This document shows positions 1-64,000 of a DNA stretch of 64,000 nt, one piece after another. Position 1 is the first letter of the stretch, and every line of letters starts with the position of its first letter. Below the pieces are notes generated by a model, which saw nothing but the letters and a program-made list of their open reading frames with translations, was not told where the DNA came from and made no database searches. Source of the DNA: a virus; the IMG/VR virus record IMGVR_UViG_3300032291_002681, positions 27,071 to 91,070 of that record; one strand, 5' to 3'. Made by a program: the position numbers and the translations under genes.

Positions 1-1577
1 ATAATACTAAATTTAAAGTTGGTATTTCAAACGTAAAAGCAGCTGGTGAAGATGGTTCAACTGATTACTCTACATTTACTGTAACAATTCGTTCATTTGG
101 TGATACTGATAAGAGAAAGAGTGTTATTGAAACATTTAATAATGTAAACTTAGACCCTGCTTCTCCTAACTATATCGCTAAGAGAATTGGTGATAGATAC
201 AATGAAATTGAATCTTCTGGTAAAATAACAGAATATGGTGATTATGCAAATAGGTCAAAATTTGTAAGAGTTGAAATGGCTGAAAATAGTGTTGGAAATC
301 CAATTTCAGCAGCACCATTTGGACATGGAGCATATACAAACCCAATTAGAGCAACAAATGATTCAGAAGCACAACAAATACCAGCAGTAGTATATCAAAC
401 TGGTTCAATAGCTAACACATCATCATCTCCAATCTATTTTAGTGGATTTGATTTTGAAACAGCTGGTGTAGCAGATGATAATAAACAATATTTAAAACCA
501 ATTCCTGAAAGTGCACAAATTGGAGCAAACGTAACATTTGCGTTTGATTCTCAATTAGCATTTCAAATGACTGGTTCAACTTCATCTGATATGGTTAAAA
601 GACAATTCGTTCTTGCATTCCAAGAAGGATTTGATGGTTTAAATCCAACGATAAAGGCTAACATAAGCACACCAATAACAGCAGCAAACACACAAGGATT
701 TAATTGTGCTACTGCAGCTTCTAATGGTTCAATCGCATATACAAAAGCAATCAACGCTATTTCAAATGCAGATGAATATGATATTAACTTAGTTGTAACT
801 CCTGGTATTATTCGTTCTGAACACCCAACTATTACTAATAGAGTAATTGATATGGTTGAAGATAGACAAGATTGTTTCTATATCGCTGATTTTGTGAATG
901 TAGGTGCATCTATAACCGAAGCAACTGAAAAAGCAAACGAAGTAGATTCTAACTATGTAGCAACTTACTACCCTTGGATTAAGACGGTAGATGCTAACAC
1001 AAATAAATTAATACCCGTTCCACCATCAGTATTGATGCCGGCTGTATTCGCTGCAAACGATAGATTGGCAGCAGAATGGTTCGCACCTGCTGGTTTGAAT
1101 AGAGGTGGTATTATTGGAGCAGTTAGTGTATTGAATAGATTAACACACTCTGAAAGAGATACATTATATGAGAACAAAGTAAATCCAATCGCAGCATTCC
1201 CTGGACAAGGTATTGTGGCATTTGGACAGAAGACATTGCAAGATAGAGCATCTGCATTAGATAGAATCAACGTAAGAAGATTACTTATCACTGTTAAGAA
1301 GTTCATCGCATCTACTTCTCGTTTCTTAGTGTTCGAACAAAACACAGCAACAACTAGAGCACGATTCTTAAACACTGTAAACCCTTATTTAGAGGCAATC
1401 CAACAAAGACAAGGTTTATACGCATTCAGAGTTGTGATGGATGAAACTAACAATACACCTGATGTAATTGATAGAAATATTATGGCTGGACAAATTTTCT
1501 TACAACCGGCTAAGACAGCGGAATTCATCGTAGTGGATTTCAATATCTTACCAACTGGAGCAAGTTTTAACGCATAA
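1..1577 (+). CDS. Contractile tail sheath protein (T4 gp18-like), 5'-truncated by the window edge
   Basis: The frame of ORF 276..1577 stays open back to position 3. Sheath C-terminal motifs WFAPAGLNRG, LYENKVNPI, GQKTL, DRINVRRL, DETNNTPDVID, PAKTAEFI. Directly upstream of the tube gene. Confidence 0.95.
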   Translation, partial: NTKFKVGISNVKAAGEDGSTDYSTFTVTIRSFGDTDKRKSVIETFNNVNLDPASPNYIAKRIGDRYNEIESSGKITEYGDYANRSKFVRVEMAENSVGNPISAAPFGHGAYTNPIRATNDSEAQQIPAVVYQTGSIANTSSSPIYFSGFDFETAGVADDNKQYLKPIPESAQIGANVTFAFDSQLAFQMTGSTSSDMVKRQFVLAFQEGFDGLNPTIKANISTPITAANTQGFNCATAASNGSIAYTKAINAISNADEYDINLVVTPGIIRSEHPTITNRVIDMVEDRQDCFYIADFVNVGASITEATEKANEVDSNYVATYYPWIKTVDANTNKLIPVPPSVLMPAVFAANDRLAAEWFAPAGLNRGGIIGAVSVLNRLTHSERDTLYENKVNPIAAFPGQGIVAFGQKTLQDRASALDRINVRRLLITVKKFIASTSRFLVFEQNTATTRARFLNTVNPYLEAIQQRQGLYAFRVVMDETNNTPDVIDRNIMAGQIFLQPAKTAEFIVVDFNILPTGASFNA

Positions 1578-1597
1578 TACAAAAAACAACAAAGTAG

Positions 1598-1605
1598 ATA
1601 TTTAT
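1598..1605 (+). promoter_or_regulatory. Putative phage late promoter ATATTTAT (representative copy)
   Basis: The same motif recurs in short intergenic gaps before many structural or virion-type genes (see findings). Confidence 0.5.
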
Positions 1606-1629
1606 TAATATAATAAAAAGGATAATAAA

Positions 1630-2118
1630 ATGGCAGAAATACTAGAGTTTGATAAGATGTTCTATACGAACTTCGAACCTAAGATGAAAAATAGATATGT
1701 GATGGAAATCGATGGAATTCCTTCATATATGGTTAAAGCGGCAGCTAGACCTTCAATTAACTTTGAACCAATTGTGTTAGACCACATCAACATTAAAAGA
1801 AAGTTACAAGGTAAGGGTGAGTGGCAGGATATAACTGTAACATTGTATGACCCAATTGTTCCATCTGGAGCACAAGCGGTAATGGAATGGGTACGTTTAG
1901 GACACGAATCAATTACCGGTAGACGTGGATACGCAGATTTCTATAAAAAAGATATAGATTTCTATATGTTAGGACCTGTTGGAGATAAAATTGAACAATG
2001 GAAACTAAAAGGAGCATTTATTGTAAGTGCAAACTTTGGTGATGTTTCATTCGATTCAAACGAACCAGCAACTATTGAATTATCTTTGGCTTACGATTAC
2101 GCAATCTTAGAATTCTAA
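1630..2118 (+). CDS. Tail tube protein (T4 gp19-like)
   Basis: 162 aa, follows the sheath. W.DITVTLYD, MEW, YKKDI, EQWKLKGAF pattern typical of gp19-like tubes. Confidence 0.9.
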   Translation: MAEILEFDKMFYTNFEPKMKNRYVMEIDGIPSYMVKAAARPSINFEPIVLDHINIKRKLQGKGEWQDITVTLYDPIVPSGAQAVMEWVRLGHESITGRRGYADFYKKDIDFYMLGPVGDKIEQWKLKGAFIVSANFGDVSFDSNEPATIELSLAYDYAILEF

Positions 2119-2149
2119 AAAATATTCCTTACGGAAGCTACCGAAGGAC

Positions 2150-2180
2150 AACCCTCATCAGAAATGGTGGGGGTTTTTTT
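2150..2180 (+). terminator. Rho-independent terminator
   Basis: ACCCTCATCA-GAAA-TGGTGGGGGT stem (with G-U pairs) and a GNRA loop, followed by a T run. Confidence 0.8.
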
Positions 2181-2238
2181 ATTTTCAAAAATTTTAATTT
2201 AATGTATTTATATATACAAACTAAAAAAGTATAAAGTT

Positions 2239-3054
2239 ATGGCAGAAGTTAATATTGCACAACAAAATCCAACACCTAGAGAGGTAGAAAAACAAAAATT
2301 CGATTTTCCAACGGAAACAATTGAATTGCCATCAAAAGGATTGGTATATCCAGAAGGACATCCATTAAGAAGTGGAACTTGTGAAATAAAATATATGACA
2401 GCAAGAGAAGAAGATATTCTTGCGAATCAAAATCTTATTAAAAAAGGTATTGTTTTGGACAAGTTATTTGAATCAGTTGTAGTTCAACCCGGTTTGAACC
2501 CAAATGATATCCTTATTGGTGATAAAAACGCTATTTTAATGGCAACTCGTATTTTAGGATATGGGGCTGATTACCAAGTAGAAATTACTGACCCATTCTC
2601 ATTGGAAAAACAAGATGTTATTATTGATTTAGGAAAAGTTCAAACAAAAGATGTTGATGAAGATGTATTGAATTCAAAAAATAGATATACGTTTAAATTA
2701 CCATCAAATGGAACTGAAATTGTTTTTAAATTACTTACACATGGTGATGAGCAAGAAATTACAAAAGAAATACAAGCATTAGAAAAATTAAATAAAAATG
2801 CCGGTACGTCATTCGATGTAACTACTAGATTGAAATATATGATTGTTTCGGTAGATGGTAACGAAGATAGAGGTTTTGTAAATAGATGGGTGGTTAATTC
2901 TTTTTTAGCAAAGGATACGAAAGCATTTAGAGCGTATGTTAAGGAATTATCACCGGATTTGAATATGAAATTTGAGTTTACATCTGAAGTAACTGGTGAG
3001 ACGGAGGCGCTAGATATCCCATTTGGGATTAACTTTTTTTACCCTTCCAACTGA
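2239..3054 (+). CDS. Baseplate hub assembly protein / tail assembly chaperone (T4 gp26-like)
   Basis: IELPSKG, YMTAREEDIL, R..GYG, LPS repeat and a C-terminal FF. Lies between the tube and tape measure genes. Confidence 0.75.
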   Translation: MAEVNIAQQNPTPREVEKQKFDFPTETIELPSKGLVYPEGHPLRSGTCEIKYMTAREEDILANQNLIKKGIVLDKLFESVVVQPGLNPNDILIGDKNAILMATRILGYGADYQVEITDPFSLEKQDVIIDLGKVQTKDVDEDVLNSKNRYTFKLPSNGTEIVFKLLTHGDEQEITKEIQALEKLNKNAGTSFDVTTRLKYMIVSVDGNEDRGFVNRWVVNSFLAKDTKAFRAYVKELSPDLNMKFEFTSEVTGETEALDIPFGINFFYPSN

Positions 3055-3253
3055 TTATAAAATTCAACTTCATTCCCAAATTTGGGAAATGGTTCAATTT
3101 AGTAATGGATTTACTTGGTCAGAGGTATATCACATGCCAACATATCTTCGTAAGTTCTATTTCAATAAACTAATAGACCTTAAGAAAAAAGAAGCAGAAG
3201 AACATAAGAAGGCTCAATCAAAAATGAAATCAAATAAAGTGAGGATGCGTTAA
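3023..3253 (+). CDS. gp51-like small hub assembly protein, possibly a frameshift extension of the gp26-like gene
   Basis: GFTWSEVYHMP..LRKFY resembles gp51-like/tail chaperone C-terminal domains. Overlaps the upstream gene in the +1 frame across a T7 run. Only a TTG or an internal ATG is available as start. Confidence 0.6.
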   Translation: MGLTFFTLPTDYKIQLHSQIWEMVQFSNGFTWSEVYHMPTYLRKFYFNKLIDLKKKEAEEHKKAQSKMKSNKVRMR

Positions 3254-3268
3254 TATCCTCACTTTTTT
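3236..3268 (+). terminator. Rho-independent terminator
   Basis: AAAGTGAGGAT-N8-ATCCTCACTTT perfect 11-bp stem running into a T tract. Confidence 0.85.
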
Positions 3269-3304
3269 ATTTGTCAATATTTATTGAATATAAACACTCT
3301 AATT

Positions 3305-3520
3305 ATGGAAAATAATAAAAAACAAGTTAAAGAAGGTATATTCGATGCAGCCGATAGATTTGTAACTAAATTTTTTGATGGGTTATCATCTGGTGCTGCG
3401 GATACTATTATTAGAAAAGCTGAACAAGCTAAATTACCACCTCAGGCAATTAAATTAATGAAAGATATTGAAGATAGAGGTGAGGAATTGAGAAGAATAA
3501 CAAAAGAATTATCTAAGTAA
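3305..3520 (+). CDS. Hypothetical protein
   Basis: ATG at 3305 follows an ATATTTAT motif. About 71 aa; fills the gap before the tape measure gene. Confidence 0.65.
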   Translation: MENNKKQVKEGIFDAADRFVTKFFDGLSSGAADTIIRKAEQAKLPPQAIKLMKDIEDRGEELRRITKELSK

Positions 3521-3528
3521 ATTATTAA

Positions 3529-6234
3529 ATGGCACTAACTCCAGAACAAAGAGCAGCTAGAGATGCAGCTAGAGAAGCGGAAGCCGCCTTGCCTATTTTA
3601 GAAAGAATTCAAAAATATAGAAATAGAATTCTTGAGTTGCAAGGAAAGGAAGGGGAATTAACTGCTGCTGAATCTGATGAATTGTATAAGCAAGAAATAC
3701 TTCTTGCTAAAAATGTTGCTATTCAAGAAAAAAGAGCAAAAAAGGCACTGGGTACTTATCAACTTGAGCTTGATATTGCCAGTGTATATACATCTCAAGC
3801 ATCGGATTTATCGTCAATTTCAAAAGTATATAAAGGACTGACAGATGTTCAGCAACAAAGTTTAAAAACCGTACAATCATCATTATCAACTGTACAAGGT
3901 TCATTGTTAGCCGATGAGAATAAAAAAGCATTATTAGATAGTACCTTAACTGGTATAACAGAATTACAAGGACTACAACAAAAAATGGCAGAAACTGGTC
4001 CGGAAGATGTAGAAACTCAAAATTCTATCTCGGCTGCGTATGCTGCGCAAATGAATAGATTAAAAGAAGCAATTGCGATAAAATTATCAATTGGAGAAAT
4101 TACACAAACTGAAGCCGATGCATTGTTGGCATCATTGGATTCGCAACAAGACAGCTTAGCAACTGCACAAAAATATGGTACAATTAATGCGGAAACCAAA
4201 GAAATAATAGAGGGGCAGATTCAGGCCTACGAAGGTATAAAAAAATCAATTAGAGGGGTAATTGGTACTGCAAAATTATTATTTAGTGGATGGCAAGGAT
4301 TTGCTAGAGTCACATTAATGGCAGCAGGACAGGCTATTGATAAATTAGGAAAAACAACAAGAGAATTTGGTGGGTTTTTAGGGGGAGCTACGGTATCAGC
4401 AACAATATTAGGAACTGTATTTGACGATGCAGGTGATGTTGCTAAAGGATTGGCAGAAGAATTGGGTGGTGTAGATAAGGCAACTTTTGGAGCTCAATTA
4501 AATACTAACCTTATGGCCATTAATATGGGTATAAGTGGTGCTGAAGCTGCAAAACTAACAGGAGCATTTGCAAGACTAAATGGTGGAAGTGTTCAAACGG
4601 CACAAAACCTTGCAGATGGAGCTAAAGAAATGGCAAAAACTGCCGGTGTAGTACCATCCAAAGTGATGGCTGATTTAGCAGGTTCTGCTGAAGAATTTGC
4701 ATTGTATGGTAAAAATGGCGGAAAAAATTTAGCACAAGCGGCAGTTCAAGCGGCTAAAATGGGAGTTAGTTTAAAAACTATGACCGGAGTTGCTGATAAT
4801 TTACTTGATTTTGAAAATTCAATCAATAGTGAATTGGAATTGGGTGCAATGCTTGGTAAAAATATTAATTTAGATAGAGCAAGAGCATTAGCATACGAAG
4901 GAGATATAGCAGGTGCAACGCAAGAAACATTAAACGCATTGGGTGGGGTTGAAGCTTTTAATCAAATGGATTATTTCCAAAAGAAAAAAACTGCGGAGTT
5001 AATGGGAGTTAGTGTTGAGGAGTTACAAAAAATGGTAACAACTCAAGAAGAAGCGGCAACGATTGGTGGACAAATAAATGGAGCATTTAATACGGTATCA
5101 GAAGGATTAACGGCAATAACAACAGGACCATTAGGTAATTTTGTAACTGGGTTAAGTGGGGCTATCGGTACAACAAAAGAAATAGGTGAAAATTTTAAAT
5201 CAGCTGGTGGGTTTTTATCGGATATGGGTGGTAAAATTAAAGGTATGTTTGGAGCAGCACCCGCATTACCAGGTACACCACCTACACCATCATTACCAGG
5301 TACACCACCAGCAGCACCATCGTTACCAAGTACTCCACCACCACCAACAACAATGGCCCCACAAGCACAAGCCGGACCAGCAGACCAAGCAAATAAAATG
5401 TCTAAAATAAAAAGTGGAGATTTGATAAAAGGGGCAGTTGCATTATTAATATTGGCAGCGGCATTATTTGTAGCAGCAAAAGCATTCCAAGAATTTGCAG
5501 AAGTAACTTGGGAATCAGTTGGTATGGGATTAGTTGCGTTAGCGGGATTAGCAGGAATCGCGTTTCTACTAAGTAAAATACAGGGTGAAATGATAAAAGG
5601 TGCTATTGCGGTAGCTATATTAGGAGCTGCATTAATTCCATTTGCATTCGCACTAAATTTAATGAGTAACGTAGATGCGGCTGGGTTACTGGCATCTGGA
5701 GCAGCACTTATAGGATTTACTGCAGCAATGTTTGTATTAGGTGCATTACTAAGTGGACCTGGAGCACTTATATTTGGAGCAGGTGTACTTGGGTTAATTG
5801 CATTAGGTGGTGCATTAGTTGTGTTTGGAGCAGGATTGAATATGGTAGGTTCTGGAATGTCAGCAATAACATCTGCATTACCATTAGTTGTAGAACAAAT
5901 TGGAATGTTGGCTCAATTAAACTTCTTACCAATATTCGGATTAGCAGCGGCATTAATGACCTTATCGGTAGCATTGGCGGCAGTTGCTGTTACTGGAATG
6001 ATGGCATTACCTGCATTACTTGCGTTGGGTTTAATAGCAGGTGGGGCAGCGGCAGTTATGGGTGGTGGTGAAGAAGGGGGTGATAGAACCGGTGAATTGA
6101 TTGATGAAATAAAAGGATTGAGAGCAGATTTGATAGCTGGTAAAATAGCAGTAAATATAGATGGACAAAAAGTTACTTCTAATGTAGGTAAAGTTGTATC
6201 TAGAATTAGTTCAAATTCATACGCCAAAGTATAA
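3529..6234 (+). CDS. Tape measure protein
   Basis: 901 aa, Ala/Gly-rich and helical, with hydrophobic C-terminal repeats and an IAVNIDGQKV end motif. Follows the chaperone genes. Confidence 0.85.
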   Translation: MALTPEQRAARDAAREAEAALPILERIQKYRNRILELQGKEGELTAAESDELYKQEILLAKNVAIQEKRAKKALGTYQLELDIASVYTSQASDLSSISKVYKGLTDVQQQSLKTVQSSLSTVQGSLLADENKKALLDSTLTGITELQGLQQKMAETGPEDVETQNSISAAYAAQMNRLKEAIAIKLSIGEITQTEADALLASLDSQQDSLATAQKYGTINAETKEIIEGQIQAYEGIKKSIRGVIGTAKLLFSGWQGFARVTLMAAGQAIDKLGKTTREFGGFLGGATVSATILGTVFDDAGDVAKGLAEELGGVDKATFGAQLNTNLMAINMGISGAEAAKLTGAFARLNGGSVQTAQNLADGAKEMAKTAGVVPSKVMADLAGSAEEFALYGKNGGKNLAQAAVQAAKMGVSLKTMTGVADNLLDFENSINSELELGAMLGKNINLDRARALAYEGDIAGATQETLNALGGVEAFNQMDYFQKKKTAELMGVSVEELQKMVTTQEEAATIGGQINGAFNTVSEGLTAITTGPLGNFVTGLSGAIGTTKEIGENFKSAGGFLSDMGGKIKGMFGAAPALPGTPPTPSLPGTPPAAPSLPSTPPPPTTMAPQAQAGPADQANKMSKIKSGDLIKGAVALLILAAALFVAAKAFQEFAEVTWESVGMGLVALAGLAGIAFLLSKIQGEMIKGAIAVAILGAALIPFAFALNLMSNVDAAGLLASGAALIGFTAAMFVLGALLSGPGALIFGAGVLGLIALGGALVVFGAGLNMVGSGMSAITSALPLVVEQIGMLAQLNFLPIFGLAAALMTLSVALAAVAVTGMMALPALLALGLIAGGAAAVMGGGEEGGDRTGELIDEIKGLRADLIAGKIAVNIDGQKVTSNVGKVVSRISSNSYAKV

Positions 6235-6236
6235 CG

Positions 6237-8942
6237 ATGGGAAAGACTATTGAAGAATTATTTAAAACAAAACAATTAGTAGACGGTAAAACGGCTGCTG
6301 AAAAATACGAAATTCGTAATAGTAAAGATATGCCATTACGTTCTTCTACCGGTGCTATGGATTTACCATTTAAAGCTGTACAAATTGCAAGAAGAAACCT
6401 ATCATCAAGAACTAGAGAAACAAGATTAGAACAAGAGGTAACTGGATTACGAATAATATCTAAATTAGGAGGACCTATTATATATGGTACTGACATTTTT
6501 AAATTAAGTACACAAAAAACTGAAATGGTTTCCGCAATGAAAGATTCGGTTAATCCAAATAATTCAGCTGATAGTGGTTTACTTGGTAACTTATTTCAAA
6601 AAGGAAAAGAAAAAGGATTAGAATTATTAAATAAAATAGGTGTACAACTACCAACTAAATTAATACCAACCCGAATATCGTTAAATAAAGATTTCAAAGC
6701 AGGTAAAGAGCCAGATACAATGGCAACACTTGCTAAAATAAAGCAAGATGGTGCTGGTAATTTGGCTGGAAAGTTTTTAGCTCAAAATGCAAAAGGAACT
6801 CCTAAACAAATAGGTAACCAATTATTGGGTGGTGGTATTGGTTTATTAAAAGGTGAAGTTAAGAAAAAATTATTTGGAGCACCAAAGCAAGGTGCACAGA
6901 ATCTTGCCAAAAAAGGTGAAAATGATGTTCAATACGATAGTACTGCAAGATATTCAGATACCGTTAATCCAATTGATGAAGATTATTTCAAAAGAAATGA
7001 CCTTTCATCTATATTAGTAGCACAGGAGACAAAACAGAATGCTGACCCTGCTGTACAAAAAAGAGTAGATGAATTAGTTCCTAAAGGAAAATCTGTAAAT
7101 GCATCAAAAAATCCATTTGCTAAATTAGGTGATAAGGTAGGTGATATTAAAAAAGATAATGAGAAAAAATTATCACAAGCAAAAAAAGTAGGACAGCAAG
7201 AAGTATCAGCTGGAAAATCAGTTGGAGATACCAAAAGTGGAGCTCCAGCTACTACCGCTGATTCTGTAATTAAATATTCGGATACTGTTGATGAAACATC
7301 TGATGATATTGCATTAAGAAATGACCTTTCTACTATACTTTCTGCAAAAAAAGAAAATGAAGCTCAAAATCCTGATAAGAAAAAAGAAATTGATGCAGCA
7401 AAAGGAAATACGGCACCTGTAAATGCATCAAAAAATCCATTTGCAAACTTAGGTCAAAAAATAGGTGATATTAAAAAAGAAAGTGAACAAAAATTATCCC
7501 AGGCCAAAAAAGTAGGACAGCAAGAAGTATCTTCCGGTAAAAAAGTTGGAGATACCAAAAGTGGAGGCTCAACAACTACCGCTGATTCTGTAATTAGATA
7601 TTCCGATACTGTAGATGAAACACAGGATGATGTAAAGTTAAGAAATGACCTTTCTACTATACTTACATCAAAAAATGAAAAAGAAAAACAAACTCCTGAT
7701 AAAAAGAAGCAAATTGAAGCAGCAAAAGGAAACGTAGGTGCTTTAAATGTAAAACAAAATCCATTTGCAAAATCGGAGGATAAAGTTAAATCCGCTGATG
7801 AAGATACAAAAAGTGGATTACAATCTGGTAGAAAATTAGGACAGCAATCTATATCAGATGGTACTAAAAAAGTAGGAGATTTATCAGCAGCTACTTCAGA
7901 TGTTATTACATATACATCGACGGTAGATGAAGCACAAGATGATGTAAAGTTAAGAAACGATTTATCAACTAAGTTAGAAGCATTGACAAAAGCAAGTACT
8001 GCAGTTTCTAGTGCGGGGGGTGTTTCTGGACTATCTAGAACTGATGTACAAAAAAATATGTATTCATCTCTAAAAAATAAATCAAGTGATGGTAAACCAT
8101 CAAATTCATTAAAAACTAAATATGGTATTGAAAGTAGTGATAAGTTGGATTTTTTAAATGAAAAGGCACAATATACTGCAACTGCAGGTGGGAAGCTGCA
8201 ATTAACGGATGGTACTTATTTAGATGATTGGGATTTTATAACTCTTAAATTTCAATCAAGAGCTACAGGCAAAGCGGTAAATTTTAGAGCAACTGTTAGT
8301 GGTATATCTGAAACGGTATCACCATCATGGGATAGTGGTAAATTCATAGGTTCTCCGTTTAACTATTATACATATAGTAGTATTGAGAGGAGTGTTAGTT
8401 TTAATTTTAAAGTATATTCAACAACATCGGCACAACACGTTGCAGCTTGGCAAAGAATAAACTTTTTGACTGGACTGGCATACCCACAAGGATATAACCA
8501 ACCATACGCAACCCCACCATTTGTTTTACTTACGTTGGGTAATTTGTATGTAAATAAAAATGCGTATATTGAATCACTATCATATACGATGGATGATAAT
8601 GCTGGTTGGGAAATTGGATTAAATGATGAAAGTGTAAAAACTTACAAATGTCCTATTGTTGTAGATGTTTCAATTACTTTGAAATTCGTAGAAAGTAGAA
8701 ATACAACCAGTGGTGGTAAGTTTTATGGTTTTGAGCTTGGACGAGAAGCAACCGCGGAAGTACCATCATCAGCGAATGCACAGTTATCAAATGATTCAAA
8801 TGCAAGTGCAGGTTTATTAACTACACAACCAAAAGATACAAAAGTTGATATCAACGAAAAGAAAAATTTAAATAAAAAGAAACAAACGCAAAAAAGTTCA
8901 GTTAAGGCAAACACAAACGTAAAAAATCAGTTAAAAAAGTAA
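6237..8942 (+). CDS. Baseplate/tail-tube initiator-like protein with an internal repeat region
   Basis: C-terminal FRATVSGISETVSPSW...YTYSSIERSVSFNFKVY...PPFVLLTLG domain resembles tube-initiator (gp48/gp54/P2 gpU-like) folds. Follows the tape measure gene. Confidence 0.6.
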   Translation: MGKTIEELFKTKQLVDGKTAAEKYEIRNSKDMPLRSSTGAMDLPFKAVQIARRNLSSRTRETRLEQEVTGLRIISKLGGPIIYGTDIFKLSTQKTEMVSAMKDSVNPNNSADSGLLGNLFQKGKEKGLELLNKIGVQLPTKLIPTRISLNKDFKAGKEPDTMATLAKIKQDGAGNLAGKFLAQNAKGTPKQIGNQLLGGGIGLLKGEVKKKLFGAPKQGAQNLAKKGENDVQYDSTARYSDTVNPIDEDYFKRNDLSSILVAQETKQNADPAVQKRVDELVPKGKSVNASKNPFAKLGDKVGDIKKDNEKKLSQAKKVGQQEVSAGKSVGDTKSGAPATTADSVIKYSDTVDETSDDIALRNDLSTILSAKKENEAQNPDKKKEIDAAKGNTAPVNASKNPFANLGQKIGDIKKESEQKLSQAKKVGQQEVSSGKKVGDTKSGGSTTTADSVIRYSDTVDETQDDVKLRNDLSTILTSKNEKEKQTPDKKKQIEAAKGNVGALNVKQNPFAKSEDKVKSADEDTKSGLQSGRKLGQQSISDGTKKVGDLSAATSDVITYTSTVDEAQDDVKLRNDLSTKLEALTKASTAVSSAGGVSGLSRTDVQKNMYSSLKNKSSDGKPSNSLKTKYGIESSDKLDFLNEKAQYTATAGGKLQLTDGTYLDDWDFITLKFQSRATGKAVNFRATVSGISETVSPSWDSGKFIGSPFNYYTYSSIERSVSFNFKVYSTTSAQHVAAWQRINFLTGLAYPQGYNQPYATPPFVLLTLGNLYVNKNAYIESLSYTMDDNAGWEIGLNDESVKTYKCPIVVDVSITLKFVESRNTTSGGKFYGFELGREATAEVPSSANAQLSNDSNASAGLLTTQPKDTKVDINEKKNLNKKKQTQKSSVKANTNVKNQLKK
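6930..7990 (+). repeat. Three to four imperfect ~105-aa tandem repeats inside the CDS
   Basis: Repeated YSDTVDE..DD..LRNDLS, NASKNPFA and KKVGQQEVS. Near-identical DNA at about 7094-7330 and 7418-7660 (period about 324 nt). Confidence 0.9.
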
Positions 8943-8949
8943 ATAGGAT

Positions 8950-9237
8950 ATGAGTAGATATAGAAATAACGAAGTTAAAAAAACTTTTGATGGTAAGGAA
9001 GTATATAGAACTAGGATACATCCAAATATACCATTATCAGATAACGATGTATATGTAATGACTGAAACTGGTGATAGACTTGATACCTTAGCGTATGAAT
9101 ATTATGAAAATTCTTCTTTATGGTGGATAATAGCATGTGCAAATAATATACATAATGCACCTATGGGATTGGAAGATGGTACAATATTAAGAATCCCTCA
9201 AAATTATATTCAAATACAAAACATTTTTACACAATAA
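8950..9237 (+). CDS. LysM/tail X-like baseplate wedge protein (gp53/P2 gpX-like)
   Basis: GDRLDTLAYEYY....LWWIIA.AN....GTILRIP. Confidence 0.85.
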   Translation: MSRYRNNEVKKTFDGKEVYRTRIHPNIPLSDNDVYVMTETGDRLDTLAYEYYENSSLWWIIACANNIHNAPMGLEDGTILRIPQNYIQIQNIFTQ

Positions 9238-9240
9238 TTT

Positions 9241-11541
9241 ATGTCAAGTTTTCCAAATTTATCAAACTTCAAACCTTACATCAAAACTGAATTGGATAAT
9301 AGGGTAGCGGGCAAACGAAATATCTCCGAATTAAACGCTTGGGTTAGGGTATCTTCTGGTGTTGGTGATGGGCTTGTACTATTATCCAATCCAAGTTTTA
9401 AATTGTTTGGGGCAGCTGGAGAAGGTTCTATATATGGTGATGGTAAGACTAGTGGTACGCTGGGAACTACTTGGGGTGGGGCGGCTGTATCGGCTGAAAC
9501 CGAAGATTCTGGATTTAGACCTAAACCAAATATAACATCTATTGAAATTGATGAAGGTGCTGGTACATTAAGTAGAAAGGCATCGTTTACAATAACCTGT
9601 TATACTAAGGGGCAATTGGATACTCTATGTGAGTACTTTTTAGAACCTGGCTATACTATTTTTTTAGAATGGGGATGGAATCTTCCTCAATCTTTAAATA
9701 ATTATTCGCCAAACTTAGATGTAAACACTGTAGCTAGTTATCAAAGTTTTGAGATGGTAAATAAAGCAAGAGAAAATTGTGGTGGTACATACGATAATTA
9801 TTTGGGATATATAACGGGAGGCGGTATATCATCAACAGCAGATACTTATGAAATTTCAGTCAAATGTACTGGATTTACAGAATTACCTGCATATTTTATG
9901 GGAGCTGATAATTCTGAAAAAGGAATATCCGATTCATTAAGTGCACCTGAATATAATACTGCTCAAATTGCAGGAGCAACTTCATTAGGTAAGAAACGAT
10001 TTATGATGGCTTTTAATAGATTGCCATCAAATAGAAGAACTATAAGAGTAGCTTCACTTATTGACAATACCGATGTGGCTAACGAAGCAACTTTTATAAA
10101 TGTTGATGAAACTGTTAAAGGGGAGGTAAACGATAAAACGTCCGGTACTATTATTGCTGGTATAGAGCTAAACGATGAAGAAGCAGATATTGGTGGTGGG
10201 GTAATAGTTGAATTTCCGGCTGGTACTATGTTTGTAAAAGATGAAGCTTACATAAAGTTTGGTGCATTAGTACAAATAATAAATCAAATCGGAATAGATG
10301 GGTTTAAGTTAGGTAATCAAGTTATCAAAACCGAAATACGAACAAATAGAACAGCATGTTGTGCATTTCCTGAAATATTTAGTACGGATAAATCTAAACT
10401 ATTTATACCAAATGCAAAAACACCAAATTTTGATTTAAATTCGGCAGCAAATTCAATAAAACCACCTGAAGGTGTAGTTAAGGATTTTTATGATTGCTCA
10501 ATTGGTGATGGTGATTATAAAATACAATTTCCAGCAGCAGGAAAAATTGAAAATGGTAAAGCACAGAAAAAAAATACTGGCTCCAGTCCTGTTAGTACTA
10601 CAATCCAAAGTAAAGTAGATTCTACATTTATATCTCTAACCAAAGAACAGGGACAGTGGGGATTTTTGGATGACCTTTATGTTAATTTAGATTTTGCAAA
10701 GGGAATATTAGAGGCTAAAAACTTTTCAATAAAAGATGGATTGTATCAAATATTAAACGGAATGTCATCTGCTGCAGGCGGTATTTGGGATTTTCAAATT
10801 ATCCCAAATGAAAATAATACTCAACTAAAAGTAATTGATTTAAATTTGACACCAACTAACGGTGATGAGCCATATTTATTTGTATTAGCTGGATTAAAAT
10901 CTATTTTTATAGATGCATCTTTGGATATGGATATAAGTGGTGCTAAGATGAATCAAATAATTGGTAATAGACTTGGAGCAACTTTAAATGGAAGTCAAAA
11001 AGATGTAAAATTTTCAGAAGAAAATACGGGATTGTTTACTAGTAAAAAAGATAAAGTTTTAACGGAAATAGTAGAAAGGGCAAAACCGGCAGTAGCTACA
11101 CCACCAGAAGGTGGGGATGTTGATATTGAGGAGATGAAGAAGAAAAACTTAAAATTATTTTTAGATAAATCAAGTTATATGCCATATCCAAAATATCAAA
11201 GTGCGGATGTTCCAGCCACACTACTTACGAAAGATGGTACACCTGGTGCATGTTTCCCATCTGCATATAACGACCAATCGATATTTGAATATTTTAAAAA
11301 TAAAAATGATAAAGACTTTGTTAGAAAAGAAAATAAGAGAGTGGGACCTATCATGCCGATTAAATTTACATTTACCATACATGGTATAAGTGGAATTAAA
11401 AGAGGTGATAAATTTAAAGTATCTGGATTACCTAAAAACTATGAGAAAAATGGGTTTTTCCAAGTAACATCAGTAAAACACGTAATATCGGATATGTTAT
11501 GGAAAACTGATATAGAAGGAAGTTTTAGACAATCATCATAA
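9241..11541 (+). CDS. Putative baseplate hub protein (gp27/P2 gpD-like)
   Basis: Follows the LysM gene. N-terminal LEWGW and C-terminal GISGIKRGD...FQVTSVKHVI...W.T beta-barrel pattern. Confidence 0.55.
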   Translation: MSSFPNLSNFKPYIKTELDNRVAGKRNISELNAWVRVSSGVGDGLVLLSNPSFKLFGAAGEGSIYGDGKTSGTLGTTWGGAAVSAETEDSGFRPKPNITSIEIDEGAGTLSRKASFTITCYTKGQLDTLCEYFLEPGYTIFLEWGWNLPQSLNNYSPNLDVNTVASYQSFEMVNKARENCGGTYDNYLGYITGGGISSTADTYEISVKCTGFTELPAYFMGADNSEKGISDSLSAPEYNTAQIAGATSLGKKRFMMAFNRLPSNRRTIRVASLIDNTDVANEATFINVDETVKGEVNDKTSGTIIAGIELNDEEADIGGGVIVEFPAGTMFVKDEAYIKFGALVQIINQIGIDGFKLGNQVIKTEIRTNRTACCAFPEIFSTDKSKLFIPNAKTPNFDLNSAANSIKPPEGVVKDFYDCSIGDGDYKIQFPAAGKIENGKAQKKNTGSSPVSTTIQSKVDSTFISLTKEQGQWGFLDDLYVNLDFAKGILEAKNFSIKDGLYQILNGMSSAAGGIWDFQIIPNENNTQLKVIDLNLTPTNGDEPYLFVLAGLKSIFIDASLDMDISGAKMNQIIGNRLGATLNGSQKDVKFSEENTGLFTSKKDKVLTEIVERAKPAVATPPEGGDVDIEEMKKKNLKLFLDKSSYMPYPKYQSADVPATLLTKDGTPGACFPSAYNDQSIFEYFKNKNDKDFVRKENKRVGPIMPIKFTFTIHGISGIKRGDKFKVSGLPKNYEKNGFFQVTSVKHVISDMLWKTDIEGSFRQSS

Positions 11542-11546
11542 TAAAT

Positions 11547-11918
11547 ATGTTAGACATTAAACGATATAAAATAATTAATAAGGATACTACCGTTTACAAT
11601 GGTGTAAGTATAAAAACATATACGCCAAATGTAACTGAAACAGATTATAAAAGAGGATATGTAACTCGGTACTTTGTACAAAAGGCTAATGATATCGAAT
11701 CGGTAATATATGAAGTAGATTATATAGGATTTAGTAAAGCAATAGATAATCCGTTTTACACTTGTGAAAGTATTAATTGGAGAATAATTGGAGATGATGC
11801 AGCTATCAAAGATTCTAATCTCAAAGCAATAAAATTGGTAATTCCTAAAATCCCAAAAATACAATTGTATTTACCAAACTTATTACAGTTTAAACAAAAA
11901 AAAGATTTGGAAGTTTAA
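11547..11918 (+). CDS. Hypothetical protein (baseplate-associated by position)
   Basis: 123-aa ORF, co-oriented, 5-nt gap from the upstream gene. Confidence 0.65.
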   Translation: MLDIKRYKIINKDTTVYNGVSIKTYTPNVTETDYKRGYVTRYFVQKANDIESVIYEVDYIGFSKAIDNPFYTCESINWRIIGDDAAIKDSNLKAIKLVIPKIPKIQLYLPNLLQFKQKKDLEV

Positions 11919-11937
11919 TTATTTTTTCGTATATTTG
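11906..11937 (+). promoter_or_regulatory. Bacteroidota-type sigma70 promoter for the tmRNA
   Basis: TTTG-N20-TATATTTG, ending 13 nt upstream of the tmRNA 5' end. Confidence 0.8.
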
Positions 11938-11950
11938 TATTTATCAATAT

Positions 11951-12337
11951 GGGGGTGACTCGGAATTGATTACAATGAGAATTGTAGTATCACACGTAGA
12001 CAGAAGTGCTAGATGTCTTTAAATCTGTACAAAACAATAACTGACGTAGAATTATCTACTTGGAACTTCGAAGATGCTATGGCATTTGTAGGAGCTTACG
12101 ATTACGCTGTAGCAGCCTAATCACCACCCGCATCACTCGTGGGTTTTAAATAGAAGTGAACAAACCGGAGCATTACTTATCGGCTCCCTAAAACTGATAG
12201 GTTGGTGGAATCGCTGAACTAACCATTCGGCCCCAATTATTTTGGAAAGTTAATAAGATTAAACTTTATCCTAAACGTGTGAATCTCTGGTATTATGGTT
12301 ACTTTGTAAGACATGGGTTCGAATCCCATCACCTCCA
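11951..12337 (+). ncRNA. ssrA: tmRNA
   Basis: 5' GGGGGTG pairs with 3' CACCTCC including the G3-U alanine determinant, discriminator A. T-arm ATGGG-TTCGAAT-CCCAT. Resume context ATAACT-GAC. Tag ORF 12043-12120 DVELSTWNFEDAMAFVGAYDYAVAA*. CCA is not encoded (ACAA). Confidence 0.95.
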
Positions 12338-12341
12338 CAAT

Positions 12342-12376
12342 AATCCCGAACTATTATTTGGTAGTTTGGGATTTTT
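12342..12376 (+). terminator. Terminator after the tmRNA
   Basis: AATCCCGAACTA-N8-TAGTTTGGGATT stem plus T run. Confidence 0.8.
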
Positions 12377-12388
12377 ATATTTATGTGT

Positions 12389-12787
12389 ATGATATCGTTA
12401 AAAGAATTATTGAAAGAAAGTACAATCAGATACACTCATCCAAACTTTGATAGTGAATGGGAAGAAGCACAGCGTTATCCAGAATTTGTTGAAATGGGTA
12501 GATTGGAATGGATTAAAAGAGGTAAAGCTGGATACGTTGTAAACTATTCTCAGATAAAAGATATTTTGGGAAATGTAGATTTAGATTTTAATGGATTACA
12601 TCCAATCAAAAAGAAGTTTGTCTTACAATATATAAAAGATGGGTTAGTTGAGCATCCAATAGTTGTAAAGTTTAGTGATACCGATTATGATTTAGTTGCC
12701 GGAAACACTCGTTTATCCGGTTTAGTTAAATTCGGACATGACCCAAAATTGTGGGTTGTTGATATATCCGATATATTTGCAAAATAA
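12389..12787 (+). CDS. ParB/Sulfiredoxin-like domain protein
   Basis: PIVVK....YDLVAGNTRL matches the ParB/Srx core. N-terminus MISLKELLKE. Confidence 0.6.
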   Translation: MISLKELLKESTIRYTHPNFDSEWEEAQRYPEFVEMGRLEWIKRGKAGYVVNYSQIKDILGNVDLDFNGLHPIKKKFVLQYIKDGLVEHPIVVKFSDTDYDLVAGNTRLSGLVKFGHDPKLWVVDISDIFAK

Positions 12788-12819
12788 TTTGGTAAATTGG
12801 TAAAAAAGTTGTATATTTG
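12788..12819 (+). promoter_or_regulatory. Bacteroidota-type promoter
   Basis: TTTG-N20-TATATTTG. Confidence 0.75.
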
Positions 12820-12835
12820 TACAAATTGATTTCGT

Positions 12836-13099
12836 ATGTCAAAAGCACAATCAGTAAATGATAAACCCAGAAAATTCCAACACATCTACAAAGATGATGA
12901 TGGGGTAGAATCTATTTGGAAATACGATTTAGATAAGTTTCCTAATGGACCAATTTCGGTAGAGAATAAATTTCCACCTCACTATGAGAAGAAATTAAAA
13001 GCTCAACAAAAAGAAGCTAAACTGGTAAAGAATCAATCAATATTAGAAAAAGCAAAAGCTGCAAATAAGAATGATAAAGATAGTAGAAAATATTGGTGA
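12836..13099 (+). CDS. Hypothetical protein
   Basis: 87-aa ORF directly downstream of the promoter. Confidence 0.65.
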   Translation: MSKAQSVNDKPRKFQHIYKDDDGVESIWKYDLDKFPNGPISVENKFPPHYEKKLKAQQKEAKLVKNQSILEKAKAANKNDKDSRKYW

Positions 13100-14357
13100 G
13101 ATTAACGAATTGATGGAAAAATTGGAAACTGAATCATCGATTTGGTATCCATTGTGGGTGGATAATGATAAACATCCACAAAACACTCATATATCCTTCC
13201 TGTTCGTTCAAACTTCAACTGATAGGTACATTCTACCACATCAACATACGGACTCTCTATCACTCTCTAAACCGGTTATAGAGGGTATCTTAAATACAAC
13301 AGGTGAAAAGTGGGTATTCCAAAAGAAAAAGCTACTACAATCGTTTCAAAATCTAAGGGAAGGGTTGAATGATGTTGATACTACTCACTTTCTAAAAACA
13401 GGTGAAACGATAGACTACTCCCAACAACTACAACAATTAGTAGCTCCTTATTTACACAAAGGTTACAAAGAAAACATCATTCAATCCATTCCTATTCTTA
13501 AACTTGCGGAAGCGATAGAACCACTATTGCTAAAATGTACAAATCAAAAGAGTAAAACTTATAATTGGTACAATGATATCTTCTTACCAACCCTTTCAGA
13601 TATTGAACGATATGGGGTTCGGGTCGATAGGGAAAAATTTATTGATAGATGGCCTCAAGCTCAAAAGCAAGTATCCTCCGATAACTTAGTGTACACCGAA
13701 TACAATCCATTTACGGTGACCGGTAGACCATCCAATAGACATGGTGGTGTAAACTATGCAGCCCTAAACAAAACCGATGGTAGTAGAGAGTGTTTCGTTT
13801 CCGATGGGATATTCCTACAAATGGATTATAATGCGTATCACCCACGATTAATTGCTAAGTTGATTGGATTTGATGTACCGGATGGGAATATGCACCAATG
13901 GTTAGCTGACCAATATGGTTGTAGTGTGGATGAATCGAAGGGGATAACATTCCAATTATTGTATGGTGGTATCGATGATGAGTTCCGCCAAATCCCATAC
14001 TTTGATAAGGTGGCTGATTATATTGATGAGTTGTGGGTTGAAACGCAAAAGAAGGGATACTTGCAAACACCACATAGAGAGATTCCTTTGAGCTGGATAG
14101 AACAACCGAATGCACAAAAGGTATTTAACTACTTACTACAAGCGGTGGAAACTGAAATGAATGTGGATGTGATGAGAAAGATATTAGATTATGTGAGAGG
14201 GAGTGGAATCCGATTTTGTTTATACACATACGATTCGTTTCTTTTTGATGTACCGACTGGAATAGATAAGAATATTATTAGAGGATTGAAGGAAATAATT
14301 GAGGGAAGTGGGTTTCCTGTGAAAGCCAGTTGGGGATTAGATTACGGAAAATTATAA
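13071..14357 (+). CDS. Short family A DNA polymerase-like protein
   Basis: TVTGRPS, motif A QMDYNAYHPR, motif B K.ITFQLLYG, FNYLLQ, motif C YTYDSFLFD. Only 428 aa. Confidence 0.8.
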   Translation: MIKIVENIGEINELMEKLETESSIWYPLWVDNDKHPQNTHISFLFVQTSTDRYILPHQHTDSLSLSKPVIEGILNTTGEKWVFQKKKLLQSFQNLREGLNDVDTTHFLKTGETIDYSQQLQQLVAPYLHKGYKENIIQSIPILKLAEAIEPLLLKCTNQKSKTYNWYNDIFLPTLSDIERYGVRVDREKFIDRWPQAQKQVSSDNLVYTEYNPFTVTGRPSNRHGGVNYAALNKTDGSRECFVSDGIFLQMDYNAYHPRLIAKLIGFDVPDGNMHQWLADQYGCSVDESKGITFQLLYGGIDDEFRQIPYFDKVADYIDELWVETQKKGYLQTPHREIPLSWIEQPNAQKVFNYLLQAVETEMNVDVMRKILDYVRGSGIRFCLYTYDSFLFDVPTGIDKNIIRGLKEIIEGSGFPVKASWGLDYGKL

Positions 14358-14396
14358 CAATCATATTTATACTATATACAAAAATAGTGTCATAAT

Positions 14397-14999
14397 ATGA
14401 AAAAAATCAGTACCCTTATAGGTTTCCTACTTGTTTCGTTAATTTCGTTTGGACAAGATGTTAGAATTAAAAACGAAGTATTTGAAGTTCTTTATTCTCA
14501 ATCATTGGAACAACCCCTAATAATTAAATATCGTTCAACTAATAGACCTACAAATGTGAACAGGGGTACAATGGATTTCTATAAAGAACCAACGATTAAA
14601 ACATCGGATGCGGCTGATTACAAATCAAACATATATGATAAAGGACATGGAGCTCCAGCAGCATCATTTTCTGATAATATGGTAAACCTAAAACAAACAT
14701 TCTCATATTTAAATTGTATAATGCAAGACCAATACCTTAATAGAGGTGAGTGGAGATTGTTAGAAGAACAAATTCGTAAATGGGATGATACTGAAAATAT
14801 AACTGTACTAATAAAAACATTCTTTGATACACCTGTAAAACGAGTACCAACTGGAGCGGCAATTCCATCTTACTTACAAAAGCATGTTTATTTTGAAAAA
14901 AGTAACAAATGGAAATGTTTTGTATTTCTAAATCAAAAACCAAAATTTCATTGGGATGAGTTAGAAATGATATGCGAAGACGAAGACCACAAATTTTAA
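14397..14999 (+). CDS. Secreted DNA/RNA non-specific endonuclease (NucA/Serratia family)
   Basis: DKGHGAPA (DRGH-like) and N..Q...LNRG.W..LE motifs. N-terminal signal peptide MKKISTLIGFLLVSLISFG|Q. Confidence 0.85.
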   Translation: MKKISTLIGFLLVSLISFGQDVRIKNEVFEVLYSQSLEQPLIIKYRSTNRPTNVNRGTMDFYKEPTIKTSDAADYKSNIYDKGHGAPAASFSDNMVNLKQTFSYLNCIMQDQYLNRGEWRLLEEQIRKWDDTENITVLIKTFFDTPVKRVPTGAAIPSYLQKHVYFEKSNKWKCFVFLNQKPKFHWDELEMICEDEDHKF

Positions 15000-17900
15000 T
15001 GAATATGAATTTATCTGAATTAATAAACGAAATACTTTCTGAATGGGCATATCGAGTTGAAAACGGGATGCCAAACCCAAAGAACCCAATCCACTTAAAT
15101 GAATTGGGTATTATACTTTCAGAAATGGGGCTATCACATATCAAAAATGATTTGGTAGAAAACCTATTGATGGAAAAAGGAAAAACACCTCAAAAAAATG
15201 TTGCAGAAGCTGAAGGTAATTTTAAAAACCCAGTTCTTAACAAATCTATTAAATATAAAAACGATAAAGGTGAAGATGCAGAAGGTATCGTTGGTAATCT
15301 ATTAAGATTGGCAAAAGAACATCCTGGTAGAGTAGCGGCAGAAAAAACATTACCACCAGAAGGTTCTCCAGAAAGAGATTCATTAAACAAAGATTTGGGT
15401 GCTCAAAATAAACCTGCTGGTGCTGACCAACCAAAAGCCGATGCCGGTGGTGAAGAAGCTCCAAAAGAAGACCCAGCAAAAGCTGCAGCTGCAATGTTTG
15501 ACCCAAAAGCAGACCCTGCGATGGCAGCTAGAATGGATAAAGAAAAAGAAGTTCAAGCTCAAATAGCAAAAGATACTCAAGCACAAAACGTACCTCCTCC
15601 AACTCCAAAAAATCAAACAACAAATAAACAATTAGCAAAAGCAGCTGGATTTGATAATGTTGGTAGTTGGTATAATGACCTTAATAAGAAAGCAATGTCT
15701 GACGATCCTGAAGTAGCATCACAGGCGGAAAAAGATTTAGATACATACGAAAAAAATAAAGTAAAAGATGCTCAATCTGCAGGTGATTTCAATCCAATAG
15801 ATAGTAAAGATGTAGCAAAGGAAATGCCACAAGCTGATCCAGATACATTTAGTGGAGGTTCTGATATTCCTGATGGAGTAGAGCCTGAACAATTGGAAAA
15901 ATTCAATACCGATATTAGTAAAGTAGCACAACAAGTAGCTGATGCAAAAGCTAAGGGAGAACCTGCTCCAAACATCAACTTATGTGATGTGACTGTTCCA
16001 GGTACTAACTTATATTGTGATGATAACTTGGGTATTCCGAGAGACCAGATGCCACAATTCAAAGGTACTGCTCAACCTGGTAGTAGAGCAGCTTCTATGG
16101 ATGTGGATGCAAGTGGTGAGGTAGATACTGAACCTGTATTCAAAGAAATGTTAAAAGAGAAAGGTATTAAGACCCTTCAAACGGAAATACCTGCTGATAA
16201 ATTAAAAGCAACTCAACAAGATTTAGTTGGTGCAAAAGTAGTTGGTATGATGGGTGTTTTAAAAGACCCAAATCACCCAGCTTTTGAAAAAATTACTGCA
16301 CCAATATATGTGAGTAGAGATGGACACGTAATTGATGGACATCATAGATGGGCAGCAGTTGTAGCTCATAATGCAGCAAATCCAGACAATCAAATACCAA
16401 TGAAAACAACGGTATTGGATATGGATATTAAAGATGCAATACCAATGGCAAATAAATTTGCAGAAGATATGGGTATTGCGGCTAAGAAAGCCGATGCAAA
16501 TAAAGAAACTCCATCAGAACCACAAAAAGTAACATCCGCACCAAAGGTTACTGAAAAAATAAAGAAAAAAATAGAAAAATGGACTGAAAAAGAAAAAGCA
16601 TTCTTTGAAAGAAATGAAGGAGCTCCTGGTTCAGAAATGCGTAGAAGTTTAGGACAGGCATTAAAAGATAAAGCTAAAGGGGCTTGGAAAGCAATTAAGA
16701 AAGGATTTAAACATGAGGTTGAAGAATTTAAAGCAGCCGGGCAAGGTGTTCAAAACTTTTTTAGTGGTAAACCTTTGAGTGAGCATGAACAAAAAGCAGT
16801 TAAAGCCGTTGCATTTAAAGTAGTAACTACTGCCGTATTTGGAGCTGCATTTGGTGGTTTATCACATGGAGCTGCATATTTTGCTAAACACGTGGCAATG
16901 GAATTTATACCCCATGTTATTGGTGAAACAATCTTAAAGGGAGTTGGTAAAGCTGCAGTATTTGCTGATGCTGATGGTGAAGCTGAAGATGATGCAAATA
17001 TGATTAAGTTTACCGAATTAATTGCAAAAGGACTTGAAGAAATGGAAATTACTCCTGAAATGATGGAGCAGATGGTTGATTCGTATAATGAAAAGAAAGA
17101 AAACGGTGAAATCGAAGATGAGCCATCTGGTGTAAAAGCTGAACATTTACATTTAGTAGATGAGTTGATGTTAGAAATGATTTACGGATTTATTGATGAA
17201 GTAAAAGGTAAGACATTTACAGCGATAAAGAAAGATACTGGTGAGACATCGGTATTTAAATCACAAAAAACAAGAGATGCAGCAGTAAAAGCGGGAACAC
17301 ATAAAGATGTGGATGCGAAAGATGATTCAGCTGAACCGGTTCCTGGTGCAGGATTATTTGATGACCCAGAATATCAAACACAAAGAGGTGGTAATGCTAA
17401 AAAAGATACTAAAACCTCAAAAACCGAATTACCACAACTTTTACCACAATCGCAAATTGAAAATACTTTAATGAAAGATAATTTGAGTTCATTACTTGAA
17501 ACAAATAAAATTCTTAGTAAGTTAAGGGATATGGGTATTGCCGGTGCAGGTGGCGCGGTTGCATCCTATGGTGAGAATTTATGTGTAAATACAACAAATT
17601 CACTTCAAAAAATGGGTGGAGTTGATGGATTTGTACAAAAAAATAAAACTGCGGTAAAGGCGAAAGAAAAAATGATTCTTTCTAATATGAGTACATTTAA
17701 AAGACAAATAAATAGTGTTGCGGGGCAATTAGGATTTGTATTACCAGAAGATGAAGCCGAAGTTATTAAATATATAGCTGCCAGAATGGTGTTTACTGAC
17801 CAAGAAAAAGAAAGATTGCAGGCTGATAAAACATCATTGTATTACAAAAAAGGAAAAGAAGGATTTGCTGAAAACGAGAAAGCAGTGGAAGATTGGTGTA

Positions 17901-19201
17901 AAGCAGCATGGGATGGTGCGATGAGTACACTTAGTGATTTGAAATATGATTCATTAATTGATATGAGTAAACCATTTATTGTAATGCAATCAAACCCAAA
18001 AGAAGGTGGGCATGATGCACCTGTATTAAGCGTACTACAAAAGAAATTAGAAGAAGCAAAATCAAATGGTGATAAGAAAGCGGTAAAACATTATGAGGAA
18101 GAAATTTATGCGTTTACTAAATTGGGATTCCACGATACTTACGCAGTTGGTTATACTAAAGATGGTTTACTAACCGTAAAGCATATTACTAATAAAAAAC
18201 AAGATGATTTACAAGATATTTGGGGTAATACAACACCTGAATACGCATTAAATTTAATTAAAAAATCGTTTGGTCCAAAAGTATCAAAAGCGGTTGTTGA
18301 TGTTATTGAAGATGGTATAGTAAAGGTAAAAGATAGTAAAGCCGCAACTACTAGATTATTTTCTAAAATGAATATTGATGATGAGTTTGTAGCAATTTGT
18401 GATACTAAACAAATGAAACCTTACATAGATGAGTTAAAAGAGCACGGAAAATTCAATCAATGGTTAAACGAAAAGGGAATTTCTCCTAAGAATACAAAAG
18501 AGTGGTTAAAATACGCACAAGAATATGTTAAACAAACACCAAATGCATCTTATGGTACATTTGGTAAATTAGTAAATAAAGTTGGAGAATTTTCTCAATT
18601 GGGTCCTTTTGTGAGAGCGAACCCAAAAATAAATTTTAATAGTGATTCTGTAAAAACTGCTGTAAAAAATAAAAATGATGAAAAAGAATTAGTTGCAGCA
18701 GTTCATAAAGATGTAGCCGATTCAATAGCAAAGGCAGATAAAAAATTAGGATTTCCTGATAAAAATGGAAAAAACGGTCCACATACTCAGGCATACCTAA
18801 CAGTAGTAATGCATTCAATGCACTTTGATTTAATGGTTGAAAACTTTGATAAAAGATTATCGGCATTGACGGGCATTAGAGCCTCAAGTCCTGCCGATTT
18901 TAGAGAATGTTTAGAGGTACTGAGTGGATATAAGAGAAATCCAAAACACAGTGAGGAAGAACACCGAAAATCTTTAAATAAACATCTTTTAGAAAAATGT
19001 AAAATCAATCCACAAACAAGAGCAATTGAAATTACTGATAAAACTGGAACAAAAGTATTGGCTGAAGATACGTGGAGAACCGCAGGAACATCTCAAAAAG
19101 TTGAAAAGAAATTAGGGGGTTCTCTAAGAGAATGTATTTCGGCAAAAGTTGATGTAAGACAAAAGCAAAGAAGACAGGCAGAAAAGCGTAAACGAAAATA
19201 A
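14999..19201 (+). CDS. Large multidomain protein with a ParB/Srx-like domain; putative head-internal/ejection protein
   Basis: About 1400 aa. LKATQ...IYVSRDGHVIDGHHRWAA ParB-like motif, low-complexity linkers, one hydrophobic segment, repeated I/L-x-E motifs. ATG at 14999 overlaps the upstream stop (TAATG). Confidence 0.6.
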   Translation: MNMNLSELINEILSEWAYRVENGMPNPKNPIHLNELGIILSEMGLSHIKNDLVENLLMEKGKTPQKNVAEAEGNFKNPVLNKSIKYKNDKGEDAEGIVGNLLRLAKEHPGRVAAEKTLPPEGSPERDSLNKDLGAQNKPAGADQPKADAGGEEAPKEDPAKAAAAMFDPKADPAMAARMDKEKEVQAQIAKDTQAQNVPPPTPKNQTTNKQLAKAAGFDNVGSWYNDLNKKAMSDDPEVASQAEKDLDTYEKNKVKDAQSAGDFNPIDSKDVAKEMPQADPDTFSGGSDIPDGVEPEQLEKFNTDISKVAQQVADAKAKGEPAPNINLCDVTVPGTNLYCDDNLGIPRDQMPQFKGTAQPGSRAASMDVDASGEVDTEPVFKEMLKEKGIKTLQTEIPADKLKATQQDLVGAKVVGMMGVLKDPNHPAFEKITAPIYVSRDGHVIDGHHRWAAVVAHNAANPDNQIPMKTTVLDMDIKDAIPMANKFAEDMGIAAKKADANKETPSEPQKVTSAPKVTEKIKKKIEKWTEKEKAFFERNEGAPGSEMRRSLGQALKDKAKGAWKAIKKGFKHEVEEFKAAGQGVQNFFSGKPLSEHEQKAVKAVAFKVVTTAVFGAAFGGLSHGAAYFAKHVAMEFIPHVIGETILKGVGKAAVFADADGEAEDDANMIKFTELIAKGLEEMEITPEMMEQMVDSYNEKKENGEIEDEPSGVKAEHLHLVDELMLEMIYGFIDEVKGKTFTAIKKDTGETSVFKSQKTRDAAVKAGTHKDVDAKDDSAEPVPGAGLFDDPEYQTQRGGNAKKDTKTSKTELPQLLPQSQIENTLMKDNLSSLLETNKILSKLRDMGIAGAGGAVASYGENLCVNTTNSLQKMGGVDGFVQKNKTAVKAKEKMILSNMSTFKRQINSVAGQLGFVLPEDEAEVIKYIAARMVFTDQEKERLQADKTSLYYKKGKEGFAENEKAVEDWCKAAWDGAMSTLSDLKYDSLIDMSKPFIVMQSNPKEGGHDAPVLSVLQKKLEEAKSNGDKKAVKHYEEEIYAFTKLGFHDTYAVGYTKDGLLTVKHITNKKQDDLQDIWGNTTPEYALNLIKKSFGPKVSKAVVDVIEDGIVKVKDSKAATTRLFSKMNIDDEFVAICDTKQMKPYIDELKEHGKFNQWLNEKGISPKNTKEWLKYAQEYVKQTPNASYGTFGKLVNKVGEFSQLGPFVRANPKINFNSDSVKTAVKNKNDEKELVAAVHKDVADSIAKADKKLGFPDKNGKNGPHTQAYLTVVMHSMHFDLMVENFDKRLSALTGIRASSPADFRECLEVLSGYKRNPKHSEEEHRKSLNKHLLEKCKINPQTRAIEITDKTGTKVLAEDTWRTAGTSQKVEKKLGGSLRECISAKVDVRQKQRRQAEKRKRK

Positions 19202-19259
19202 CCTGTTTTTATCCTTCCTTTTGGTTTTTAATATTTATAGTTAATTAAAAGAAAAGAGG

Positions 19260-19691
19260 ATGAAGACACAGTTACTTTGTACATTTACAACAAAAGGAGA
19301 GTTACAAAATACTCTACAACAAATTAGAGAAACGTATCATATAGTGTATAATTACATTTATATTTTACAAAACAAATCTAATTTGGATGAGTTGTTTATT
19401 ACATATAATATAGATACAGCTTTCCAACCGGATACTCCATTGGAAAATACAATATTGATACATAGAAAGAAGGAATCTAATTCACTATATACTATTAATG
19501 CTCTTAACGAATTGGTTAAAGAGGAAAATAGTGGGGTATTAGATTCTTCGTTTGTCATTAATTGGCAGAAATTTAAGAATTCAATCATACTAACAAATGC
19601 GGAAGGAACTAAGAAAATTCAGACACGAGTTTTTGAAGTGATGTCATTTGGTGAGGATGTAACAAATAACAATAAAAATAGTGAGGGATAA
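19260..19691 (+). CDS. Hypothetical protein
   Basis: 143 aa, with a GAGG SD and an upstream ATATTTAT motif. Confidence 0.75.
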   Translation: MKTQLLCTFTTKGELQNTLQQIRETYHIVYNYIYILQNKSNLDELFITYNIDTAFQPDTPLENTILIHRKKESNSLYTINALNELVKEENSGVLDSSFVINWQKFKNSIILTNAEGTKKIQTRVFEVMSFGEDVTNNNKNSEG

Positions 19692-19697
19692 TTAAAA

Positions 19698-20099
19698 ATG
19701 TTTATACCAAATCATTTACATTTACTTGTAAAAGGATACATAAAAACCCCACCACAAACCGAAAACGTATTAAACGAATGGTTTAGACAATTAGTTACTA
19801 AGGTAGGAATGAAAGTGGTAGCAGGACCTACATCAGTTTATGTGAATGAACCTGGCAACGAAGGAATAACTGGAACTGTGACCCTAGCAACATCGCATGC
19901 TAGTATTCACGTTTGGGATAACGAAAATCCAGCTATGTTTCAATTTGATTTATATAGTTGTTCGGATTTTACACCAACGCAAGTATTAGACCATATTGAT
20001 GAATGGTTTGAATTAAATGAAGCCTATTGGCAGTTTATAGATAGAAACGGAAGTACCTTTGAATTAGTAAATTCTGGGCATTTCACAAAAAACAAATAA
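19698..20099 (+). CDS. speD: S-adenosylmethionine decarboxylase proenzyme
   Basis: GITGTVTLATSHASIHVW...FDLYSC matches the class 1 AdoMetDC self-cleavage region (TSH in place of the usual ESH). Confidence 0.8.
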   Translation: MFIPNHLHLLVKGYIKTPPQTENVLNEWFRQLVTKVGMKVVAGPTSVYVNEPGNEGITGTVTLATSHASIHVWDNENPAMFQFDLYSCSDFTPTQVLDHIDEWFELNEAYWQFIDRNGSTFELVNSGHFTKNK

Positions 20100-20115
20100 T
20101 TTAAATACTAACATT

Positions 20116-20952
20116 ATGATACTTAAAAAAGGAGACAACAACGAAAATGTTAAGTTGATGCAACAAAAGCTGGGAATCGAACCAGCAGTAACTAATTTTG
20201 GACCTAAAACTGAAGCAGCTGTAAAAGAATGGCAAGCAAAGAATGGTTTAGTTGCGGATGGTATAGTAGGACCGGCAACTTGGGCAAAAATTATGGGAGA
20301 ATCAACGCCAGTACCAGCAGCACCAGTTCAACCTGTAGCAAATGTGGGTGGATTAAAATTAGATAAACTTAAAGGACATATTCCTGATGCAGTTATCCAA
20401 ATGATTCCTGATACGGCAGCTAAATTTCAAATTAATACTCCATTAAGATTAGCACACTTCTTAGCACAATGTGGACATGAGAGTGGTGGATTTAGAGTAA
20501 CACAAGAAAACCTAAACTATTCAGCTAAAGGATTGGCTGGTATCTTTAAGAAATACTTTCCAACCGAAGCAGCAGCAACTCCTTATGCTAGACAACCACA
20601 AAAGATTGCAAACAAAGTATATGCAAATCGTATGGCTAATGGTTCGGAAGCAAGTGGTGATGGCTACAAATTCAGAGGTAGAGGATATATTCAATTAACA
20701 GGTAGAGATAACTACACTCAATTTGGTAAAGCAATTGGTGAGGATATTGCATCAAATCCTGATAAGGTATCATCTCAATACGCATTATTATCAGCAGCAT
20801 GGTTCTGGTCTAAGAATGGATTAAACAAATTGGCAGATGGTGGAGCAGGTGATACTGTGGTAACATCTATTACTAAAAGAGTAAATGGTGGTACAATTGG
20901 ATTAGCTGACAGAATAAAGCATTTCAAAGAATACTATCATTTATTAGCGTAA
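20116..20952 (+). CDS. Endolysin: peptidoglycan-binding domain plus GH19 catalytic domain
   Basis: GL.ADGIVGPATW binding domain; AHFLAQCGHES, FRGRGYIQLTGRDNY, TKRVNGG GH19 motifs. Confidence 0.92.
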   Translation: MILKKGDNNENVKLMQQKLGIEPAVTNFGPKTEAAVKEWQAKNGLVADGIVGPATWAKIMGESTPVPAAPVQPVANVGGLKLDKLKGHIPDAVIQMIPDTAAKFQINTPLRLAHFLAQCGHESGGFRVTQENLNYSAKGLAGIFKKYFPTEAAATPYARQPQKIANKVYANRMANGSEASGDGYKFRGRGYIQLTGRDNYTQFGKAIGEDIASNPDKVSSQYALLSAAWFWSKNGLNKLADGGAGDTVVTSITKRVNGGTIGLADRIKHFKEYYHLLA

Positions 20953-21005
20953 AACTTGGTAAATTAAAAAAGATTTCGTATATTTATAGAATATAATAAC
21001 ATAAA

Positions 21006-22193
21006 ATGAAAAATATAAGTTTAAAATCATTACTTGAAGCCGAAGATTTTAAGGCAAGAAGTAAACAAACTGGAAAGTTAGTACACTTTAAATCAAAGGA
21101 TTCATACGATGCGGCAATCAAAGCCGGTTCTCATGAAGACCCTAAAGCTAAAAAAGGTGATTCATCTAAAGCAGCTACAAAACCAAATGATATGTTTGGT
21201 GGAGATTATACAAAAGATAGAGGTGGTAAAACTCCAAAAGCTGACCCTGTTATTGCAGTAGCATCTAGAGCTCAAATGGTCCCAAAAGCGGTAGCAGGTT
21301 GGGCAGATAAAAATCGTGTAGACCTTTCCAAAGTATCCGATGATTTAAATTCAGGTAAGTTAAACGTATTTGATTTTATGACGGCCGTTAGTGGTATCCC
21401 TGGTAACAAATACGCTAAAGATGTAATTGCTAAATATCCACAATCTGATTCTAATATGAACTATTCACAATCGGCTAAACAAGATAATGATTCTGATGTA
21501 GACGGACAAACTGATGATGAATTATACGATGCTTTGTATGATATGGGATATGATTTCGGAGAACTTGGTAGTGATGATTTTGATGAAGAAGGATTTGCCG
21601 ATGCAGCTATGAATTTAGGTTACCGATATGATGACACGAATAAAGTGTGGAATCATAGAGATGAAATGGAAGATGAACCTGTTTCTACCCCAAAAGAAGC
21701 TAGAAAAGGTAATCCATCGGTAAATAAAGAAGCTAAGAAAAACGCAGAACAATTTGGTATTACTCCACAAAAGTTGGGTAAAGAAGAATATCCAAAAACA
21801 ATGTTAAAAGCTGCAGTTGAAGCTTTAACTGATGCAAACTTTCACGATGAAGCTAGAGAATTGATATCAAAAATTGAAGGAAAGCCAGAATGGGCTAAGA
21901 GAGTGGATTACCCATCAATGGATGACCCTAAGTACAAAGAAAAAATGGCAGATATAAGAACCAATGGTGTAGACAGTTCGGAATATTGGAAAGGGGATAA
22001 TAACTCACATGAATTTGGAAGAAAAGTATCATCAGCATCCGGATGGGATGGAGTTGATGCAGCAGATGGAATTGCATTCACCTTAAGAATGAATGGGTTT
22101 CATAAACAAGCGGATATGATTCAATCCGTATTTGATGACAAACCATATATGAGAGAACAATCAACGAAATTAACCACAATGATTAAAAAATAA
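21006..22193 (+). CDS. Hypothetical acidic protein, putative head-internal protein
   Basis: MKNISLKSLLE N-terminus. Shares a ~30-aa motif with the 1400-aa protein. Confidence 0.65.
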   Translation: MKNISLKSLLEAEDFKARSKQTGKLVHFKSKDSYDAAIKAGSHEDPKAKKGDSSKAATKPNDMFGGDYTKDRGGKTPKADPVIAVASRAQMVPKAVAGWADKNRVDLSKVSDDLNSGKLNVFDFMTAVSGIPGNKYAKDVIAKYPQSDSNMNYSQSAKQDNDSDVDGQTDDELYDALYDMGYDFGELGSDDFDEEGFADAAMNLGYRYDDTNKVWNHRDEMEDEPVSTPKEARKGNPSVNKEAKKNAEQFGITPQKLGKEEYPKTMLKAAVEALTDANFHDEARELISKIEGKPEWAKRVDYPSMDDPKYKEKMADIRTNGVDSSEYWKGDNNSHEFGRKVSSASGWDGVDAADGIAFTLRMNGFHKQADMIQSVFDDKPYMREQSTKLTTMIKK

Positions 22194-22195
22194 CT

Positions 22196-22224
22196 AAAAG
22201 GGAGAAACTAATTCTCCCTTTTTT
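22196..22224 (+). terminator. Rho-independent terminator (possibly bidirectional)
   Basis: AAAAGGGAGAA-ACTAA-TTCTCCCTTTTTT. Confidence 0.85.
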
Positions 22225-22225
22225 A

Positions 22226-22348
22226 TTTGGTAATACCGAATATATTTCGTATATTTGTATATGTCCACAATCATATATAAATGCCAATAGTCCTTAAAAT
22301 ATACTTCAAAAAAACATTTGGAATTGTGAGAAATTTGTTGTATATTTG
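22226..22348 (+). promoter_or_regulatory. Two tandem Bacteroidota-type promoters upstream of the SSB gene
   Basis: TTTG-N20-TATATTTG at 22226-22257 and at 22317-22348. Confidence 0.8.
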
Positions 22349-22438
22349 TATTTCTATTATATTTATTAATGTAACGGAGGTGAAGGACACTCACCAAAAT
22401 AAAACCATAAAACTTAAACTCTTAAAATCTTAAAAGAC

Positions 22439-23257
22439 ATGGCTATTAACTTAGACGCAATTAAGAGCAGACTTAACAAACTGCAAAACACCCAAAGAAC
22501 CACAGTAGAACTTTGGAAACCAGCACCCGGTAAACACACAATCCGATTGGTGCCGTACAAATTCAATAAAGAAAATCCTTTTATTGAACTTTATTTTCAC
22601 TACAACATTAACAACAAAACTTATCTATCTCCAATTTCATTTGGTAGACCTGACCCAATTGTTGAGTTTGCTGACAAACTTAAAAGAATGGGCGATAAGG
22701 AAGATTGGAAAGCTGCTAAAAAAATGGAGCCGAAACTTAGAACTTTTGTACCAGTATTGGTAAGAGGTGAAGAAGGTGAAGGTGTAAAATTTTGGGGCTT
22801 TGGTAAAACTGTATATCAAGAGATTCTTGGGTATATGGCAGACCCTGATTACGGTGATATTACTGACCCAAATGAAGGTAGAGATATTACTGTTGAAGTA
22901 GTATCGGCTGAAGACAGTGGTACTTCTTACCCTGTAACAACGATTCGTGTTAAACCAAAGGAAACTCCATTGGCAACTTCTAAAGAAGACACGGACAAGT
23001 ATTTAACTTCTCAAAAAGAAATTACTGAACTTTATTCAGAATTAACTTATGCAGAATTGAAAAATGTATTAGAAGGATGGTTAAATCCATCGGGAGCTGC
23101 TTCTGACGAAGAAAAATCAGTTTCCGCACAAACTTTATCATCAACAGCAACTGATGAAGATGAAGTACCATTTGATACAACTCCATCAAAACCAGCAGCA
23201 CCAGCTAAAAAAGTTGATGATGTTGCAGCGGCATTTGATGACCTTTTCAATTCATAA
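22439..23257 (+). CDS. Single-stranded DNA-binding protein (T4 gp32-like)
   Basis: WKP..G...IRLVP, FGKTVY, DITDPNEGRD and an acidic tail ending FDDLFNS. Confidence 0.88.
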   Translation: MAINLDAIKSRLNKLQNTQRTTVELWKPAPGKHTIRLVPYKFNKENPFIELYFHYNINNKTYLSPISFGRPDPIVEFADKLKRMGDKEDWKAAKKMEPKLRTFVPVLVRGEEGEGVKFWGFGKTVYQEILGYMADPDYGDITDPNEGRDITVEVVSAEDSGTSYPVTTIRVKPKETPLATSKEDTDKYLTSQKEITELYSELTYAELKNVLEGWLNPSGAASDEEKSVSAQTLSSTATDEDEVPFDTTPSKPAAPAKKVDDVAAAFDDLFNS

Positions 23258-23271
23258 AATAATAAGTTAAT

Positions 23272-24393
23272 ATGGCGAAAGCAACTAAGGAAGTGGACTT
23301 AGCAGAAGTGCTAGCGGAGTCCCTTAACAAACAATCAAAAGACCAACGAGTAGCATTCTTTTTGGACAACAATGATTCTCCTACAAACGTAGAAGGTTGG
23401 ATTTCAACCGGAGCATCAATGTTGGATGTGGCAATCTCTAATAGACCTTATGGAGGTTTACCTGTTGGTAGAATTACCGAAATTACTGGATTGGAACAAA
23501 GTGGTAAATCATTGGTATCAGCACATTTACTTGCCGAAACTCAAAAGTTAGGTGGTATCGCTGTACTGATTGATACTGAAAATGCGGTAAGTAGAGAATT
23601 CTTAGAAGCCATTGGAGTAGATACATCAAAATTACTTTATGTAGCAGCTGAGACTGTTGAACAATGTTTTGAATATACCGAAACTATTATTGAGAAAGTG
23701 AGAACTAACTCAAAAGATAAATTCGTAACAATCGTTGTGGATTCAGTAGCAGCAGCATCAACTGAAAAGGAGATGGAAGCTGATTATGGTAAAGATGGTT
23801 ATGCTACGGATAAAGCAATTATCATTTCCAAAGCAATGCGTAAAATCACAAATCTTATTGGTAGACAGAAAATCACTTTGGTTTTCACAAATCAATTAAG
23901 ACAGAAAATGAACGCAATGCCATTCTCTGACCCTTGGACAACTTCTGGTGGTAAAGCAATTGCTTTCCATGCATCGGTTCGTTTAAGATTAAAGAGTATG
24001 GGAACGATTAAGGCTAAAGAAAATGGTAACGATAGAATCGTAGGTATCAAAGTTCGTTGTCAAGTAGTAAAGAATAGGATGGGACCTCCGTTACGTTCCG
24101 CCGATTTCGATATCTTCTTTGACAGAGGAATTGATAACTATGGAGCTTGGTTGGGTATGATGAAAGAGAATTCAATCGTAAAACAAAGTGGTGCATGGTA
24201 TGAATATACTGATATTGATACCGGTGAAATCATTAAGTTTCAAGCGAAAGATTTTCCTTCCACATTAGAAAACAACCAGGAAGTTAAAGAGCAAATCTAT
24301 AAAAGGATTTGTGAAGGAACTATTTTACAATACAAAAAAGATTCACTTGATACTGATAATTTGGTGACAGATTCAGAGGTGATTGGTGATTAA
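23272..24393 (+). CDS. recA: RecA/UvsX recombinase
   Basis: GGLPVGRITEI, Walker A GLEQSGKS, IDTE, VVDSVAA, NQLR, TSGGKA, SGAWY. Confidence 0.95.
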   Translation: MAKATKEVDLAEVLAESLNKQSKDQRVAFFLDNNDSPTNVEGWISTGASMLDVAISNRPYGGLPVGRITEITGLEQSGKSLVSAHLLAETQKLGGIAVLIDTENAVSREFLEAIGVDTSKLLYVAAETVEQCFEYTETIIEKVRTNSKDKFVTIVVDSVAAASTEKEMEADYGKDGYATDKAIIISKAMRKITNLIGRQKITLVFTNQLRQKMNAMPFSDPWTTSGGKAIAFHASVRLRLKSMGTIKAKENGNDRIVGIKVRCQVVKNRMGPPLRSADFDIFFDRGIDNYGAWLGMMKENSIVKQSGAWYEYTDIDTGEIIKFQAKDFPSTLENNQEVKEQIYKRICEGTILQYKKDSLDTDNLVTDSEVIGD

Positions 24394-24411
24394 TAAAGGT
24401 TATAAAACAAT

Positions 24412-25455
24412 ATGAAAGACTTATACAAAAAATTACTCAATGAAGTTGAGACAGAGCATGAATCAAACGCCCAAAGGGTAAGGAATGGTAGAGTTCTTAT
24501 CATAGATGGACTCAATACCTTCATCCGTAGTTGGACAACCAATCCCATTATGAATGAGGATGGTGAACATACGGGTGGAGTTATTGGTTCATTAAATTCA
24601 ATCGGATATCAAATCAGACAATTTAATCCTACTAGAGTTGTTCTTACTTTTGATGGTAAGGGTGGTTCTAAAGGTAGGAAAGAATTATTTGAAGGATACA
24701 AAGCTGATAGAGGTAAGAATCGTTTTAGGGTTAATCGTCAATACCCTGAAATGATGAGTGAAGAAGATGAGCAGGTTTCAATGAAAAGACAATTTGTGTG
24801 GTTAGTAGACTTGTTATATAGTTTACCAATTACTACAATGATATATGATGGTATTGAAGCAGATGACGTAATCGGACACATTGCTAAGCATGTACTTAGT
24901 GAAGAAGAAGAATGTTATATTGTTTCTACCGATAAAGATTTTTTACAATTAGTGGATAAAAAAACTTTTGTTTATTCACCAACTAAAAAGAAACTTTATA
25001 ATAGAGAACTAGTTAAACAGGAATGGGGGATATATCCGCAAAATCTTTTACTATTTAGAACATTGGATGGAGATAATTCGGATAATGTTCCTGGTGTAAA
25101 AGGATGTGGATTGAAGACAGTTCTTAAAAGATTTCCTGAATTATCGGAAGATAGAGAAATAACTTTTGATGAATTATTTCAAATATGCGAAGATAAAAGG
25201 AAAGAGGCTAAAATCTACGAAGATATACTTGCAGCTAAAGATGATGTTCTAAGAAATAGACAAATCATGCAATTACAAGAACCACATATCAATACAAATA
25301 CAAAGTTGAAAATCAATGACCGTTTTGCCGAACCAAACAAAAAGTTTGATAAAATGGAATTCATCAAAGCCGCTATGAAGTATAAAATTCTTCAAAATTG
25401 GAAAGATATAAACGATTGGCTTAAATCAACTTATACAAACATAATTGTAAAATAA
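24412..25455 (+). CDS. 5'-3' exonuclease / flap endonuclease (T4 RNase H-like)
   Basis: LIIDG, FDGKGG, YKADR, EADD, STDKDFLQL, GDNSDNVPGVKGCG.KT. Confidence 0.93.
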   Translation: MKDLYKKLLNEVETEHESNAQRVRNGRVLIIDGLNTFIRSWTTNPIMNEDGEHTGGVIGSLNSIGYQIRQFNPTRVVLTFDGKGGSKGRKELFEGYKADRGKNRFRVNRQYPEMMSEEDEQVSMKRQFVWLVDLLYSLPITTMIYDGIEADDVIGHIAKHVLSEEEECYIVSTDKDFLQLVDKKTFVYSPTKKKLYNRELVKQEWGIYPQNLLLFRTLDGDNSDNVPGVKGCGLKTVLKRFPELSEDREITFDELFQICEDKRKEAKIYEDILAAKDDVLRNRQIMQLQEPHINTNTKLKINDRFAEPNKKFDKMEFIKAAMKYKILQNWKDINDWLKSTYTNIIVK

Positions 25456-25487
25456 TTTGGTGAACTCACTAAATTATCGTATATTTG
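25456..25487 (+). promoter_or_regulatory. Bacteroidota-type promoter
   Basis: TTTG-N20-TATATTTG. Confidence 0.78.
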
Positions 25488-25506
25488 TACAACTTTAAAA
25501 CACAAA

Positions 25507-26901
25507 ATGCAAAGCGAAGATACATTATCAAAATATGGACAATCATTTCAAACTAAAGTAGTAGCTGCCATCCTAAGTGATGATAGAATGCTGGATACTT
25601 TAGGTGATGTAATTCACAAAAAATTCTTTGAATCCGAAGCAAACAAATGGATTGTAGAGGAAGTAGTAGCATACTATAATGATTACCATAGATTACCATC
25701 ATTGGATGTATTTAAGGTGCAAGTTTCTAAAGTTGATAACCCAGCATTACAAAAAACAATCGTAGCACAATTAAAAGAAGTTTATCAAAGTATTGGAGGT
25801 TTGGACCTACAATATATTAAAGATGAATTTACAGCATTTTGTATTAATCAAAACTTAAAGAATGTAATTGTACAATCAATCGATTTACTAAAATCAGGCA
25901 ACTATGATAAAATCAAAGAGTTGGTTGATAAGGCAATGAAGGTTGGAGTTGATGCTGATTTGGGTATGGATTACTTAACCGATTTCGAAGAACGTTACGA
26001 TGAAACGGCTAGAGATACGGTGGCAACTGATTGGGAATGTATCAACGAATTGATGAATGGTGGATTAGGGCCAGGTGAATTAGGAGTTGTAGTTGCACCA
26101 TCCGGTGTTGGTAAGACTTGGGTTTTAGCAGCATTAGGAGCAGCAGCTGTAAAAGCTGGAAAGATTGTGGCTCACTATACATTAGAACTTTCACAAGGAT
26201 ATGTTGGATTACGATACGATACTGTGTTTACACATATCGCATCATCTGATTTATCACAAAGGAGAGATGAAGTTTTGGATAAAGTAAAAAGATTAAAAGG
26301 TAAACTTAAAATCAAATACTATCCACCAAAGGGAGCATCATCTAAAACAATTCAGGCTCACTTAGAAAAGATGATAGCAGCCGGTAATAAGCCCGATTTA
26401 GTTATTGTGGATTACGCCGATTTGTTATTATCACATTCAAACAAAACCGATAGTACATACGCTGAGCAAGGTGGTGTGTACATTGATTTAAGAGGAATGA
26501 GTGGTGAGTTAGGAATTCCGGTTTGGACCGCATCACAAACAAATCGTTCAGCAATCGATAGTGAGGTTATTGAAGCTGATAAGATAGCAGATTCATACGC
26601 TAAAGTAATGAATGCTGACTTTATTATGAGTTTGAGTAGAAAAGCTAAAGATAAACTTAGTAATACTGCTAGGGTGCATGTTATGAAGAACCGTTTTGGG
26701 CAAGATGGAATTACATTCCCAGCCAAAATGGATACAACACATGGTAGTTTAGAAGTATATACTGCAACATCTGCGGATGGTGTAATGGCTACCAAAGAAA
26801 GTGCAGATGGGGGACAAATAGAAAGGCAATTATTGCATAAAAAATATGTTGAAACTATGCCGTTTGGAAACAAACCACAATTAGTTACAGGATTAGGATA
26901 A
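25507..26901 (+). CDS. Replicative DNA helicase (DnaB/T4 gp41 family)
   Basis: APSGVGKT, TLE, VDYADL, TASQTNR, ADS, KNRFG. Confidence 0.93.
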   Translation: MQSEDTLSKYGQSFQTKVVAAILSDDRMLDTLGDVIHKKFFESEANKWIVEEVVAYYNDYHRLPSLDVFKVQVSKVDNPALQKTIVAQLKEVYQSIGGLDLQYIKDEFTAFCINQNLKNVIVQSIDLLKSGNYDKIKELVDKAMKVGVDADLGMDYLTDFEERYDETARDTVATDWECINELMNGGLGPGELGVVVAPSGVGKTWVLAALGAAAVKAGKIVAHYTLELSQGYVGLRYDTVFTHIASSDLSQRRDEVLDKVKRLKGKLKIKYYPPKGASSKTIQAHLEKMIAAGNKPDLVIVDYADLLLSHSNKTDSTYAEQGGVYIDLRGMSGELGIPVWTASQTNRSAIDSEVIEADKIADSYAKVMNADFIMSLSRKAKDKLSNTARVHVMKNRFGQDGITFPAKMDTTHGSLEVYTATSADGVMATKESADGGQIERQLLHKKYVETMPFGNKPQLVTGLG

Positions 26902-26919
26902 CAATTAAAAACAAAAACT

Positions 26920-27099
26920 ATGGCACAAACAAGTCAAGAATTATTCGAACAAATCAAAGGACATTTTACAACCTTTGAAACCGAACACAATGGAACTAAA
27001 AAAGTAAACAAATCAAGAGCTAGAAAAGCAATTGGTGAGTTGAAAAAATTAGTAACTGCTTATAAGAAAGCTTCTACGGAAGAAGGAAAAGCGGCCTAA
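26920..27099 (+). CDS. Histone H1-like Hc1-family nucleoid protein (not in the ORF track)
   Basis: 59 aa, translated by hand: MAQTSQELFEQIKGHFTTFETEHNGTKKVNKSRARKAIGELKKLVTAYKKASTEEGKAA. RARKA..EL.KL...Y+KAS resembles Hc1. Confidence 0.7.
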   Translation: MAQTSQELFEQIKGHFTTFETEHNGTKKVNKSRARKAIGELKKLVTAYKKASTEEGKAA

Positions 27100-27107
27100 T
27101 AATGATA

Positions 27108-27127
27108 GGGGAGTCTTACGGCTCCCC
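27108..27127 (+). terminator. Stem-loop, possible terminator
   Basis: GGGGAGTC-TTAC-GGCTCCCC with a weak U tract. Confidence 0.55.
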
Positions 27128-27260
27128 ATTCATTATGTTATAATAGACACTAATAGAAATAGACTAAAATATTAAAAAAATATTTGTAATTATAAAAGGT
27201 TTATGAGTATATATTGTATTTATATTCACCCCAAAGAACTTACAAAAATTAAATTACACT

Positions 27261-28274
27261 ATGAGCAAATTATTTACGGATAGAATCCCCTACAAACCAT
27301 TTGAATACCCAGATTACTATAATGAGGGTTGGTTAAAACAAATGCAGGCGTTTTGGTTACATACCGAAATACCAATGCAGGGAGATGTGAAGGATTGGAA
27401 TGAGAATTTAACAAAAGAGGAAAAGCACTTAGTAGGTAATATCCTTTTAGGATTTGCTCAAACCGAATGTGCGGTATCTGATTATTGGACTGGTATGGTT
27501 ACTAAATGGTTTCCAAAGCATGAGATTAGACAAATGGCAATGGCATTTGGTTCACAAGAAACAATTCATTCAGTTGCATATTCGTATTTAAATGAAACAT
27601 TAGGATTAGATGATTTCGCAGGTTTCCTACATGATGAAACAATGAAGGAACGATTTGAGTTATTAACAAACACAACCGCAGATTGGTCACCTGAAGATTT
27701 AAGAACAAACCATCAGGCTAGAGTTGAGGTTGCTCGTTCACTTGCTATCTTTTCGGCATTTGCGGAAGGCGTGGCATTATATTCATCATTTGCTGTATTG
27801 TATTCATTCCAAATGAGAAACCTTTTAAAAGGAATTGGGCAACAAATGAAGTGGAGTGTTAGAGATGAATCCCTACACTCAAAAATGGGTTGTCAATTAT
27901 TCAGGCACATGTGTGATGAATTTCCTGAATTATTAGAAGAAGCTAAAGCAGATATCTACAAAGCAGCTGAAATGATTAGAGATTTAGAACACAAATTCAT
28001 TGATAAAATATTTGAAATGGGTGATTTAGAAAATCTTAAAAAAGATGACCTAAAAGAATTCATTACAAAAAGAGTTAATGAAAAGTTAGGAGAATTAGGA
28101 TATAACCCAATCAAAGGTGGTGATGATTATTTTGAATTTGATGAAACAAAAGCATCGGAGTTGGATTGGTTTTATCATTTGACTGGAGGCGTAACTCATA
28201 CTGATTTTTTTGCTATGAGACCTACTGATTATTCCAAAGCAGGTGAAGGTGAAAATTGGGATAATATATTTTAA
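27261..28274 (+). CDS. nrdB: Ribonucleotide reductase class I beta subunit
   Basis: W...E, ETIHS.AY, EGV.LYSSF, RDESLH metal-ligand motifs. Confidence 0.95.
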   Translation: MSKLFTDRIPYKPFEYPDYYNEGWLKQMQAFWLHTEIPMQGDVKDWNENLTKEEKHLVGNILLGFAQTECAVSDYWTGMVTKWFPKHEIRQMAMAFGSQETIHSVAYSYLNETLGLDDFAGFLHDETMKERFELLTNTTADWSPEDLRTNHQARVEVARSLAIFSAFAEGVALYSSFAVLYSFQMRNLLKGIGQQMKWSVRDESLHSKMGCQLFRHMCDEFPELLEEAKADIYKAAEMIRDLEHKFIDKIFEMGDLENLKKDDLKEFITKRVNEKLGELGYNPIKGGDDYFEFDETKASELDWFYHLTGGVTHTDFFAMRPTDYSKAGEGENWDNIF

Positions 28275-28283
28275 AAATAATTT

Positions 28284-30065
28284 ATGAAAAATTACGGAGA
28301 AGAAAATGGATGGGAAGTAGATGTTGATTTTCCATCTTGGGGTAATAATGAGATATATGTAAAAACTATATCCAAAACATATTTGCAAGCAGGAGAAAAA
28401 CCAAAAGATGCATATTGGAGAGTTGCTACGGCAGTTGCTAAAAGGTTGGAGAAACCACAATTGGCAACAAAGTTCTTTGATTACATTTGGAAAGGATGGT
28501 TGTGTTTAGCAACACCAGTATTATCAAATACAGGTACCGATAGAGGTTTACCAATTTCTTGTTTTGGTATTGATGTGGGCGATAGTATCTATGAGATTGG
28601 TTCTAAGAATTTAGAACTAATGTTGTTAGCAAAACATGGTGGTGGTGTTGGTATTGGTATCAATATGATTAGACCTGCGGGTTCTAAAATTACCGGCAAT
28701 GGTACATCTGATGGTATTGTACCATTTGCAAAGATATACGATTCTACGATACTTGCAACGAATCAGGGAAGTGTTCGTAGAGGAGCAGCATCGGTAAACA
28801 TTAAAATCGAACATAAAGATTTTGAAGATTTTTTAGAGATTAGAGAACCTAAAGGTGATGTGAATAGACAATCACTTAACTTACATCAATGTGTTGTAGT
28901 TAGTGATAGATTTATGAAGAAGCTAGAAGAAGGCGATTCTGAGGCTAGAAGAAAGTGGAGTAAGTTACTTCAGAAACGTAAAGCAACAGGCGAACCTTAT
29001 ATTATGTATAAGGGTAATGTAAACAAACAAAATCCTGAAATGTATAAGAAGAACGGATTAAAAGTTCACATGACTAATATTTGTTCTGAAATCGTTTTGC
29101 ATACCGATGAACAACATTCATTTGTTTGTTGCTTAAGTTCTCTAAACTTAGCAAAGTACGATGAGTGGAAAGATACGGATTTAGTTTATACATCTACTAT
29201 TTTCTTAGATGGTGTACTAGAAGAATTCTTACAAAGAGCTAAGAATATGAAAGGATTTGAGAATTCAGTTCGTTCAGCAGAAAGAGGTAGAGCATTAGGT
29301 TTAGGTGTATTGGGATGGCATACTTATTTACAACAAAAAGGATTACCATTTGAAGGATTACAAGCTCAATTTGAAACCCGTAAGATTTTCTCTCAATTAA
29401 AGATTGAATCTGAAAGAGCGAGTAGATGGTTAGCAACTGAATATGGTGAACCTCTGTGGTGTAAAGAAAGTGGATTTAGAAATACACACTTGAGAGCAGT
29501 AGCACCTACGGTATCAAACTCTAAGTTAAGTGGTAACGTAAGTAGTGGTATTGAACCTTGGGCAGCTAATGTATTTACCGAACAAACATCAAAAGGAACT
29601 TTTATTAGAAAAAATCCTGAATTAAAAAAGGTGTTAAAGAAAATTGGATTTGATACAAAAGAAACTTGGGATAAGATTTTAGCAGATGGTGGTTCGGTAC
29701 AAGATTTACACTTCTTAGATGAGTGGTGTTTCTTAGATGGTAAATTAGTTGAGTGTAACGAAGTGACTGAAGAATCACACAAAGGTAGATGTAATTCAGT
29801 TAAAGATGTATTTAAAACATTTAAGGAAATCAACCAATTAGATTTAGTAAGACAAGCTGGTGTAAGACAACAATACATTGACCAGGCAGTTTCTCTAAAC
29901 TTAGCATTCCCTGCAACCGCAGAGCCAAAGTGGATTAATCAAATTCACATGGAAGCTTGGAAGCAAGGTGTTAAAACACTTTACTATATGAGAACTGAAT
30001 CAGTATTGAGAGGTGATATAGCAGCAAAGGCAATGGATGAAACTTGTGTAAGTTGTGAAGGATAA
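28284..30065 (+). CDS. nrdA: Ribonucleotide reductase class I alpha subunit (no ATP cone)
   Basis: ATPVLSN, ISCF, GGGVG, RRGA, TNICSEI, CCLSS, APT, KTLYY and a C-terminal CxxC. Confidence 0.95.
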   Translation: MKNYGEENGWEVDVDFPSWGNNEIYVKTISKTYLQAGEKPKDAYWRVATAVAKRLEKPQLATKFFDYIWKGWLCLATPVLSNTGTDRGLPISCFGIDVGDSIYEIGSKNLELMLLAKHGGGVGIGINMIRPAGSKITGNGTSDGIVPFAKIYDSTILATNQGSVRRGAASVNIKIEHKDFEDFLEIREPKGDVNRQSLNLHQCVVVSDRFMKKLEEGDSEARRKWSKLLQKRKATGEPYIMYKGNVNKQNPEMYKKNGLKVHMTNICSEIVLHTDEQHSFVCCLSSLNLAKYDEWKDTDLVYTSTIFLDGVLEEFLQRAKNMKGFENSVRSAERGRALGLGVLGWHTYLQQKGLPFEGLQAQFETRKIFSQLKIESERASRWLATEYGEPLWCKESGFRNTHLRAVAPTVSNSKLSGNVSSGIEPWAANVFTEQTSKGTFIRKNPELKKVLKKIGFDTKETWDKILADGGSVQDLHFLDEWCFLDGKLVECNEVTEESHKGRCNSVKDVFKTFKEINQLDLVRQAGVRQQYIDQAVSLNLAFPATAEPKWINQIHMEAWKQGVKTLYYMRTESVLRGDIAAKAMDETCVSCEG

Positions 30066-30085
30066 ACAATTAAAATAAAAACAAG

Positions 30086-30349
30086 ATGTTAGAAGTTAAA
30101 AGATTTTCGGCAGTATGGTGTGGACCGTGTAGAGCATTAGCACCTGTAATGGAAGGTATTAAAAATGAATATACCAATGTGGTATTTGAAACTATTGATG
30201 TGGATGTAGACCACGAACAAGCATCTCAATTCGGGATACGTTCAGTACCAACTGTTGTATTTGTAAAAGATGGGGTTGAAGTTAATAGATTAGTGGGAGT
30301 AAATTCAAAATTAGCTTATGTTAATTCAATAAATGAGCATTTAAAATAA
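30086..30349 (+). CDS. trxA: Thioredoxin
   Basis: WCGPC and cis-Pro SVPT. Confidence 0.95.
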   Translation: MLEVKRFSAVWCGPCRALAPVMEGIKNEYTNVVFETIDVDVDHEQASQFGIRSVPTVVFVKDGVEVNRLVGVNSKLAYVNSINEHLK

Positions 30350-30380
30350 TTGGTAATATCAAAAAGTTTTCGTAAATTTG
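30349..30380 (+). promoter_or_regulatory. Bacteroidota-type promoter for the asnB-like operon
   Basis: ATTG-N20-TAAATTTG, with the ATG 4 nt downstream. Confidence 0.65.
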
Positions 30381-30384
30381 TTAT

Positions 30385-31842
30385 ATGTGTGGAATCATAG
30401 GCGGTAATTGGTTTAGTTCGGAAGAACAAACTCATACCCATTTAAATAAAATAATTCATAGGGGTAGAGATGCTTCCGAAGTGGATGTTGTAGATACTTT
30501 CTACATTGGACATAATCGTCTTTCAATACAAGACCTGTCATCAACTGCAAATCAACCAATGTGGAATGATGACAGGACAGTTTGTATTGTGTATAATGGT
30601 GAGCTATGGGAGAGTTCTCATACCGAAGAACTAAAAAATAGTATCAAAACACCATTCAAAACGAAATCAGATACCGAAATAATCTTAAATGCATATTTGG
30701 ATTATGGAACTGAATCATTCAAAGATTTGGATGGTATGTTTTCGTTTGCAATAGTTGATAGTAAACTTAATAAAGTATTTGTTGTTAGAGATTATGTAGG
30801 AGAATTACCTTTGTGGTATGCAATTGATAATGATAATAAATTAGTATTTTGTTCAGAAAAGAAAGGATTGCCTATTTCAGATTTATATGAGAAGCAAGTA
30901 AAGGCAATATATCCAGGTACATTTTTAGAATACAATTACAAAACATTAGAACATACGATTAAAACATATTACAAACTTCCAACTGAAATAATAAACGATG
31001 ATAGAGAAACTATCGTTAAGAATATTAGAACAATGATGGAAGAAGCTGTAAAAGTTAAAATGGTATCGGATGTTCCTATTTGTACAATTTTAAGTGGTGG
31101 TATCGATTCGGTTATTACAACATACATACTTTCAAAAATCAAACCAGATATCCAAGCATTCGTTGTATCAATGGGTGATGGTGATACTAAAAATGATGAT
31201 ATAAAGTATGCAAGAATTGCAGCTAAAGAATTTGGTGTAACACTACATGAAATTATTTTAACCGAACAAGATGTTGAAGATGCTATCAATGAAACTCTCT
31301 ATGTGATTGAACAAAGTAGATGGCAAAATGTTGGTAGTGCAATTGCACAAATAGCATTATCTAAAAAGATAAATGAGCTAGGATTCAAAGTTGTATTTAG
31401 TGGTGACCTATCTGATGAAATTTGGGGGAGTTATGGACATATTCAAGCGTTTCATTGGAGACCTGAAGATTATGATAAGGCTAGAAGAAAATTGGTAGAG
31501 GATGTGCATAAAACGAACTTTTTAACAACAAATCAATCTATTATGTGGGGTGGAACCGTTGAGGTAAGAACTCCATATAGTTGGAGACCGTTTGTAGAAT
31601 ACACATTAAATATTCCACCATTATATCAGAAAGAAGGTGGGCACATGAAACCTCTATTAAGAGCTGCATTCAAAGGGGAGATTTCAGACGAACTATTATA
31701 TAGACCAAAAGTTTACTTTGCAAAAGGATGTAGAACCGGTGATATGATGGAAGCCAAAAAAAATATTTTGAAATCTCAATTAAAATCACTATATTTGTAT
31801 AAAGACGAAATAAACTTAAATAAATTCTTTCAATATGCTTAA
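30385..31842 (+). CDS. Asparagine synthetase B-like glutamine amidotransferase
   Basis: N-terminal MCGI (Ntn Cys), HRG, HNRLSI.D, NGE, SDTE, PP-loop LSGGIDS, SGD.SDE, EVRTPY. Confidence 0.9.
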   Translation: MCGIIGGNWFSSEEQTHTHLNKIIHRGRDASEVDVVDTFYIGHNRLSIQDLSSTANQPMWNDDRTVCIVYNGELWESSHTEELKNSIKTPFKTKSDTEIILNAYLDYGTESFKDLDGMFSFAIVDSKLNKVFVVRDYVGELPLWYAIDNDNKLVFCSEKKGLPISDLYEKQVKAIYPGTFLEYNYKTLEHTIKTYYKLPTEIINDDRETIVKNIRTMMEEAVKVKMVSDVPICTILSGGIDSVITTYILSKIKPDIQAFVVSMGDGDTKNDDIKYARIAAKEFGVTLHEIILTEQDVEDAINETLYVIEQSRWQNVGSAIAQIALSKKINELGFKVVFSGDLSDEIWGSYGHIQAFHWRPEDYDKARRKLVEDVHKTNFLTTNQSIMWGGTVEVRTPYSWRPFVEYTLNIPPLYQKEGGHMKPLLRAAFKGEISDELLYRPKVYFAKGCRTGDMMEAKKNILKSQLKSLYLYKDEINLNKFFQYA

Positions 31843-32356
31843 TTTTGTAAAAGCCGAAAAAGGTACATCCGAAATGATAGAAGCCGTTAATCAAGCTTCA
31901 ACCATCATTGATTTGTATCCTGAAATATTTCCACACTTATATAAACAAGGATTTAAGTTGGAAAAGTATATTGAAAAAGGTGGTATGATACTTCAGGATG
32001 GAGTTGTTATTACTTTTGGAAAATATAAATCTCATGGTAGAATGAGTAAAAACGCTACCACTTATAAAAAGAAAGGTGATTACATTTTACATCAAATTGC
32101 AACTAATCATTCCAAATCAAACGCATCGATAGAAGTTTTGAATAAGTTTGTAGAATATTGTAAAGAACAACATGCAGAAAACTTATTCTTAACTGTTAGA
32201 GCATTCAATTATAGAGCAGTACTTTTCTATGAAAGATATGGATTCGTAAAAGATAGTGATATAACTTGGACTAGTAAAAAAGATGGAGTTATAAATGGGA
32301 TTGTGTTTAGATTAAGATTGGTTGCAAATAAAAATATAGAAACAGTATGTATTTAG
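31835..32356 (+). CDS. GNAT-family acetyltransferase
   Basis: LHQIA...LTVRAFNYRAVLFYERYGF GNAT motif B. Overlaps both neighbours. Confidence 0.8.
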   Translation: MLNFVKAEKGTSEMIEAVNQASTIIDLYPEIFPHLYKQGFKLEKYIEKGGMILQDGVVITFGKYKSHGRMSKNATTYKKKGDYILHQIATNHSKSNASIEVLNKFVEYCKEQHAENLFLTVRAFNYRAVLFYERYGFVKDSDITWTSKKDGVINGIVFRLRLVANKNIETVCI

Positions 32357-33576
32357 AATATTTTGATAAATTCAAAGGAATGACTCCGTATCTTCACATA
32401 AATTCCGAAGAATGGAAACACATCAAACTTACATTTGATGTTAATGATGTTAAAGAATCATTAGCAGAGGTAAGTATGACTTATGAGTTACCATACGCGG
32501 ATATTAGCGAAGATGATGCAAGAAAAGAATATCTTGCACTTAAAGGCATTCGTTGGAATGAATTATTTACTGAAGGAGAATGGTTTCCGAGAAAAGCATC
32601 CGATTTCAGATATAGTTTAGATTTTCAAGGTAAACCACAATACATTCGTAGATTAAATACGGGTAACGATGCATCGAATCATTTCCAACAATCAAATCGT
32701 TGGAGTGTAGACGGTACCGTTTCACCTGGACCAAAAAGAACTTGGGCAAGTAAAGAGTTTATGACAACTCTGATGGGAGGATTATATACTCTTAAATTTG
32801 ATGAAGTTGGTAGAAACCAACTAAGAGTGTGTTTGAGTTTAAGAAAATATATTTGTTCACAATTTAAACCAAATGCTGCAAAAGTATTATACGATTTTTA
32901 TGAAGCTAAAAACGTATTAGACATATCAGCGGGATGGGGTGATAGATTGTGTGGATTCTTTGCATCTGAATTCGGAGAACATTATGTAGGCATTGACCCT
33001 AGAAAAGAAAATCATCCAATCTACAATCAACAGGCTGAATTTTATACTAAACACAATTCATTCTTTGAAACTGAAAAGAAAGCGGATTTTATAGAATCAC
33101 CTGCCGAAGATGCGGATTTAACTCAATATAAAGACCACTTTGATATAGTATTTAGTTCACCTCCGTATTTCAATGTAGAACGATATTCATACGATGATAC
33201 TCAAAGTTGGGTAAGATACAAAAATATAGATGCATGGAATAAAGAATTCTTGCATAAAACAATTGCAAATGTATGGCCTACTTTGAAGAAAGGCGGTATA
33301 TTGGCAGTTAATATTGCAGATGTATATGCATCATCGAAAGGTGATGGTAAAGGCTATAAGGAAATTTGTAATCCAATGAATGATTTCATTCAAACATTAG
33401 GTGCAGAATACGAAGGGTGCTTGGGAATGGAAATGGCGAAAAGACCTGGTAGTGCTGGTGCAGCTTCTATTATAGAAGGGGATGAGGAAAGGTATAGTGA
33501 AGAAGCGTTAAAAAAGGCAGAAGAAGCGGGTGATAAAACATTTTGTGAACCTATCTGGATATGGAAGAAGTTATGA
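32347..33576 (+). CDS. SAM-dependent amino-DNA methyltransferase-like protein 1
   Basis: Motif I DISAGWGDRL, GIDP, catalytic FSSPPYF. Confidence 0.8.
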   Translation: MYLEYFDKFKGMTPYLHINSEEWKHIKLTFDVNDVKESLAEVSMTYELPYADISEDDARKEYLALKGIRWNELFTEGEWFPRKASDFRYSLDFQGKPQYIRRLNTGNDASNHFQQSNRWSVDGTVSPGPKRTWASKEFMTTLMGGLYTLKFDEVGRNQLRVCLSLRKYICSQFKPNAAKVLYDFYEAKNVLDISAGWGDRLCGFFASEFGEHYVGIDPRKENHPIYNQQAEFYTKHNSFFETEKKADFIESPAEDADLTQYKDHFDIVFSSPPYFNVERYSYDDTQSWVRYKNIDAWNKEFLHKTIANVWPTLKKGGILAVNIADVYASSKGDGKGYKEICNPMNDFIQTLGAEYEGCLGMEMAKRPGSAGAASIIEGDEERYSEEALKKAEEAGDKTFCEPIWIWKKL

Positions 33577-34787
33577 TAAAAGAATATTTTAAAAAGTTTT
33601 ATGGAATGGAACCGTATCTTCGTATTGAAAAAGACGAATGGCAGACTATTCTTAAAACTTATACAAAAGAAGAAATCATAGATGAACTTTCAGAAGTATT
33701 ACACACATACCCACCACCAATTCCGAATATTACGGAAGAAGATACTTTAGATGCTTATAAAAAACTAAAAGGTACTTGGTGGCCAGATATTTTGGTAGAA
33801 GGTAAATGGTTTCCACGCAATGAACGAGTATCGAAATATCCATTAACTTACGATGGTTCTGAATTTTATTTTAGAAGAACTAATGTAGGTAATAATGCAT
33901 CCAACCCATTTCACATAGAAAATCGTTGGAAGGTTGATTGGGTGAGAACGCCATCGGGTTGGAAAACTTGGCAAACGGTAGATGGTATTAAAACGATTGT
34001 GAGAGCATATTTTACTTTGGATAAAATGTTGTTAGATGTGAATTTGGAAACTTTGAAAATGGCAACAACATTAAGAAAGTATGTAGCATCACAATTTAAA
34101 CCTGTTATAGCAAAAGCATTCTATGATAAATTTCAGAGTGTTAATGTTATGGATTTTTCAGCAGGATGGGGTGACCGATTGGCTGGATTTTTTGCAGGAG
34201 AAACAACAAAATTTTATTTAGGTATAGACCCAAATAGTAGTAATCATCCTAACTACCAAAAACAAATTGAATTCTATAAAAAACATACAACATTTTTTGA
34301 AGAAGATAAAGATGCAAAAATGTTAGAAGCGGCAGCGGAAGATGTAGATTATTCGGAGTATGAAAACTTCTTTGATACAATCTTTACTTCACCGCCATAT
34401 TTTAATACCGAAAGATATAGCTTTGATGATACTCAAAGTTGGATTAGGTATAAAAAGTTTGATGATTGGAACAAAGGGTTCTTTCATACAACTTTGGAAA
34501 AAATTATACCTACACTTAAAAAGGATGGTATATTGGCAATCAATATTGCGGATGTATTTTCTGCACCTGATAAGGGGTATGTAGATATAGTCAATTCTAT
34601 GAACGATTTCCTCCATTCTAAGGGGTTATCTTATAAAGGGTGTATTGGTATGGAAATGACAAAAAGACCCAACAGCGGAGGTGCTGGGATGGCGGTATCG
34701 GAGTATTATTCCGATGAATTGAAAGAAAAGGCGGAAGAAACGAAAAATCACGCATTTGGAGAACCAATTTGGATTTGGCAAAAATAA
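33573..34787 (+). CDS. SAM-dependent amino-DNA methyltransferase-like protein 2 (paralog of 1)
   Basis: DFSAGWGDRL, GIDP, FTSPPYF. ATGA overlap with the upstream gene. Confidence 0.8.
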   Translation: MIKEYFKKFYGMEPYLRIEKDEWQTILKTYTKEEIIDELSEVLHTYPPPIPNITEEDTLDAYKKLKGTWWPDILVEGKWFPRNERVSKYPLTYDGSEFYFRRTNVGNNASNPFHIENRWKVDWVRTPSGWKTWQTVDGIKTIVRAYFTLDKMLLDVNLETLKMATTLRKYVASQFKPVIAKAFYDKFQSVNVMDFSAGWGDRLAGFFAGETTKFYLGIDPNSSNHPNYQKQIEFYKKHTTFFEEDKDAKMLEAAAEDVDYSEYENFFDTIFTSPPYFNTERYSFDDTQSWIRYKKFDDWNKGFFHTTLEKIIPTLKKDGILAINIADVFSAPDKGYVDIVNSMNDFLHSKGLSYKGCIGMEMTKRPNSGGAGMAVSEYYSDELKEKAEETKNHAFGEPIWIWQK

Positions 34788-34788
34788 A

Positions 34789-34820
34789 TTTGGTTTATTC
34801 AATAAAAAATCGTATATTTG
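34789..34820 (+). promoter_or_regulatory. Bacteroidota-type promoter
   Basis: TTTG-N20-TATATTTG. Confidence 0.78.
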
Positions 34821-34853
34821 TATTCACAATTTAAAATTTAAACATAAACAAAC

Positions 34854-35573
34854 ATGAACAAAGCAAAACTTACAAGGTTCATCCAAAAGTACAGTTTGGG
34901 TGGGTTAGTAGAATCGGTAACATTGAAAGCAGGAGATAACAAATTAGTTACTCGTTTTATTTCAGATGACAAGACTGTATTAGGTGAAATTGAATTAGAA
35001 AAATTCACATTTAATTCTCCTGATTTAGGAGTGTACACAACATCTCAATTATCAAAACTACTTTCAGTAGTTGGTGAAGATATTGAATTGGATGTGCAAG
35101 AAATCGAAGGTAAAGCGGTAAACCTTTTCATTAAGAGTGGTTCTACCAAAGTTCAATATCCATTGGCAGATTTGGCAGTTATTCCAAATGTACCGGATTT
35201 AAAAAAACTTCCAGAATTTGATATTGATATCAATTTCGATGGTGCGTTTATTGACAAATTTATCAAAGCTAAAAACGCGTTGAGTGATGTAGATACTTTT
35301 ACTGTGTTAAGTGAAAAAGGACAATTAAAAATTGTACTAGGATATTCAAATATTAATTCAACTAGAGTTGATTTTGTAGTAAATGAATCACATAGTGGTG
35401 ATGTAAAACCAATTTCATTCTCTGCTAAGTATTTGAAAGAAATCTTAACCGCAAATAAAGAAGCAACTGCAGTTGTACTTAAAGTATCAACACAAGGTAT
35501 TTCGCATGTTGAATTCAAAATTGATGATTTTACAGCAAAATACTTCTTAGTAGAACAACAATTATCAGCATAA
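34854..35573 (+). CDS. DNA polymerase sliding clamp (T4 gp45/PCNA-like)
   Basis: 239 aa, two-domain beta/alpha pattern, FSAKYL...ISHVEF...KYFLV end. Near PolB and the clamp loader. Confidence 0.8.
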   Translation: MNKAKLTRFIQKYSLGGLVESVTLKAGDNKLVTRFISDDKTVLGEIELEKFTFNSPDLGVYTTSQLSKLLSVVGEDIELDVQEIEGKAVNLFIKSGSTKVQYPLADLAVIPNVPDLKKLPEFDIDINFDGAFIDKFIKAKNALSDVDTFTVLSEKGQLKIVLGYSNINSTRVDFVVNESHSGDVKPISFSAKYLKEILTANKEATAVVLKVSTQGISHVEFKIDDFTAKYFLVEQQLSA

Positions 35574-37144
35574 TGAGTTTTAACTATAAGAAAAAATATT
35601 TCTATGAAAAGAATGACTGGTTGTACGAACCGGAAGTAAACTTATTATACGAAGATGTTCTCAAAATGCCATTCGCTGATTTTGAAAAGTGGGTGGCATT
35701 TTTCAGAGAACTTGCAGTAAGAGTTTGGAATGAAACTGGCGCACCACCTCGTATCGGAGTAGACGAAGGCGAGATGATTGAGCAGTTTTCTAAACTACAA
35801 ACTTACAAAGTAGAAAGGTTTGAAGAAAAAGATGACGATGGAAATGAAGTTATTTTTAATTTTAATAAGTTTGCAACACCAGTAAATCAATTCTTTCCTG
35901 CAATGTATAAGACTGGAATTGGTGGTTCGGCATACGATAAACCAAAACCATCTATATACGATGTATTTGCAGATGATACCTATTTGCCAGAATTTGTCAA
36001 ACAAATGAGAAGATTGACAAGACAAGATGGTATGTATCGTTTTTCCAAAACCTTACATTTGGATAATCCAGAATTCCATAACTCGCACATTCAAAGTGGT
36101 AAGGAGTGGATTGAAAAATGGGCAGCTGGTAATAAAAAAGAAGGGTATGGGTTTTGTTTATCACAAGCGGATAGCAAAGTTCCATCACCACCAATTACCG
36201 CACAAGAAGTTAGGGACCTGTATAATGCCGGTATATTAAAGTATGAAAACATATCTTCATTAAAAACTGCCGATTGGGGTGAGAATATTGATAATTTAAT
36301 TGATGTTCCAAAACAACCAATTCAGATTAAAATATATCCATTAGGACAGAGAATATTTCCTGAAGCAACTGCAGCATTTCGTATTGGTATGGGTACACAA
36401 GCGGTTGTAAACTTTCCACCACTTACTGCGAAGTATCTTTACAAAAGATTTACTGACCATATCAAAGAGCAAGATGTGATAAACATTTATGACCCATCTG
36501 CGGGTTGGGGCGGTAGAATATTAGGAGCATTGAGTCTTGATGATAGAAATGTTCATTACATAGGAAATGACCCTAATACTGAAAACTACATTGAAGAAAT
36601 TGGAAAAACTCGTTACGAATATCTTGCCGAATTCTTTAACAATAAAGTACCTGGTGCGGCAAATCCTTTTTGGGGACACGCTAATACCTACGAAATATTT
36701 ACAACGGGTTCAGAAGTTATTTCAGATGATGAAAGATTCCAAAAATATAAGGGTAAATTAGATTTCGCATTTACTTCACCACCGTATTTTGATAGAGAAA
36801 GATATTCGGATGATGATACACAATCGTTTAAGAAATTCGGAAACTATGAAAGTTGGAGAGATGGGTTCTTAAGACCAACACTAACAACAATTTATGAATA
36901 TCTTCGTAATGATAGATATGTTTGTTGGAATATCGCTGATATTAAAGTTGGACCTGATAAATTCTATCCATTAGAACAGGATAGTATTGATATACTTACC
37001 CAATTAGGATGTGAGTATAAAGGCAAATTAAGAATGACAATGAGTCCAATGACCGGAATGGATTTATCCAAAGCGAAAAATTGTATGCAGATTGAAGGAC
37101 AATTTTACAAATACGAACCAATTTTTATATTTTATAAACCATAA
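35573..37144 (+). CDS. SAM-dependent amino-DNA methyltransferase-like protein 3
   Basis: DPSAGWGGRI, GNDP, FTSPPYF. TAATG overlap with the clamp gene. Confidence 0.8.
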   Translation: MSFNYKKKYFYEKNDWLYEPEVNLLYEDVLKMPFADFEKWVAFFRELAVRVWNETGAPPRIGVDEGEMIEQFSKLQTYKVERFEEKDDDGNEVIFNFNKFATPVNQFFPAMYKTGIGGSAYDKPKPSIYDVFADDTYLPEFVKQMRRLTRQDGMYRFSKTLHLDNPEFHNSHIQSGKEWIEKWAAGNKKEGYGFCLSQADSKVPSPPITAQEVRDLYNAGILKYENISSLKTADWGENIDNLIDVPKQPIQIKIYPLGQRIFPEATAAFRIGMGTQAVVNFPPLTAKYLYKRFTDHIKEQDVINIYDPSAGWGGRILGALSLDDRNVHYIGNDPNTENYIEEIGKTRYEYLAEFFNNKVPGAANPFWGHANTYEIFTTGSEVISDDERFQKYKGKLDFAFTSPPYFDRERYSDDDTQSFKKFGNYESWRDGFLRPTLTTIYEYLRNDRYVCWNIADIKVGPDKFYPLEQDSIDILTQLGCEYKGKLRMTMSPMTGMDLSKAKNCMQIEGQFYKYEPIFIFYKP

Positions 37145-37152
37145 CATAATAG

Positions 37153-39705
37153 ATGTACCAAAACATTTTCTTTGAAAGAAATAGAAATTTAATTCACTTA
37201 TGGGATGACACTTTAGGGTATCGCACATTTCCATACAAAAAATACGCATATATTAAAGACCCAAATGGTCAATATGAATCTATGTATGGAGACCGTTTAA
37301 CTAAAGTGTTTAAATGGGAAAAAGATAGTGGTGAAGAATTGTTTGAATCAGATGTACCAGAAACCACAAGAGTTTTGGTTGACCTATATCAAGATGATGT
37401 GCCATCTAAAGGGCATATTGTTTTAACATTTGATATTGAGGTTGAAATGATTACTGGCTTACCAAACATTGAAAAAGCTGAAAACGAAATTACCTCAATA
37501 GCAGCATACGATGATGCTACAAAAGAGTATCATGTATTTGTTGTAGATAAGAAAGGCAAAGTAAATGGTAAATCATTTCAAAAAGATGGTAAAGATGTGC
37601 ATGTTCATATCTTCGGTAGTGAACGTGATTTGTTGATGAAATACTTAACTTATGTTGAAAGTGTAAACGCAACAATTTGGACGGGGTGGAATATTGACTT
37701 CTTTGACGTTCCATATCTTTACAATCGTATTAAAAATGTGTGTGGTGAAAATCAAGCCAATCGTTTATCTTGTATAGGTAAAACATATTGGTCACCTTAT
37801 CGTAATCGTTATAGTATTGCTGGTGTGAGTATTATGGACTATATTGGGTTGTATAAAAGATATAACTTTGGTTTAGAAAGTTCATACACATTAAATCATA
37901 TTGCTATAAAAGAATTAGGTAGGGGTAAAGTTGAATACGAAGGAAGTTTGGATGACTTATTTGAAAATGATTTAGAGAAGTTTATTGAATATAATATTAC
38001 CGATGTTGAGTTGGTTGTATCAATGGATACGAAACTTCAATTTATTGAATTAAGTAGAGCAATTTGCCATTCTGGTTTCACACCATACGAAGATTATATC
38101 TTTTCATCAAAATATTTGGAAGGAGCGTGTTTGGCATATCTCAAAAAGAAGGGATTAGTAGCACCTAACAAACCCAAAAACCACAAAGATAAACTCGCAG
38201 AACAAGCGGAGGCCGGTGAGGAAAAATTCATAGGTGCGTATGTTAAAGAACCTATTGTTGGTAAGTATGATTGGATTTATGATTTGGATTTAACATCACT
38301 ATATCCATCAATCATTATGACTCTAAACATTAGTCCAGAAACTAAAGTTGGTAAAATTAAAGATTGGGACCCCGAATCTTGGGTTAGAGGTGAAAATAGA
38401 CAATATACTGTTGTTGGTAAGACAAAAGAGTTTACATACAATAGAACCGAATTAGAAGAAGTAATTAAAGATAATCAATTAGGAGTAGCTGCAAATGGTG
38501 TTTTATATACTCAAAAGAAGCCCGGTTTGATTGCAGATATTTTGGATACTTGGTTCAAACAAAGAGTTGAATTTAGAAAATTAGAAACGAAGTATGGTGA
38601 AGCGGGTGATACTGAAAAATATGAATTCTATGGTAAAAGACAATTGGTACAAAAGATTCTTTTGAACTCAATGTATGGTGTGTTAGGACTTGTTGCGTTT
38701 AGATTCTATGATATTGATAATGCAGAAGCTGTTACTATTACCGGTCAAACTGTGATTAAGAAAACTGCAGAAATGGCAAATCTTAAATACCAAAAAGAAC
38801 TTAGTACAAAAGAAGACTATAATGTTTACATTGATACTGATTCAATTTATATGATGGCTGAACCGTTGGTTAAGTTTAGATATCCTGAATATAAAACATT
38901 TGACCAAACTAGAATGGCAGCTGAAGTAAATACAATTGCAGAAGAAACTCAATCATTCTTAAATTCATTTTATAATTTATTGGCGGAAAGATTCTTTTGT
39001 ATCCCAAAAGAAAAACATCGTTTTGAAATTAAGAAAGAATACATCAGTAAAGCAGGATTTTGGGTAGCAAAGAAACGATATGCCCAATGGATGATTTTAA
39101 AGAATGGTATTCCATGTGATAAGTTGGATGTAAAAGGATTGGATGTAGTTCGTTCATCATTCCCCAAAGCATTTCAGGATTTTATGGCTAAGATGTTAAA
39201 AGAAATCCTAATGGGTAAAACAAACGAAGAAATAAATGAATCACTTTTGGAATTTAAAAAGAGTTTACCAAATCTTCGTATTAATAAAATCGCCAAAGGT
39301 GGGGCTATTAAAGAATTAACTAAATATGATAAAGGTAAGTGGAGAAAGGATAGTGGATTAGCTATTGCTAATTTTGAAAAAGGAACTCCTGCACACGTTA
39401 AAGCCGGTATCACTTATAACCGATTATTGAAATTCTTTGAATGCCCGTTTAAGTACGAACCAATTAGAGATGGTGAAAAAGTTAAATGGGTATATCTTAA
39501 AAGTAATCCATTGGGAATAGAAACATTGGCATTCAGAGATTATAATGACCCAAAAGAGATTATGGATTTTGTAGAACAATATGTTGATAGAGATGGAATT
39601 TATAAAGCGGAATTGGAAAACAAATTAACTGATTTCTATAACGCTCTAAAATGGGAAATGGCATCCGCCGATTCTCAAAACGCAAAAAAGTTTTTTGAAT
39701 TCTAA
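37153..39705 (+). CDS. Family B DNA polymerase (T4 gp43-like)
   Basis: Exo FDIE, GWN...FD, YN..D; pol DLTSLYPSII, KILLNSMYG, YIDTDS, KKRY. Confidence 0.97.
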   Translation: MYQNIFFERNRNLIHLWDDTLGYRTFPYKKYAYIKDPNGQYESMYGDRLTKVFKWEKDSGEELFESDVPETTRVLVDLYQDDVPSKGHIVLTFDIEVEMITGLPNIEKAENEITSIAAYDDATKEYHVFVVDKKGKVNGKSFQKDGKDVHVHIFGSERDLLMKYLTYVESVNATIWTGWNIDFFDVPYLYNRIKNVCGENQANRLSCIGKTYWSPYRNRYSIAGVSIMDYIGLYKRYNFGLESSYTLNHIAIKELGRGKVEYEGSLDDLFENDLEKFIEYNITDVELVVSMDTKLQFIELSRAICHSGFTPYEDYIFSSKYLEGACLAYLKKKGLVAPNKPKNHKDKLAEQAEAGEEKFIGAYVKEPIVGKYDWIYDLDLTSLYPSIIMTLNISPETKVGKIKDWDPESWVRGENRQYTVVGKTKEFTYNRTELEEVIKDNQLGVAANGVLYTQKKPGLIADILDTWFKQRVEFRKLETKYGEAGDTEKYEFYGKRQLVQKILLNSMYGVLGLVAFRFYDIDNAEAVTITGQTVIKKTAEMANLKYQKELSTKEDYNVYIDTDSIYMMAEPLVKFRYPEYKTFDQTRMAAEVNTIAEETQSFLNSFYNLLAERFFCIPKEKHRFEIKKEYISKAGFWVAKKRYAQWMILKNGIPCDKLDVKGLDVVRSSFPKAFQDFMAKMLKEILMGKTNEEINESLLEFKKSLPNLRINKIAKGGAIKELTKYDKGKWRKDSGLAIANFEKGTPAHVKAGITYNRLLKFFECPFKYEPIRDGEKVKWVYLKSNPLGIETLAFRDYNDPKEIMDFVEQYVDRDGIYKAELENKLTDFYNALKWEMASADSQNAKKFFEF

Positions 39706-39724
39706 ACTTTTTTTCGTATATTTG
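39694..39724 (+). promoter_or_regulatory. Bacteroidota-type promoter
   Basis: TTTG-N19-TATATTTG. Confidence 0.7.
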
Positions 39725-39743
39725 TAAGATAAAATAAAATAAT

Positions 39744-40109
39744 ATGGCAAAGGCTAAAAAAACAAAAAAAGAAGAAGTAAAGATTGAAGAACAATCTGAA
39801 CAATTACAACCAACAATTGCATTATCACAAAAAAAGTATGAAGATTGTGAATGGTGTTTTCAATTTGATGAAGATGAACCACAAATATTTGCATGGACAG
39901 ATAATGAATCGGATAAAAATGAAGACCCTAAAGTAATTTTTACAATTACAAATGTTGAGAATTCATACATAACTTTTCAGAATGGAAAGACTGGTAAAGT
40001 ATTCAAACTATTTGCAAGGGAACTTACTAATGAAGGTATTGAATTAAGAAATAAACAAAAACAAGCTTTTAAAACTATTGAAAATGCAAGTGAAAATAAA
40101 GAGGCTTAA
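39744..40109 (+). CDS. Hypothetical protein
   Basis: 121-aa ORF downstream of the promoter. Confidence 0.7.
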   Translation: MAKAKKTKKEEVKIEEQSEQLQPTIALSQKKYEDCEWCFQFDEDEPQIFAWTDNESDKNEDPKVIFTITNVENSYITFQNGKTGKVFKLFARELTNEGIELRNKQKQAFKTIENASENKEA

Positions 40110-40548
40110 GCCTAATGCAGTAATTCCTACTTACGCTAAAGAAGGTGATGCTGGTATGGATTTAGTAGCAACGGAAATCATCAAAGATACACCCGAACAA
40201 ATAACGTATGGTACGGGATTGGCTATGGAAATTAGAGATGGATTTGTTGGATTGGTATTCCCTCGTTCATCAATCCGAAAGACTGGTTTACAATTAAGTA
40301 ATTCGGTTGGAGTAATTGATAGTGGATATAGAGGTGAAATTCAAGCTACATTTAATAAAGTATTTGGCGGTGACCGTTTTTATGATGAAACAAAAAATAC
40401 GGAAGATACATCAAATAACTTCTATAAAGTAGGTGATAGAATTGCACAAATTATGATTATCCCACATCCACAAATTGAATTTCACGAAGTAGATGAACTT
40501 TCGAATTCAGAAAGAGGTGAAGGTGGATTTGGTTCAACTGGTAAATAA
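40084..40548 (+). CDS. dut: dUTPase (trimeric)
   Basis: AGMDL, PRSS, GVIDSGYRGEI, RIAQ, RGEGGFGSTG. Confidence 0.97.
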   Translation: MQVKIKRLKPNAVIPTYAKEGDAGMDLVATEIIKDTPEQITYGTGLAMEIRDGFVGLVFPRSSIRKTGLQLSNSVGVIDSGYRGEIQATFNKVFGGDRFYDETKNTEDTSNNFYKVGDRIAQIMIIPHPQIEFHEVDELSNSERGEGGFGSTGK

Positions 40549-40559
40549 AAAATAAAAAT

Positions 40560-41501
40560 ATGTTTGAATTAAAAGAAGAAGAACAAGTAAATCACTCACT
40601 TTGGGTGGAACGATATAGGCCATCTAAATTAGAGGATTATGTTGGGAATGAGCATCTTAAAAATAAAGTTGCGGGATATATTGATAATGGAGATATACCA
40701 CACTTACTTTTTTTTGGCAAAGCGGGTACTGGTAAAACAACACTTGCAAAGTTAATTATAAAAGCAATTGAGTGTGATTACATGATTATCAATGCATCGG
40801 ATGAAAACAATGTGGAAACCGTAAGAAACAAAGTAAAAAACTTTGCATCATCTATGGGATTCAAAAAATACAAAATCATTATATTAGATGAGTTTGATTA
40901 TATGACTCCAAACGCACAAGCAATCCTTCGTAACTTAATGGAAACATTCAGTAAGCATTGCCGTTTCATTTTAACTTGTAATTACGTTGAAAAGATTATC
41001 GAACCAATCCAAAGCCGTTGTCAAACATTTCAAATAACTCCACCTACTAAAAAAGATGTAGCAATTCAAATGAGTAAGATTTTGAAAGTGGAATCGGTTG
41101 AGTTTGACCCAAAAGATTTAGTTCCAATAATAGATTCTTCTTATCCAGATATTCGTAAGATAATCAATACTTGTCAATTGAACTCTCTTAAAGGTAGATT
41201 GCAAGTAGATGTTCAAAATTTATTAGAGAATGATTATAAGATGAAAGTTTTGGATATCCTTAAATCAAAGGATGATAAACGAAACAAATATATGAACGTA
41301 AGACAGGCAATACTTGATTCCAAAACAACTGATTTTACTGATTTATTTACATTACTATATGATAAGGTAGATGAATATGCAGGAGAAAATACTGCAAATG
41401 TAATATTAGTATTGGGTGATGGAGTTGCTAAATCAGCGGTTGCAATTGATAAAGAAATTATTGCAGCGGCAACATTAATTCAAATTTTAAATATTATATA
41501 A
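40560..41501 (+). CDS. Clamp loader large subunit (gp44/RFC-like AAA+)
   Basis: WVERYRP, GKAGTGKT, NASD, LDEFD, SRC. Confidence 0.95.
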   Translation: MFELKEEEQVNHSLWVERYRPSKLEDYVGNEHLKNKVAGYIDNGDIPHLLFFGKAGTGKTTLAKLIIKAIECDYMIINASDENNVETVRNKVKNFASSMGFKKYKIIILDEFDYMTPNAQAILRNLMETFSKHCRFILTCNYVEKIIEPIQSRCQTFQITPPTKKDVAIQMSKILKVESVEFDPKDLVPIIDSSYPDIRKIINTCQLNSLKGRLQVDVQNLLENDYKMKVLDILKSKDDKRNKYMNVRQAILDSKTTDFTDLFTLLYDKVDEYAGENTANVILVLGDGVAKSAVAIDKEIIAAATLIQILNII

Positions 41502-41764
41502 TGGCTAACATTTTAGGAGCAGGTGGGCAACCAATCGGAGAAAGAGAAGAAGTAAAAATCGAATTAGAAAAGACAGAACCAATTGCGTGTAAGAAATGTG
41601 GTGGTGAGATTTTTGTACAAGGTTTTGGATTCCGTAGAATTTCTAAGTTATTAACTGGAAAACCAAAGGATGAAACATTACCAGTAGAATTATTTCTATG
41701 TGGAGATTGTGGTGAAGTACTTAATGATTTATTACCTCCGGGTTTAAAAGTAGAAGAACAATAA
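41501..41764 (+). CDS. Small zinc-ribbon protein
   Basis: CKKCG...CGDCG. Confidence 0.75.
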   Translation: MANILGAGGQPIGEREEVKIELEKTEPIACKKCGGEIFVQGFGFRRISKLLTGKPKDETLPVELFLCGDCGEVLNDLLPPGLKVEEQ

Positions 41765-41765
41765 T

Positions 41766-42215
41766 ATGCCAAAAGGACTATTTGACCATATCAATGCGGT
41801 AACAAAAGAGCAAGACCCTAACTATTGGGATAAATTAGATGATGCCGATAAAAAAACTTGGAGTAATTGGTTAATAATTCGGTATATGTCTATGAATCCG
41901 GAATGGATAGAACTTATAGCCGAAATACAACCATATATCCAAGAAGCCCCACCTAGAGCGGTTTATAAAGCACTTATTGGTGTTGTACCAAAGGGTAAGA
42001 CATATCTTCGTTATATGAAGGGCAAATCGGTAAAAGATTATGACGATTGGCTAATTGAATTGGTTGCTAAATGGTATGAGGTTTCTACCAAACACGCATC
42101 TGAATATTTGGATATACTATATGAAAGTACCTCAGGTAGAGAGGAAATAAAAAAAATTGCAGAGGCGTATGGTACGGATACGAAGCTAATTACAAAATTA
42201 AAACTTAAAGTTTAA
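41766..42215 (+). CDS. Clamp loader small subunit (gp62-like)
   Basis: LFDHIN, W...I.RY.SM, VAKWYEVS...A.EYL pattern; near the gp44-like gene. Confidence 0.75.
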   Translation: MPKGLFDHINAVTKEQDPNYWDKLDDADKKTWSNWLIIRYMSMNPEWIELIAEIQPYIQEAPPRAVYKALIGVVPKGKTYLRYMKGKSVKDYDDWLIELVAKWYEVSTKHASEYLDILYESTSGREEIKKIAEAYGTDTKLITKLKLKV

Positions 42216-42247
42216 TTTGGTAATCTGAGGTATTTTTCGTATCTTTA
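42216..42247 (+). promoter_or_regulatory. Bacteroidota-type promoter (variant)
   Basis: TTTG-N20-TATCTTTA. Confidence 0.6.
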
Positions 42248-42264
42248 CTTAATAAAATAACATA

Positions 42265-43128
42265 ATGGCTAAAGTATCATTTTCACAGTACTCAATGTGG
42301 AGCAGTTGCCCACAACAATATAAGTTAAATTACATAGATAAGTTGGGTGAAAGTTCCGGTAATGTTCACACTATATTTGGTTCGGCTATGCACGAAACAA
42401 TCCAACAATATCTTTCAGTTATGTATGGTGTATCTAAAAAACAAGCAGACGAAATCAATTTAGATAAGTTATTGCTTGAAAGGATGCGAGAAAACTATAC
42501 AAAAGAAAAAGACCTTTTATCGGAAGGAACTCCTTGTGAACAAATTGAATTGGAAGAATTCTATGGAGATGGTAGAAGAATCTTAACTTGGTTTAAGAAA
42601 TATTGCAGTAAATTCTATTCAAAATCAGGATACGAATTGGTTGGTATTGAAATTCCACTTAATGCTAAAATCAAAGAAGGTGTAAACTTTATTGGGTTTA
42701 TTGATATCGTAATGCGAGATTTGGCAGAAAATACTATAATAATTGTAGATTTGAAAACATCTACACAAGGATGGAATCAATATCAAAAAGCAGATGAACT
42801 TAAAAATTCACAAATCTTATTATACAAAAAGTACTATTCAGAACTTTTTAATGTTCCACTTACAAAAATTAAAGTAGAGTATCAGATAATGAGAAGGAAA
42901 TTGCCAGAAGATAGTGCGTTTCCGATTCCATATATTTCCAAACACGTTCCATCAAGTGGAACACCAACCGTTACTAAAGTATATGATAAGTTTGTAGAAT
43001 TTATTGATACCGTATTTGATGATACTGGTAACTTCAAAGATATCCCATATCCTAAAGTTCCTGGTAATAACAAAAAGAATTGTAAATGGTGTCAATTTTT
43101 AGGCAAACATTGTGACGGAAAACCTTGA
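42265..43128 (+). CDS. PD-(D/E)XK nuclease (RecB/AddB/Cas4-like)
   Basis: SFSQ...CP, GSAMHE, E...GFID...VDLKT, Q..LY and a C-terminal CKWC.....C. Confidence 0.85.
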   Translation: MAKVSFSQYSMWSSCPQQYKLNYIDKLGESSGNVHTIFGSAMHETIQQYLSVMYGVSKKQADEINLDKLLLERMRENYTKEKDLLSEGTPCEQIELEEFYGDGRRILTWFKKYCSKFYSKSGYELVGIEIPLNAKIKEGVNFIGFIDIVMRDLAENTIIIVDLKTSTQGWNQYQKADELKNSQILLYKKYYSELFNVPLTKIKVEYQIMRRKLPEDSAFPIPYISKHVPSSGTPTVTKVYDKFVEFIDTVFDDTGNFKDIPYPKVPGNNKKNCKWCQFLGKHCDGKP

Positions 43129-43193
43129 TAAAAATTATTGTTTTTTTATTTTTGTATATACTTATATATACAAATATATTAAATACACAAATA

Positions 43194-43394
43194 ATGATTC
43201 AAGAAAACACAAAGCTTACAACTGTGAAAATACTGAAAGATGTGTATTCATCATTTAAAAAAGTTTCCTTTGATTCGGATGTAACATTACAAAAGCTGGT
43301 AAATAGAACAGTTGAAAGATATGTTAAAGATGAAGATTTTAGAAAAGAAATGAATGAATACTTACAACTACAAATATCAGGTTCACAATTTTAA
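43194..43394 (+). CDS. Small putative DNA-binding protein (ribbon-helix-helix-like)
   Basis: KLTTVKI strand followed by two helices (TLQKLVNR). ATG at 43194. Confidence 0.55.
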   Translation: MIQENTKLTTVKILKDVYSSFKKVSFDSDVTLQKLVNRTVERYVKDEDFRKEMNEYLQLQISGSQF

Positions 43395-43409
43395 CAACAT
43401 TAATACGTT

Positions 43410-44792
43410 ATGGCAAAGAAAAAGATTCTGTTACTTTCAGATGATTTAAGAATGGCAAGTGGTATCGCCACAATGTCAAAAGAGTTAGTATTAGGTACTA
43501 TACACAAATATGATTGGTTTCAAGTAGGAGCCGCAATTAATCACCCAGAAGCTGGAAAGATTTTAGATTTAAGTGAAGATATCCAAAAAAACTATGGAGT
43601 AGAAGATGCTTCTCTAAAAATACTTCCTTGGAATGGATATGGTAATGCAGATTTGATTAGACAATTAATCAATTCAGAGCAACCGGATGCTATCTTACAC
43701 TTTACTGACCCTCGTTATTGGACATGGTTATATGATATCGAACATGAAATCAGACAGAATGTTCCAATTCTATTTTACGCAATTTGGGATGATTTACCAG
43801 ACCCATTGTACAATCGTAACTACTATGAGAGTTGTGATTGGATTGGTTGTATCTCTCGTCAAACGTATGGTATCATCAAAAGATTATCAGCATTGGATAC
43901 TAAACCAACTTGGAAACCTAAAAAGGATTGGCAGGTGAGTTATGTACCACATGGTATTAATACCGATTTATATAAACCAACCGATGTACCTGCTGAATAT
44001 CGTAAAGAAATTTTAGGTGATAAAGAATATGATTTTGTGTTGTATTGGAGTAATAGAAATATTCGTAGAAAACAACCTGCAGATGTTATCGTAGCTTTCC
44101 AAAAGTTTTGTAATAAGATTGGTAAAGAAAAAGCGGATAAATGTGTATTGTTAATGCACACACAGCCCGTTGATGAAAACGGAACGGATTTACCAGCAGT
44201 AATCGATGCAGTAGCACCTAATTGTAATATTATATTTTCAGAAAAGAGAAGATTACAACATGAATTGAATTGGAATTATAATATAGCAGATGCAACCATT
44301 AATATTGCTAATAACGAAGGGTTTGGATTAGCAACTGCGGAATCGGTAATGGCCGGAACTCCAATTATTGTAAACGTAACTGGTGGGCTGCAAGACCAAT
44401 GTGGATTTGAAGTTGATGGTAAATTACTAACAGCCGATGATTACATTGAGATTGGTTCACTTCACCAATGGAGACAATGGGAAGGAAAAGCTAAATCTGG
44501 TCCTTGGGCATTACCCGTTTGGAGTAGAGCATTGGCATTAGCAGGTTCAGTACCAACACCATACATTTGGGATGATAGAGTTGATATAGAGGAAGTTGCT
44601 GAAGCAATTGAGAAAATGTACAACATACCAAAAGAAGTTCGTAAAGCAAACGCACTAATAGGTAGAGAAGCGTTTATCGGAGAGATGGGATTAACACATA
44701 CAAATATGTCTCAGCAATTAGAAAACGGAATCGAATCGGTTTTTGAAAATTGGAAACCAAGAGAAAGATTCGAAGTATTTAAAATTAAATAA
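43410..44792 (+). CDS. Glycosyltransferase (GT-B, GT4-like)
   Basis: KILLLSD...SG, NRN..RK, NEGFGLATAESVMAGTP. Confidence 0.88.
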   Translation: MAKKKILLLSDDLRMASGIATMSKELVLGTIHKYDWFQVGAAINHPEAGKILDLSEDIQKNYGVEDASLKILPWNGYGNADLIRQLINSEQPDAILHFTDPRYWTWLYDIEHEIRQNVPILFYAIWDDLPDPLYNRNYYESCDWIGCISRQTYGIIKRLSALDTKPTWKPKKDWQVSYVPHGINTDLYKPTDVPAEYRKEILGDKEYDFVLYWSNRNIRRKQPADVIVAFQKFCNKIGKEKADKCVLLMHTQPVDENGTDLPAVIDAVAPNCNIIFSEKRRLQHELNWNYNIADATINIANNEGFGLATAESVMAGTPIIVNVTGGLQDQCGFEVDGKLLTADDYIEIGSLHQWRQWEGKAKSGPWALPVWSRALALAGSVPTPYIWDDRVDIEEVAEAIEKMYNIPKEVRKANALIGREAFIGEMGLTHTNMSQQLENGIESVFENWKPRERFEVFKIK

Positions 44793-44801
44793 GTTATATA
44801 A

Positions 44802-46076
44802 ATGAAACCAACATTAGTATTTCAAGGACCTATATTCACTCGTAGTGGTTACGGTGACCATTGTAGAGATTTAATGAAATCCCTACGCAAGATGGATAAG
44901 TATGATATTAAAATTATACCTTTGAGATGGGGTAATACTCCACAAAATCAAGTTGATGGTGAAAGTGAATTTGGTAGATGGATGTTAGACAGAGTTATAG
45001 GAGAAATTGGACAAAAGCCTGATATTTTTATGCAAGTTTCAGTAGCTAATGAATTCGAGCCAAAAGGACACTACAATATCGGTGTAACTGCTGGAGTTGA
45101 AACTACTATTGCACCAAAAGATTTTATTGATGGTTCTAATAAAATGAATTTAATCATTGTACCATCTAACTTTACAAAACAAAATTTAGGTGGAACTGTA
45201 TATCAACAAAAAGACCAAGCAACCGGAGAAATCGTTGGTGAGATTAAAACGGCTACTCCAATCGAAGTTCTTTTAGAAGGAGTTGATACTGAAATATTTT
45301 CTAAAGGAAGTGGTAAAGATGTATTGGCAAATGTAAAAGAAGATTTCAACTTCCTTATTGTTGGACATTGGTTGAAAGGTTCTTTAGGACAGGATAGAAA
45401 AGATATTGGTATGGCAATTAAAACATTCGCTACGGTATTTCAATATCTACCAAAAGATAAAAGACCAGGTCTTATTGTTAAAACATCTCACGCTGGGTTT
45501 AGTGTAATTGATAGAGAAGCAACTAGAGAAAAAATTGATGAAGTATTAAAATCATTTGGGGATAAGTGTCCATCTGTATATCTATTACATGGTGATATGG
45601 AAGAAACTGATATGAGTAACTTATACCATCATCCTAAAGTTAAAGCAATGATTTCATTTGCTAAAGGTGAGGGGTATGGTAGACCTATGGCTGAGTTTAC
45701 ATTAACCGGTAAACCAATATTAGCTAGTGGTTGGAGTGGACAAATGGATTTCTTACCAGCAGAACATGCAGTTTTATTAGAAGGTAGTTTAACTCAAGTA
45801 GATGAATCGGCAGCTGACCAATTTTGTATGAAAGAAGCACAATGGTTTACTGTAAACTATTCAAATGCAGCAAATAAGATTTACGATGTATTCAACAAAT
45901 ATGATTCTTATTTAGAACAATCAAAAGGTTTAAGAGAAAATACTTTGAAACATTTTACTTTAGATAATATGCATGATAAATTTACAAAATTGATGGATAC
46001 TTATGTAAAGAAGCAGCCTCAATATGTTCCATTCAATGCATCTAAAATGCAAATACCTAAATTAAATAAAATCTAG
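44802..46076 (+). CDS. Glycosyltransferase (GT-B, GT4-like)
   Basis: SGYG, DRKD, GEGYGRPMAE...GKP. Confidence 0.85.
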   Translation: MKPTLVFQGPIFTRSGYGDHCRDLMKSLRKMDKYDIKIIPLRWGNTPQNQVDGESEFGRWMLDRVIGEIGQKPDIFMQVSVANEFEPKGHYNIGVTAGVETTIAPKDFIDGSNKMNLIIVPSNFTKQNLGGTVYQQKDQATGEIVGEIKTATPIEVLLEGVDTEIFSKGSGKDVLANVKEDFNFLIVGHWLKGSLGQDRKDIGMAIKTFATVFQYLPKDKRPGLIVKTSHAGFSVIDREATREKIDEVLKSFGDKCPSVYLLHGDMEETDMSNLYHHPKVKAMISFAKGEGYGRPMAEFTLTGKPILASGWSGQMDFLPAEHAVLLEGSLTQVDESAADQFCMKEAQWFTVNYSNAANKIYDVFNKYDSYLEQSKGLRENTLKHFTLDNMHDKFTKLMDTYVKKQPQYVPFNASKMQIPKLNKI

Positions 46077-46079
46077 TAA

Positions 46080-46550
46080 ATGCCATTTTCTTTAGAATAT
46101 AAGCCATTAATAGAGTCTCAAAATATTGTTTCGAAGACAATGATAAGACCACGAAATATATACAGAATTAAAAGTTATAAATATGTGGATGGGAAAACTA
46201 AGAGTTTAGAGGGAGTTGAAACGGCGCTAGTTTTTGTTATTGGTATATCTCCTGAAAAAGTAGTATCTTGTTTAAAAATAAGTTTAATTAAACCTCTTTT
46301 GTTCTTTAGATGGTTAGTAAAATTATTTGAGGCCGGATTAAGTGAAGAAGAAATAAGAAAAGCAGAATTGTTGGAAGAATTAATTGTACTTGATGCAAAA
46401 GATGGTAAAAAGATATTTAATCAATTTGTAAAAAGAAGCAGATTATACGCACAAAACCCCACACCATATAGAACATACCTGCTACAGAATATAAAAAGTA
46501 TAGAGGAAGTGAAGATAAAGAAAGAAATTTTTCTAAAGTATGTAAAATAG
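46080..46550 (+). CDS. Hypothetical protein
   Basis: 156-aa basic ORF, co-oriented. Confidence 0.65.
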   Translation: MPFSLEYKPLIESQNIVSKTMIRPRNIYRIKSYKYVDGKTKSLEGVETALVFVIGISPEKVVSCLKISLIKPLLFFRWLVKLFEAGLSEEEIRKAELLEELIVLDAKDGKKIFNQFVKRSRLYAQNPTPYRTYLLQNIKSIEEVKIKKEIFLKYVK

Positions 46551-46625
46551 TTATTCCTATTCCTCTTTTTACCTTTTATTTATATTTATTCGTATAACAT
46601 TCAAATATACAAAGAGTAATATAAA

Positions 46626-48803
46626 ATGGCATTAACTAAACGTCTAACAAAAGGGTCTCCACTTACCGCCGGGGAGATGGATAATAATTTAGATTATCTG
46701 GAAAGCTTATTAGAAGCTGGTACGAGTGGAACATCTGGTACATCCGGTTCAAGTGGCACATCCGGAACATCCGGTTCAAGTGGAACTAGTGGAACATCTG
46801 GAACGGGAACTGCAGGAACTGCGGGAAGTTCAGGTACATCTGGAACTAGTGGAACTAGTGGAACATCTGGAACAAGCGGTACATCTGGTACATCTGGTAC
46901 ATCTGGAATTAAAGGTGATTTATTTCAATCAACATCATCAAACTCTTTAAATTTAACTACACTTACTGATAGTGATACTATTTCAATTACAATAGGAACT
47001 GGGTTGTCTTGGACACCTGGTCAACAAATGATAGTAGCTAATACTGCAACTAATAAATTAGATGTTACTGTATTAACATATAATTCGGCAAACGGACTTC
47101 TCACAGCTGATATTGATACTGGTGGTGTGAGTGGTAGTGGTACATATACTTCTTGGAGTATAAATACAAAAGGTGCTACGGGACAGGCTGGTACATCTGG
47201 TTCTTCTGGCACATCTGGAATTAATGGAACATCTGGAAGTGGCGGTACATCTGGAATCGATAGTACATCTGGAAGCGGAGGAACTTCTGGTACATCAGGA
47301 ACTTCTGGTACATCAGGAACTTCTGGAACTTCTGGTACATCAGGAACTTCTGGAACATCGGGCACATCAGGAACTTCTGGTACATCAGGAACAAATGCAA
47401 CTGCAGGAACTTCCGGTACATCGGGAACAAGTGGAACTTCCGGTACATCGGGAACAAGTGGTGCAGGTACATCTGGTACATCCGGAACTTCTGGAACATC
47501 TGGTACATCCGGAACTTCTGGAACAAGTGGGTCTGGAACTTCTGGTACATCTGGAACAAGTGGTGCAGGTGCAACTATAACTGGAAATACACCTAATGGA
47601 GTAATAACATATAATGCAGCGCCTGTTGGGTTTAATGTAGAAAGTAATCTTCAATTTGATGGGGGTTTATTATTAGTAGAGGGTGATATATCGGCATCTG
47701 GTACATTTACCGCTTCATTATCAAGTGGATATACTTGGGTTGGTGGTGCTGGTAATAGAGCTAGATTGGTAGCAACCTCATCGTTTGGTGGTGGAACTGC
47801 AACTACCGATGGTATATTTAAAACAACTGGTTCAGTTGTAGCAACAACAAACGCTGTACAAATTACTGGCTCATTGGATATAGATGGACCTATGACCGCA
47901 TCTTTAAGACAAGGATATGTTTGGGTTGGTGGAAATACGAGTAAAAATAATTTACAAGTAGCAACATCATCATTGGGTAGTGCATTAACATTACAGGATG
48001 GAATACCAACAATAGTTCCTTCTGTAAATAGAATAGTATTTAGTGGTGCAACCGTTACCAATAATAGTGGTGGCCAAGTTACTGTTACAATTACAGGTGG
48101 AGGCGGAGGTGGTACATCTGGAACTTCTGGTGTTAATGGATTAAATGGAGTTGCCGGTACAAATGGAACATCGGGAGTAAATGGTTCATCGGGGTTTGGT
48201 TCTAATGGTACTAGTGGTTCAAGTGGAGTATCTGGTACAAATGGACCGGCTGGTACATCTGGTACAAGTGGAGTAGATGGTATTGGTACTAACGGTACAT
48301 CTGGTACATCTGGTGTTGGTACAAATGGAGTTAATGGTTCTGCCGGTACTGATGGAACTTCCGGAACATCTGGTACATCCGGTGGTACTGGTAGTAATGG
48401 TGTTAATGGAACATCCGGTACATCGGGAACAAACGGAAGTTCTGGTATAACCGGAGGTGGTGGTACAGCAGGTACATCTGGTACATCTGGAACGTCTGGT
48501 ACAACTGGATTATTATCATTAAGTGGTACAGCTAATAATGGAGTTATTACTTATGATGGTGTAGTTACAACTGGAGTTGTTGAATCTGCGCTTACATTTG
48601 ATTCAACCACTCGTACGTTGGAATTAAGTGGTTCGGCAGATATATATGCAGCAGCTAGAATAAGAGGTACACTATGGGCAGGTAATACTGCACCAGCAAC
48701 TATAACTGCAGCAATTGGAACATTGGTAGTATCACAATCATTGGGTGGTGATAGAGGTGACTTGATGTATTATAATGGCGCATCTTGGGTTAAAATAGCA
48801 TAA
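46626..48803 (+). CDS. Gly-X-Y (GTS) repeat fibre protein, collagen-like
   Basis: N-terminal KGSPLT..EMD.N anchor-like motif. Three blocks of (G-T-S)n / G-X-N triplets separated by beta-rich domains. Upstream ATATTTAT. Confidence 0.75.
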   Translation: MALTKRLTKGSPLTAGEMDNNLDYLESLLEAGTSGTSGTSGSSGTSGTSGSSGTSGTSGTGTAGTAGSSGTSGTSGTSGTSGTSGTSGTSGTSGIKGDLFQSTSSNSLNLTTLTDSDTISITIGTGLSWTPGQQMIVANTATNKLDVTVLTYNSANGLLTADIDTGGVSGSGTYTSWSINTKGATGQAGTSGSSGTSGINGTSGSGGTSGIDSTSGSGGTSGTSGTSGTSGTSGTSGTSGTSGTSGTSGTSGTSGTNATAGTSGTSGTSGTSGTSGTSGAGTSGTSGTSGTSGTSGTSGTSGSGTSGTSGTSGAGATITGNTPNGVITYNAAPVGFNVESNLQFDGGLLLVEGDISASGTFTASLSSGYTWVGGAGNRARLVATSSFGGGTATTDGIFKTTGSVVATTNAVQITGSLDIDGPMTASLRQGYVWVGGNTSKNNLQVATSSLGSALTLQDGIPTIVPSVNRIVFSGATVTNNSGGQVTVTITGGGGGGTSGTSGVNGLNGVAGTNGTSGVNGSSGFGSNGTSGSSGVSGTNGPAGTSGTSGVDGIGTNGTSGTSGVGTNGVNGSAGTDGTSGTSGTSGGTGSNGVNGTSGTSGTNGSSGITGGGGTAGTSGTSGTSGTTGLLSLSGTANNGVITYDGVVTTGVVESALTFDSTTRTLELSGSADIYAAARIRGTLWAGNTAPATITAAIGTLVVSQSLGGDRGDLMYYNGASWVKIA
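46716..48510 (+). repeat. Three blocks of 9-nt coding repeats (GGW ACW TCH/AGT = Gly-Thr-Ser)
   Basis: Blocks at about 46716-46910, 47180-47570 and 48100-48510, with synonymous variation. Confidence 0.92.
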
Positions 48804-48821
48804 TATAAAATAAAATAAATT

Positions 48822-48857
48822 AAATGGGTAATTCTTAAAAAAGTTACCCATTTTTTT
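48822..48857 (+). terminator. Rho-independent terminator
   Basis: AAATGGGTAA-N12-TTACCCATTT plus T run. Confidence 0.8.
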
Positions 48858-48911
48858 ATGCTTTACTCAAAAACTTTATATTTATATATACAAATATATT
48901 ACTGAAATAGA

Positions 48912-48943
48912 TTTGGTAATGTAAGAAAAAAATGTTATATTTG
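48912..48943 (+). promoter_or_regulatory. Bacteroidota-type promoter for the glycosylation operon
   Basis: TTTG-N20-TATATTTG, with the ATG 5 nt downstream. Confidence 0.75.
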
Positions 48944-48948
48944 TATCT

Positions 48949-49578
48949 ATGATAAATGTTACTTACGCAATTACGGTTTGCAACGAATTAATTGAAATTA
49001 CAAACCTTATAAATTTCCTACATCCTAGGCTAAAAAAAGATGATGAAATATTAGTACAATATGATTCAGATTCTGTTACATCTCAAGTAAAAGATTATTT
49101 AACTATATTAACTCAACTTCATTCGAATGTTAGAGTTATGGGATTTCCTCTTAATAAGGATTTTGCATCTTATAAGAATAATTTGAAAAACCATGCAAAT
49201 GGTATGTTCATCTTTCAGATAGATGCTGATGAAATGCCATCTGAATACTTAGTAGAAAATTTACAATATTTTTTAGAATCGAACAAAGAAGTAGACCTTT
49301 TCTTTGTACCAAGAATTAATACGGTAGAAGGATTGACGCCAGACCATATTAAAAAATGGGGATGGAAAGTGGATGAAAAAGGATGGGTAAACTTTCCAGA
49401 TTATCAAACCCGTATCTATCGTAGGACATCTGAAATAGAATGGCAAGGTAATGTACATGAAAGAATTGTAGGATACAACACACTTTCAGTATTACCACAA
49501 GAAGAAGAATATTGTTTATATCATCATAAGCAGATTGAAAGACAAGAAAAACAAAACGCTTTATATGATACAATCTAA
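48949..49578 (+). CDS. Glycosyltransferase family 2
   Basis: ITVCNE, IDADE (DxD), VHE. Confidence 0.85.
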   Translation: MINVTYAITVCNELIEITNLINFLHPRLKKDDEILVQYDSDSVTSQVKDYLTILTQLHSNVRVMGFPLNKDFASYKNNLKNHANGMFIFQIDADEMPSEYLVENLQYFLESNKEVDLFFVPRINTVEGLTPDHIKKWGWKVDEKGWVNFPDYQTRIYRRTSEIEWQGNVHERIVGYNTLSVLPQEEEYCLYHHKQIERQEKQNALYDTI

Positions 49579-50572
49579 GATAGCTTTCCTTACCGAAATG
49601 GGATTTGTTGGTAAGATTCCAGCTAATCATCCAAATATGAGAACGGAGTTTGCTTGGATGCATGCTTTAGATGCTGACCATTATAATCTCCATCTATTTG
49701 GTTCTGATAAAAATTTGACAGGTTATGACCATGTCTTCATCATATTTCCGAAAGGTAAAACATTTTTAAGTTCGGAAGGTAGTACATTGGTAAGAGGTAC
49801 TAATCCAGTTTCAGAATTATTGAGGCAAGATATAGTTGAAAGGATTAAAGCAAAAGGTAATGGTTCAGTTCACTATGTTCAAGAAGGACCTCATTGGTGG
49901 TATAACGATTATGAAATAGCAGACCAAATTTACTTCTTTAATTTCTTACAATCTTGCGATTCAATCTTTACTCACAATGATTCGGATGTGATGTATTATA
50001 AAGGATTATTTCCAAACAAACCCATAAGACCTATTGGTACACTAATGATTGATACTCTAATCAAAGATATAGTACCTACAAAAGAAGATAAAGCAATTAT
50101 AGGTGGTAACTTCGCAAGATGGTATGGTGGATTTGAAAGTTACATCATAGCTAATAATTTTGAAGTACCTATTTGGGCACAAACATCACACGCTATGAGA
50201 ATTGGTGAAGATAATATGGATAACCTAACTCACTTACCCCGTATGATGTGGGGAGAATGGATGCAGAATTTATCAACATTTAAATACGGTGTTCACATGA
50301 TGCCAACGGTAGCAGCTGGTACATTTGCTCTTAATTGTGCATACTTTGGAATTCCTTGTATCGGAAATATGGACGTGGATACCCAAATGTTATGTCACCC
50401 ACATACATCAGTATTGGTTAATGATTTAGAGAGTGCTAGAGAGTTAGCAATTATGTTAAGAGAAGATAAAGAGTTTTACGATAAATGTTCCAATACAGCA
50501 AAGCAGAGATACGAAGAATGTTACTCACAAAGAGTTTGGACAGAAAATATTAAAGAAGCATTAGATATATGA
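49565..50572 (+). CDS. Putative glycosyltransferase (GT-B-like)
   Basis: C-terminal AAGTFALNCAYFGIPCIG resembles the GT-B nucleotide-binding helix; operon context. Confidence 0.55.
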   Translation: MIQSKIAFLTEMGFVGKIPANHPNMRTEFAWMHALDADHYNLHLFGSDKNLTGYDHVFIIFPKGKTFLSSEGSTLVRGTNPVSELLRQDIVERIKAKGNGSVHYVQEGPHWWYNDYEIADQIYFFNFLQSCDSIFTHNDSDVMYYKGLFPNKPIRPIGTLMIDTLIKDIVPTKEDKAIIGGNFARWYGGFESYIIANNFEVPIWAQTSHAMRIGEDNMDNLTHLPRMMWGEWMQNLSTFKYGVHMMPTVAAGTFALNCAYFGIPCIGNMDVDTQMLCHPHTSVLVNDLESARELAIMLREDKEFYDKCSNTAKQRYEECYSQRVWTENIKEALDI

Positions 50573-51339
50573 TAACAGTTATTTTAAATGGTTACAAAAG
50601 AGGGGAGAATCTAAATGAACAAATAGAAGCTCTCAAAAATCAAACATTACCGCCGGATGAGATATTAGTATGGTACAATAATCCCGGCGATAATGATTTG
50701 ATTAATTATGATATTGGTACGGAAGTTCCTGTTGCATATTGTAATTACAACTTCGGAGTGTGGGCAAGATTTTACTTTGCTATGAACGCTAGAAATCCTT
50801 ATGTATGTGTATTTGACGATGATACAATTCCTGGTAAAAAATGGTTAGAGAATTGTATGAACACAATGAAAGAGAAAGAAGGATTGCTGGGAACGGTAGG
50901 ATTACTTTATCTAAATCCATTACCACCACAACATTCATCATACTATGAACATTACTTAAGATTTGGATGGCCTGATTTGGGTAATAATGATAGGACTGTA
51001 GAAGTTGATTTAGTAGGACATAGTTGGTTCTTTAAGAGAGAGTGGTTACCTATTATGGTTAGAGAATTACCAGACCCTAAATATAATACCTGTGGTGAAG
51101 ATATGCACTTCTCCTATATGCTACAAAAGTATGCTGGAATTAAAACGTATGTACCACCACACCCTCGTTCTGATATAGAAATGTGGGGAAGTACTAAAGG
51201 TGCAACTTATGGTGGTGATGCTAACTCACTTTGGGAATCGAACCAAAGAAGTGTAGATGGTACTCCATTCAAGCAATTGATGAATCAGTATTTTAACGAA
51301 CAAAGACAAAAAGGTTGGAAATTAGTAAATGAAAAATAA
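50569..51339 (+). CDS. Glycosyltransferase family 2-like
   Basis: ITVILNGYKR, FDDD, GED. Confidence 0.8.
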   Translation: MITVILNGYKRGENLNEQIEALKNQTLPPDEILVWYNNPGDNDLINYDIGTEVPVAYCNYNFGVWARFYFAMNARNPYVCVFDDDTIPGKKWLENCMNTMKEKEGLLGTVGLLYLNPLPPQHSSYYEHYLRFGWPDLGNNDRTVEVDLVGHSWFFKREWLPIMVRELPDPKYNTCGEDMHFSYMLQKYAGIKTYVPPHPRSDIEMWGSTKGATYGGDANSLWESNQRSVDGTPFKQLMNQYFNEQRQKGWKLVNEK

Positions 51340-52333
51340 ACCACTATTAATATGTTTCGGAACTAGACCTGAATGGTTAAAAGTAAAACCTCTTATCGAT
51401 ATAATGGATGAGAAGGAGTACCGATTATTATTTACAGGTCAGCATGAAGACCTATTAAATGATATTTCAGTAAATTATAAAATTCCAATTGCACAATCAC
51501 TTAGATGTGGTAGGTTAGATAATGTTATAGCATCTTGTATATCAGAATTCCCACCATATAAATTTAGTGGTGTATTGGTACAAGGTGATACAGCATCCGC
51601 ATTTGGATGTGCATTAGCAGCTTATCATAGAGATATTCCAATTTATTATATGGAAGCTGGGTTACGGAGCTACGATTTGGAAAACCCATATCCTGAAGAA
51701 GGTTATAGACAGATGATAGCTCGTTTAGCAGATGTGAATTTTGCACCAACACAACTATCAGCTGATAACTTAATTGCGGAAAGAGTAAAAGGTATTGTTC
51801 ATATAGTTGGAAACACTGTATTGGATAATCTTACCAAATATGAGAAGGGTATTTATGGTGATACTATTTTAGTAACAATGCATCGTAGAGAAAATCATCA
51901 TTGGTTAGACGAGTGGTTCAGAGAGATAAATGCGTTAGCAATAAGGTATCCAAATTTAAAATTCGTATTACCTATCCACCCGAATCCAAACGTTCAGAAA
52001 TGTAAGCATTTACTACATAATGTGGATGTTATAGAACCATTAACACACGATGAAACAATTAAACTTCTTAGAGATTGTAAATTGGTTATAACTGATAGTG
52101 GTGGATTGCAAGAAGAAGGTTCTTTTTTTAATAAGAAAGTAATAGTATGTAGAAAAACAACCGAAAGACCTGAAGGTATCGAAACTGGTCATCTTTATAT
52201 GTGTGAAGACCCAAAGAAACTGGCTGAATTATTTGGTGAATTAGAAAATAATTCGTATATTTGTAAACCTTGTCCTTATGGAGATGGTAGAGCAGCTGAA
52301 AAGATTAAAAAGATATTAGATGAAGAACTTTAG
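51329..52333 (+). CDS. wecB: UDP-N-acetylglucosamine 2-epimerase (non-hydrolysing)
   Basis: FGTRPE..K, TGQH, VQGDT, EAGLRS, PEE, HRREN, TDSGGLQEE, TERPEG, PYGDG. Confidence 0.95.
   Translation: MKNKPLLICFGTRPEWLKVKPLIDIMDEKEYRLLFTGQHEDLLNDISVNYKIPIAQSLRCGRLDNVIASCISEFPPYKFSGVLVQGDTASAFGCALAAYHRDIPIYYMEAGLRSYDLENPYPEEGYRQMIARLADVNFAPTQLSADNLIAERVKGIVHIVGNTVLDNLTKYEKGIYGDTILVTMHRRENHHWLDEWFREINALAIRYPNLKFVLPIHPNPNVQKCKHLLHNVDVIEPLTHDETIKLLRDCKLVITDSGGLQEEGSFFNKKVIVCRKTTERPEGIETGHLYMCEDPKKLAELFGELENNSYICKPCPYGDGRAAEKIKKILDEEL
52232..52263 (+). promoter_or_regulatory. Internal Bacteroidota-type promoter within the wecB 3' end
   Basis: TTTG-N20-TATATTTG. Confidence 0.6.
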
Positions 52334-53093
52334 AGAACATTTTATTAAGTTCACCGAAATGATTAGAAACGATGAGCATTTCGGATTTGCTCGTTATTCC
52401 GATGGTGAACTTTATATACTTCAAAATAAAGAATTGGTATTAGATAAAGGACTAATTCAGATTGGTGATAAAAAAGAAGGTGGAGTTTATCAACCTGCCG
52501 ATTTCAAACACTATGACCCTAAACAACATGGTGAATCGTATAACAGATTAATTGAAGCGTACAAACATAGACAGCCAAATTATTACAAAGGTATTAGTTG
52601 TAGTTGTTGTGTAGGTAAAGAAGCATTTGATTTTCAGATAGATTTACATGGTGGTGATGATGAGAGTTTGACATGGGCAAACTTATGGGTAAATGGAAAC
52701 TATCCACAATTTGTATTCCAAACATTACCTATTTTATATAGTAAAGATTGTGTATTTGTTGGGCACGAAAGTGCAGATACATCAAAACTACCATTCATTA
52801 AAAAAGATTTTAGAGTAGGATATAACGCATTTGTAAACGATTATGATAAAATTGAAATTATTAGACAATGGATTAAAGAGAATAACATCACAAATCATGT
52901 ATTCTTATTTTCAGCTTCAACATTCACCAACTTGGCAGTATATGAATTATTCAGAGATTTTCCCAATAATTCCTATATTGATATTGGAACGTGTCTTACT
53001 CCGATGATGAACATGCCAACTCATAGAGGATACTTAGAGGCATTTTGGGGTTATAGAGGTGGACAGGACATTCAAAAAATATGTATATGGTAA
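52320..53093 (+). CDS. Putative GT-D fold (DUF1792-like) glycosyltransferase
   Basis: FARYSDGE (RFGDGE-like) and a C-terminal IDIG motif. Confidence 0.6.
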   Translation: MKNFREHFIKFTEMIRNDEHFGFARYSDGELYILQNKELVLDKGLIQIGDKKEGGVYQPADFKHYDPKQHGESYNRLIEAYKHRQPNYYKGISCSCCVGKEAFDFQIDLHGGDDESLTWANLWVNGNYPQFVFQTLPILYSKDCVFVGHESADTSKLPFIKKDFRVGYNAFVNDYDKIEIIRQWIKENNITNHVFLFSASTFTNLAVYELFRDFPNNSYIDIGTCLTPMMNMPTHRGYLEAFWGYRGGQDIQKICIW

Positions 53094-53701
53094 TAGTAGC
53101 ATGTAGTTCAGAATATTGGGAGTTTGTTAGAAAGCTTCGAATGGATGGTAGAGTAATTGATGGATTTCTCAAAACAACACCAATTACCGAAGAACAACAA
53201 ATAAAGTATATGACAGATAATTCACAACACTATCGTATTGCTTTATTAGATGGTAAGCCCGCCGGGTATGTAGGTGTGATTGAAGATGATATTAGAGTAT
53301 GTACACATCCTGATTTTTTTGGAATGGGAGTTGGTAAGTTTATGATAAAATCCGCTATGGCTATATGGCCAACTGCATACGCTAAAGTAAAGCATGGTAA
53401 TATTGCTAGTGATAAATTATTCCTTAGTTGTGGATTTGAAGTGAGTGGTAGGGATGATAATTTTACATACTATAAATTGAAAAACAAAATGGTTAGCTTA
53501 AAGAGTTCAATAACCGCAAAAGGAAAATATGTTTCTAAAATCCTACACTTTGTTGGTGGAGAAAAAAGAACTTTCAATGGAGTAGATACTGATTCAATAA
53601 AGCAAGGTCAGTTTACAAAGTTTGAAACAAAAGATGGTAGGCTTGTTATGGTAAATGATAAGAATATCCTATGTATTGAAATTATAAAAGAAAATAATTA
53701 A
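53081..53701 (+). CDS. GNAT N-acetyltransferase (PseH-like) with a C-terminal extension
   Basis: HPDFFGMGVG and N.AS..LF...GF motifs; next to a DegT aminotransferase. Confidence 0.75.
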   Translation: MYMVIVACSSEYWEFVRKLRMDGRVIDGFLKTTPITEEQQIKYMTDNSQHYRIALLDGKPAGYVGVIEDDIRVCTHPDFFGMGVGKFMIKSAMAIWPTAYAKVKHGNIASDKLFLSCGFEVSGRDDNFTYYKLKNKMVSLKSSITAKGKYVSKILHFVGGEKRTFNGVDTDSIKQGQFTKFETKDGRLVMVNDKNILCIEIIKENN

Positions 53702-53703
53702 TT

Positions 53704-54336
53704 ATGCCAATGTTACACAACCCGTACAAAGTAGTACGAATGTTCGAAGAAGAAATAGCTAATTACACTGGAGCACCTTACGCTATTTCAGTTGATAGTT
53801 GCACTAATGCACTATTCTTAATTTGTAAGTACAATGAAGTTAAAGAGGTAACCATTCCATCTAAAACTTATCTATCAGTACCGCAATCAATTATACACGC
53901 TGGGGGTGAAGTTATCTTTGATAAAAGACCTGAAACAAATCATTGGGTGGGTGCATATCAATTGAAGCCATATCCAATTTGGGATGCGGCTAAGAGATTA
54001 ACAAAAGATATGTATATGCCCGGAACATTTATGGGGCTATCATTTCATATTAAAAAGATTCTTCCAATTTGGAAAGGTGGTATGATTTTAACTGATAACG
54101 CTGAGGCAGCTGATTGGTTTAAGAAAGCTCGTTACGAAGGTAGAAGTGAGAAGTATTACAAAGATGATGATATTACATTCTTAGGATGGAATATGTATAT
54201 GACTCCACAACAAGCAGCACATGGATTGGCAATGTTCCAAAACTTAGCAATACATAATTCAGACCAAGGTGAATTAAATGGTTATAGAGATTTAACTGAA
54301 TTCACTGTTTTCAAAGATAACAAAGTAATAGAATAA
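53704..54336 (+). CDS. DegT/DnrJ/EryC1/StrS sugar aminotransferase (short)
   Basis: FEE..A.Y.G..YA..VDSCT.AL, DAA, SFH..K (PLP lysine), GGM. Confidence 0.85.
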   Translation: MPMLHNPYKVVRMFEEEIANYTGAPYAISVDSCTNALFLICKYNEVKEVTIPSKTYLSVPQSIIHAGGEVIFDKRPETNHWVGAYQLKPYPIWDAAKRLTKDMYMPGTFMGLSFHIKKILPIWKGGMILTDNAEAADWFKKARYEGRSEKYYKDDDITFLGWNMYMTPQQAAHGLAMFQNLAIHNSDQGELNGYRDLTEFTVFKDNKVIE

Positions 54337-55106
54337 TGAACATACAGGCTGACGAGATAATATTAGGTAAAAATGTTGTAATTTCACCAACAGCAACTAT
54401 TAGAGGATTGAATGGTAATGCTAAACGAGTAGTTATTGGTGATAATACATATATTGGAGATTCTGTTCAAATTATATTAGATGATTTTGAAATAGGTGAT
54501 TATTGTAAAGTTCACCATCATTGTAATTTTCACGGATACAATCCAATGAAGATAGGTCATAATGCTTGGATTGGACAAGGTACTATTATTGATAGTATTG
54601 GTGGTATGACAATTGGAAATAACTTTGGAGTAGGTGCGTATTCTCAATTGTGGTCTCATGCTAGATGGGGTGACCCATTGGCTGGATGTAATTATACCGA
54701 AATTACAAAACCAATGGTAATCGGAAACGATGTTTGGTTGGTAGGACATTGTATAGTATCACCTGTAACAATTGAAGATGGTGCTATGGCTTTGGTTGGT
54801 AGTGTTGTTACAAAGGATATGAAAGCAAATCATATTTACGGAGGAGCACCTGCAAAGGACTTAACTGATAAAATGTTACCTCAATTTACTGTAACGGCAA
54901 ATGGTGAAAAGAAAAAAATGTTAGAACAATTTGAATTACCAATTGGAATTCAATGGATTGAAGATAATTCTGAAATAGTGGATGATACAATAACTTATTT
55001 TAATATAACTGATAGAACATACACTAAAAGAGCTACCGATATTGAAATTTCATTTATGAAAAAATTACAATCTAAACTTATAAAATTTGTACCAAATGGA
55101 ATATGA
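54336..55106 (+). CDS. Hexapeptide-repeat acyltransferase
   Basis: IGxN repeats, IGNDVW, GSVVTKD, GGAPAK. Confidence 0.88.
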   Translation: MNIQADEIILGKNVVISPTATIRGLNGNAKRVVIGDNTYIGDSVQIILDDFEIGDYCKVHHHCNFHGYNPMKIGHNAWIGQGTIIDSIGGMTIGNNFGVGAYSQLWSHARWGDPLAGCNYTEITKPMVIGNDVWLVGHCIVSPVTIEDGAMALVGSVVTKDMKANHIYGGAPAKDLTDKMLPQFTVTANGEKKKMLEQFELPIGIQWIEDNSEIVDDTITYFNITDRTYTKRATDIEISFMKKLQSKLIKFVPNGI

Positions 55107-56163
55107 TGTTTTATTTGTATGTGGTACATTGGATTATGAAAATTCAGTTAGTGGAAACTATATACTTTACAAATGCTTAAAAAAAGTTGATAATTTAAAA
55201 ATAAAAGTATTACCTTTATTTACGCATACCAAACAAGAAATAGATTCGGAAGATTTTTTGGAATTTGTACAACCAAGTCCAGAAAATTTAAATTATTTGA
55301 TTAGTATTATACCAAAACATAAAGTACTATTTTTGTCTGGTAATGATTTTCCAACCTTTTTAACAAAAATGATATGTGAAAAATTCAACAGCAAATTCGT
55401 TACAATAACAATGAGCCATTGGATGTTTGGTAATAGTTCAAATTACCCAGAAATAGAAGATGATATGGATGGTGCTATTGTTTCAGATAGACGTGATTTA
55501 TGGGAATCGTTGGATTCGACCATAATAGTTGGTTCTACCAATTCATATAATGTTTTAAAAAACAGCGAACTTAAAAATATAAAATCTGAATTGATTCCGT
55601 TCCCATTTGAAGAAATTGATATTGATACTGATTATAAAAAAACTGATAGTGATAAAAAATACATACTATGGGGAACAACACAACCACAAAGAGTTAGAAA
55701 AGGTAAAGCTTATTTTGAAAATATATTAGAGTGGCTTTATAAAAAAGTAAAAAATCCAAACGATATTATAATACATCAAATAGGACCTAAATCCGATTTA
55801 GATACTAAATTTAAAGTAGAATATATTGGATATATACCAACTAGAAAAGAATTATCTAAGGTTTATAAAAACGCTAATGTATTTGCATTAACTACACTAG
55901 CTGATGCTGGGCCTATGATGGCTGTTGAATGTATTAAAAATGAAACACCATTAGTATCATTTGCAACTAATATATCAACTGATATTGTAAAAGATGGTAA
56001 GAATGGATACATTGTCGATGGAACTGAAGAATATGCGGATAAATTATATGATATACTATATAATAAAAATTTTCATATAGATTTGGATTATGTAAAGCAA
56101 TTTAATTCGGAAGATATCGTAATGAAAAAGTATAATGAATTTTTTAAAAATATATTAAAATGA
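55096..56163 (+). CDS. Glycosyltransferase (GT4-like)
   Basis: RKG, Y..ANVF, DAGPMMAVE....TP, IVKDGKNGY. Confidence 0.8.
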   Translation: MEYDVLFVCGTLDYENSVSGNYILYKCLKKVDNLKIKVLPLFTHTKQEIDSEDFLEFVQPSPENLNYLISIIPKHKVLFLSGNDFPTFLTKMICEKFNSKFVTITMSHWMFGNSSNYPEIEDDMDGAIVSDRRDLWESLDSTIIVGSTNSYNVLKNSELKNIKSELIPFPFEEIDIDTDYKKTDSDKKYILWGTTQPQRVRKGKAYFENILEWLYKKVKNPNDIIIHQIGPKSDLDTKFKVEYIGYIPTRKELSKVYKNANVFALTTLADAGPMMAVECIKNETPLVSFATNISTDIVKDGKNGYIVDGTEEYADKLYDILYNKNFHIDLDYVKQFNSEDIVMKKYNEFFKNILK

Positions 56164-56888
56164 AGATAGCACTTTGTTTGCATGGTATGTTTGATTCACC
56201 AATGGATACTACATCAAATGGTATAGATGGTAGAGAATATATTCAAAAGCACATAATGGATAAGGGTGATGTTGATGTATTCATTCATAGTTGGGATTTA
56301 GAAAAGCAAGGATTGATAGAAGCATTATACCAACCTAAAAAAGCTATATTCGAACCACAAAAAGATTTTAGTGAATTGATTAAAGAAAGGGGATTGGATA
56401 CTTTAGAAGGATGTCCTCGTTCACCACAATCAGTACTATCTCATTTATATAGTGTAACCGAAGTAATGAAATTACCACATCAGCAAACTGGCGTAACGTA
56501 TGATATAATTATCAAAGCTCGTTTTGATTTGGGTAGAATAAATCGCAATACCTCTGGACCTGGTTTGGGAAACCCATTTGCGGTTCAATGTATTAATTTC
56601 CAAACTGATATTCAAAAAGGAAAATTATATAATGCAAATTGGAATTATTTTAATATGGGCCCTGCTGATATGTGGTTCTATGGTTCACCGGATGTAATGG
56701 TTGAATTTACAACTCTATTTAATTTTTTAGATGAGCAAATGAAATTAGATTCGGAGTTTCATAAATTCGCAACTGAAATAGAAAATAATAGAGGTGACCT
56801 TTCAAATGCAATAGCATTTTACAAGTGGTGGATGATTAAAACCGATTTGTGGGATAACAGAATAAATTTAGATACAATATGGGAATAA
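56160..56888 (+). CDS. Putative glycosyltransferase-like protein
   Basis: MKIALCLHG...DVFIHSW...YDIIIKARFD...DMWFYG; paralogous pattern with 59558..60220. Confidence 0.5.
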   Translation: MKIALCLHGMFDSPMDTTSNGIDGREYIQKHIMDKGDVDVFIHSWDLEKQGLIEALYQPKKAIFEPQKDFSELIKERGLDTLEGCPRSPQSVLSHLYSVTEVMKLPHQQTGVTYDIIIKARFDLGRINRNTSGPGLGNPFAVQCINFQTDIQKGKLYNANWNYFNMGPADMWFYGSPDVMVEFTTLFNFLDEQMKLDSEFHKFATEIENNRGDLSNAIAFYKWWMIKTDLWDNRINLDTIWE

Positions 56889-57574
56889 GTGTACCAATTA
56901 TAGTATATACACATACTGATATGAAAGATATTTGGCCAATGTTTTTTGGGCAATTAAAAAAGTATATTGGTGATACGAAAGTATATGTTGCAGTTAATGA
57001 AGATGATACGCAAATATCCGATTATATACGCATTATATACGATGATACCAAAGAATATACTGAAAGATGGAAAGATATTTTGGATAAGATAGATGAAGAA
57101 ACTTTTATGTTTATGCATGAAGATATGATTTTATTTGATAAAATTGATTTCCAATCATTAGAAAAGTATATAGGTTATATTAATAACGAATCAGCTGAAA
57201 GTATTAAACTTATATTAGCCGGTGATGGATTTATTGAATCTTCGTTTGATAAAACATTAGTAACAAATCAATATTCTAAATTTTCAATACAACCAACAAT
57301 AACAACTAAAAAAGTATTTAGAGGACATATTGATACGTTACCTAAACTTAATATTTGGCAATTCGAAGAAGCTGTTATTACACATGGTAGTGATTATATG
57401 GTTAGAATTGGCGGAGAGAGAAAGAGAGGCTTGTATCACTACGATAGTTTGGTATTCCCTTACATAGCAACCGCAATTAACAAAGGAAAGTGGAATCTAA
57501 TAGAATATCAGAAAGAACTTAATCCTATGTTTGAAGAATATAATATAAACCCATTTGAAAGAGGAATGTCATGA
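56879..57574 (+). CDS. Hypothetical protein, GT-A-like
   Basis: FMHED (xED) motif, WQFE, KGKW; glycosylation operon context. Confidence 0.5.
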   Translation: MGISVPIIVYTHTDMKDIWPMFFGQLKKYIGDTKVYVAVNEDDTQISDYIRIIYDDTKEYTERWKDILDKIDEETFMFMHEDMILFDKIDFQSLEKYIGYINNESAESIKLILAGDGFIESSFDKTLVTNQYSKFSIQPTITTKKVFRGHIDTLPKLNIWQFEEAVITHGSDYMVRIGGERKRGLYHYDSLVFPYIATAINKGKWNLIEYQKELNPMFEEYNINPFERGMS

Positions 57575-58935
57575 CGAAATTAATAGTATTCGATTTAGAT
57601 GGTGTGCTAGTCGAAGCAAAAGAAATACACTACAATACCCTAAACCAAGCTCTAAAAGAAATTGATGAGAAGTATATAATTACTGAAGCTGAACATCTAT
57701 CAACTTACGATGGATTAAAGACAACTCAAAAGCTTGAGATGCTTACAAAGAATAAAGGATTACATACTGAATTCTACGATAGTATTTGGTATAGAAAGCA
57801 ACACTTAACTATCGAAGCTATTTCAGAGCTACAACCGGATTTACAAAAGATTGAGTTGTTCAAAGAACTTCGTAATATGGGATACAAATTGGCAGTTGCT
57901 TCAAACTCAATTAGAAGGTCTGTGTTGGTTATGTTAGCAAAGATAGGGATTATTGAGTATATGGATTTAATCATCTCTAATGAGGATGTAAAGAACTCCA
58001 AACCACATCCTGAAATGTATTGGAAAGCTATGAGTATGATGGGATGCTTGCCCGAAGAAACTCTAATTGTTGAGGACTCACCGCATGGTTTATTGGCAGC
58101 AAGTAGAAGTAGAGCAACTGTACTAAGAGTAGATAATCCAAAAGATTTGACATTAGAAAAAATAGTAAACAAATTAAACGAAAATAAAAGTATGAGTATT
58201 CCAAAATGGCAAGGTGGTAAGATGAATGTTCTTATCCCAATGGCCGGAGCAGGTAGCAGATTTGCACAAGCTGGTTATACGTTTCCAAAACCACTAATTG
58301 ATGTGGAAGGTAAACCAATGATTCAGGTTGTTGTTGATAATTTAAACATCGATGCTACATTTATTTATGTAGTTCAAAAATCACATAGAGAACAATACAA
58401 CTTAGATACCCTTTTAAATCTAATCACTCCTAATTGTAAGATTGTGGAAGTTGATGGATTAACCGAAGGAGCAGCTTGTACAACTCTATTAGCAAAAGAA
58501 TTCATTGATTCAGATTCGCCTTTACTTATGGCAAACTCTGACCAATTCTTAGAGTGGGATAGTAATGAGTTTATGTATAAGATGATTGAGCAAAAAGTTG
58601 ATGGTGGTATTCTTTCATTCCATTCAACACATCCGAAATGGTCATTCGCTAAAGTGGATGAATATGGATATGTAACCGAAGTACAAGAAAAGAATCCAAT
58701 TTCAGATATTGCAACTGTTGGTGTGTATTATTGGGCTAAAGGTTCTGATTATGTAAAGTACGCAGAACAAATGATTGAAAAAAATATCAGAACTAATAAT
58801 GAGTTCTATGTTTGTCCTGTTTACAACGAAGCAATTGCTGATTGTAAGAAAATTAAAACATTCAACATTGATAAAATGTGGGGGTTAGGAACTCCTGAAG
58901 ATTTAAAACATTATTTAGAAAATTATGGAAAATAA
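57571..58935 (+). CDS. HAD phosphatase fused to a sugar-phosphate nucleotidyltransferase
   Basis: FDLDGVL, KPHP, EDS (HAD); IPMAGAGSRF...PKPLI, EK, LGTPEDL (NTP transferase). Confidence 0.88.
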   Translation: MTKLIVFDLDGVLVEAKEIHYNTLNQALKEIDEKYIITEAEHLSTYDGLKTTQKLEMLTKNKGLHTEFYDSIWYRKQHLTIEAISELQPDLQKIELFKELRNMGYKLAVASNSIRRSVLVMLAKIGIIEYMDLIISNEDVKNSKPHPEMYWKAMSMMGCLPEETLIVEDSPHGLLAASRSRATVLRVDNPKDLTLEKIVNKLNENKSMSIPKWQGGKMNVLIPMAGAGSRFAQAGYTFPKPLIDVEGKPMIQVVVDNLNIDATFIYVVQKSHREQYNLDTLLNLITPNCKIVEVDGLTEGAACTTLLAKEFIDSDSPLLMANSDQFLEWDSNEFMYKMIEQKVDGGILSFHSTHPKWSFAKVDEYGYVTEVQEKNPISDIATVGVYYWAKGSDYVKYAEQMIEKNIRTNNEFYVCPVYNEAIADCKKIKTFNIDKMWGLGTPEDLKHYLENYGK

Positions 58936-59554
58936 TATAAAAGAAAGCTGGTATCATCCGGATTGGCAAGTTAATAGAATAAATTTTATTCTTTCAAAAT
59001 ATCCAAAAGAATTTTTCAAAGGAAAACGAATATTAGAATTAGGAGCATGTAATGGTTATATAAGTGCATATTTTAAATCAATTGGAGCGGAAGTTTTTGT
59101 AGTTGAAGGCCGAAGCGAAAATGTAGAAAAAATAAAAGAATACTATCCTGATTTGAATGTAGAGCAATATAATTTAGACACTGATGAATGGAAGTGGGGC
59201 AAGTGGGATATTATTATTAATTTTGGATTATACTACCATTTAGAAAAATTTCATAAAGAGCATTTAGAAAATTGTATTAATAACTGTGATTTGATGTTTT
59301 TTGAAACCGTAGTATATGACAGTGTTGAATCAGGATTATATTTTAGATATGAAGAAGGGTATGACCAATCACTAAGTAATAATGGTGGTACGCCATCAAC
59401 TTCGTATGTTGAAAATATATTCAATGAGAATAATAAAAACTATGAAAAATTTAAAGATACTTCACTAAATGCATATCAGCATTTTTATGATTGGGAAGAT
59501 ACTGGAAATAATATATTCCATCAAAACCAAAGAAGATTTTGGATAGTAAATTAA
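58925..59554 (+). CDS. Class I SAM-dependent methyltransferase
   Basis: ILELGACNG, VEGR, FGLYYHL. Confidence 0.8.
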   Translation: MENNIKESWYHPDWQVNRINFILSKYPKEFFKGKRILELGACNGYISAYFKSIGAEVFVVEGRSENVEKIKEYYPDLNVEQYNLDTDEWKWGKWDIIINFGLYYHLEKFHKEHLENCINNCDLMFFETVVYDSVESGLYFRYEEGYDQSLSNNGGTPSTSYVENIFNENNKNYEKFKDTSLNAYQHFYDWEDTGNNIFHQNQRRFWIVN

Positions 59555-59557
59555 TTT

Positions 59558-60220
59558 ATGAAAGTAGCTATATTACTCGCCGGACCATATAGAGGTAATC
59601 TAACCAATATTACAAATCATAGTAAAATAGTAGGTAACTATGATACCTATGTTTCTTGCTTTGAACATTATAAAGAAGATTGGATTAATAGTGGCTGGCC
59701 AACGAAAAAAATATTTACAACTCCTAATATTAATTTTAAGGAAACTAATTGGGCTAAGAATAGGGCTGATGAAGCTGGGCAATCTGGATTTTGGCAGTTT
59801 TGGAATTTAAAAAATGTAATCAATAATATTGAAGAAGATTATGATTGGTATATAAAAAGTAGATGTGATTTGAATTTTCAATCAGGAGAATTATCACAAC
59901 ACTTCTTTTCAACATTAGAACCAAATACATTATATACATCAATCCATAGATTTTCAGTAGGAACACCTGATTTATCTCTTGTAAATGACCAATTTTATAT
60001 TGCGGATTTTAAAGTTATGGATATAATATCAAAATTTCCAACTAAATATTATAACAAAGAAAGAAAAGAATCTCCCGTATCAAATGAACGAAGTTTAACA
60101 ATTTGGTTGGCTGAAAATGGTGTGAACGTGAAGCAAATACAAGACATATTATATAATAAAAATCATAATGGAGTAGATACCTCAAGTGGTATTAGTGGTT
60201 TTCAATTAGAAACAATTTAA
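59558..60220 (+). CDS. Putative glycosyltransferase-like protein
   Basis: MKVAILLAG..R, YDWYIKSRCD, NDQF, E; resembles 56160..56888. Confidence 0.5.
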   Translation: MKVAILLAGPYRGNLTNITNHSKIVGNYDTYVSCFEHYKEDWINSGWPTKKIFTTPNINFKETNWAKNRADEAGQSGFWQFWNLKNVINNIEEDYDWYIKSRCDLNFQSGELSQHFFSTLEPNTLYTSIHRFSVGTPDLSLVNDQFYIADFKVMDIISKFPTKYYNKERKESPVSNERSLTIWLAENGVNVKQIQDILYNKNHNGVDTSSGISGFQLETI

Positions 60221-60223
60221 AGA

Positions 60224-61456
60224 ATGACAAATTATCAAAGAGTTACATTTATTATACCTTGTAGGAATAATGTAAAATATTTAAAGCAAGCAATTAATAG
60301 TATTGAAGATTGTTATGGTGATACACATAATATAGTAATATTAGATGATGCTTCAACCGATGGTACTTGGGAATGGGTACAATTAATGGAAGATAAACAT
60401 CCATATATTAAATCATATAGAAACGAAGGACCTGATAGAGTGGGACATACGGTACTATATGATATTGGTATTAGTTTAGCGGAAACGCCTGTTGTTACTA
60501 TCTTACATTCGGATATGATTGTTACACAAAACTATGTAGGTAATATGTTAAAGAACTTAACACCATTATCTGTTGTAAGTGCTACTCGTATCGAACCACC
60601 ACTACATCCACCGGGTCCTGAAAAGTATGTTAAGGATTTTGGTATGGAGCCGGAAACATTTGATACCAATGCTTTCAAAAAGTTTGTATATGAAACCGAA
60701 TATGTAATGGAAGATAAAACTACCAATGGTATATTTGCACCTTGGATGTTATACAAAGAAGATTTTAGAAGTATGGGTGGACATGATAAATTGTTTGCAC
60801 CTATGGAGTTGGAAGATTCTGATATATTCAATAGATTCCATTTATGTGATTACAAATTAATTCAAAGTAGAGATGCATTTGTATATCACATGACTTGTAG
60901 AGGCAGTAGATTTAAAGATGGTATTGAAATTGAAAAAGAAATACCATTACCAGATGGAACTATTTGGTACAAACCAAAAGATTCAAAAGAATATTTGGAA
61001 TTAAGACAAAACAAATTCAAAGAGTGGTGGAGAAAGTGGCATACTGATGTATTGCATGATGAATTGATGATGCCAATTGTACCTAATAGATATGATACTA
61101 CTTTTGTAGTTCACAATTGCCAACCACAACTATTAGCAGTATTAGAGCCTTGGTGTGATAGATTGTATGTTGATTGTAATTATCAATGGTATGTAGATGA
61201 AGAACAAAATGAAACTATGTTTGATATATCCGATAAGATTCATGCAATCGGAGATGAGATGAAAGGTGATGTACAAATAATGTTTGATGGTTCTAAATTG
61301 ACAAATGAAAACTTTACATCATTTGTAAAAAACATACCATTTATAATTCAGCAAACTGATTCAGTTGGAAGTTTTGAATGGGATATATTTCAACTACACA
61401 TATTTAATTTAAGAACAAAAGATATGGTAGCACCATTCTTTAAAAATGTATTTTAA
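60224..61456 (+). CDS. Glycosyltransferase family 2
   Basis: FIIPCRN, DDASTDGT, HSD, GGHD, EDSD. Confidence 0.88.
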   Translation: MTNYQRVTFIIPCRNNVKYLKQAINSIEDCYGDTHNIVILDDASTDGTWEWVQLMEDKHPYIKSYRNEGPDRVGHTVLYDIGISLAETPVVTILHSDMIVTQNYVGNMLKNLTPLSVVSATRIEPPLHPPGPEKYVKDFGMEPETFDTNAFKKFVYETEYVMEDKTTNGIFAPWMLYKEDFRSMGGHDKLFAPMELEDSDIFNRFHLCDYKLIQSRDAFVYHMTCRGSRFKDGIEIEKEIPLPDGTIWYKPKDSKEYLELRQNKFKEWWRKWHTDVLHDELMMPIVPNRYDTTFVVHNCQPQLLAVLEPWCDRLYVDCNYQWYVDEEQNETMFDISDKIHAIGDEMKGDVQIMFDGSKLTNENFTSFVKNIPFIIQQTDSVGSFEWDIFQLHIFNLRTKDMVAPFFKNVF

Positions 61457-62349
61457 TGGCTAAGAAAAGAACACTTATTTGCATACATGTTATGCCATCC
61501 GAAATTGAAATGTTTGAAAGACTAATGTTTCAACTTCGCAAATCACTTAGTCATTTAGATGATAATGACGATGTTACATTAAAAGTAACACTAAATCTAA
61601 ATCCAGAATTGACGGATTGGGAAAATAGTGAATTGAAAAATGGGTATTTTATATCTCGTTTTGCAGTACTATTCAATGGTATAAAAAACATCAACGAAAT
61701 AATATTAGATACTACTTGTTGGGGGACTACACAACAAAAGAGGGAAAGTTATAAGTTAGATTATGACCAGTTTATATTCTGTGACACTGATATAATTTTT
61801 CACGAACACATGTTAAAATATCAATTGAATACATCATATCAATTAGATGGTACTTATATTATATCACCATCTCTTGCTAAGTGGTGGGATAGTAGTTGGG
61901 ATGTATTGTGCCACTCTGATTATAAAGATAAAGAATATGGATATGGTATGACAGAAGAAGCGGCTAAAAATGTACCAATCCAACAAATTAAACAAGTAAA
62001 TGTAAACCAAATACCAATTATCAAATTTGGATGTGGAATGCATACTTTATATTCTAAATCATTTTGGGAATTAATTACTATTCCAGATGAATTAGGCGGA
62101 TACGGACCGGAAGATACCTATGGAATGGCCGCGGCATCCGTAGCAATAAAACTGGGATGTGATGTTAAGCAGTTTGTAATGGATGGTGTTTATATTACCG
62201 AAGATTATATAAATAGAACCCCTTCATTTGAAGGAAAAATTAAATCAATAGATAAGAAAAAAGAATTTTACGATACCGCTCACGCTAAAGGACCGGAATT
62301 GGTGAAGAAATTTGCAACGGATTTGATAAGAAAACAATCCAATTCATAA
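61456..62349 (+). CDS. Putative glycosyltransferase (GT-A)
   Basis: FCDTD (DxD) and GYGPED (GT7/GT2 C-terminal-like). Confidence 0.65.
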   Translation: MAKKRTLICIHVMPSEIEMFERLMFQLRKSLSHLDDNDDVTLKVTLNLNPELTDWENSELKNGYFISRFAVLFNGIKNINEIILDTTCWGTTQQKRESYKLDYDQFIFCDTDIIFHEHMLKYQLNTSYQLDGTYIISPSLAKWWDSSWDVLCHSDYKDKEYGYGMTEEAAKNVPIQQIKQVNVNQIPIIKFGCGMHTLYSKSFWELITIPDELGGYGPEDTYGMAAASVAIKLGCDVKQFVMDGVYITEDYINRTPSFEGKIKSIDKKKEFYDTAHAKGPELVKKFATDLIRKQSNS

Positions 62350-62385
62350 ATCTTTATATTTATATCTAAATTGTTAAGTATATAA

Positions 62386-63435
62386 ATGGAAAAGCAACTT
62401 AAAGAAAGAATACGTTCTGTGGTTAGAGAGGGATTTATTTCAGAATTATCTAAAAACGATGTTCATGTAAAGGAAATAATGAAATTCTACGATAAGGGTA
62501 CATATAGCACTAAAAAGGCAGTATCTATATTTGTGTCAGGTAAAACTAATGCAACTAGAAATCAAATATTAGATGATTTGGGTGATATGGGGTATAATGA
62601 TGCTTGGGAAGTAATGGACCATTTTAAACTTAAAATAGAATCGGCAAACGAAGCATCAGTTCCAACTGGAGAAAGAATACAAAACCTTAATAATAGAATT
62701 AAAGCACTAAAAGATAAACTATCTGCAACTAAATCACCAGAACAAAAGAAATTGTTTCAAGATAGATTAAAAAACGCATTACAAACACTTTCTAATATAA
62801 AGAAAGATTATAGTATTAAAAAAGAATCTACAAACGAAAATGCACTAAACGAAGGATTTGGAGATTCTATAAAGAAGATTAGAAACTTAGCAATTAAGAT
62901 GGCTTCTACAAAATACGATAGAGCTAAATCACATCTTAATTTAGATAAAATAGCATCTGCTGAAGAATTCAATGGTACTGACGCTATGAACAAAGCAACT
63001 GCTGCGTTATTACAACAAAATGATTTGGATGAGGACCTTAAAGCTACAATTAATAAGATTGCAGTTAAATTAGGAACTGGTTCTACTATGTTGAGTATTA
63101 TTACCGCATTGGTATCTATGAGTGGTTGGATACAATATTTAAATTCTACATTTACAAGATGGTACTATTCCGAAATTCAGAAATTAGCAGAACCGGAAGT
63201 AATGGATATAATGCAAAGTATGGGCAGAGCTGGACAAGCGGAAGGTTCTATATGGGGTAAATTAGGAATGTACGCATTTTTCATATTTTTTACAATAGCA
63301 GTTATTTCATTAGTAGCAGCTAGAATGACACAAAAACCAAAAAAAGAATACGTTGACAAGAAAGGTGTAGAGCGTGTAGCTGCAGCGTTACCTCAAACAG
63401 AAGAAGAACCAATAAAAGAATGTAAAACTTGTTAA
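62386..63435 (+). CDS. Hypothetical protein with a coiled coil and two predicted transmembrane segments; possible virion-internal protein
   Basis: Upstream ATATTTAT; repeated x-x-E motifs (LKE, ISE, LNE, LDE); two hydrophobic stretches. Confidence 0.6.
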   Translation: MEKQLKERIRSVVREGFISELSKNDVHVKEIMKFYDKGTYSTKKAVSIFVSGKTNATRNQILDDLGDMGYNDAWEVMDHFKLKIESANEASVPTGERIQNLNNRIKALKDKLSATKSPEQKKLFQDRLKNALQTLSNIKKDYSIKKESTNENALNEGFGDSIKKIRNLAIKMASTKYDRAKSHLNLDKIASAEEFNGTDAMNKATAALLQQNDLDEDLKATINKIAVKLGTGSTMLSIITALVSMSGWIQYLNSTFTRWYYSEIQKLAEPEVMDIMQSMGRAGQAEGSIWGKLGMYAFFIFFTIAVISLVAARMTQKPKKEYVDKKGVERVAAALPQTEEEPIKECKTC

Positions 63436-63437
63436 GT

Positions 63438-63752
63438 ATGGAAAATTTGTATTCAGTATTAATTACAGCAATCACCGTATTAGGTGGAACGGGTGCTTGG
63501 AGATATTATGAAAAGAGAGCACTCAATAAAGAAAGAGATGATGAGTTTATCAGACACGATTGTAAAGACCGTATCACTAAATTAGAGGCCTTATTAGAAA
63601 ATAGTTCAAAAGAGAAAGATGAACTTCGTACTATGGTGTTGGAACTTACAAAAGAAGTGGCAGCATTGGGTGTTAAAGTTGAATTCCTTACAAAAGAGAA
63701 CGATAAGTTAGAAAAAGCACTCCCAAAGACTAAGAGACAAATAAACGGGTAG
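63438..63752 (+). CDS. Membrane-anchored coiled-coil protein
   Basis: N-terminal hydrophobic helix followed by heptad repeats. Confidence 0.6.
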   Translation: MENLYSVLITAITVLGGTGAWRYYEKRALNKERDDEFIRHDCKDRITKLEALLENSSKEKDELRTMVLELTKEVAALGVKVEFLTKENDKLEKALPKTKRQING

Positions 63753-63753
63753 G

Positions 63754-64000
63754 ATGCCAATATCAAGAACATTGTTTACGGAAAGTAAAAAATTAAGAAT
63801 ATTTGATTTTGATGATACACTTGTCAAAACAAACTCGTTTATATACATCACTCATAAAGATGGTAAGAAATCAAAACTAAGTCCTGGTGAATATGCAGTT
63901 TATAAAGAAAGACCTGGTGACCAATATGATTTTTCCGATTTCCAAAAAGTAACAGACCCTAAATTAATTAAAGGATATGTTGAGTTATTAAGGAGAATGG
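63754..64000 (+). CDS. HAD-superfamily protein, 3'-truncated by the window edge
   Basis: MPISRTLFTESKKLRIFDFDDTLV carries HAD motif I (DxDxT). The frame is open to the end of the window. Confidence 0.7.
   Translation, partial: MPISRTLFTESKKLRIFDFDDTLVKTNSFIYITHKDGKKSKLSPGEYAVYKERPGDQYDFSDFQKVTDPKLIKGYVELLRRM

What the first reader, a model, noticed from the sequence alone, without database searches (positions are those of the whole stretch)
30349..37144. Candidate new DNA-modification system: AsnB-like amidotransferase + GNAT + three paralogous SPPY methyltransferases woven into the replisome genes
Seen: one promoter precedes overlapping genes for an AsnB-like enzyme, a GNAT and two paralogous MTases (D.SAGWG, G.DP, SPPYF). 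A third paralog is coupled to the sliding clamp gene (TAATG) and lies 8 nt before PolB. The block is flanked by RNR/thioredoxin and dUTPase. Established: SPPY marks amino (N4C/N6A) DNA MTase folds; AsnB-fold enzymes amidate carboxylates using ATP and Gln; Mu Mom is a GNAT-fold DNA-modifying enzyme. Inference: asparagine supply is an unlikely role here. The set may build a hypermodified base, for example a SAM-derived group (methyl, aminocarboxypropyl, or aminopropyl from dcSAM made by the phage SpeD) whose carboxyl is amidated and amine acetylated. I do not recognise this combination as a described pathway.
Basis: partly seen in the sequence, partly recalled or inferred. Interest (0 to 1): 0.82.

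Follow-up and report, generated by a model that had tools for sequence, protein, structure and literature searches.

The report
Replisome-linked candidate phage DNA hypermodification cassette
An uncultured lake phage carries, inside its DNA-replication genes, an asparagine-synthetase-like amidotransferase, a small acetyltransferase and three related methyltransferase-like enzymes; the amidotransferase ends in the same short tail as the phage's DNA polymerase, so the set probably decorates newly made phage DNA with an undescribed amide-bearing group, but no chemistry has been measured.

Summary
The genes, the three paralogues, their motifs, the overlapping starts and stops, and the flanking RNR, thioredoxin and dUTPase genes are all present. 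Only the single promoter is unsupported.

- The AsnB-like enzyme keeps its glutaminase and PP-loop residues but has lost AsnB's aspartate-site residues.
- Its best match in a cultured phage lies between a CmoX-like and a CmoA-like gene. That pathway is the one in which an AsnB homologue amidates a carboxylated DNA base.
- AsnB and PolB are the only proteins of this phage that end in a C-terminal KFF tail. In T4/RB69-type phages the polymerase tail docks on the sliding clamp.
- In 34 of 47 related loci, a gene of the methyltransferase family follows the clamp gene directly.
- AsnB and GNAT co-occur in 35 of 35 loci and move together with MT1. Some relatives carry a different amidotransferase + PLP-enzyme cassette instead, and some have MT1 alone.
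- No CmoA gene is present.

My reading is a clamp-coupled DNA base modification system whose adduct carries a carboxylate and an amine. A SAM-derived aminocarboxypropyl group is the simplest candidate but is unproven.

This scan found the same cassette earlier on other DNA, so the finding is not new to the scan. I found no paper that describes it.

The parts
30086..30349 (+). Thioredoxin, the upstream neighbour of the cassette
   Evidence: Pfam Thioredoxin 9.9e-20. A thioredoxin gene precedes the cassette or MT1 in most related loci.
30385..31842 (+). AsnB-like glutamine-dependent amidotransferase (type A)
   Evidence: Asn_synthase 1.2e-46, GATase_7 1.4e-30. E. coli AsnB 1ct9 at E 2.1e-47. Starts MCGI and has the SGGIDS PP-loop. 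Aspartate-site residues are replaced.
31822..31839 (+). C-terminal KFFQYA tail of AsnB; putative clamp-docking motif
   Evidence: Only AsnB and PolB, out of 83 ORFs in the phage's own 91-kb record, end in KFF (expected 0.1). The tail is present in all type A AsnB proteins.
31835..32356 (+). GNAT-fold N-acetyltransferase
   Evidence: Acetyltransf_10 1.2e-4; Acetyltransf_1 20.7 bits at the cut-off. Atlas neighbours are viral N-acetyltransferase clusters. Co-occurs with type A AsnB in 35 of 35 loci.
32347..33576 (+). MT1, amino-methyltransferase-like enzyme (motif I before SPPYF)
   Evidence: AlphaFold2 model pLDDT 93. Best structural matches are Trm11, TrmN and METTL5 at Z 15-16.
33561..34787 (+). 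MT2, paralogue of MT1 (50% identity)
   Evidence: N6_N4_Mtase 27.2 bits, above the 26.7 cut-off.
34854..35573 (+). gp45-like sliding clamp
   Evidence: PCNA_C 0.003 and phrog_947 3.3e-5. The profile hits only the RB69 clamp 1b77/1b8h, E 0.007.
35573..37144 (+). MT3, third paralogue with a different N-terminal half; its start overlaps the clamp stop
   Evidence: In 34 of 47 related loci the clamp gene is followed at -1 to +3 nt by a gene of this family.
37153..39705 (+). Family B DNA polymerase ending in KKFFEF
   Evidence: DNA_pol_B 3.3e-36, phrog_262 2.9e-182. Tail shown.
19698..20099 (+). SpeD (S-adenosylmethionine decarboxylase); any link to the cassette is unproven
   Evidence: AdoMet_dc 1.2e-13.
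40078..40548 (+). dUTPase, downstream flank
   Evidence: dUTPase 2.3e-22.

Best explanation
This is a virus-specific DNA base modification module that works at the replication fork.

Shown here:
- The gene content.
- The paralogy of the three methyltransferase-like enzymes.
- The loss of AsnB's aspartate site.
- The KFF tail shared by AsnB and PolB.
- The conserved clamp-to-MT gene coupling.
- The block behaviour of AsnB-GNAT-MT1.

Inferred mechanism:
1. One or more of the three methyltransferase-like enzymes use SAM to place a group on an exocyclic amine of a DNA base. They are permuted relatives of N6/N4 DNA methyltransferases. MT2 and MT3 carry the FTSPPY form typical of N4-cytosine enzymes.
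2. The AsnB-like enzyme is tethered to the sliding clamp by a polymerase-like C-terminal KFF tail. It adenylates a carboxylate on that adduct and converts it to a carboxamide with ammonia from glutamine.
3. The GNAT acetylates an amine of the same adduct.

Most speculative step: the group is the 3-amino-3-carboxypropyl moiety of SAM. It is the only SAM-derived group that offers both a carboxylate and an amine, and the complete relatives encode no other supplier.
For: 1. AsnB is an active-looking amidotransferase but not an asparagine synthetase.
- Cys2, R/N/D of the glutaminase site and the SGGxDS loop are kept.
- T322Q, T323N, R325G, E349D, D385N and R388T are changed relative to E. coli AsnB.
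- The last ~70 residues are replaced by a short tail.

2. Precedent.
- CmoY, an AsnB homologue, ligates glycine to 5-carboxymethylcytosine in DNA. A glutaminase-bearing subgroup was predicted to amidate it (PMC12783734).
- The best cultured-phage match of the window's AsnB is Streptomyces phage TurkishDelight gp124 (30% identity, E 1e-46). It sits between an SPPC C5-methyltransferase and a CmoA-like gene.
- A GNAT that acetylates an amine on a DNA base is known: PaMx11 gp48 (PMC8989533).

3. Clamp link.
- In the phage's own record, only AsnB (..NKFFQYA) and PolB (..KKFFEF) of 83 ORFs end in KFF, against 0.1 expected.
- The same holds in complete relatives G001 and G002.
- Across 80 loci the tail occurs in PolB 40 of 56, AsnB 33 of 52 (every type A protein), GNAT 4 of 35 and the P-loop-GNAT protein of the other cassette 3 times. 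It occurs in 3 of 1289 other ORFs and in 0 of 136 MTs.
- The clamp is gp45-like. By established knowledge, the C-terminal tail of T4/RB69 polymerase binds gp45.

4. A gene of the MT family directly follows the clamp gene in 34 of 47 loci.

5. AsnB and GNAT co-occur in 35 of 35 loci. AsnB-GNAT-MT1(-MT2) moves as one block to a different place in L035-L041, L044 and L074.

6. An amidotransferase of this kind is present in 23 of 26 long relatives and in 5 of 5 complete ones. It is always paired with an enzyme that acts on an alpha-amine: GNAT, or a PLP enzyme.

7. Fusion proteins.
- The PLP domain of the alternative cassette is also found fused to an MT-family domain (E 2e-9).
- MT domains are fused to GNAT and to ATP-grasp amide ligases, and to ParB/HTH DNA-binding domains.

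8. No other gene apart from GNAT distinguishes the AsnB+GNAT genomes, and no CmoA is present.
Against: - No chemical data exist.
- MT1 occurs without any amidotransferase cassette in 10 of 42 well-flanked loci. It also occurs alone in cultured Vibrio, Bacteroides and Staphylococcus phages. The MTs can therefore work alone and may simply methylate.
- One relative keeps its amidotransferase about 80 kb from MT1.
- The MT fold matches are generic (flat list, Z 13-16). The closest are RNA m2G and m6A enzymes.
- In giant-virus-like contigs the MT domain is fused to mRNA-capping modules.
- The TTL-GNAT-MT fusion comes from a contig with Ras and ankyrin genes. That is a different biological setting, and those partner domains usually act on proteins.
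- The KFF tail is a sequence resemblance; binding is not shown.
- The AsnB similarity to TurkishDelight gp124 is no stronger than to cellular AsnB.
Confidence: 0.5

Rival explanations
1. Two independent functions lie side by side. The three MTs are ordinary DNA methyltransferases (m4C or m6A) that protect the phage from restriction. AsnB+GNAT is a separate, exchangeable module acting on another DNA or nucleotide substrate, not on the MT product.
For: - The MT family is very large (9554 clusters at E<1e-3) and mostly stands alone.
- 10 of 42 MT1 loci lack a cassette.
- AsnB+GNAT is swapped for TS-like + AsnB' + PLP enzyme in relatives. There, the TS-like enzyme could supply a C5-substituted pyrimidine.
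- The profile's only PDB sequence hits are to DNA N4/N6 methyltransferases.
Against: - The AsnB+GNAT genomes contain no TS-like, kinase or CmoA gene that could supply a carboxylated base.
- AsnB-GNAT-MT1 moves as a block with overlapping genes.
- MT domains are fused to GNAT, amide-ligase and PLP domains elsewhere.
Confidence: 0.25
2. The enzymes modify proteins rather than DNA, for example the clamp or clamp-bound replisome or host proteins. The reactions would be (N/S)PPY-type glutamine or amine methylation, N-terminal or lysine acetylation, and amidation of a carboxylate.
For: - PrmC/HemK-type protein methyltransferases appear among the fold matches.
- The fusion partners TTL and RimJ-like GNAT are typical protein-end modifiers, and that contig looks eukaryote-associated.
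- A clamp-binding tail could equally serve to find a protein substrate.
Against: - Other family members carry ParB and HTH fusions.
- The motif IV region is similar to that of DNA N4/N6 methyltransferases.
- The published precedents for AsnB-like and GNAT enzymes in phages are on DNA bases (PMC12783734, PMC8989533).
Confidence: 0.08
3. The MTs act on RNA (tRNA, rRNA or phage transcripts), like their best structural matches, and have no role in DNA modification.
For: - The top structural matches are tRNA m2G and rRNA m6A enzymes.
- In long homologues the MT domain is fused to mRNA capping, PCIF1-like, VP39-like and FtsJ modules.
Against: - No THUMP-like or other RNA-binding fold was found in the N-terminal 170 residues (inconclusive).
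- Conserved coupling to the clamp gene.
- ParB/HTH fusions.
- Bacteria have no caps of that kind.
Confidence: 0.06
4. AsnB is an auxiliary metabolic gene that makes asparagine, or part of the phage's glycan pathway (like PseA in acetamidino sugar synthesis), and GNAT is a sugar or small-molecule acetyltransferase.
For: - Public sources name the protein asparagine synthase.
- In Synechococcus phage S-SCSM1 an AsnB homologue lies inside a glycosyltransferase cluster.
- This window has a large glycosylation island with its own GNAT at 43410-63752.
Against: - The aspartate-site residues are lost.
- The gene lies 11 kb from the glycan island, inside the replication operon, in all relatives.
- The polymerase-like C-terminal tail is unexplained by this reading.
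Confidence: 0.05

Closest known systems
CmoA/CmoX/CmoY pathway of Synechococcus phage S-B43 and the TurkishDelight-type variant (Yang et al. 2025, PMC12783734)
   Same: A SAM-family transferase installs a handle on a DNA base, and an asparagine-synthetase homologue converts its carboxylate to an amide. The window's AsnB is 30% identical (E 1e-46) to TurkishDelight gp124, the glutaminase-bearing form.
   Different: - No CmoA in the phage's own record or in five complete relatives.
- The transferases are SPPY amino-type enzymes, not SPPC C5-cytosine enzymes.
- A GNAT is an obligatory partner.
- AsnB carries a polymerase-like tail.
- The authors state that they found no N6- or N4-carboxymethyltransferase candidates.
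Thymidine hypermodification pathways of phages M6, ViI and PaMx11 (Lee et al., PMC5889632, PMC8989533)
   Same: Post-replicative tailoring of an amino-acid-like appendage on a DNA base. The enzymes include a GNAT (PaMx11 gp48) and PLP enzymes.
   Different: The window has no dUMP hydroxymethylase, no 5-hmdU DNA kinase and no amino-acid:DNA transferase. Those pathways contain no amidotransferase.
N6/N4 DNA amino-methyltransferases (Pfam N6_N4_Mtase; e.g. PDB 2zie, 8s9n)
   Same: (S/T)SPPY(F/W)..RY motif IV region and a class I SAM fold.
   Different: - Motif I precedes motif IV (a permuted order).
- There is a family-specific N-terminal ~170 residues with no fold match.
- Only one of the three paralogues reaches the Pfam cut-off.
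- Activity is untested.
Phage Mu Mom (N6-carbamoylmethyladenine)
   Same: An acyltransferase-fold enzyme produces an amide-bearing group on an exocyclic amine of a DNA base.
   Different: Mom works alone and uses charged tRNA (10.1101/2023.03.24.534169, PMC13219725; abstracts). The window's GNAT has no detectable sequence match in 50,697 phage records.
T4/RB69 gp43-gp45 polymerase-clamp docking
   Same: An extreme C-terminal aromatic tail on the polymerase and a gp45-like clamp.
   Different: Here a metabolic-type enzyme (AsnB-like), and in some relatives the GNAT, carry the same tail. Binding has not been shown.

Membership tests
Asparagine synthetase B (glutamine-hydrolysing) | N-terminal Cys nucleophile and glutamine-site residues | tested here: met
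   Starts MCGI; HRGRD, HNRLSI, NGEL and SDTE are aligned with E. coli AsnB.
Asparagine synthetase B (glutamine-hydrolysing) | PP-loop SGGxDS for ATP | tested here: met
   SGGIDS is invariant in the alignment.
Asparagine synthetase B (glutamine-hydrolysing) | Aspartate-binding residues (E. coli T322, T323, R325, D385, R388; residue roles recalled from the literature) | tested here: not met
   They are Q, N, G, N and T in the window protein and its type A relatives.
CmoA/CmoX/CmoY DNA carboxymethylation-amidation | [quoted passage not shown] | tested here: not met
   TIGR00740 has no match in the phage's own record or in five complete relatives. The same search finds it in TurkishDelight.
CmoA/CmoX/CmoY DNA carboxymethylation-amidation | C5-cytosine transferase with an SPPC motif | tested here: not met
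   The three transferases carry SPPY, not SPPC. TurkishDelight gp123 carries SPPC.
CmoA/CmoX/CmoY DNA carboxymethylation-amidation | AsnB-homologous AMP-forming amide-forming enzyme next to the transferase | tested here: met
N6/N4 DNA amino-methyltransferases (PF01555) | Score above the Pfam gathering cut-off | tested here: inconclusive
   MT2 scores 27.2, MT1 24.9 and MT3 18.0 bits against a cut-off of 26.7. Only the motif IV region matches.
N6/N4 DNA amino-methyltransferases (PF01555) | (D/N/S)PP(Y/F) catalytic motif and a SAM-binding motif I | tested here: met
   SPPYF and D.SAGWG are invariant in 3, 16 and 57 sequences.
N6/N4 DNA amino-methyltransferases (PF01555) | Methyl transfer to DNA | not testable with these tools
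   Needs an enzyme assay or nucleoside mass spectrometry.
GNAT acetyltransferases | Acetyl-CoA-binding core recognised by family profiles | tested here: met
   The evidence is borderline. Acetyltransf_1 scores 20.7 bits at the 20.7 cut-off, and Acetyltransf_10 is at 1.2e-4. PHROG acetyltransferase families match at 5e-6. Atlas neighbours are viral N-acetyltransferase clusters at 0.96-0.97.
Clamp-binding proteins of T4-type replisomes | Extreme C-terminal tail like that of the cognate polymerase | tested here: met
   KFF within the last 8 residues occurs only in AsnB and PolB of the phage's own record, and is conserved in all type A AsnB proteins.
Clamp-binding proteins of T4-type replisomes | Physical binding to the clamp | not testable with these tools
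   Needs a pull-down or calorimetry with the tail peptide.
5-hmdU-based thymidine hypermodification | dUMP hydroxymethylase, 5-hmdU DNA kinase and amino-acid:DNA transferase | tested here: not met
   The phage's own record has no Thymidylat_synt match. The near-identical complete relative G001 has only a high-scoring ThyA far from the cassette. No kinase or transferase is among the genes specific to AsnB+GNAT genomes.

The most novel reading that the evidence does not exclude
The SPPY enzymes are the first DNA aminocarboxypropyl transferases. They would move the 3-amino-3-carboxypropyl group of SAM onto an exocyclic amine of a base on nascent DNA. A clamp-tethered amidotransferase and an acetyltransferase would then cap its carboxylate and amine, giving an N-acetyl amino-acid-amide side chain on the DNA of an abundant group of lake phages.
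Probability: 0.15. Interest if true: 0.9.

Novelty: new variant of a known kind. Interest (0 to 1): 0.7.

Why it matters
Phage DNA hypermodifications defeat restriction and CRISPR systems, and they supply enzymes for DNA labelling.

If this reading is right, the cassette would add:
- a new installing enzyme class (amino-type transferases rather than C5 or hydroxymethyl routes);
- a new tailoring pair (a glutamine amidotransferase plus a GNAT);
- a new principle: tailoring enzymes recruited to the sliding clamp by a polymerase-like tail.

The phage group is common. The stretch is held nearly unchanged in lake-water metagenomes of at least 13 studies, and the methyltransferase family has thousands of viral clusters. 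The chemistry would therefore be widespread in nature.

Tried and rejected
- blastn of the block against 50,697 phage records: no match.
- tblastn of the GNAT against the same records: no match.
- Complex prediction of the clamp with AsnB residues 436-485: no verdict (score 0.30, mark 0.32). This counts neither for nor against binding.
- Foldseek against the PDB gave only generic class I methyltransferases.
- The N-terminal 170 residues of MT1 folded alone gave a weaker model (pLDDT 73) and no fold match above Z 4.0.
- A single-sequence PDB search with MT2 gave nothing useful.
- CmoA was searched for and not found.
- A comparison of five complete relatives' proteomes found no extra enzyme specific to AsnB+GNAT genomes.
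- The promoter and terminator scan was no better than chance.
- A search of viral contigs for the TTL-GNAT-MT fusion found none.
- Literature searches for aminocarboxypropyl DNA, for clamp-linked m4C enzymes, and for AsnB together with JBP-type systems found nothing relevant.
- RNA-library contigs of four freshwater studies cover AsnB, the MTs, the clamp and PolB at 90-99% likeness. Such libraries can contain DNA, so transcription is not shown.

Full report
**What is there**

The window is the replication module of an uncultured large phage, and all genes lie on the + strand. In order they are: gp32-like SSB, RecA/UvsX, 5'-3' exonuclease, DnaB helicase, class I RNR small and large subunits, thioredoxin, AsnB-like (30385-31842), GNAT (31835-32356), MT1 (32347-33576), MT2 (33561-34787), sliding clamp (34854-35573), MT3 (35573-37144), PolB (37153-39705), dUTPase, two clamp-loader subunits and a PD-(D/E)XK nuclease.

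- The window is part of a 91-kb IMG/VR record estimated to be 42% complete.
- The nearest cultured phage is Microcystis phage Mel-JY01 (PolB 48% identical). It has thioredoxin, two small genes and PolB, but none of the cassette genes.
- The three methyltransferase-like proteins are true paralogues (50% and 28% identity). Their invariant motifs are D.SAGWG.R, G.DP, SPPYF and NIAD.
- The 'single promoter' is not supported.

**The methyltransferase-like family**

- A profile of 16 members finds 9554 clusters at E<1e-3, and 1600 at E<1e-30, among 1.84 billion representatives. Atlas neighbours are 77-100% viral.
- Pfam sees only the SPPY region of N6_N4_Mtase, and only MT2 reaches the cut-off.
- A 57-sequence profile hits only DNA N4/N6 methyltransferases in the PDB, and weakly: 2zie at E 0.0024 and 8s9n at 0.039. 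These hits show that the domain order is permuted, with motif I before motif IV.
- The AlphaFold2 model is confident (pLDDT 93). Its structural matches form a flat list of class I enzymes, headed by tRNA m2G enzymes (Trm11, TrmN, Trm14; Z 15-16) and METTL5.
- The N-terminal 170 residues have no detectable fold match.
- Longer relatives show what the domain is fused to:
  - ParB-N plus HTH, other HTH domains, and LAGLIDADG endonucleases;
  - a second N6_N4 methyltransferase;
  - fold-II PLP enzymes;
  - GNAT alone, and GNAT plus TTL-type ATP-grasp ligase;
  - in giant-virus-like proteins, mRNA capping, PCIF1-like, VP39-like and FtsJ modules.
- The one TTL-GNAT-MT fusion whose context I could read lies among Ras and ankyrin genes. 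It therefore comes from a different biological setting.

**The AsnB-like enzyme**

- It aligns with E. coli AsnB over residues 23-450 (E 2e-47).
- It keeps the Cys2 nucleophile, the glutamine-site residues and the PP-loop.
- In an 11-sequence alignment that includes E. coli AsnB, the residues I recall as the aspartate site are changed: T322Q, T323N, R325G, E349D, D385N, R388T. The last ~70 residues of AsnB are replaced by a short tail.
- It is very abundant and conserved in metagenomes. More than 120 clusters are at least 73% identical; where sources name it, they call it asparagine synthase.

**Published precedent**

- Yang et al. 2025 (PMC12783734) showed that CmoY, an AsnB homologue, ligates glycine to 5-carboxymethylcytosine in DNA. 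The carboxymethyl group is installed by the C5-methyltransferase homologue CmoX, using Cx-SAM made by CmoA.
- They predicted that a second subgroup, which has a glutaminase domain, amidates the base with ammonia, but could not obtain soluble enzyme.
- They also state that they found no N6- or N4-carboxymethyltransferase candidates.
- The best cultured-phage match of the window's AsnB is Streptomyces phage TurkishDelight gp124. It lies between an SPPC C5-methyltransferase and a CmoA-like gene.
- CmoA is absent from the window's own record and from five complete relatives.
- A GNAT acting on a DNA-borne amine is also known: PaMx11 gp48 (PMC8989533).

**Comparative genomics**

- The MT alignment pulled in more than 568 relatives from IMG/VR; I examined the best 80 loci.
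- AsnB of the window's type and GNAT co-occur in 35 of 35 loci.
- Among 42 loci with at least 6 kb on both sides of MT1:
  - 24 carry AsnB+GNAT;
  - 8 carry a different cassette, built from a 35-41% identical amidotransferase plus a fold-II PLP enzyme (six also have a weak thymidylate-synthase-like protein, and some a P-loop-GNAT protein);
  - 10 carry neither.
- In L035-L041, L044 and L074 the block AsnB-GNAT-MT1(-MT2) sits after the clamp loader instead of before the clamp. It therefore moves as a unit.
- Over whole records, 23 of 26 long relatives and 5 of 5 complete genomes have one of the two amidotransferases.
- Comparing three complete AsnB+GNAT genomes with two genomes of the other type shows only GNAT and a few small or unrelated ORFs as type-specific. 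No further enzyme is dedicated to the AsnB+GNAT type.
- The PLP enzyme of the alternative cassette is homologous to the PLP domain fused to an MT domain in P0107 (E 2e-9). This ties the MT family to the cassette enzymes.

**Link to the replisome**

- PolB ends in ..AKKFFEF and AsnB ends in ..LNKFFQYA.
- In the phage's own 91-kb record these are the only two of 83 ORFs with KFF in the last eight residues, against 0.1 expected.
- In complete relatives G001 and G002 they are the only two of 357 and 231 ORFs.
- Across the 80 loci the tail occurs in PolB 40 of 56, AsnB 33 of 52 (all of the window's type), GNAT 4 of 35 and the P-loop-GNAT protein 3 times. It occurs in 3 of 1289 other ORFs and in none of 136 MTs.
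- The residues before the tail vary while the tail itself is kept.
- The clamp profile matches only the RB69 clamp 1b77/1b8h. By established knowledge, the C-terminal tail of T4/RB69 polymerase docks on that clamp.
- Separately, a gene of the MT family follows the clamp gene at -1 to +3 nt in 34 of 47 loci, although the clamps are only 44-87% identical.

**Reading**

- Both accessory enzyme types act on the functional groups of an amino-acid-like moiety. AsnB acts on a carboxylate; GNAT, or the PLP enzyme, acts on an amine.
- The AsnB+GNAT genomes encode no other candidate supplier of such a moiety than the SAM-using MT-like enzymes.
- The aminocarboxypropyl group of SAM would satisfy both requirements. 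This is an inference by elimination, with no direct support.
- The MTs clearly also exist without the cassette, so plain methylation by the MTs, with AsnB+GNAT acting elsewhere, remains a serious rival.
- Protein or RNA substrates cannot be excluded.

**Occurrence**

- The stretch is held at half or more of its sampled words in 15 runs, mostly lake-water metagenomes. They span 13 studies, one of which is possibly the source of this DNA.
- Short contigs from four freshwater RNA libraries cover all the genes. This does not prove transcription.

**Earlier notes of this scan**

Earlier notes describe the same cassette on other DNA and reach a similar verdict. I used them as leads for the TurkishDelight comparison and the FF-tail idea, and tested both here.

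Noticed in passing
window 43410-63752: A large glycosylation island. It contains several GT1 and GT2 glycosyltransferases, UDP-GlcNAc 2-epimerase, a second GNAT, a DegT aminotransferase, a hexapeptide acyltransferase, a HAD-nucleotidyltransferase and a methyltransferase. They surround a collagen-repeat protein at 46626-48803.
   Followed up: partly
window 14397-14999: A DNA/RNA non-specific endonuclease (Endonuclease_NS 2.2e-20). A phage that degrades unmodified DNA would need its own DNA to be protected.
   Followed up: no
window 19698-20099: An S-adenosylmethionine decarboxylase (SpeD, 1.2e-13).
   Followed up: no
L018:11238-15508 and L020:11245-14280: Alternative cassette in relatives: a weak thymidylate-synthase-like protein (232 aa), a 35% identical amidotransferase and a fold-II PLP enzyme (279 aa). 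In L018 there is also a P-loop + GNAT protein that ends in the polymerase-like KFFQF tail.
   Followed up: partly
G001 155360-157216 (relative with 96% identical MT1): A 618-aa ORF sits where the window has its two class I RNR genes, and the thioredoxin is only 49% identical. A module swap therefore lies right next to the cassette. The ORF was not annotated.
   Followed up: no
P0286-P0288, P0316, P0318, P0321, P0290, P0292: The same methyltransferase-like domain is fused to mRNA capping enzyme, RNA triphosphatase, cap N7-methyltransferase, PCIF1-like and VP39-like modules in 740-2000-aa proteins. Some come from very long contigs (up to 567 kb), probably giant viruses.
   Followed up: partly
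L160:4486-7944: A 1152-aa protein whose precomputed Pfam families are a GNAT (Acetyltransf_3), a TTL-type ATP-grasp ligase and N6_N4_Mtase. It lies on a contig with Ras GTPase and ankyrin-repeat genes.
   Followed up: partly
P0006, P0008, P0130, P0133: LAGLIDADG homing endonuclease domains lie within or ahead of members of the methyltransferase family.
   Followed up: no
L018:18163-19797: A GroEL-type chaperonin gene (Cpn60_TCP1 3.9e-78) lies between PolB and the clamp gene in a 289-kb relative.
   Followed up: no
window 31835-32356 and relatives: Most GNAT proteins end in a conserved ..DKNIETVCI. Four relatives instead end in a KFF tail like PolB's. The meaning of the first ending is unknown.
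   Followed up: partly
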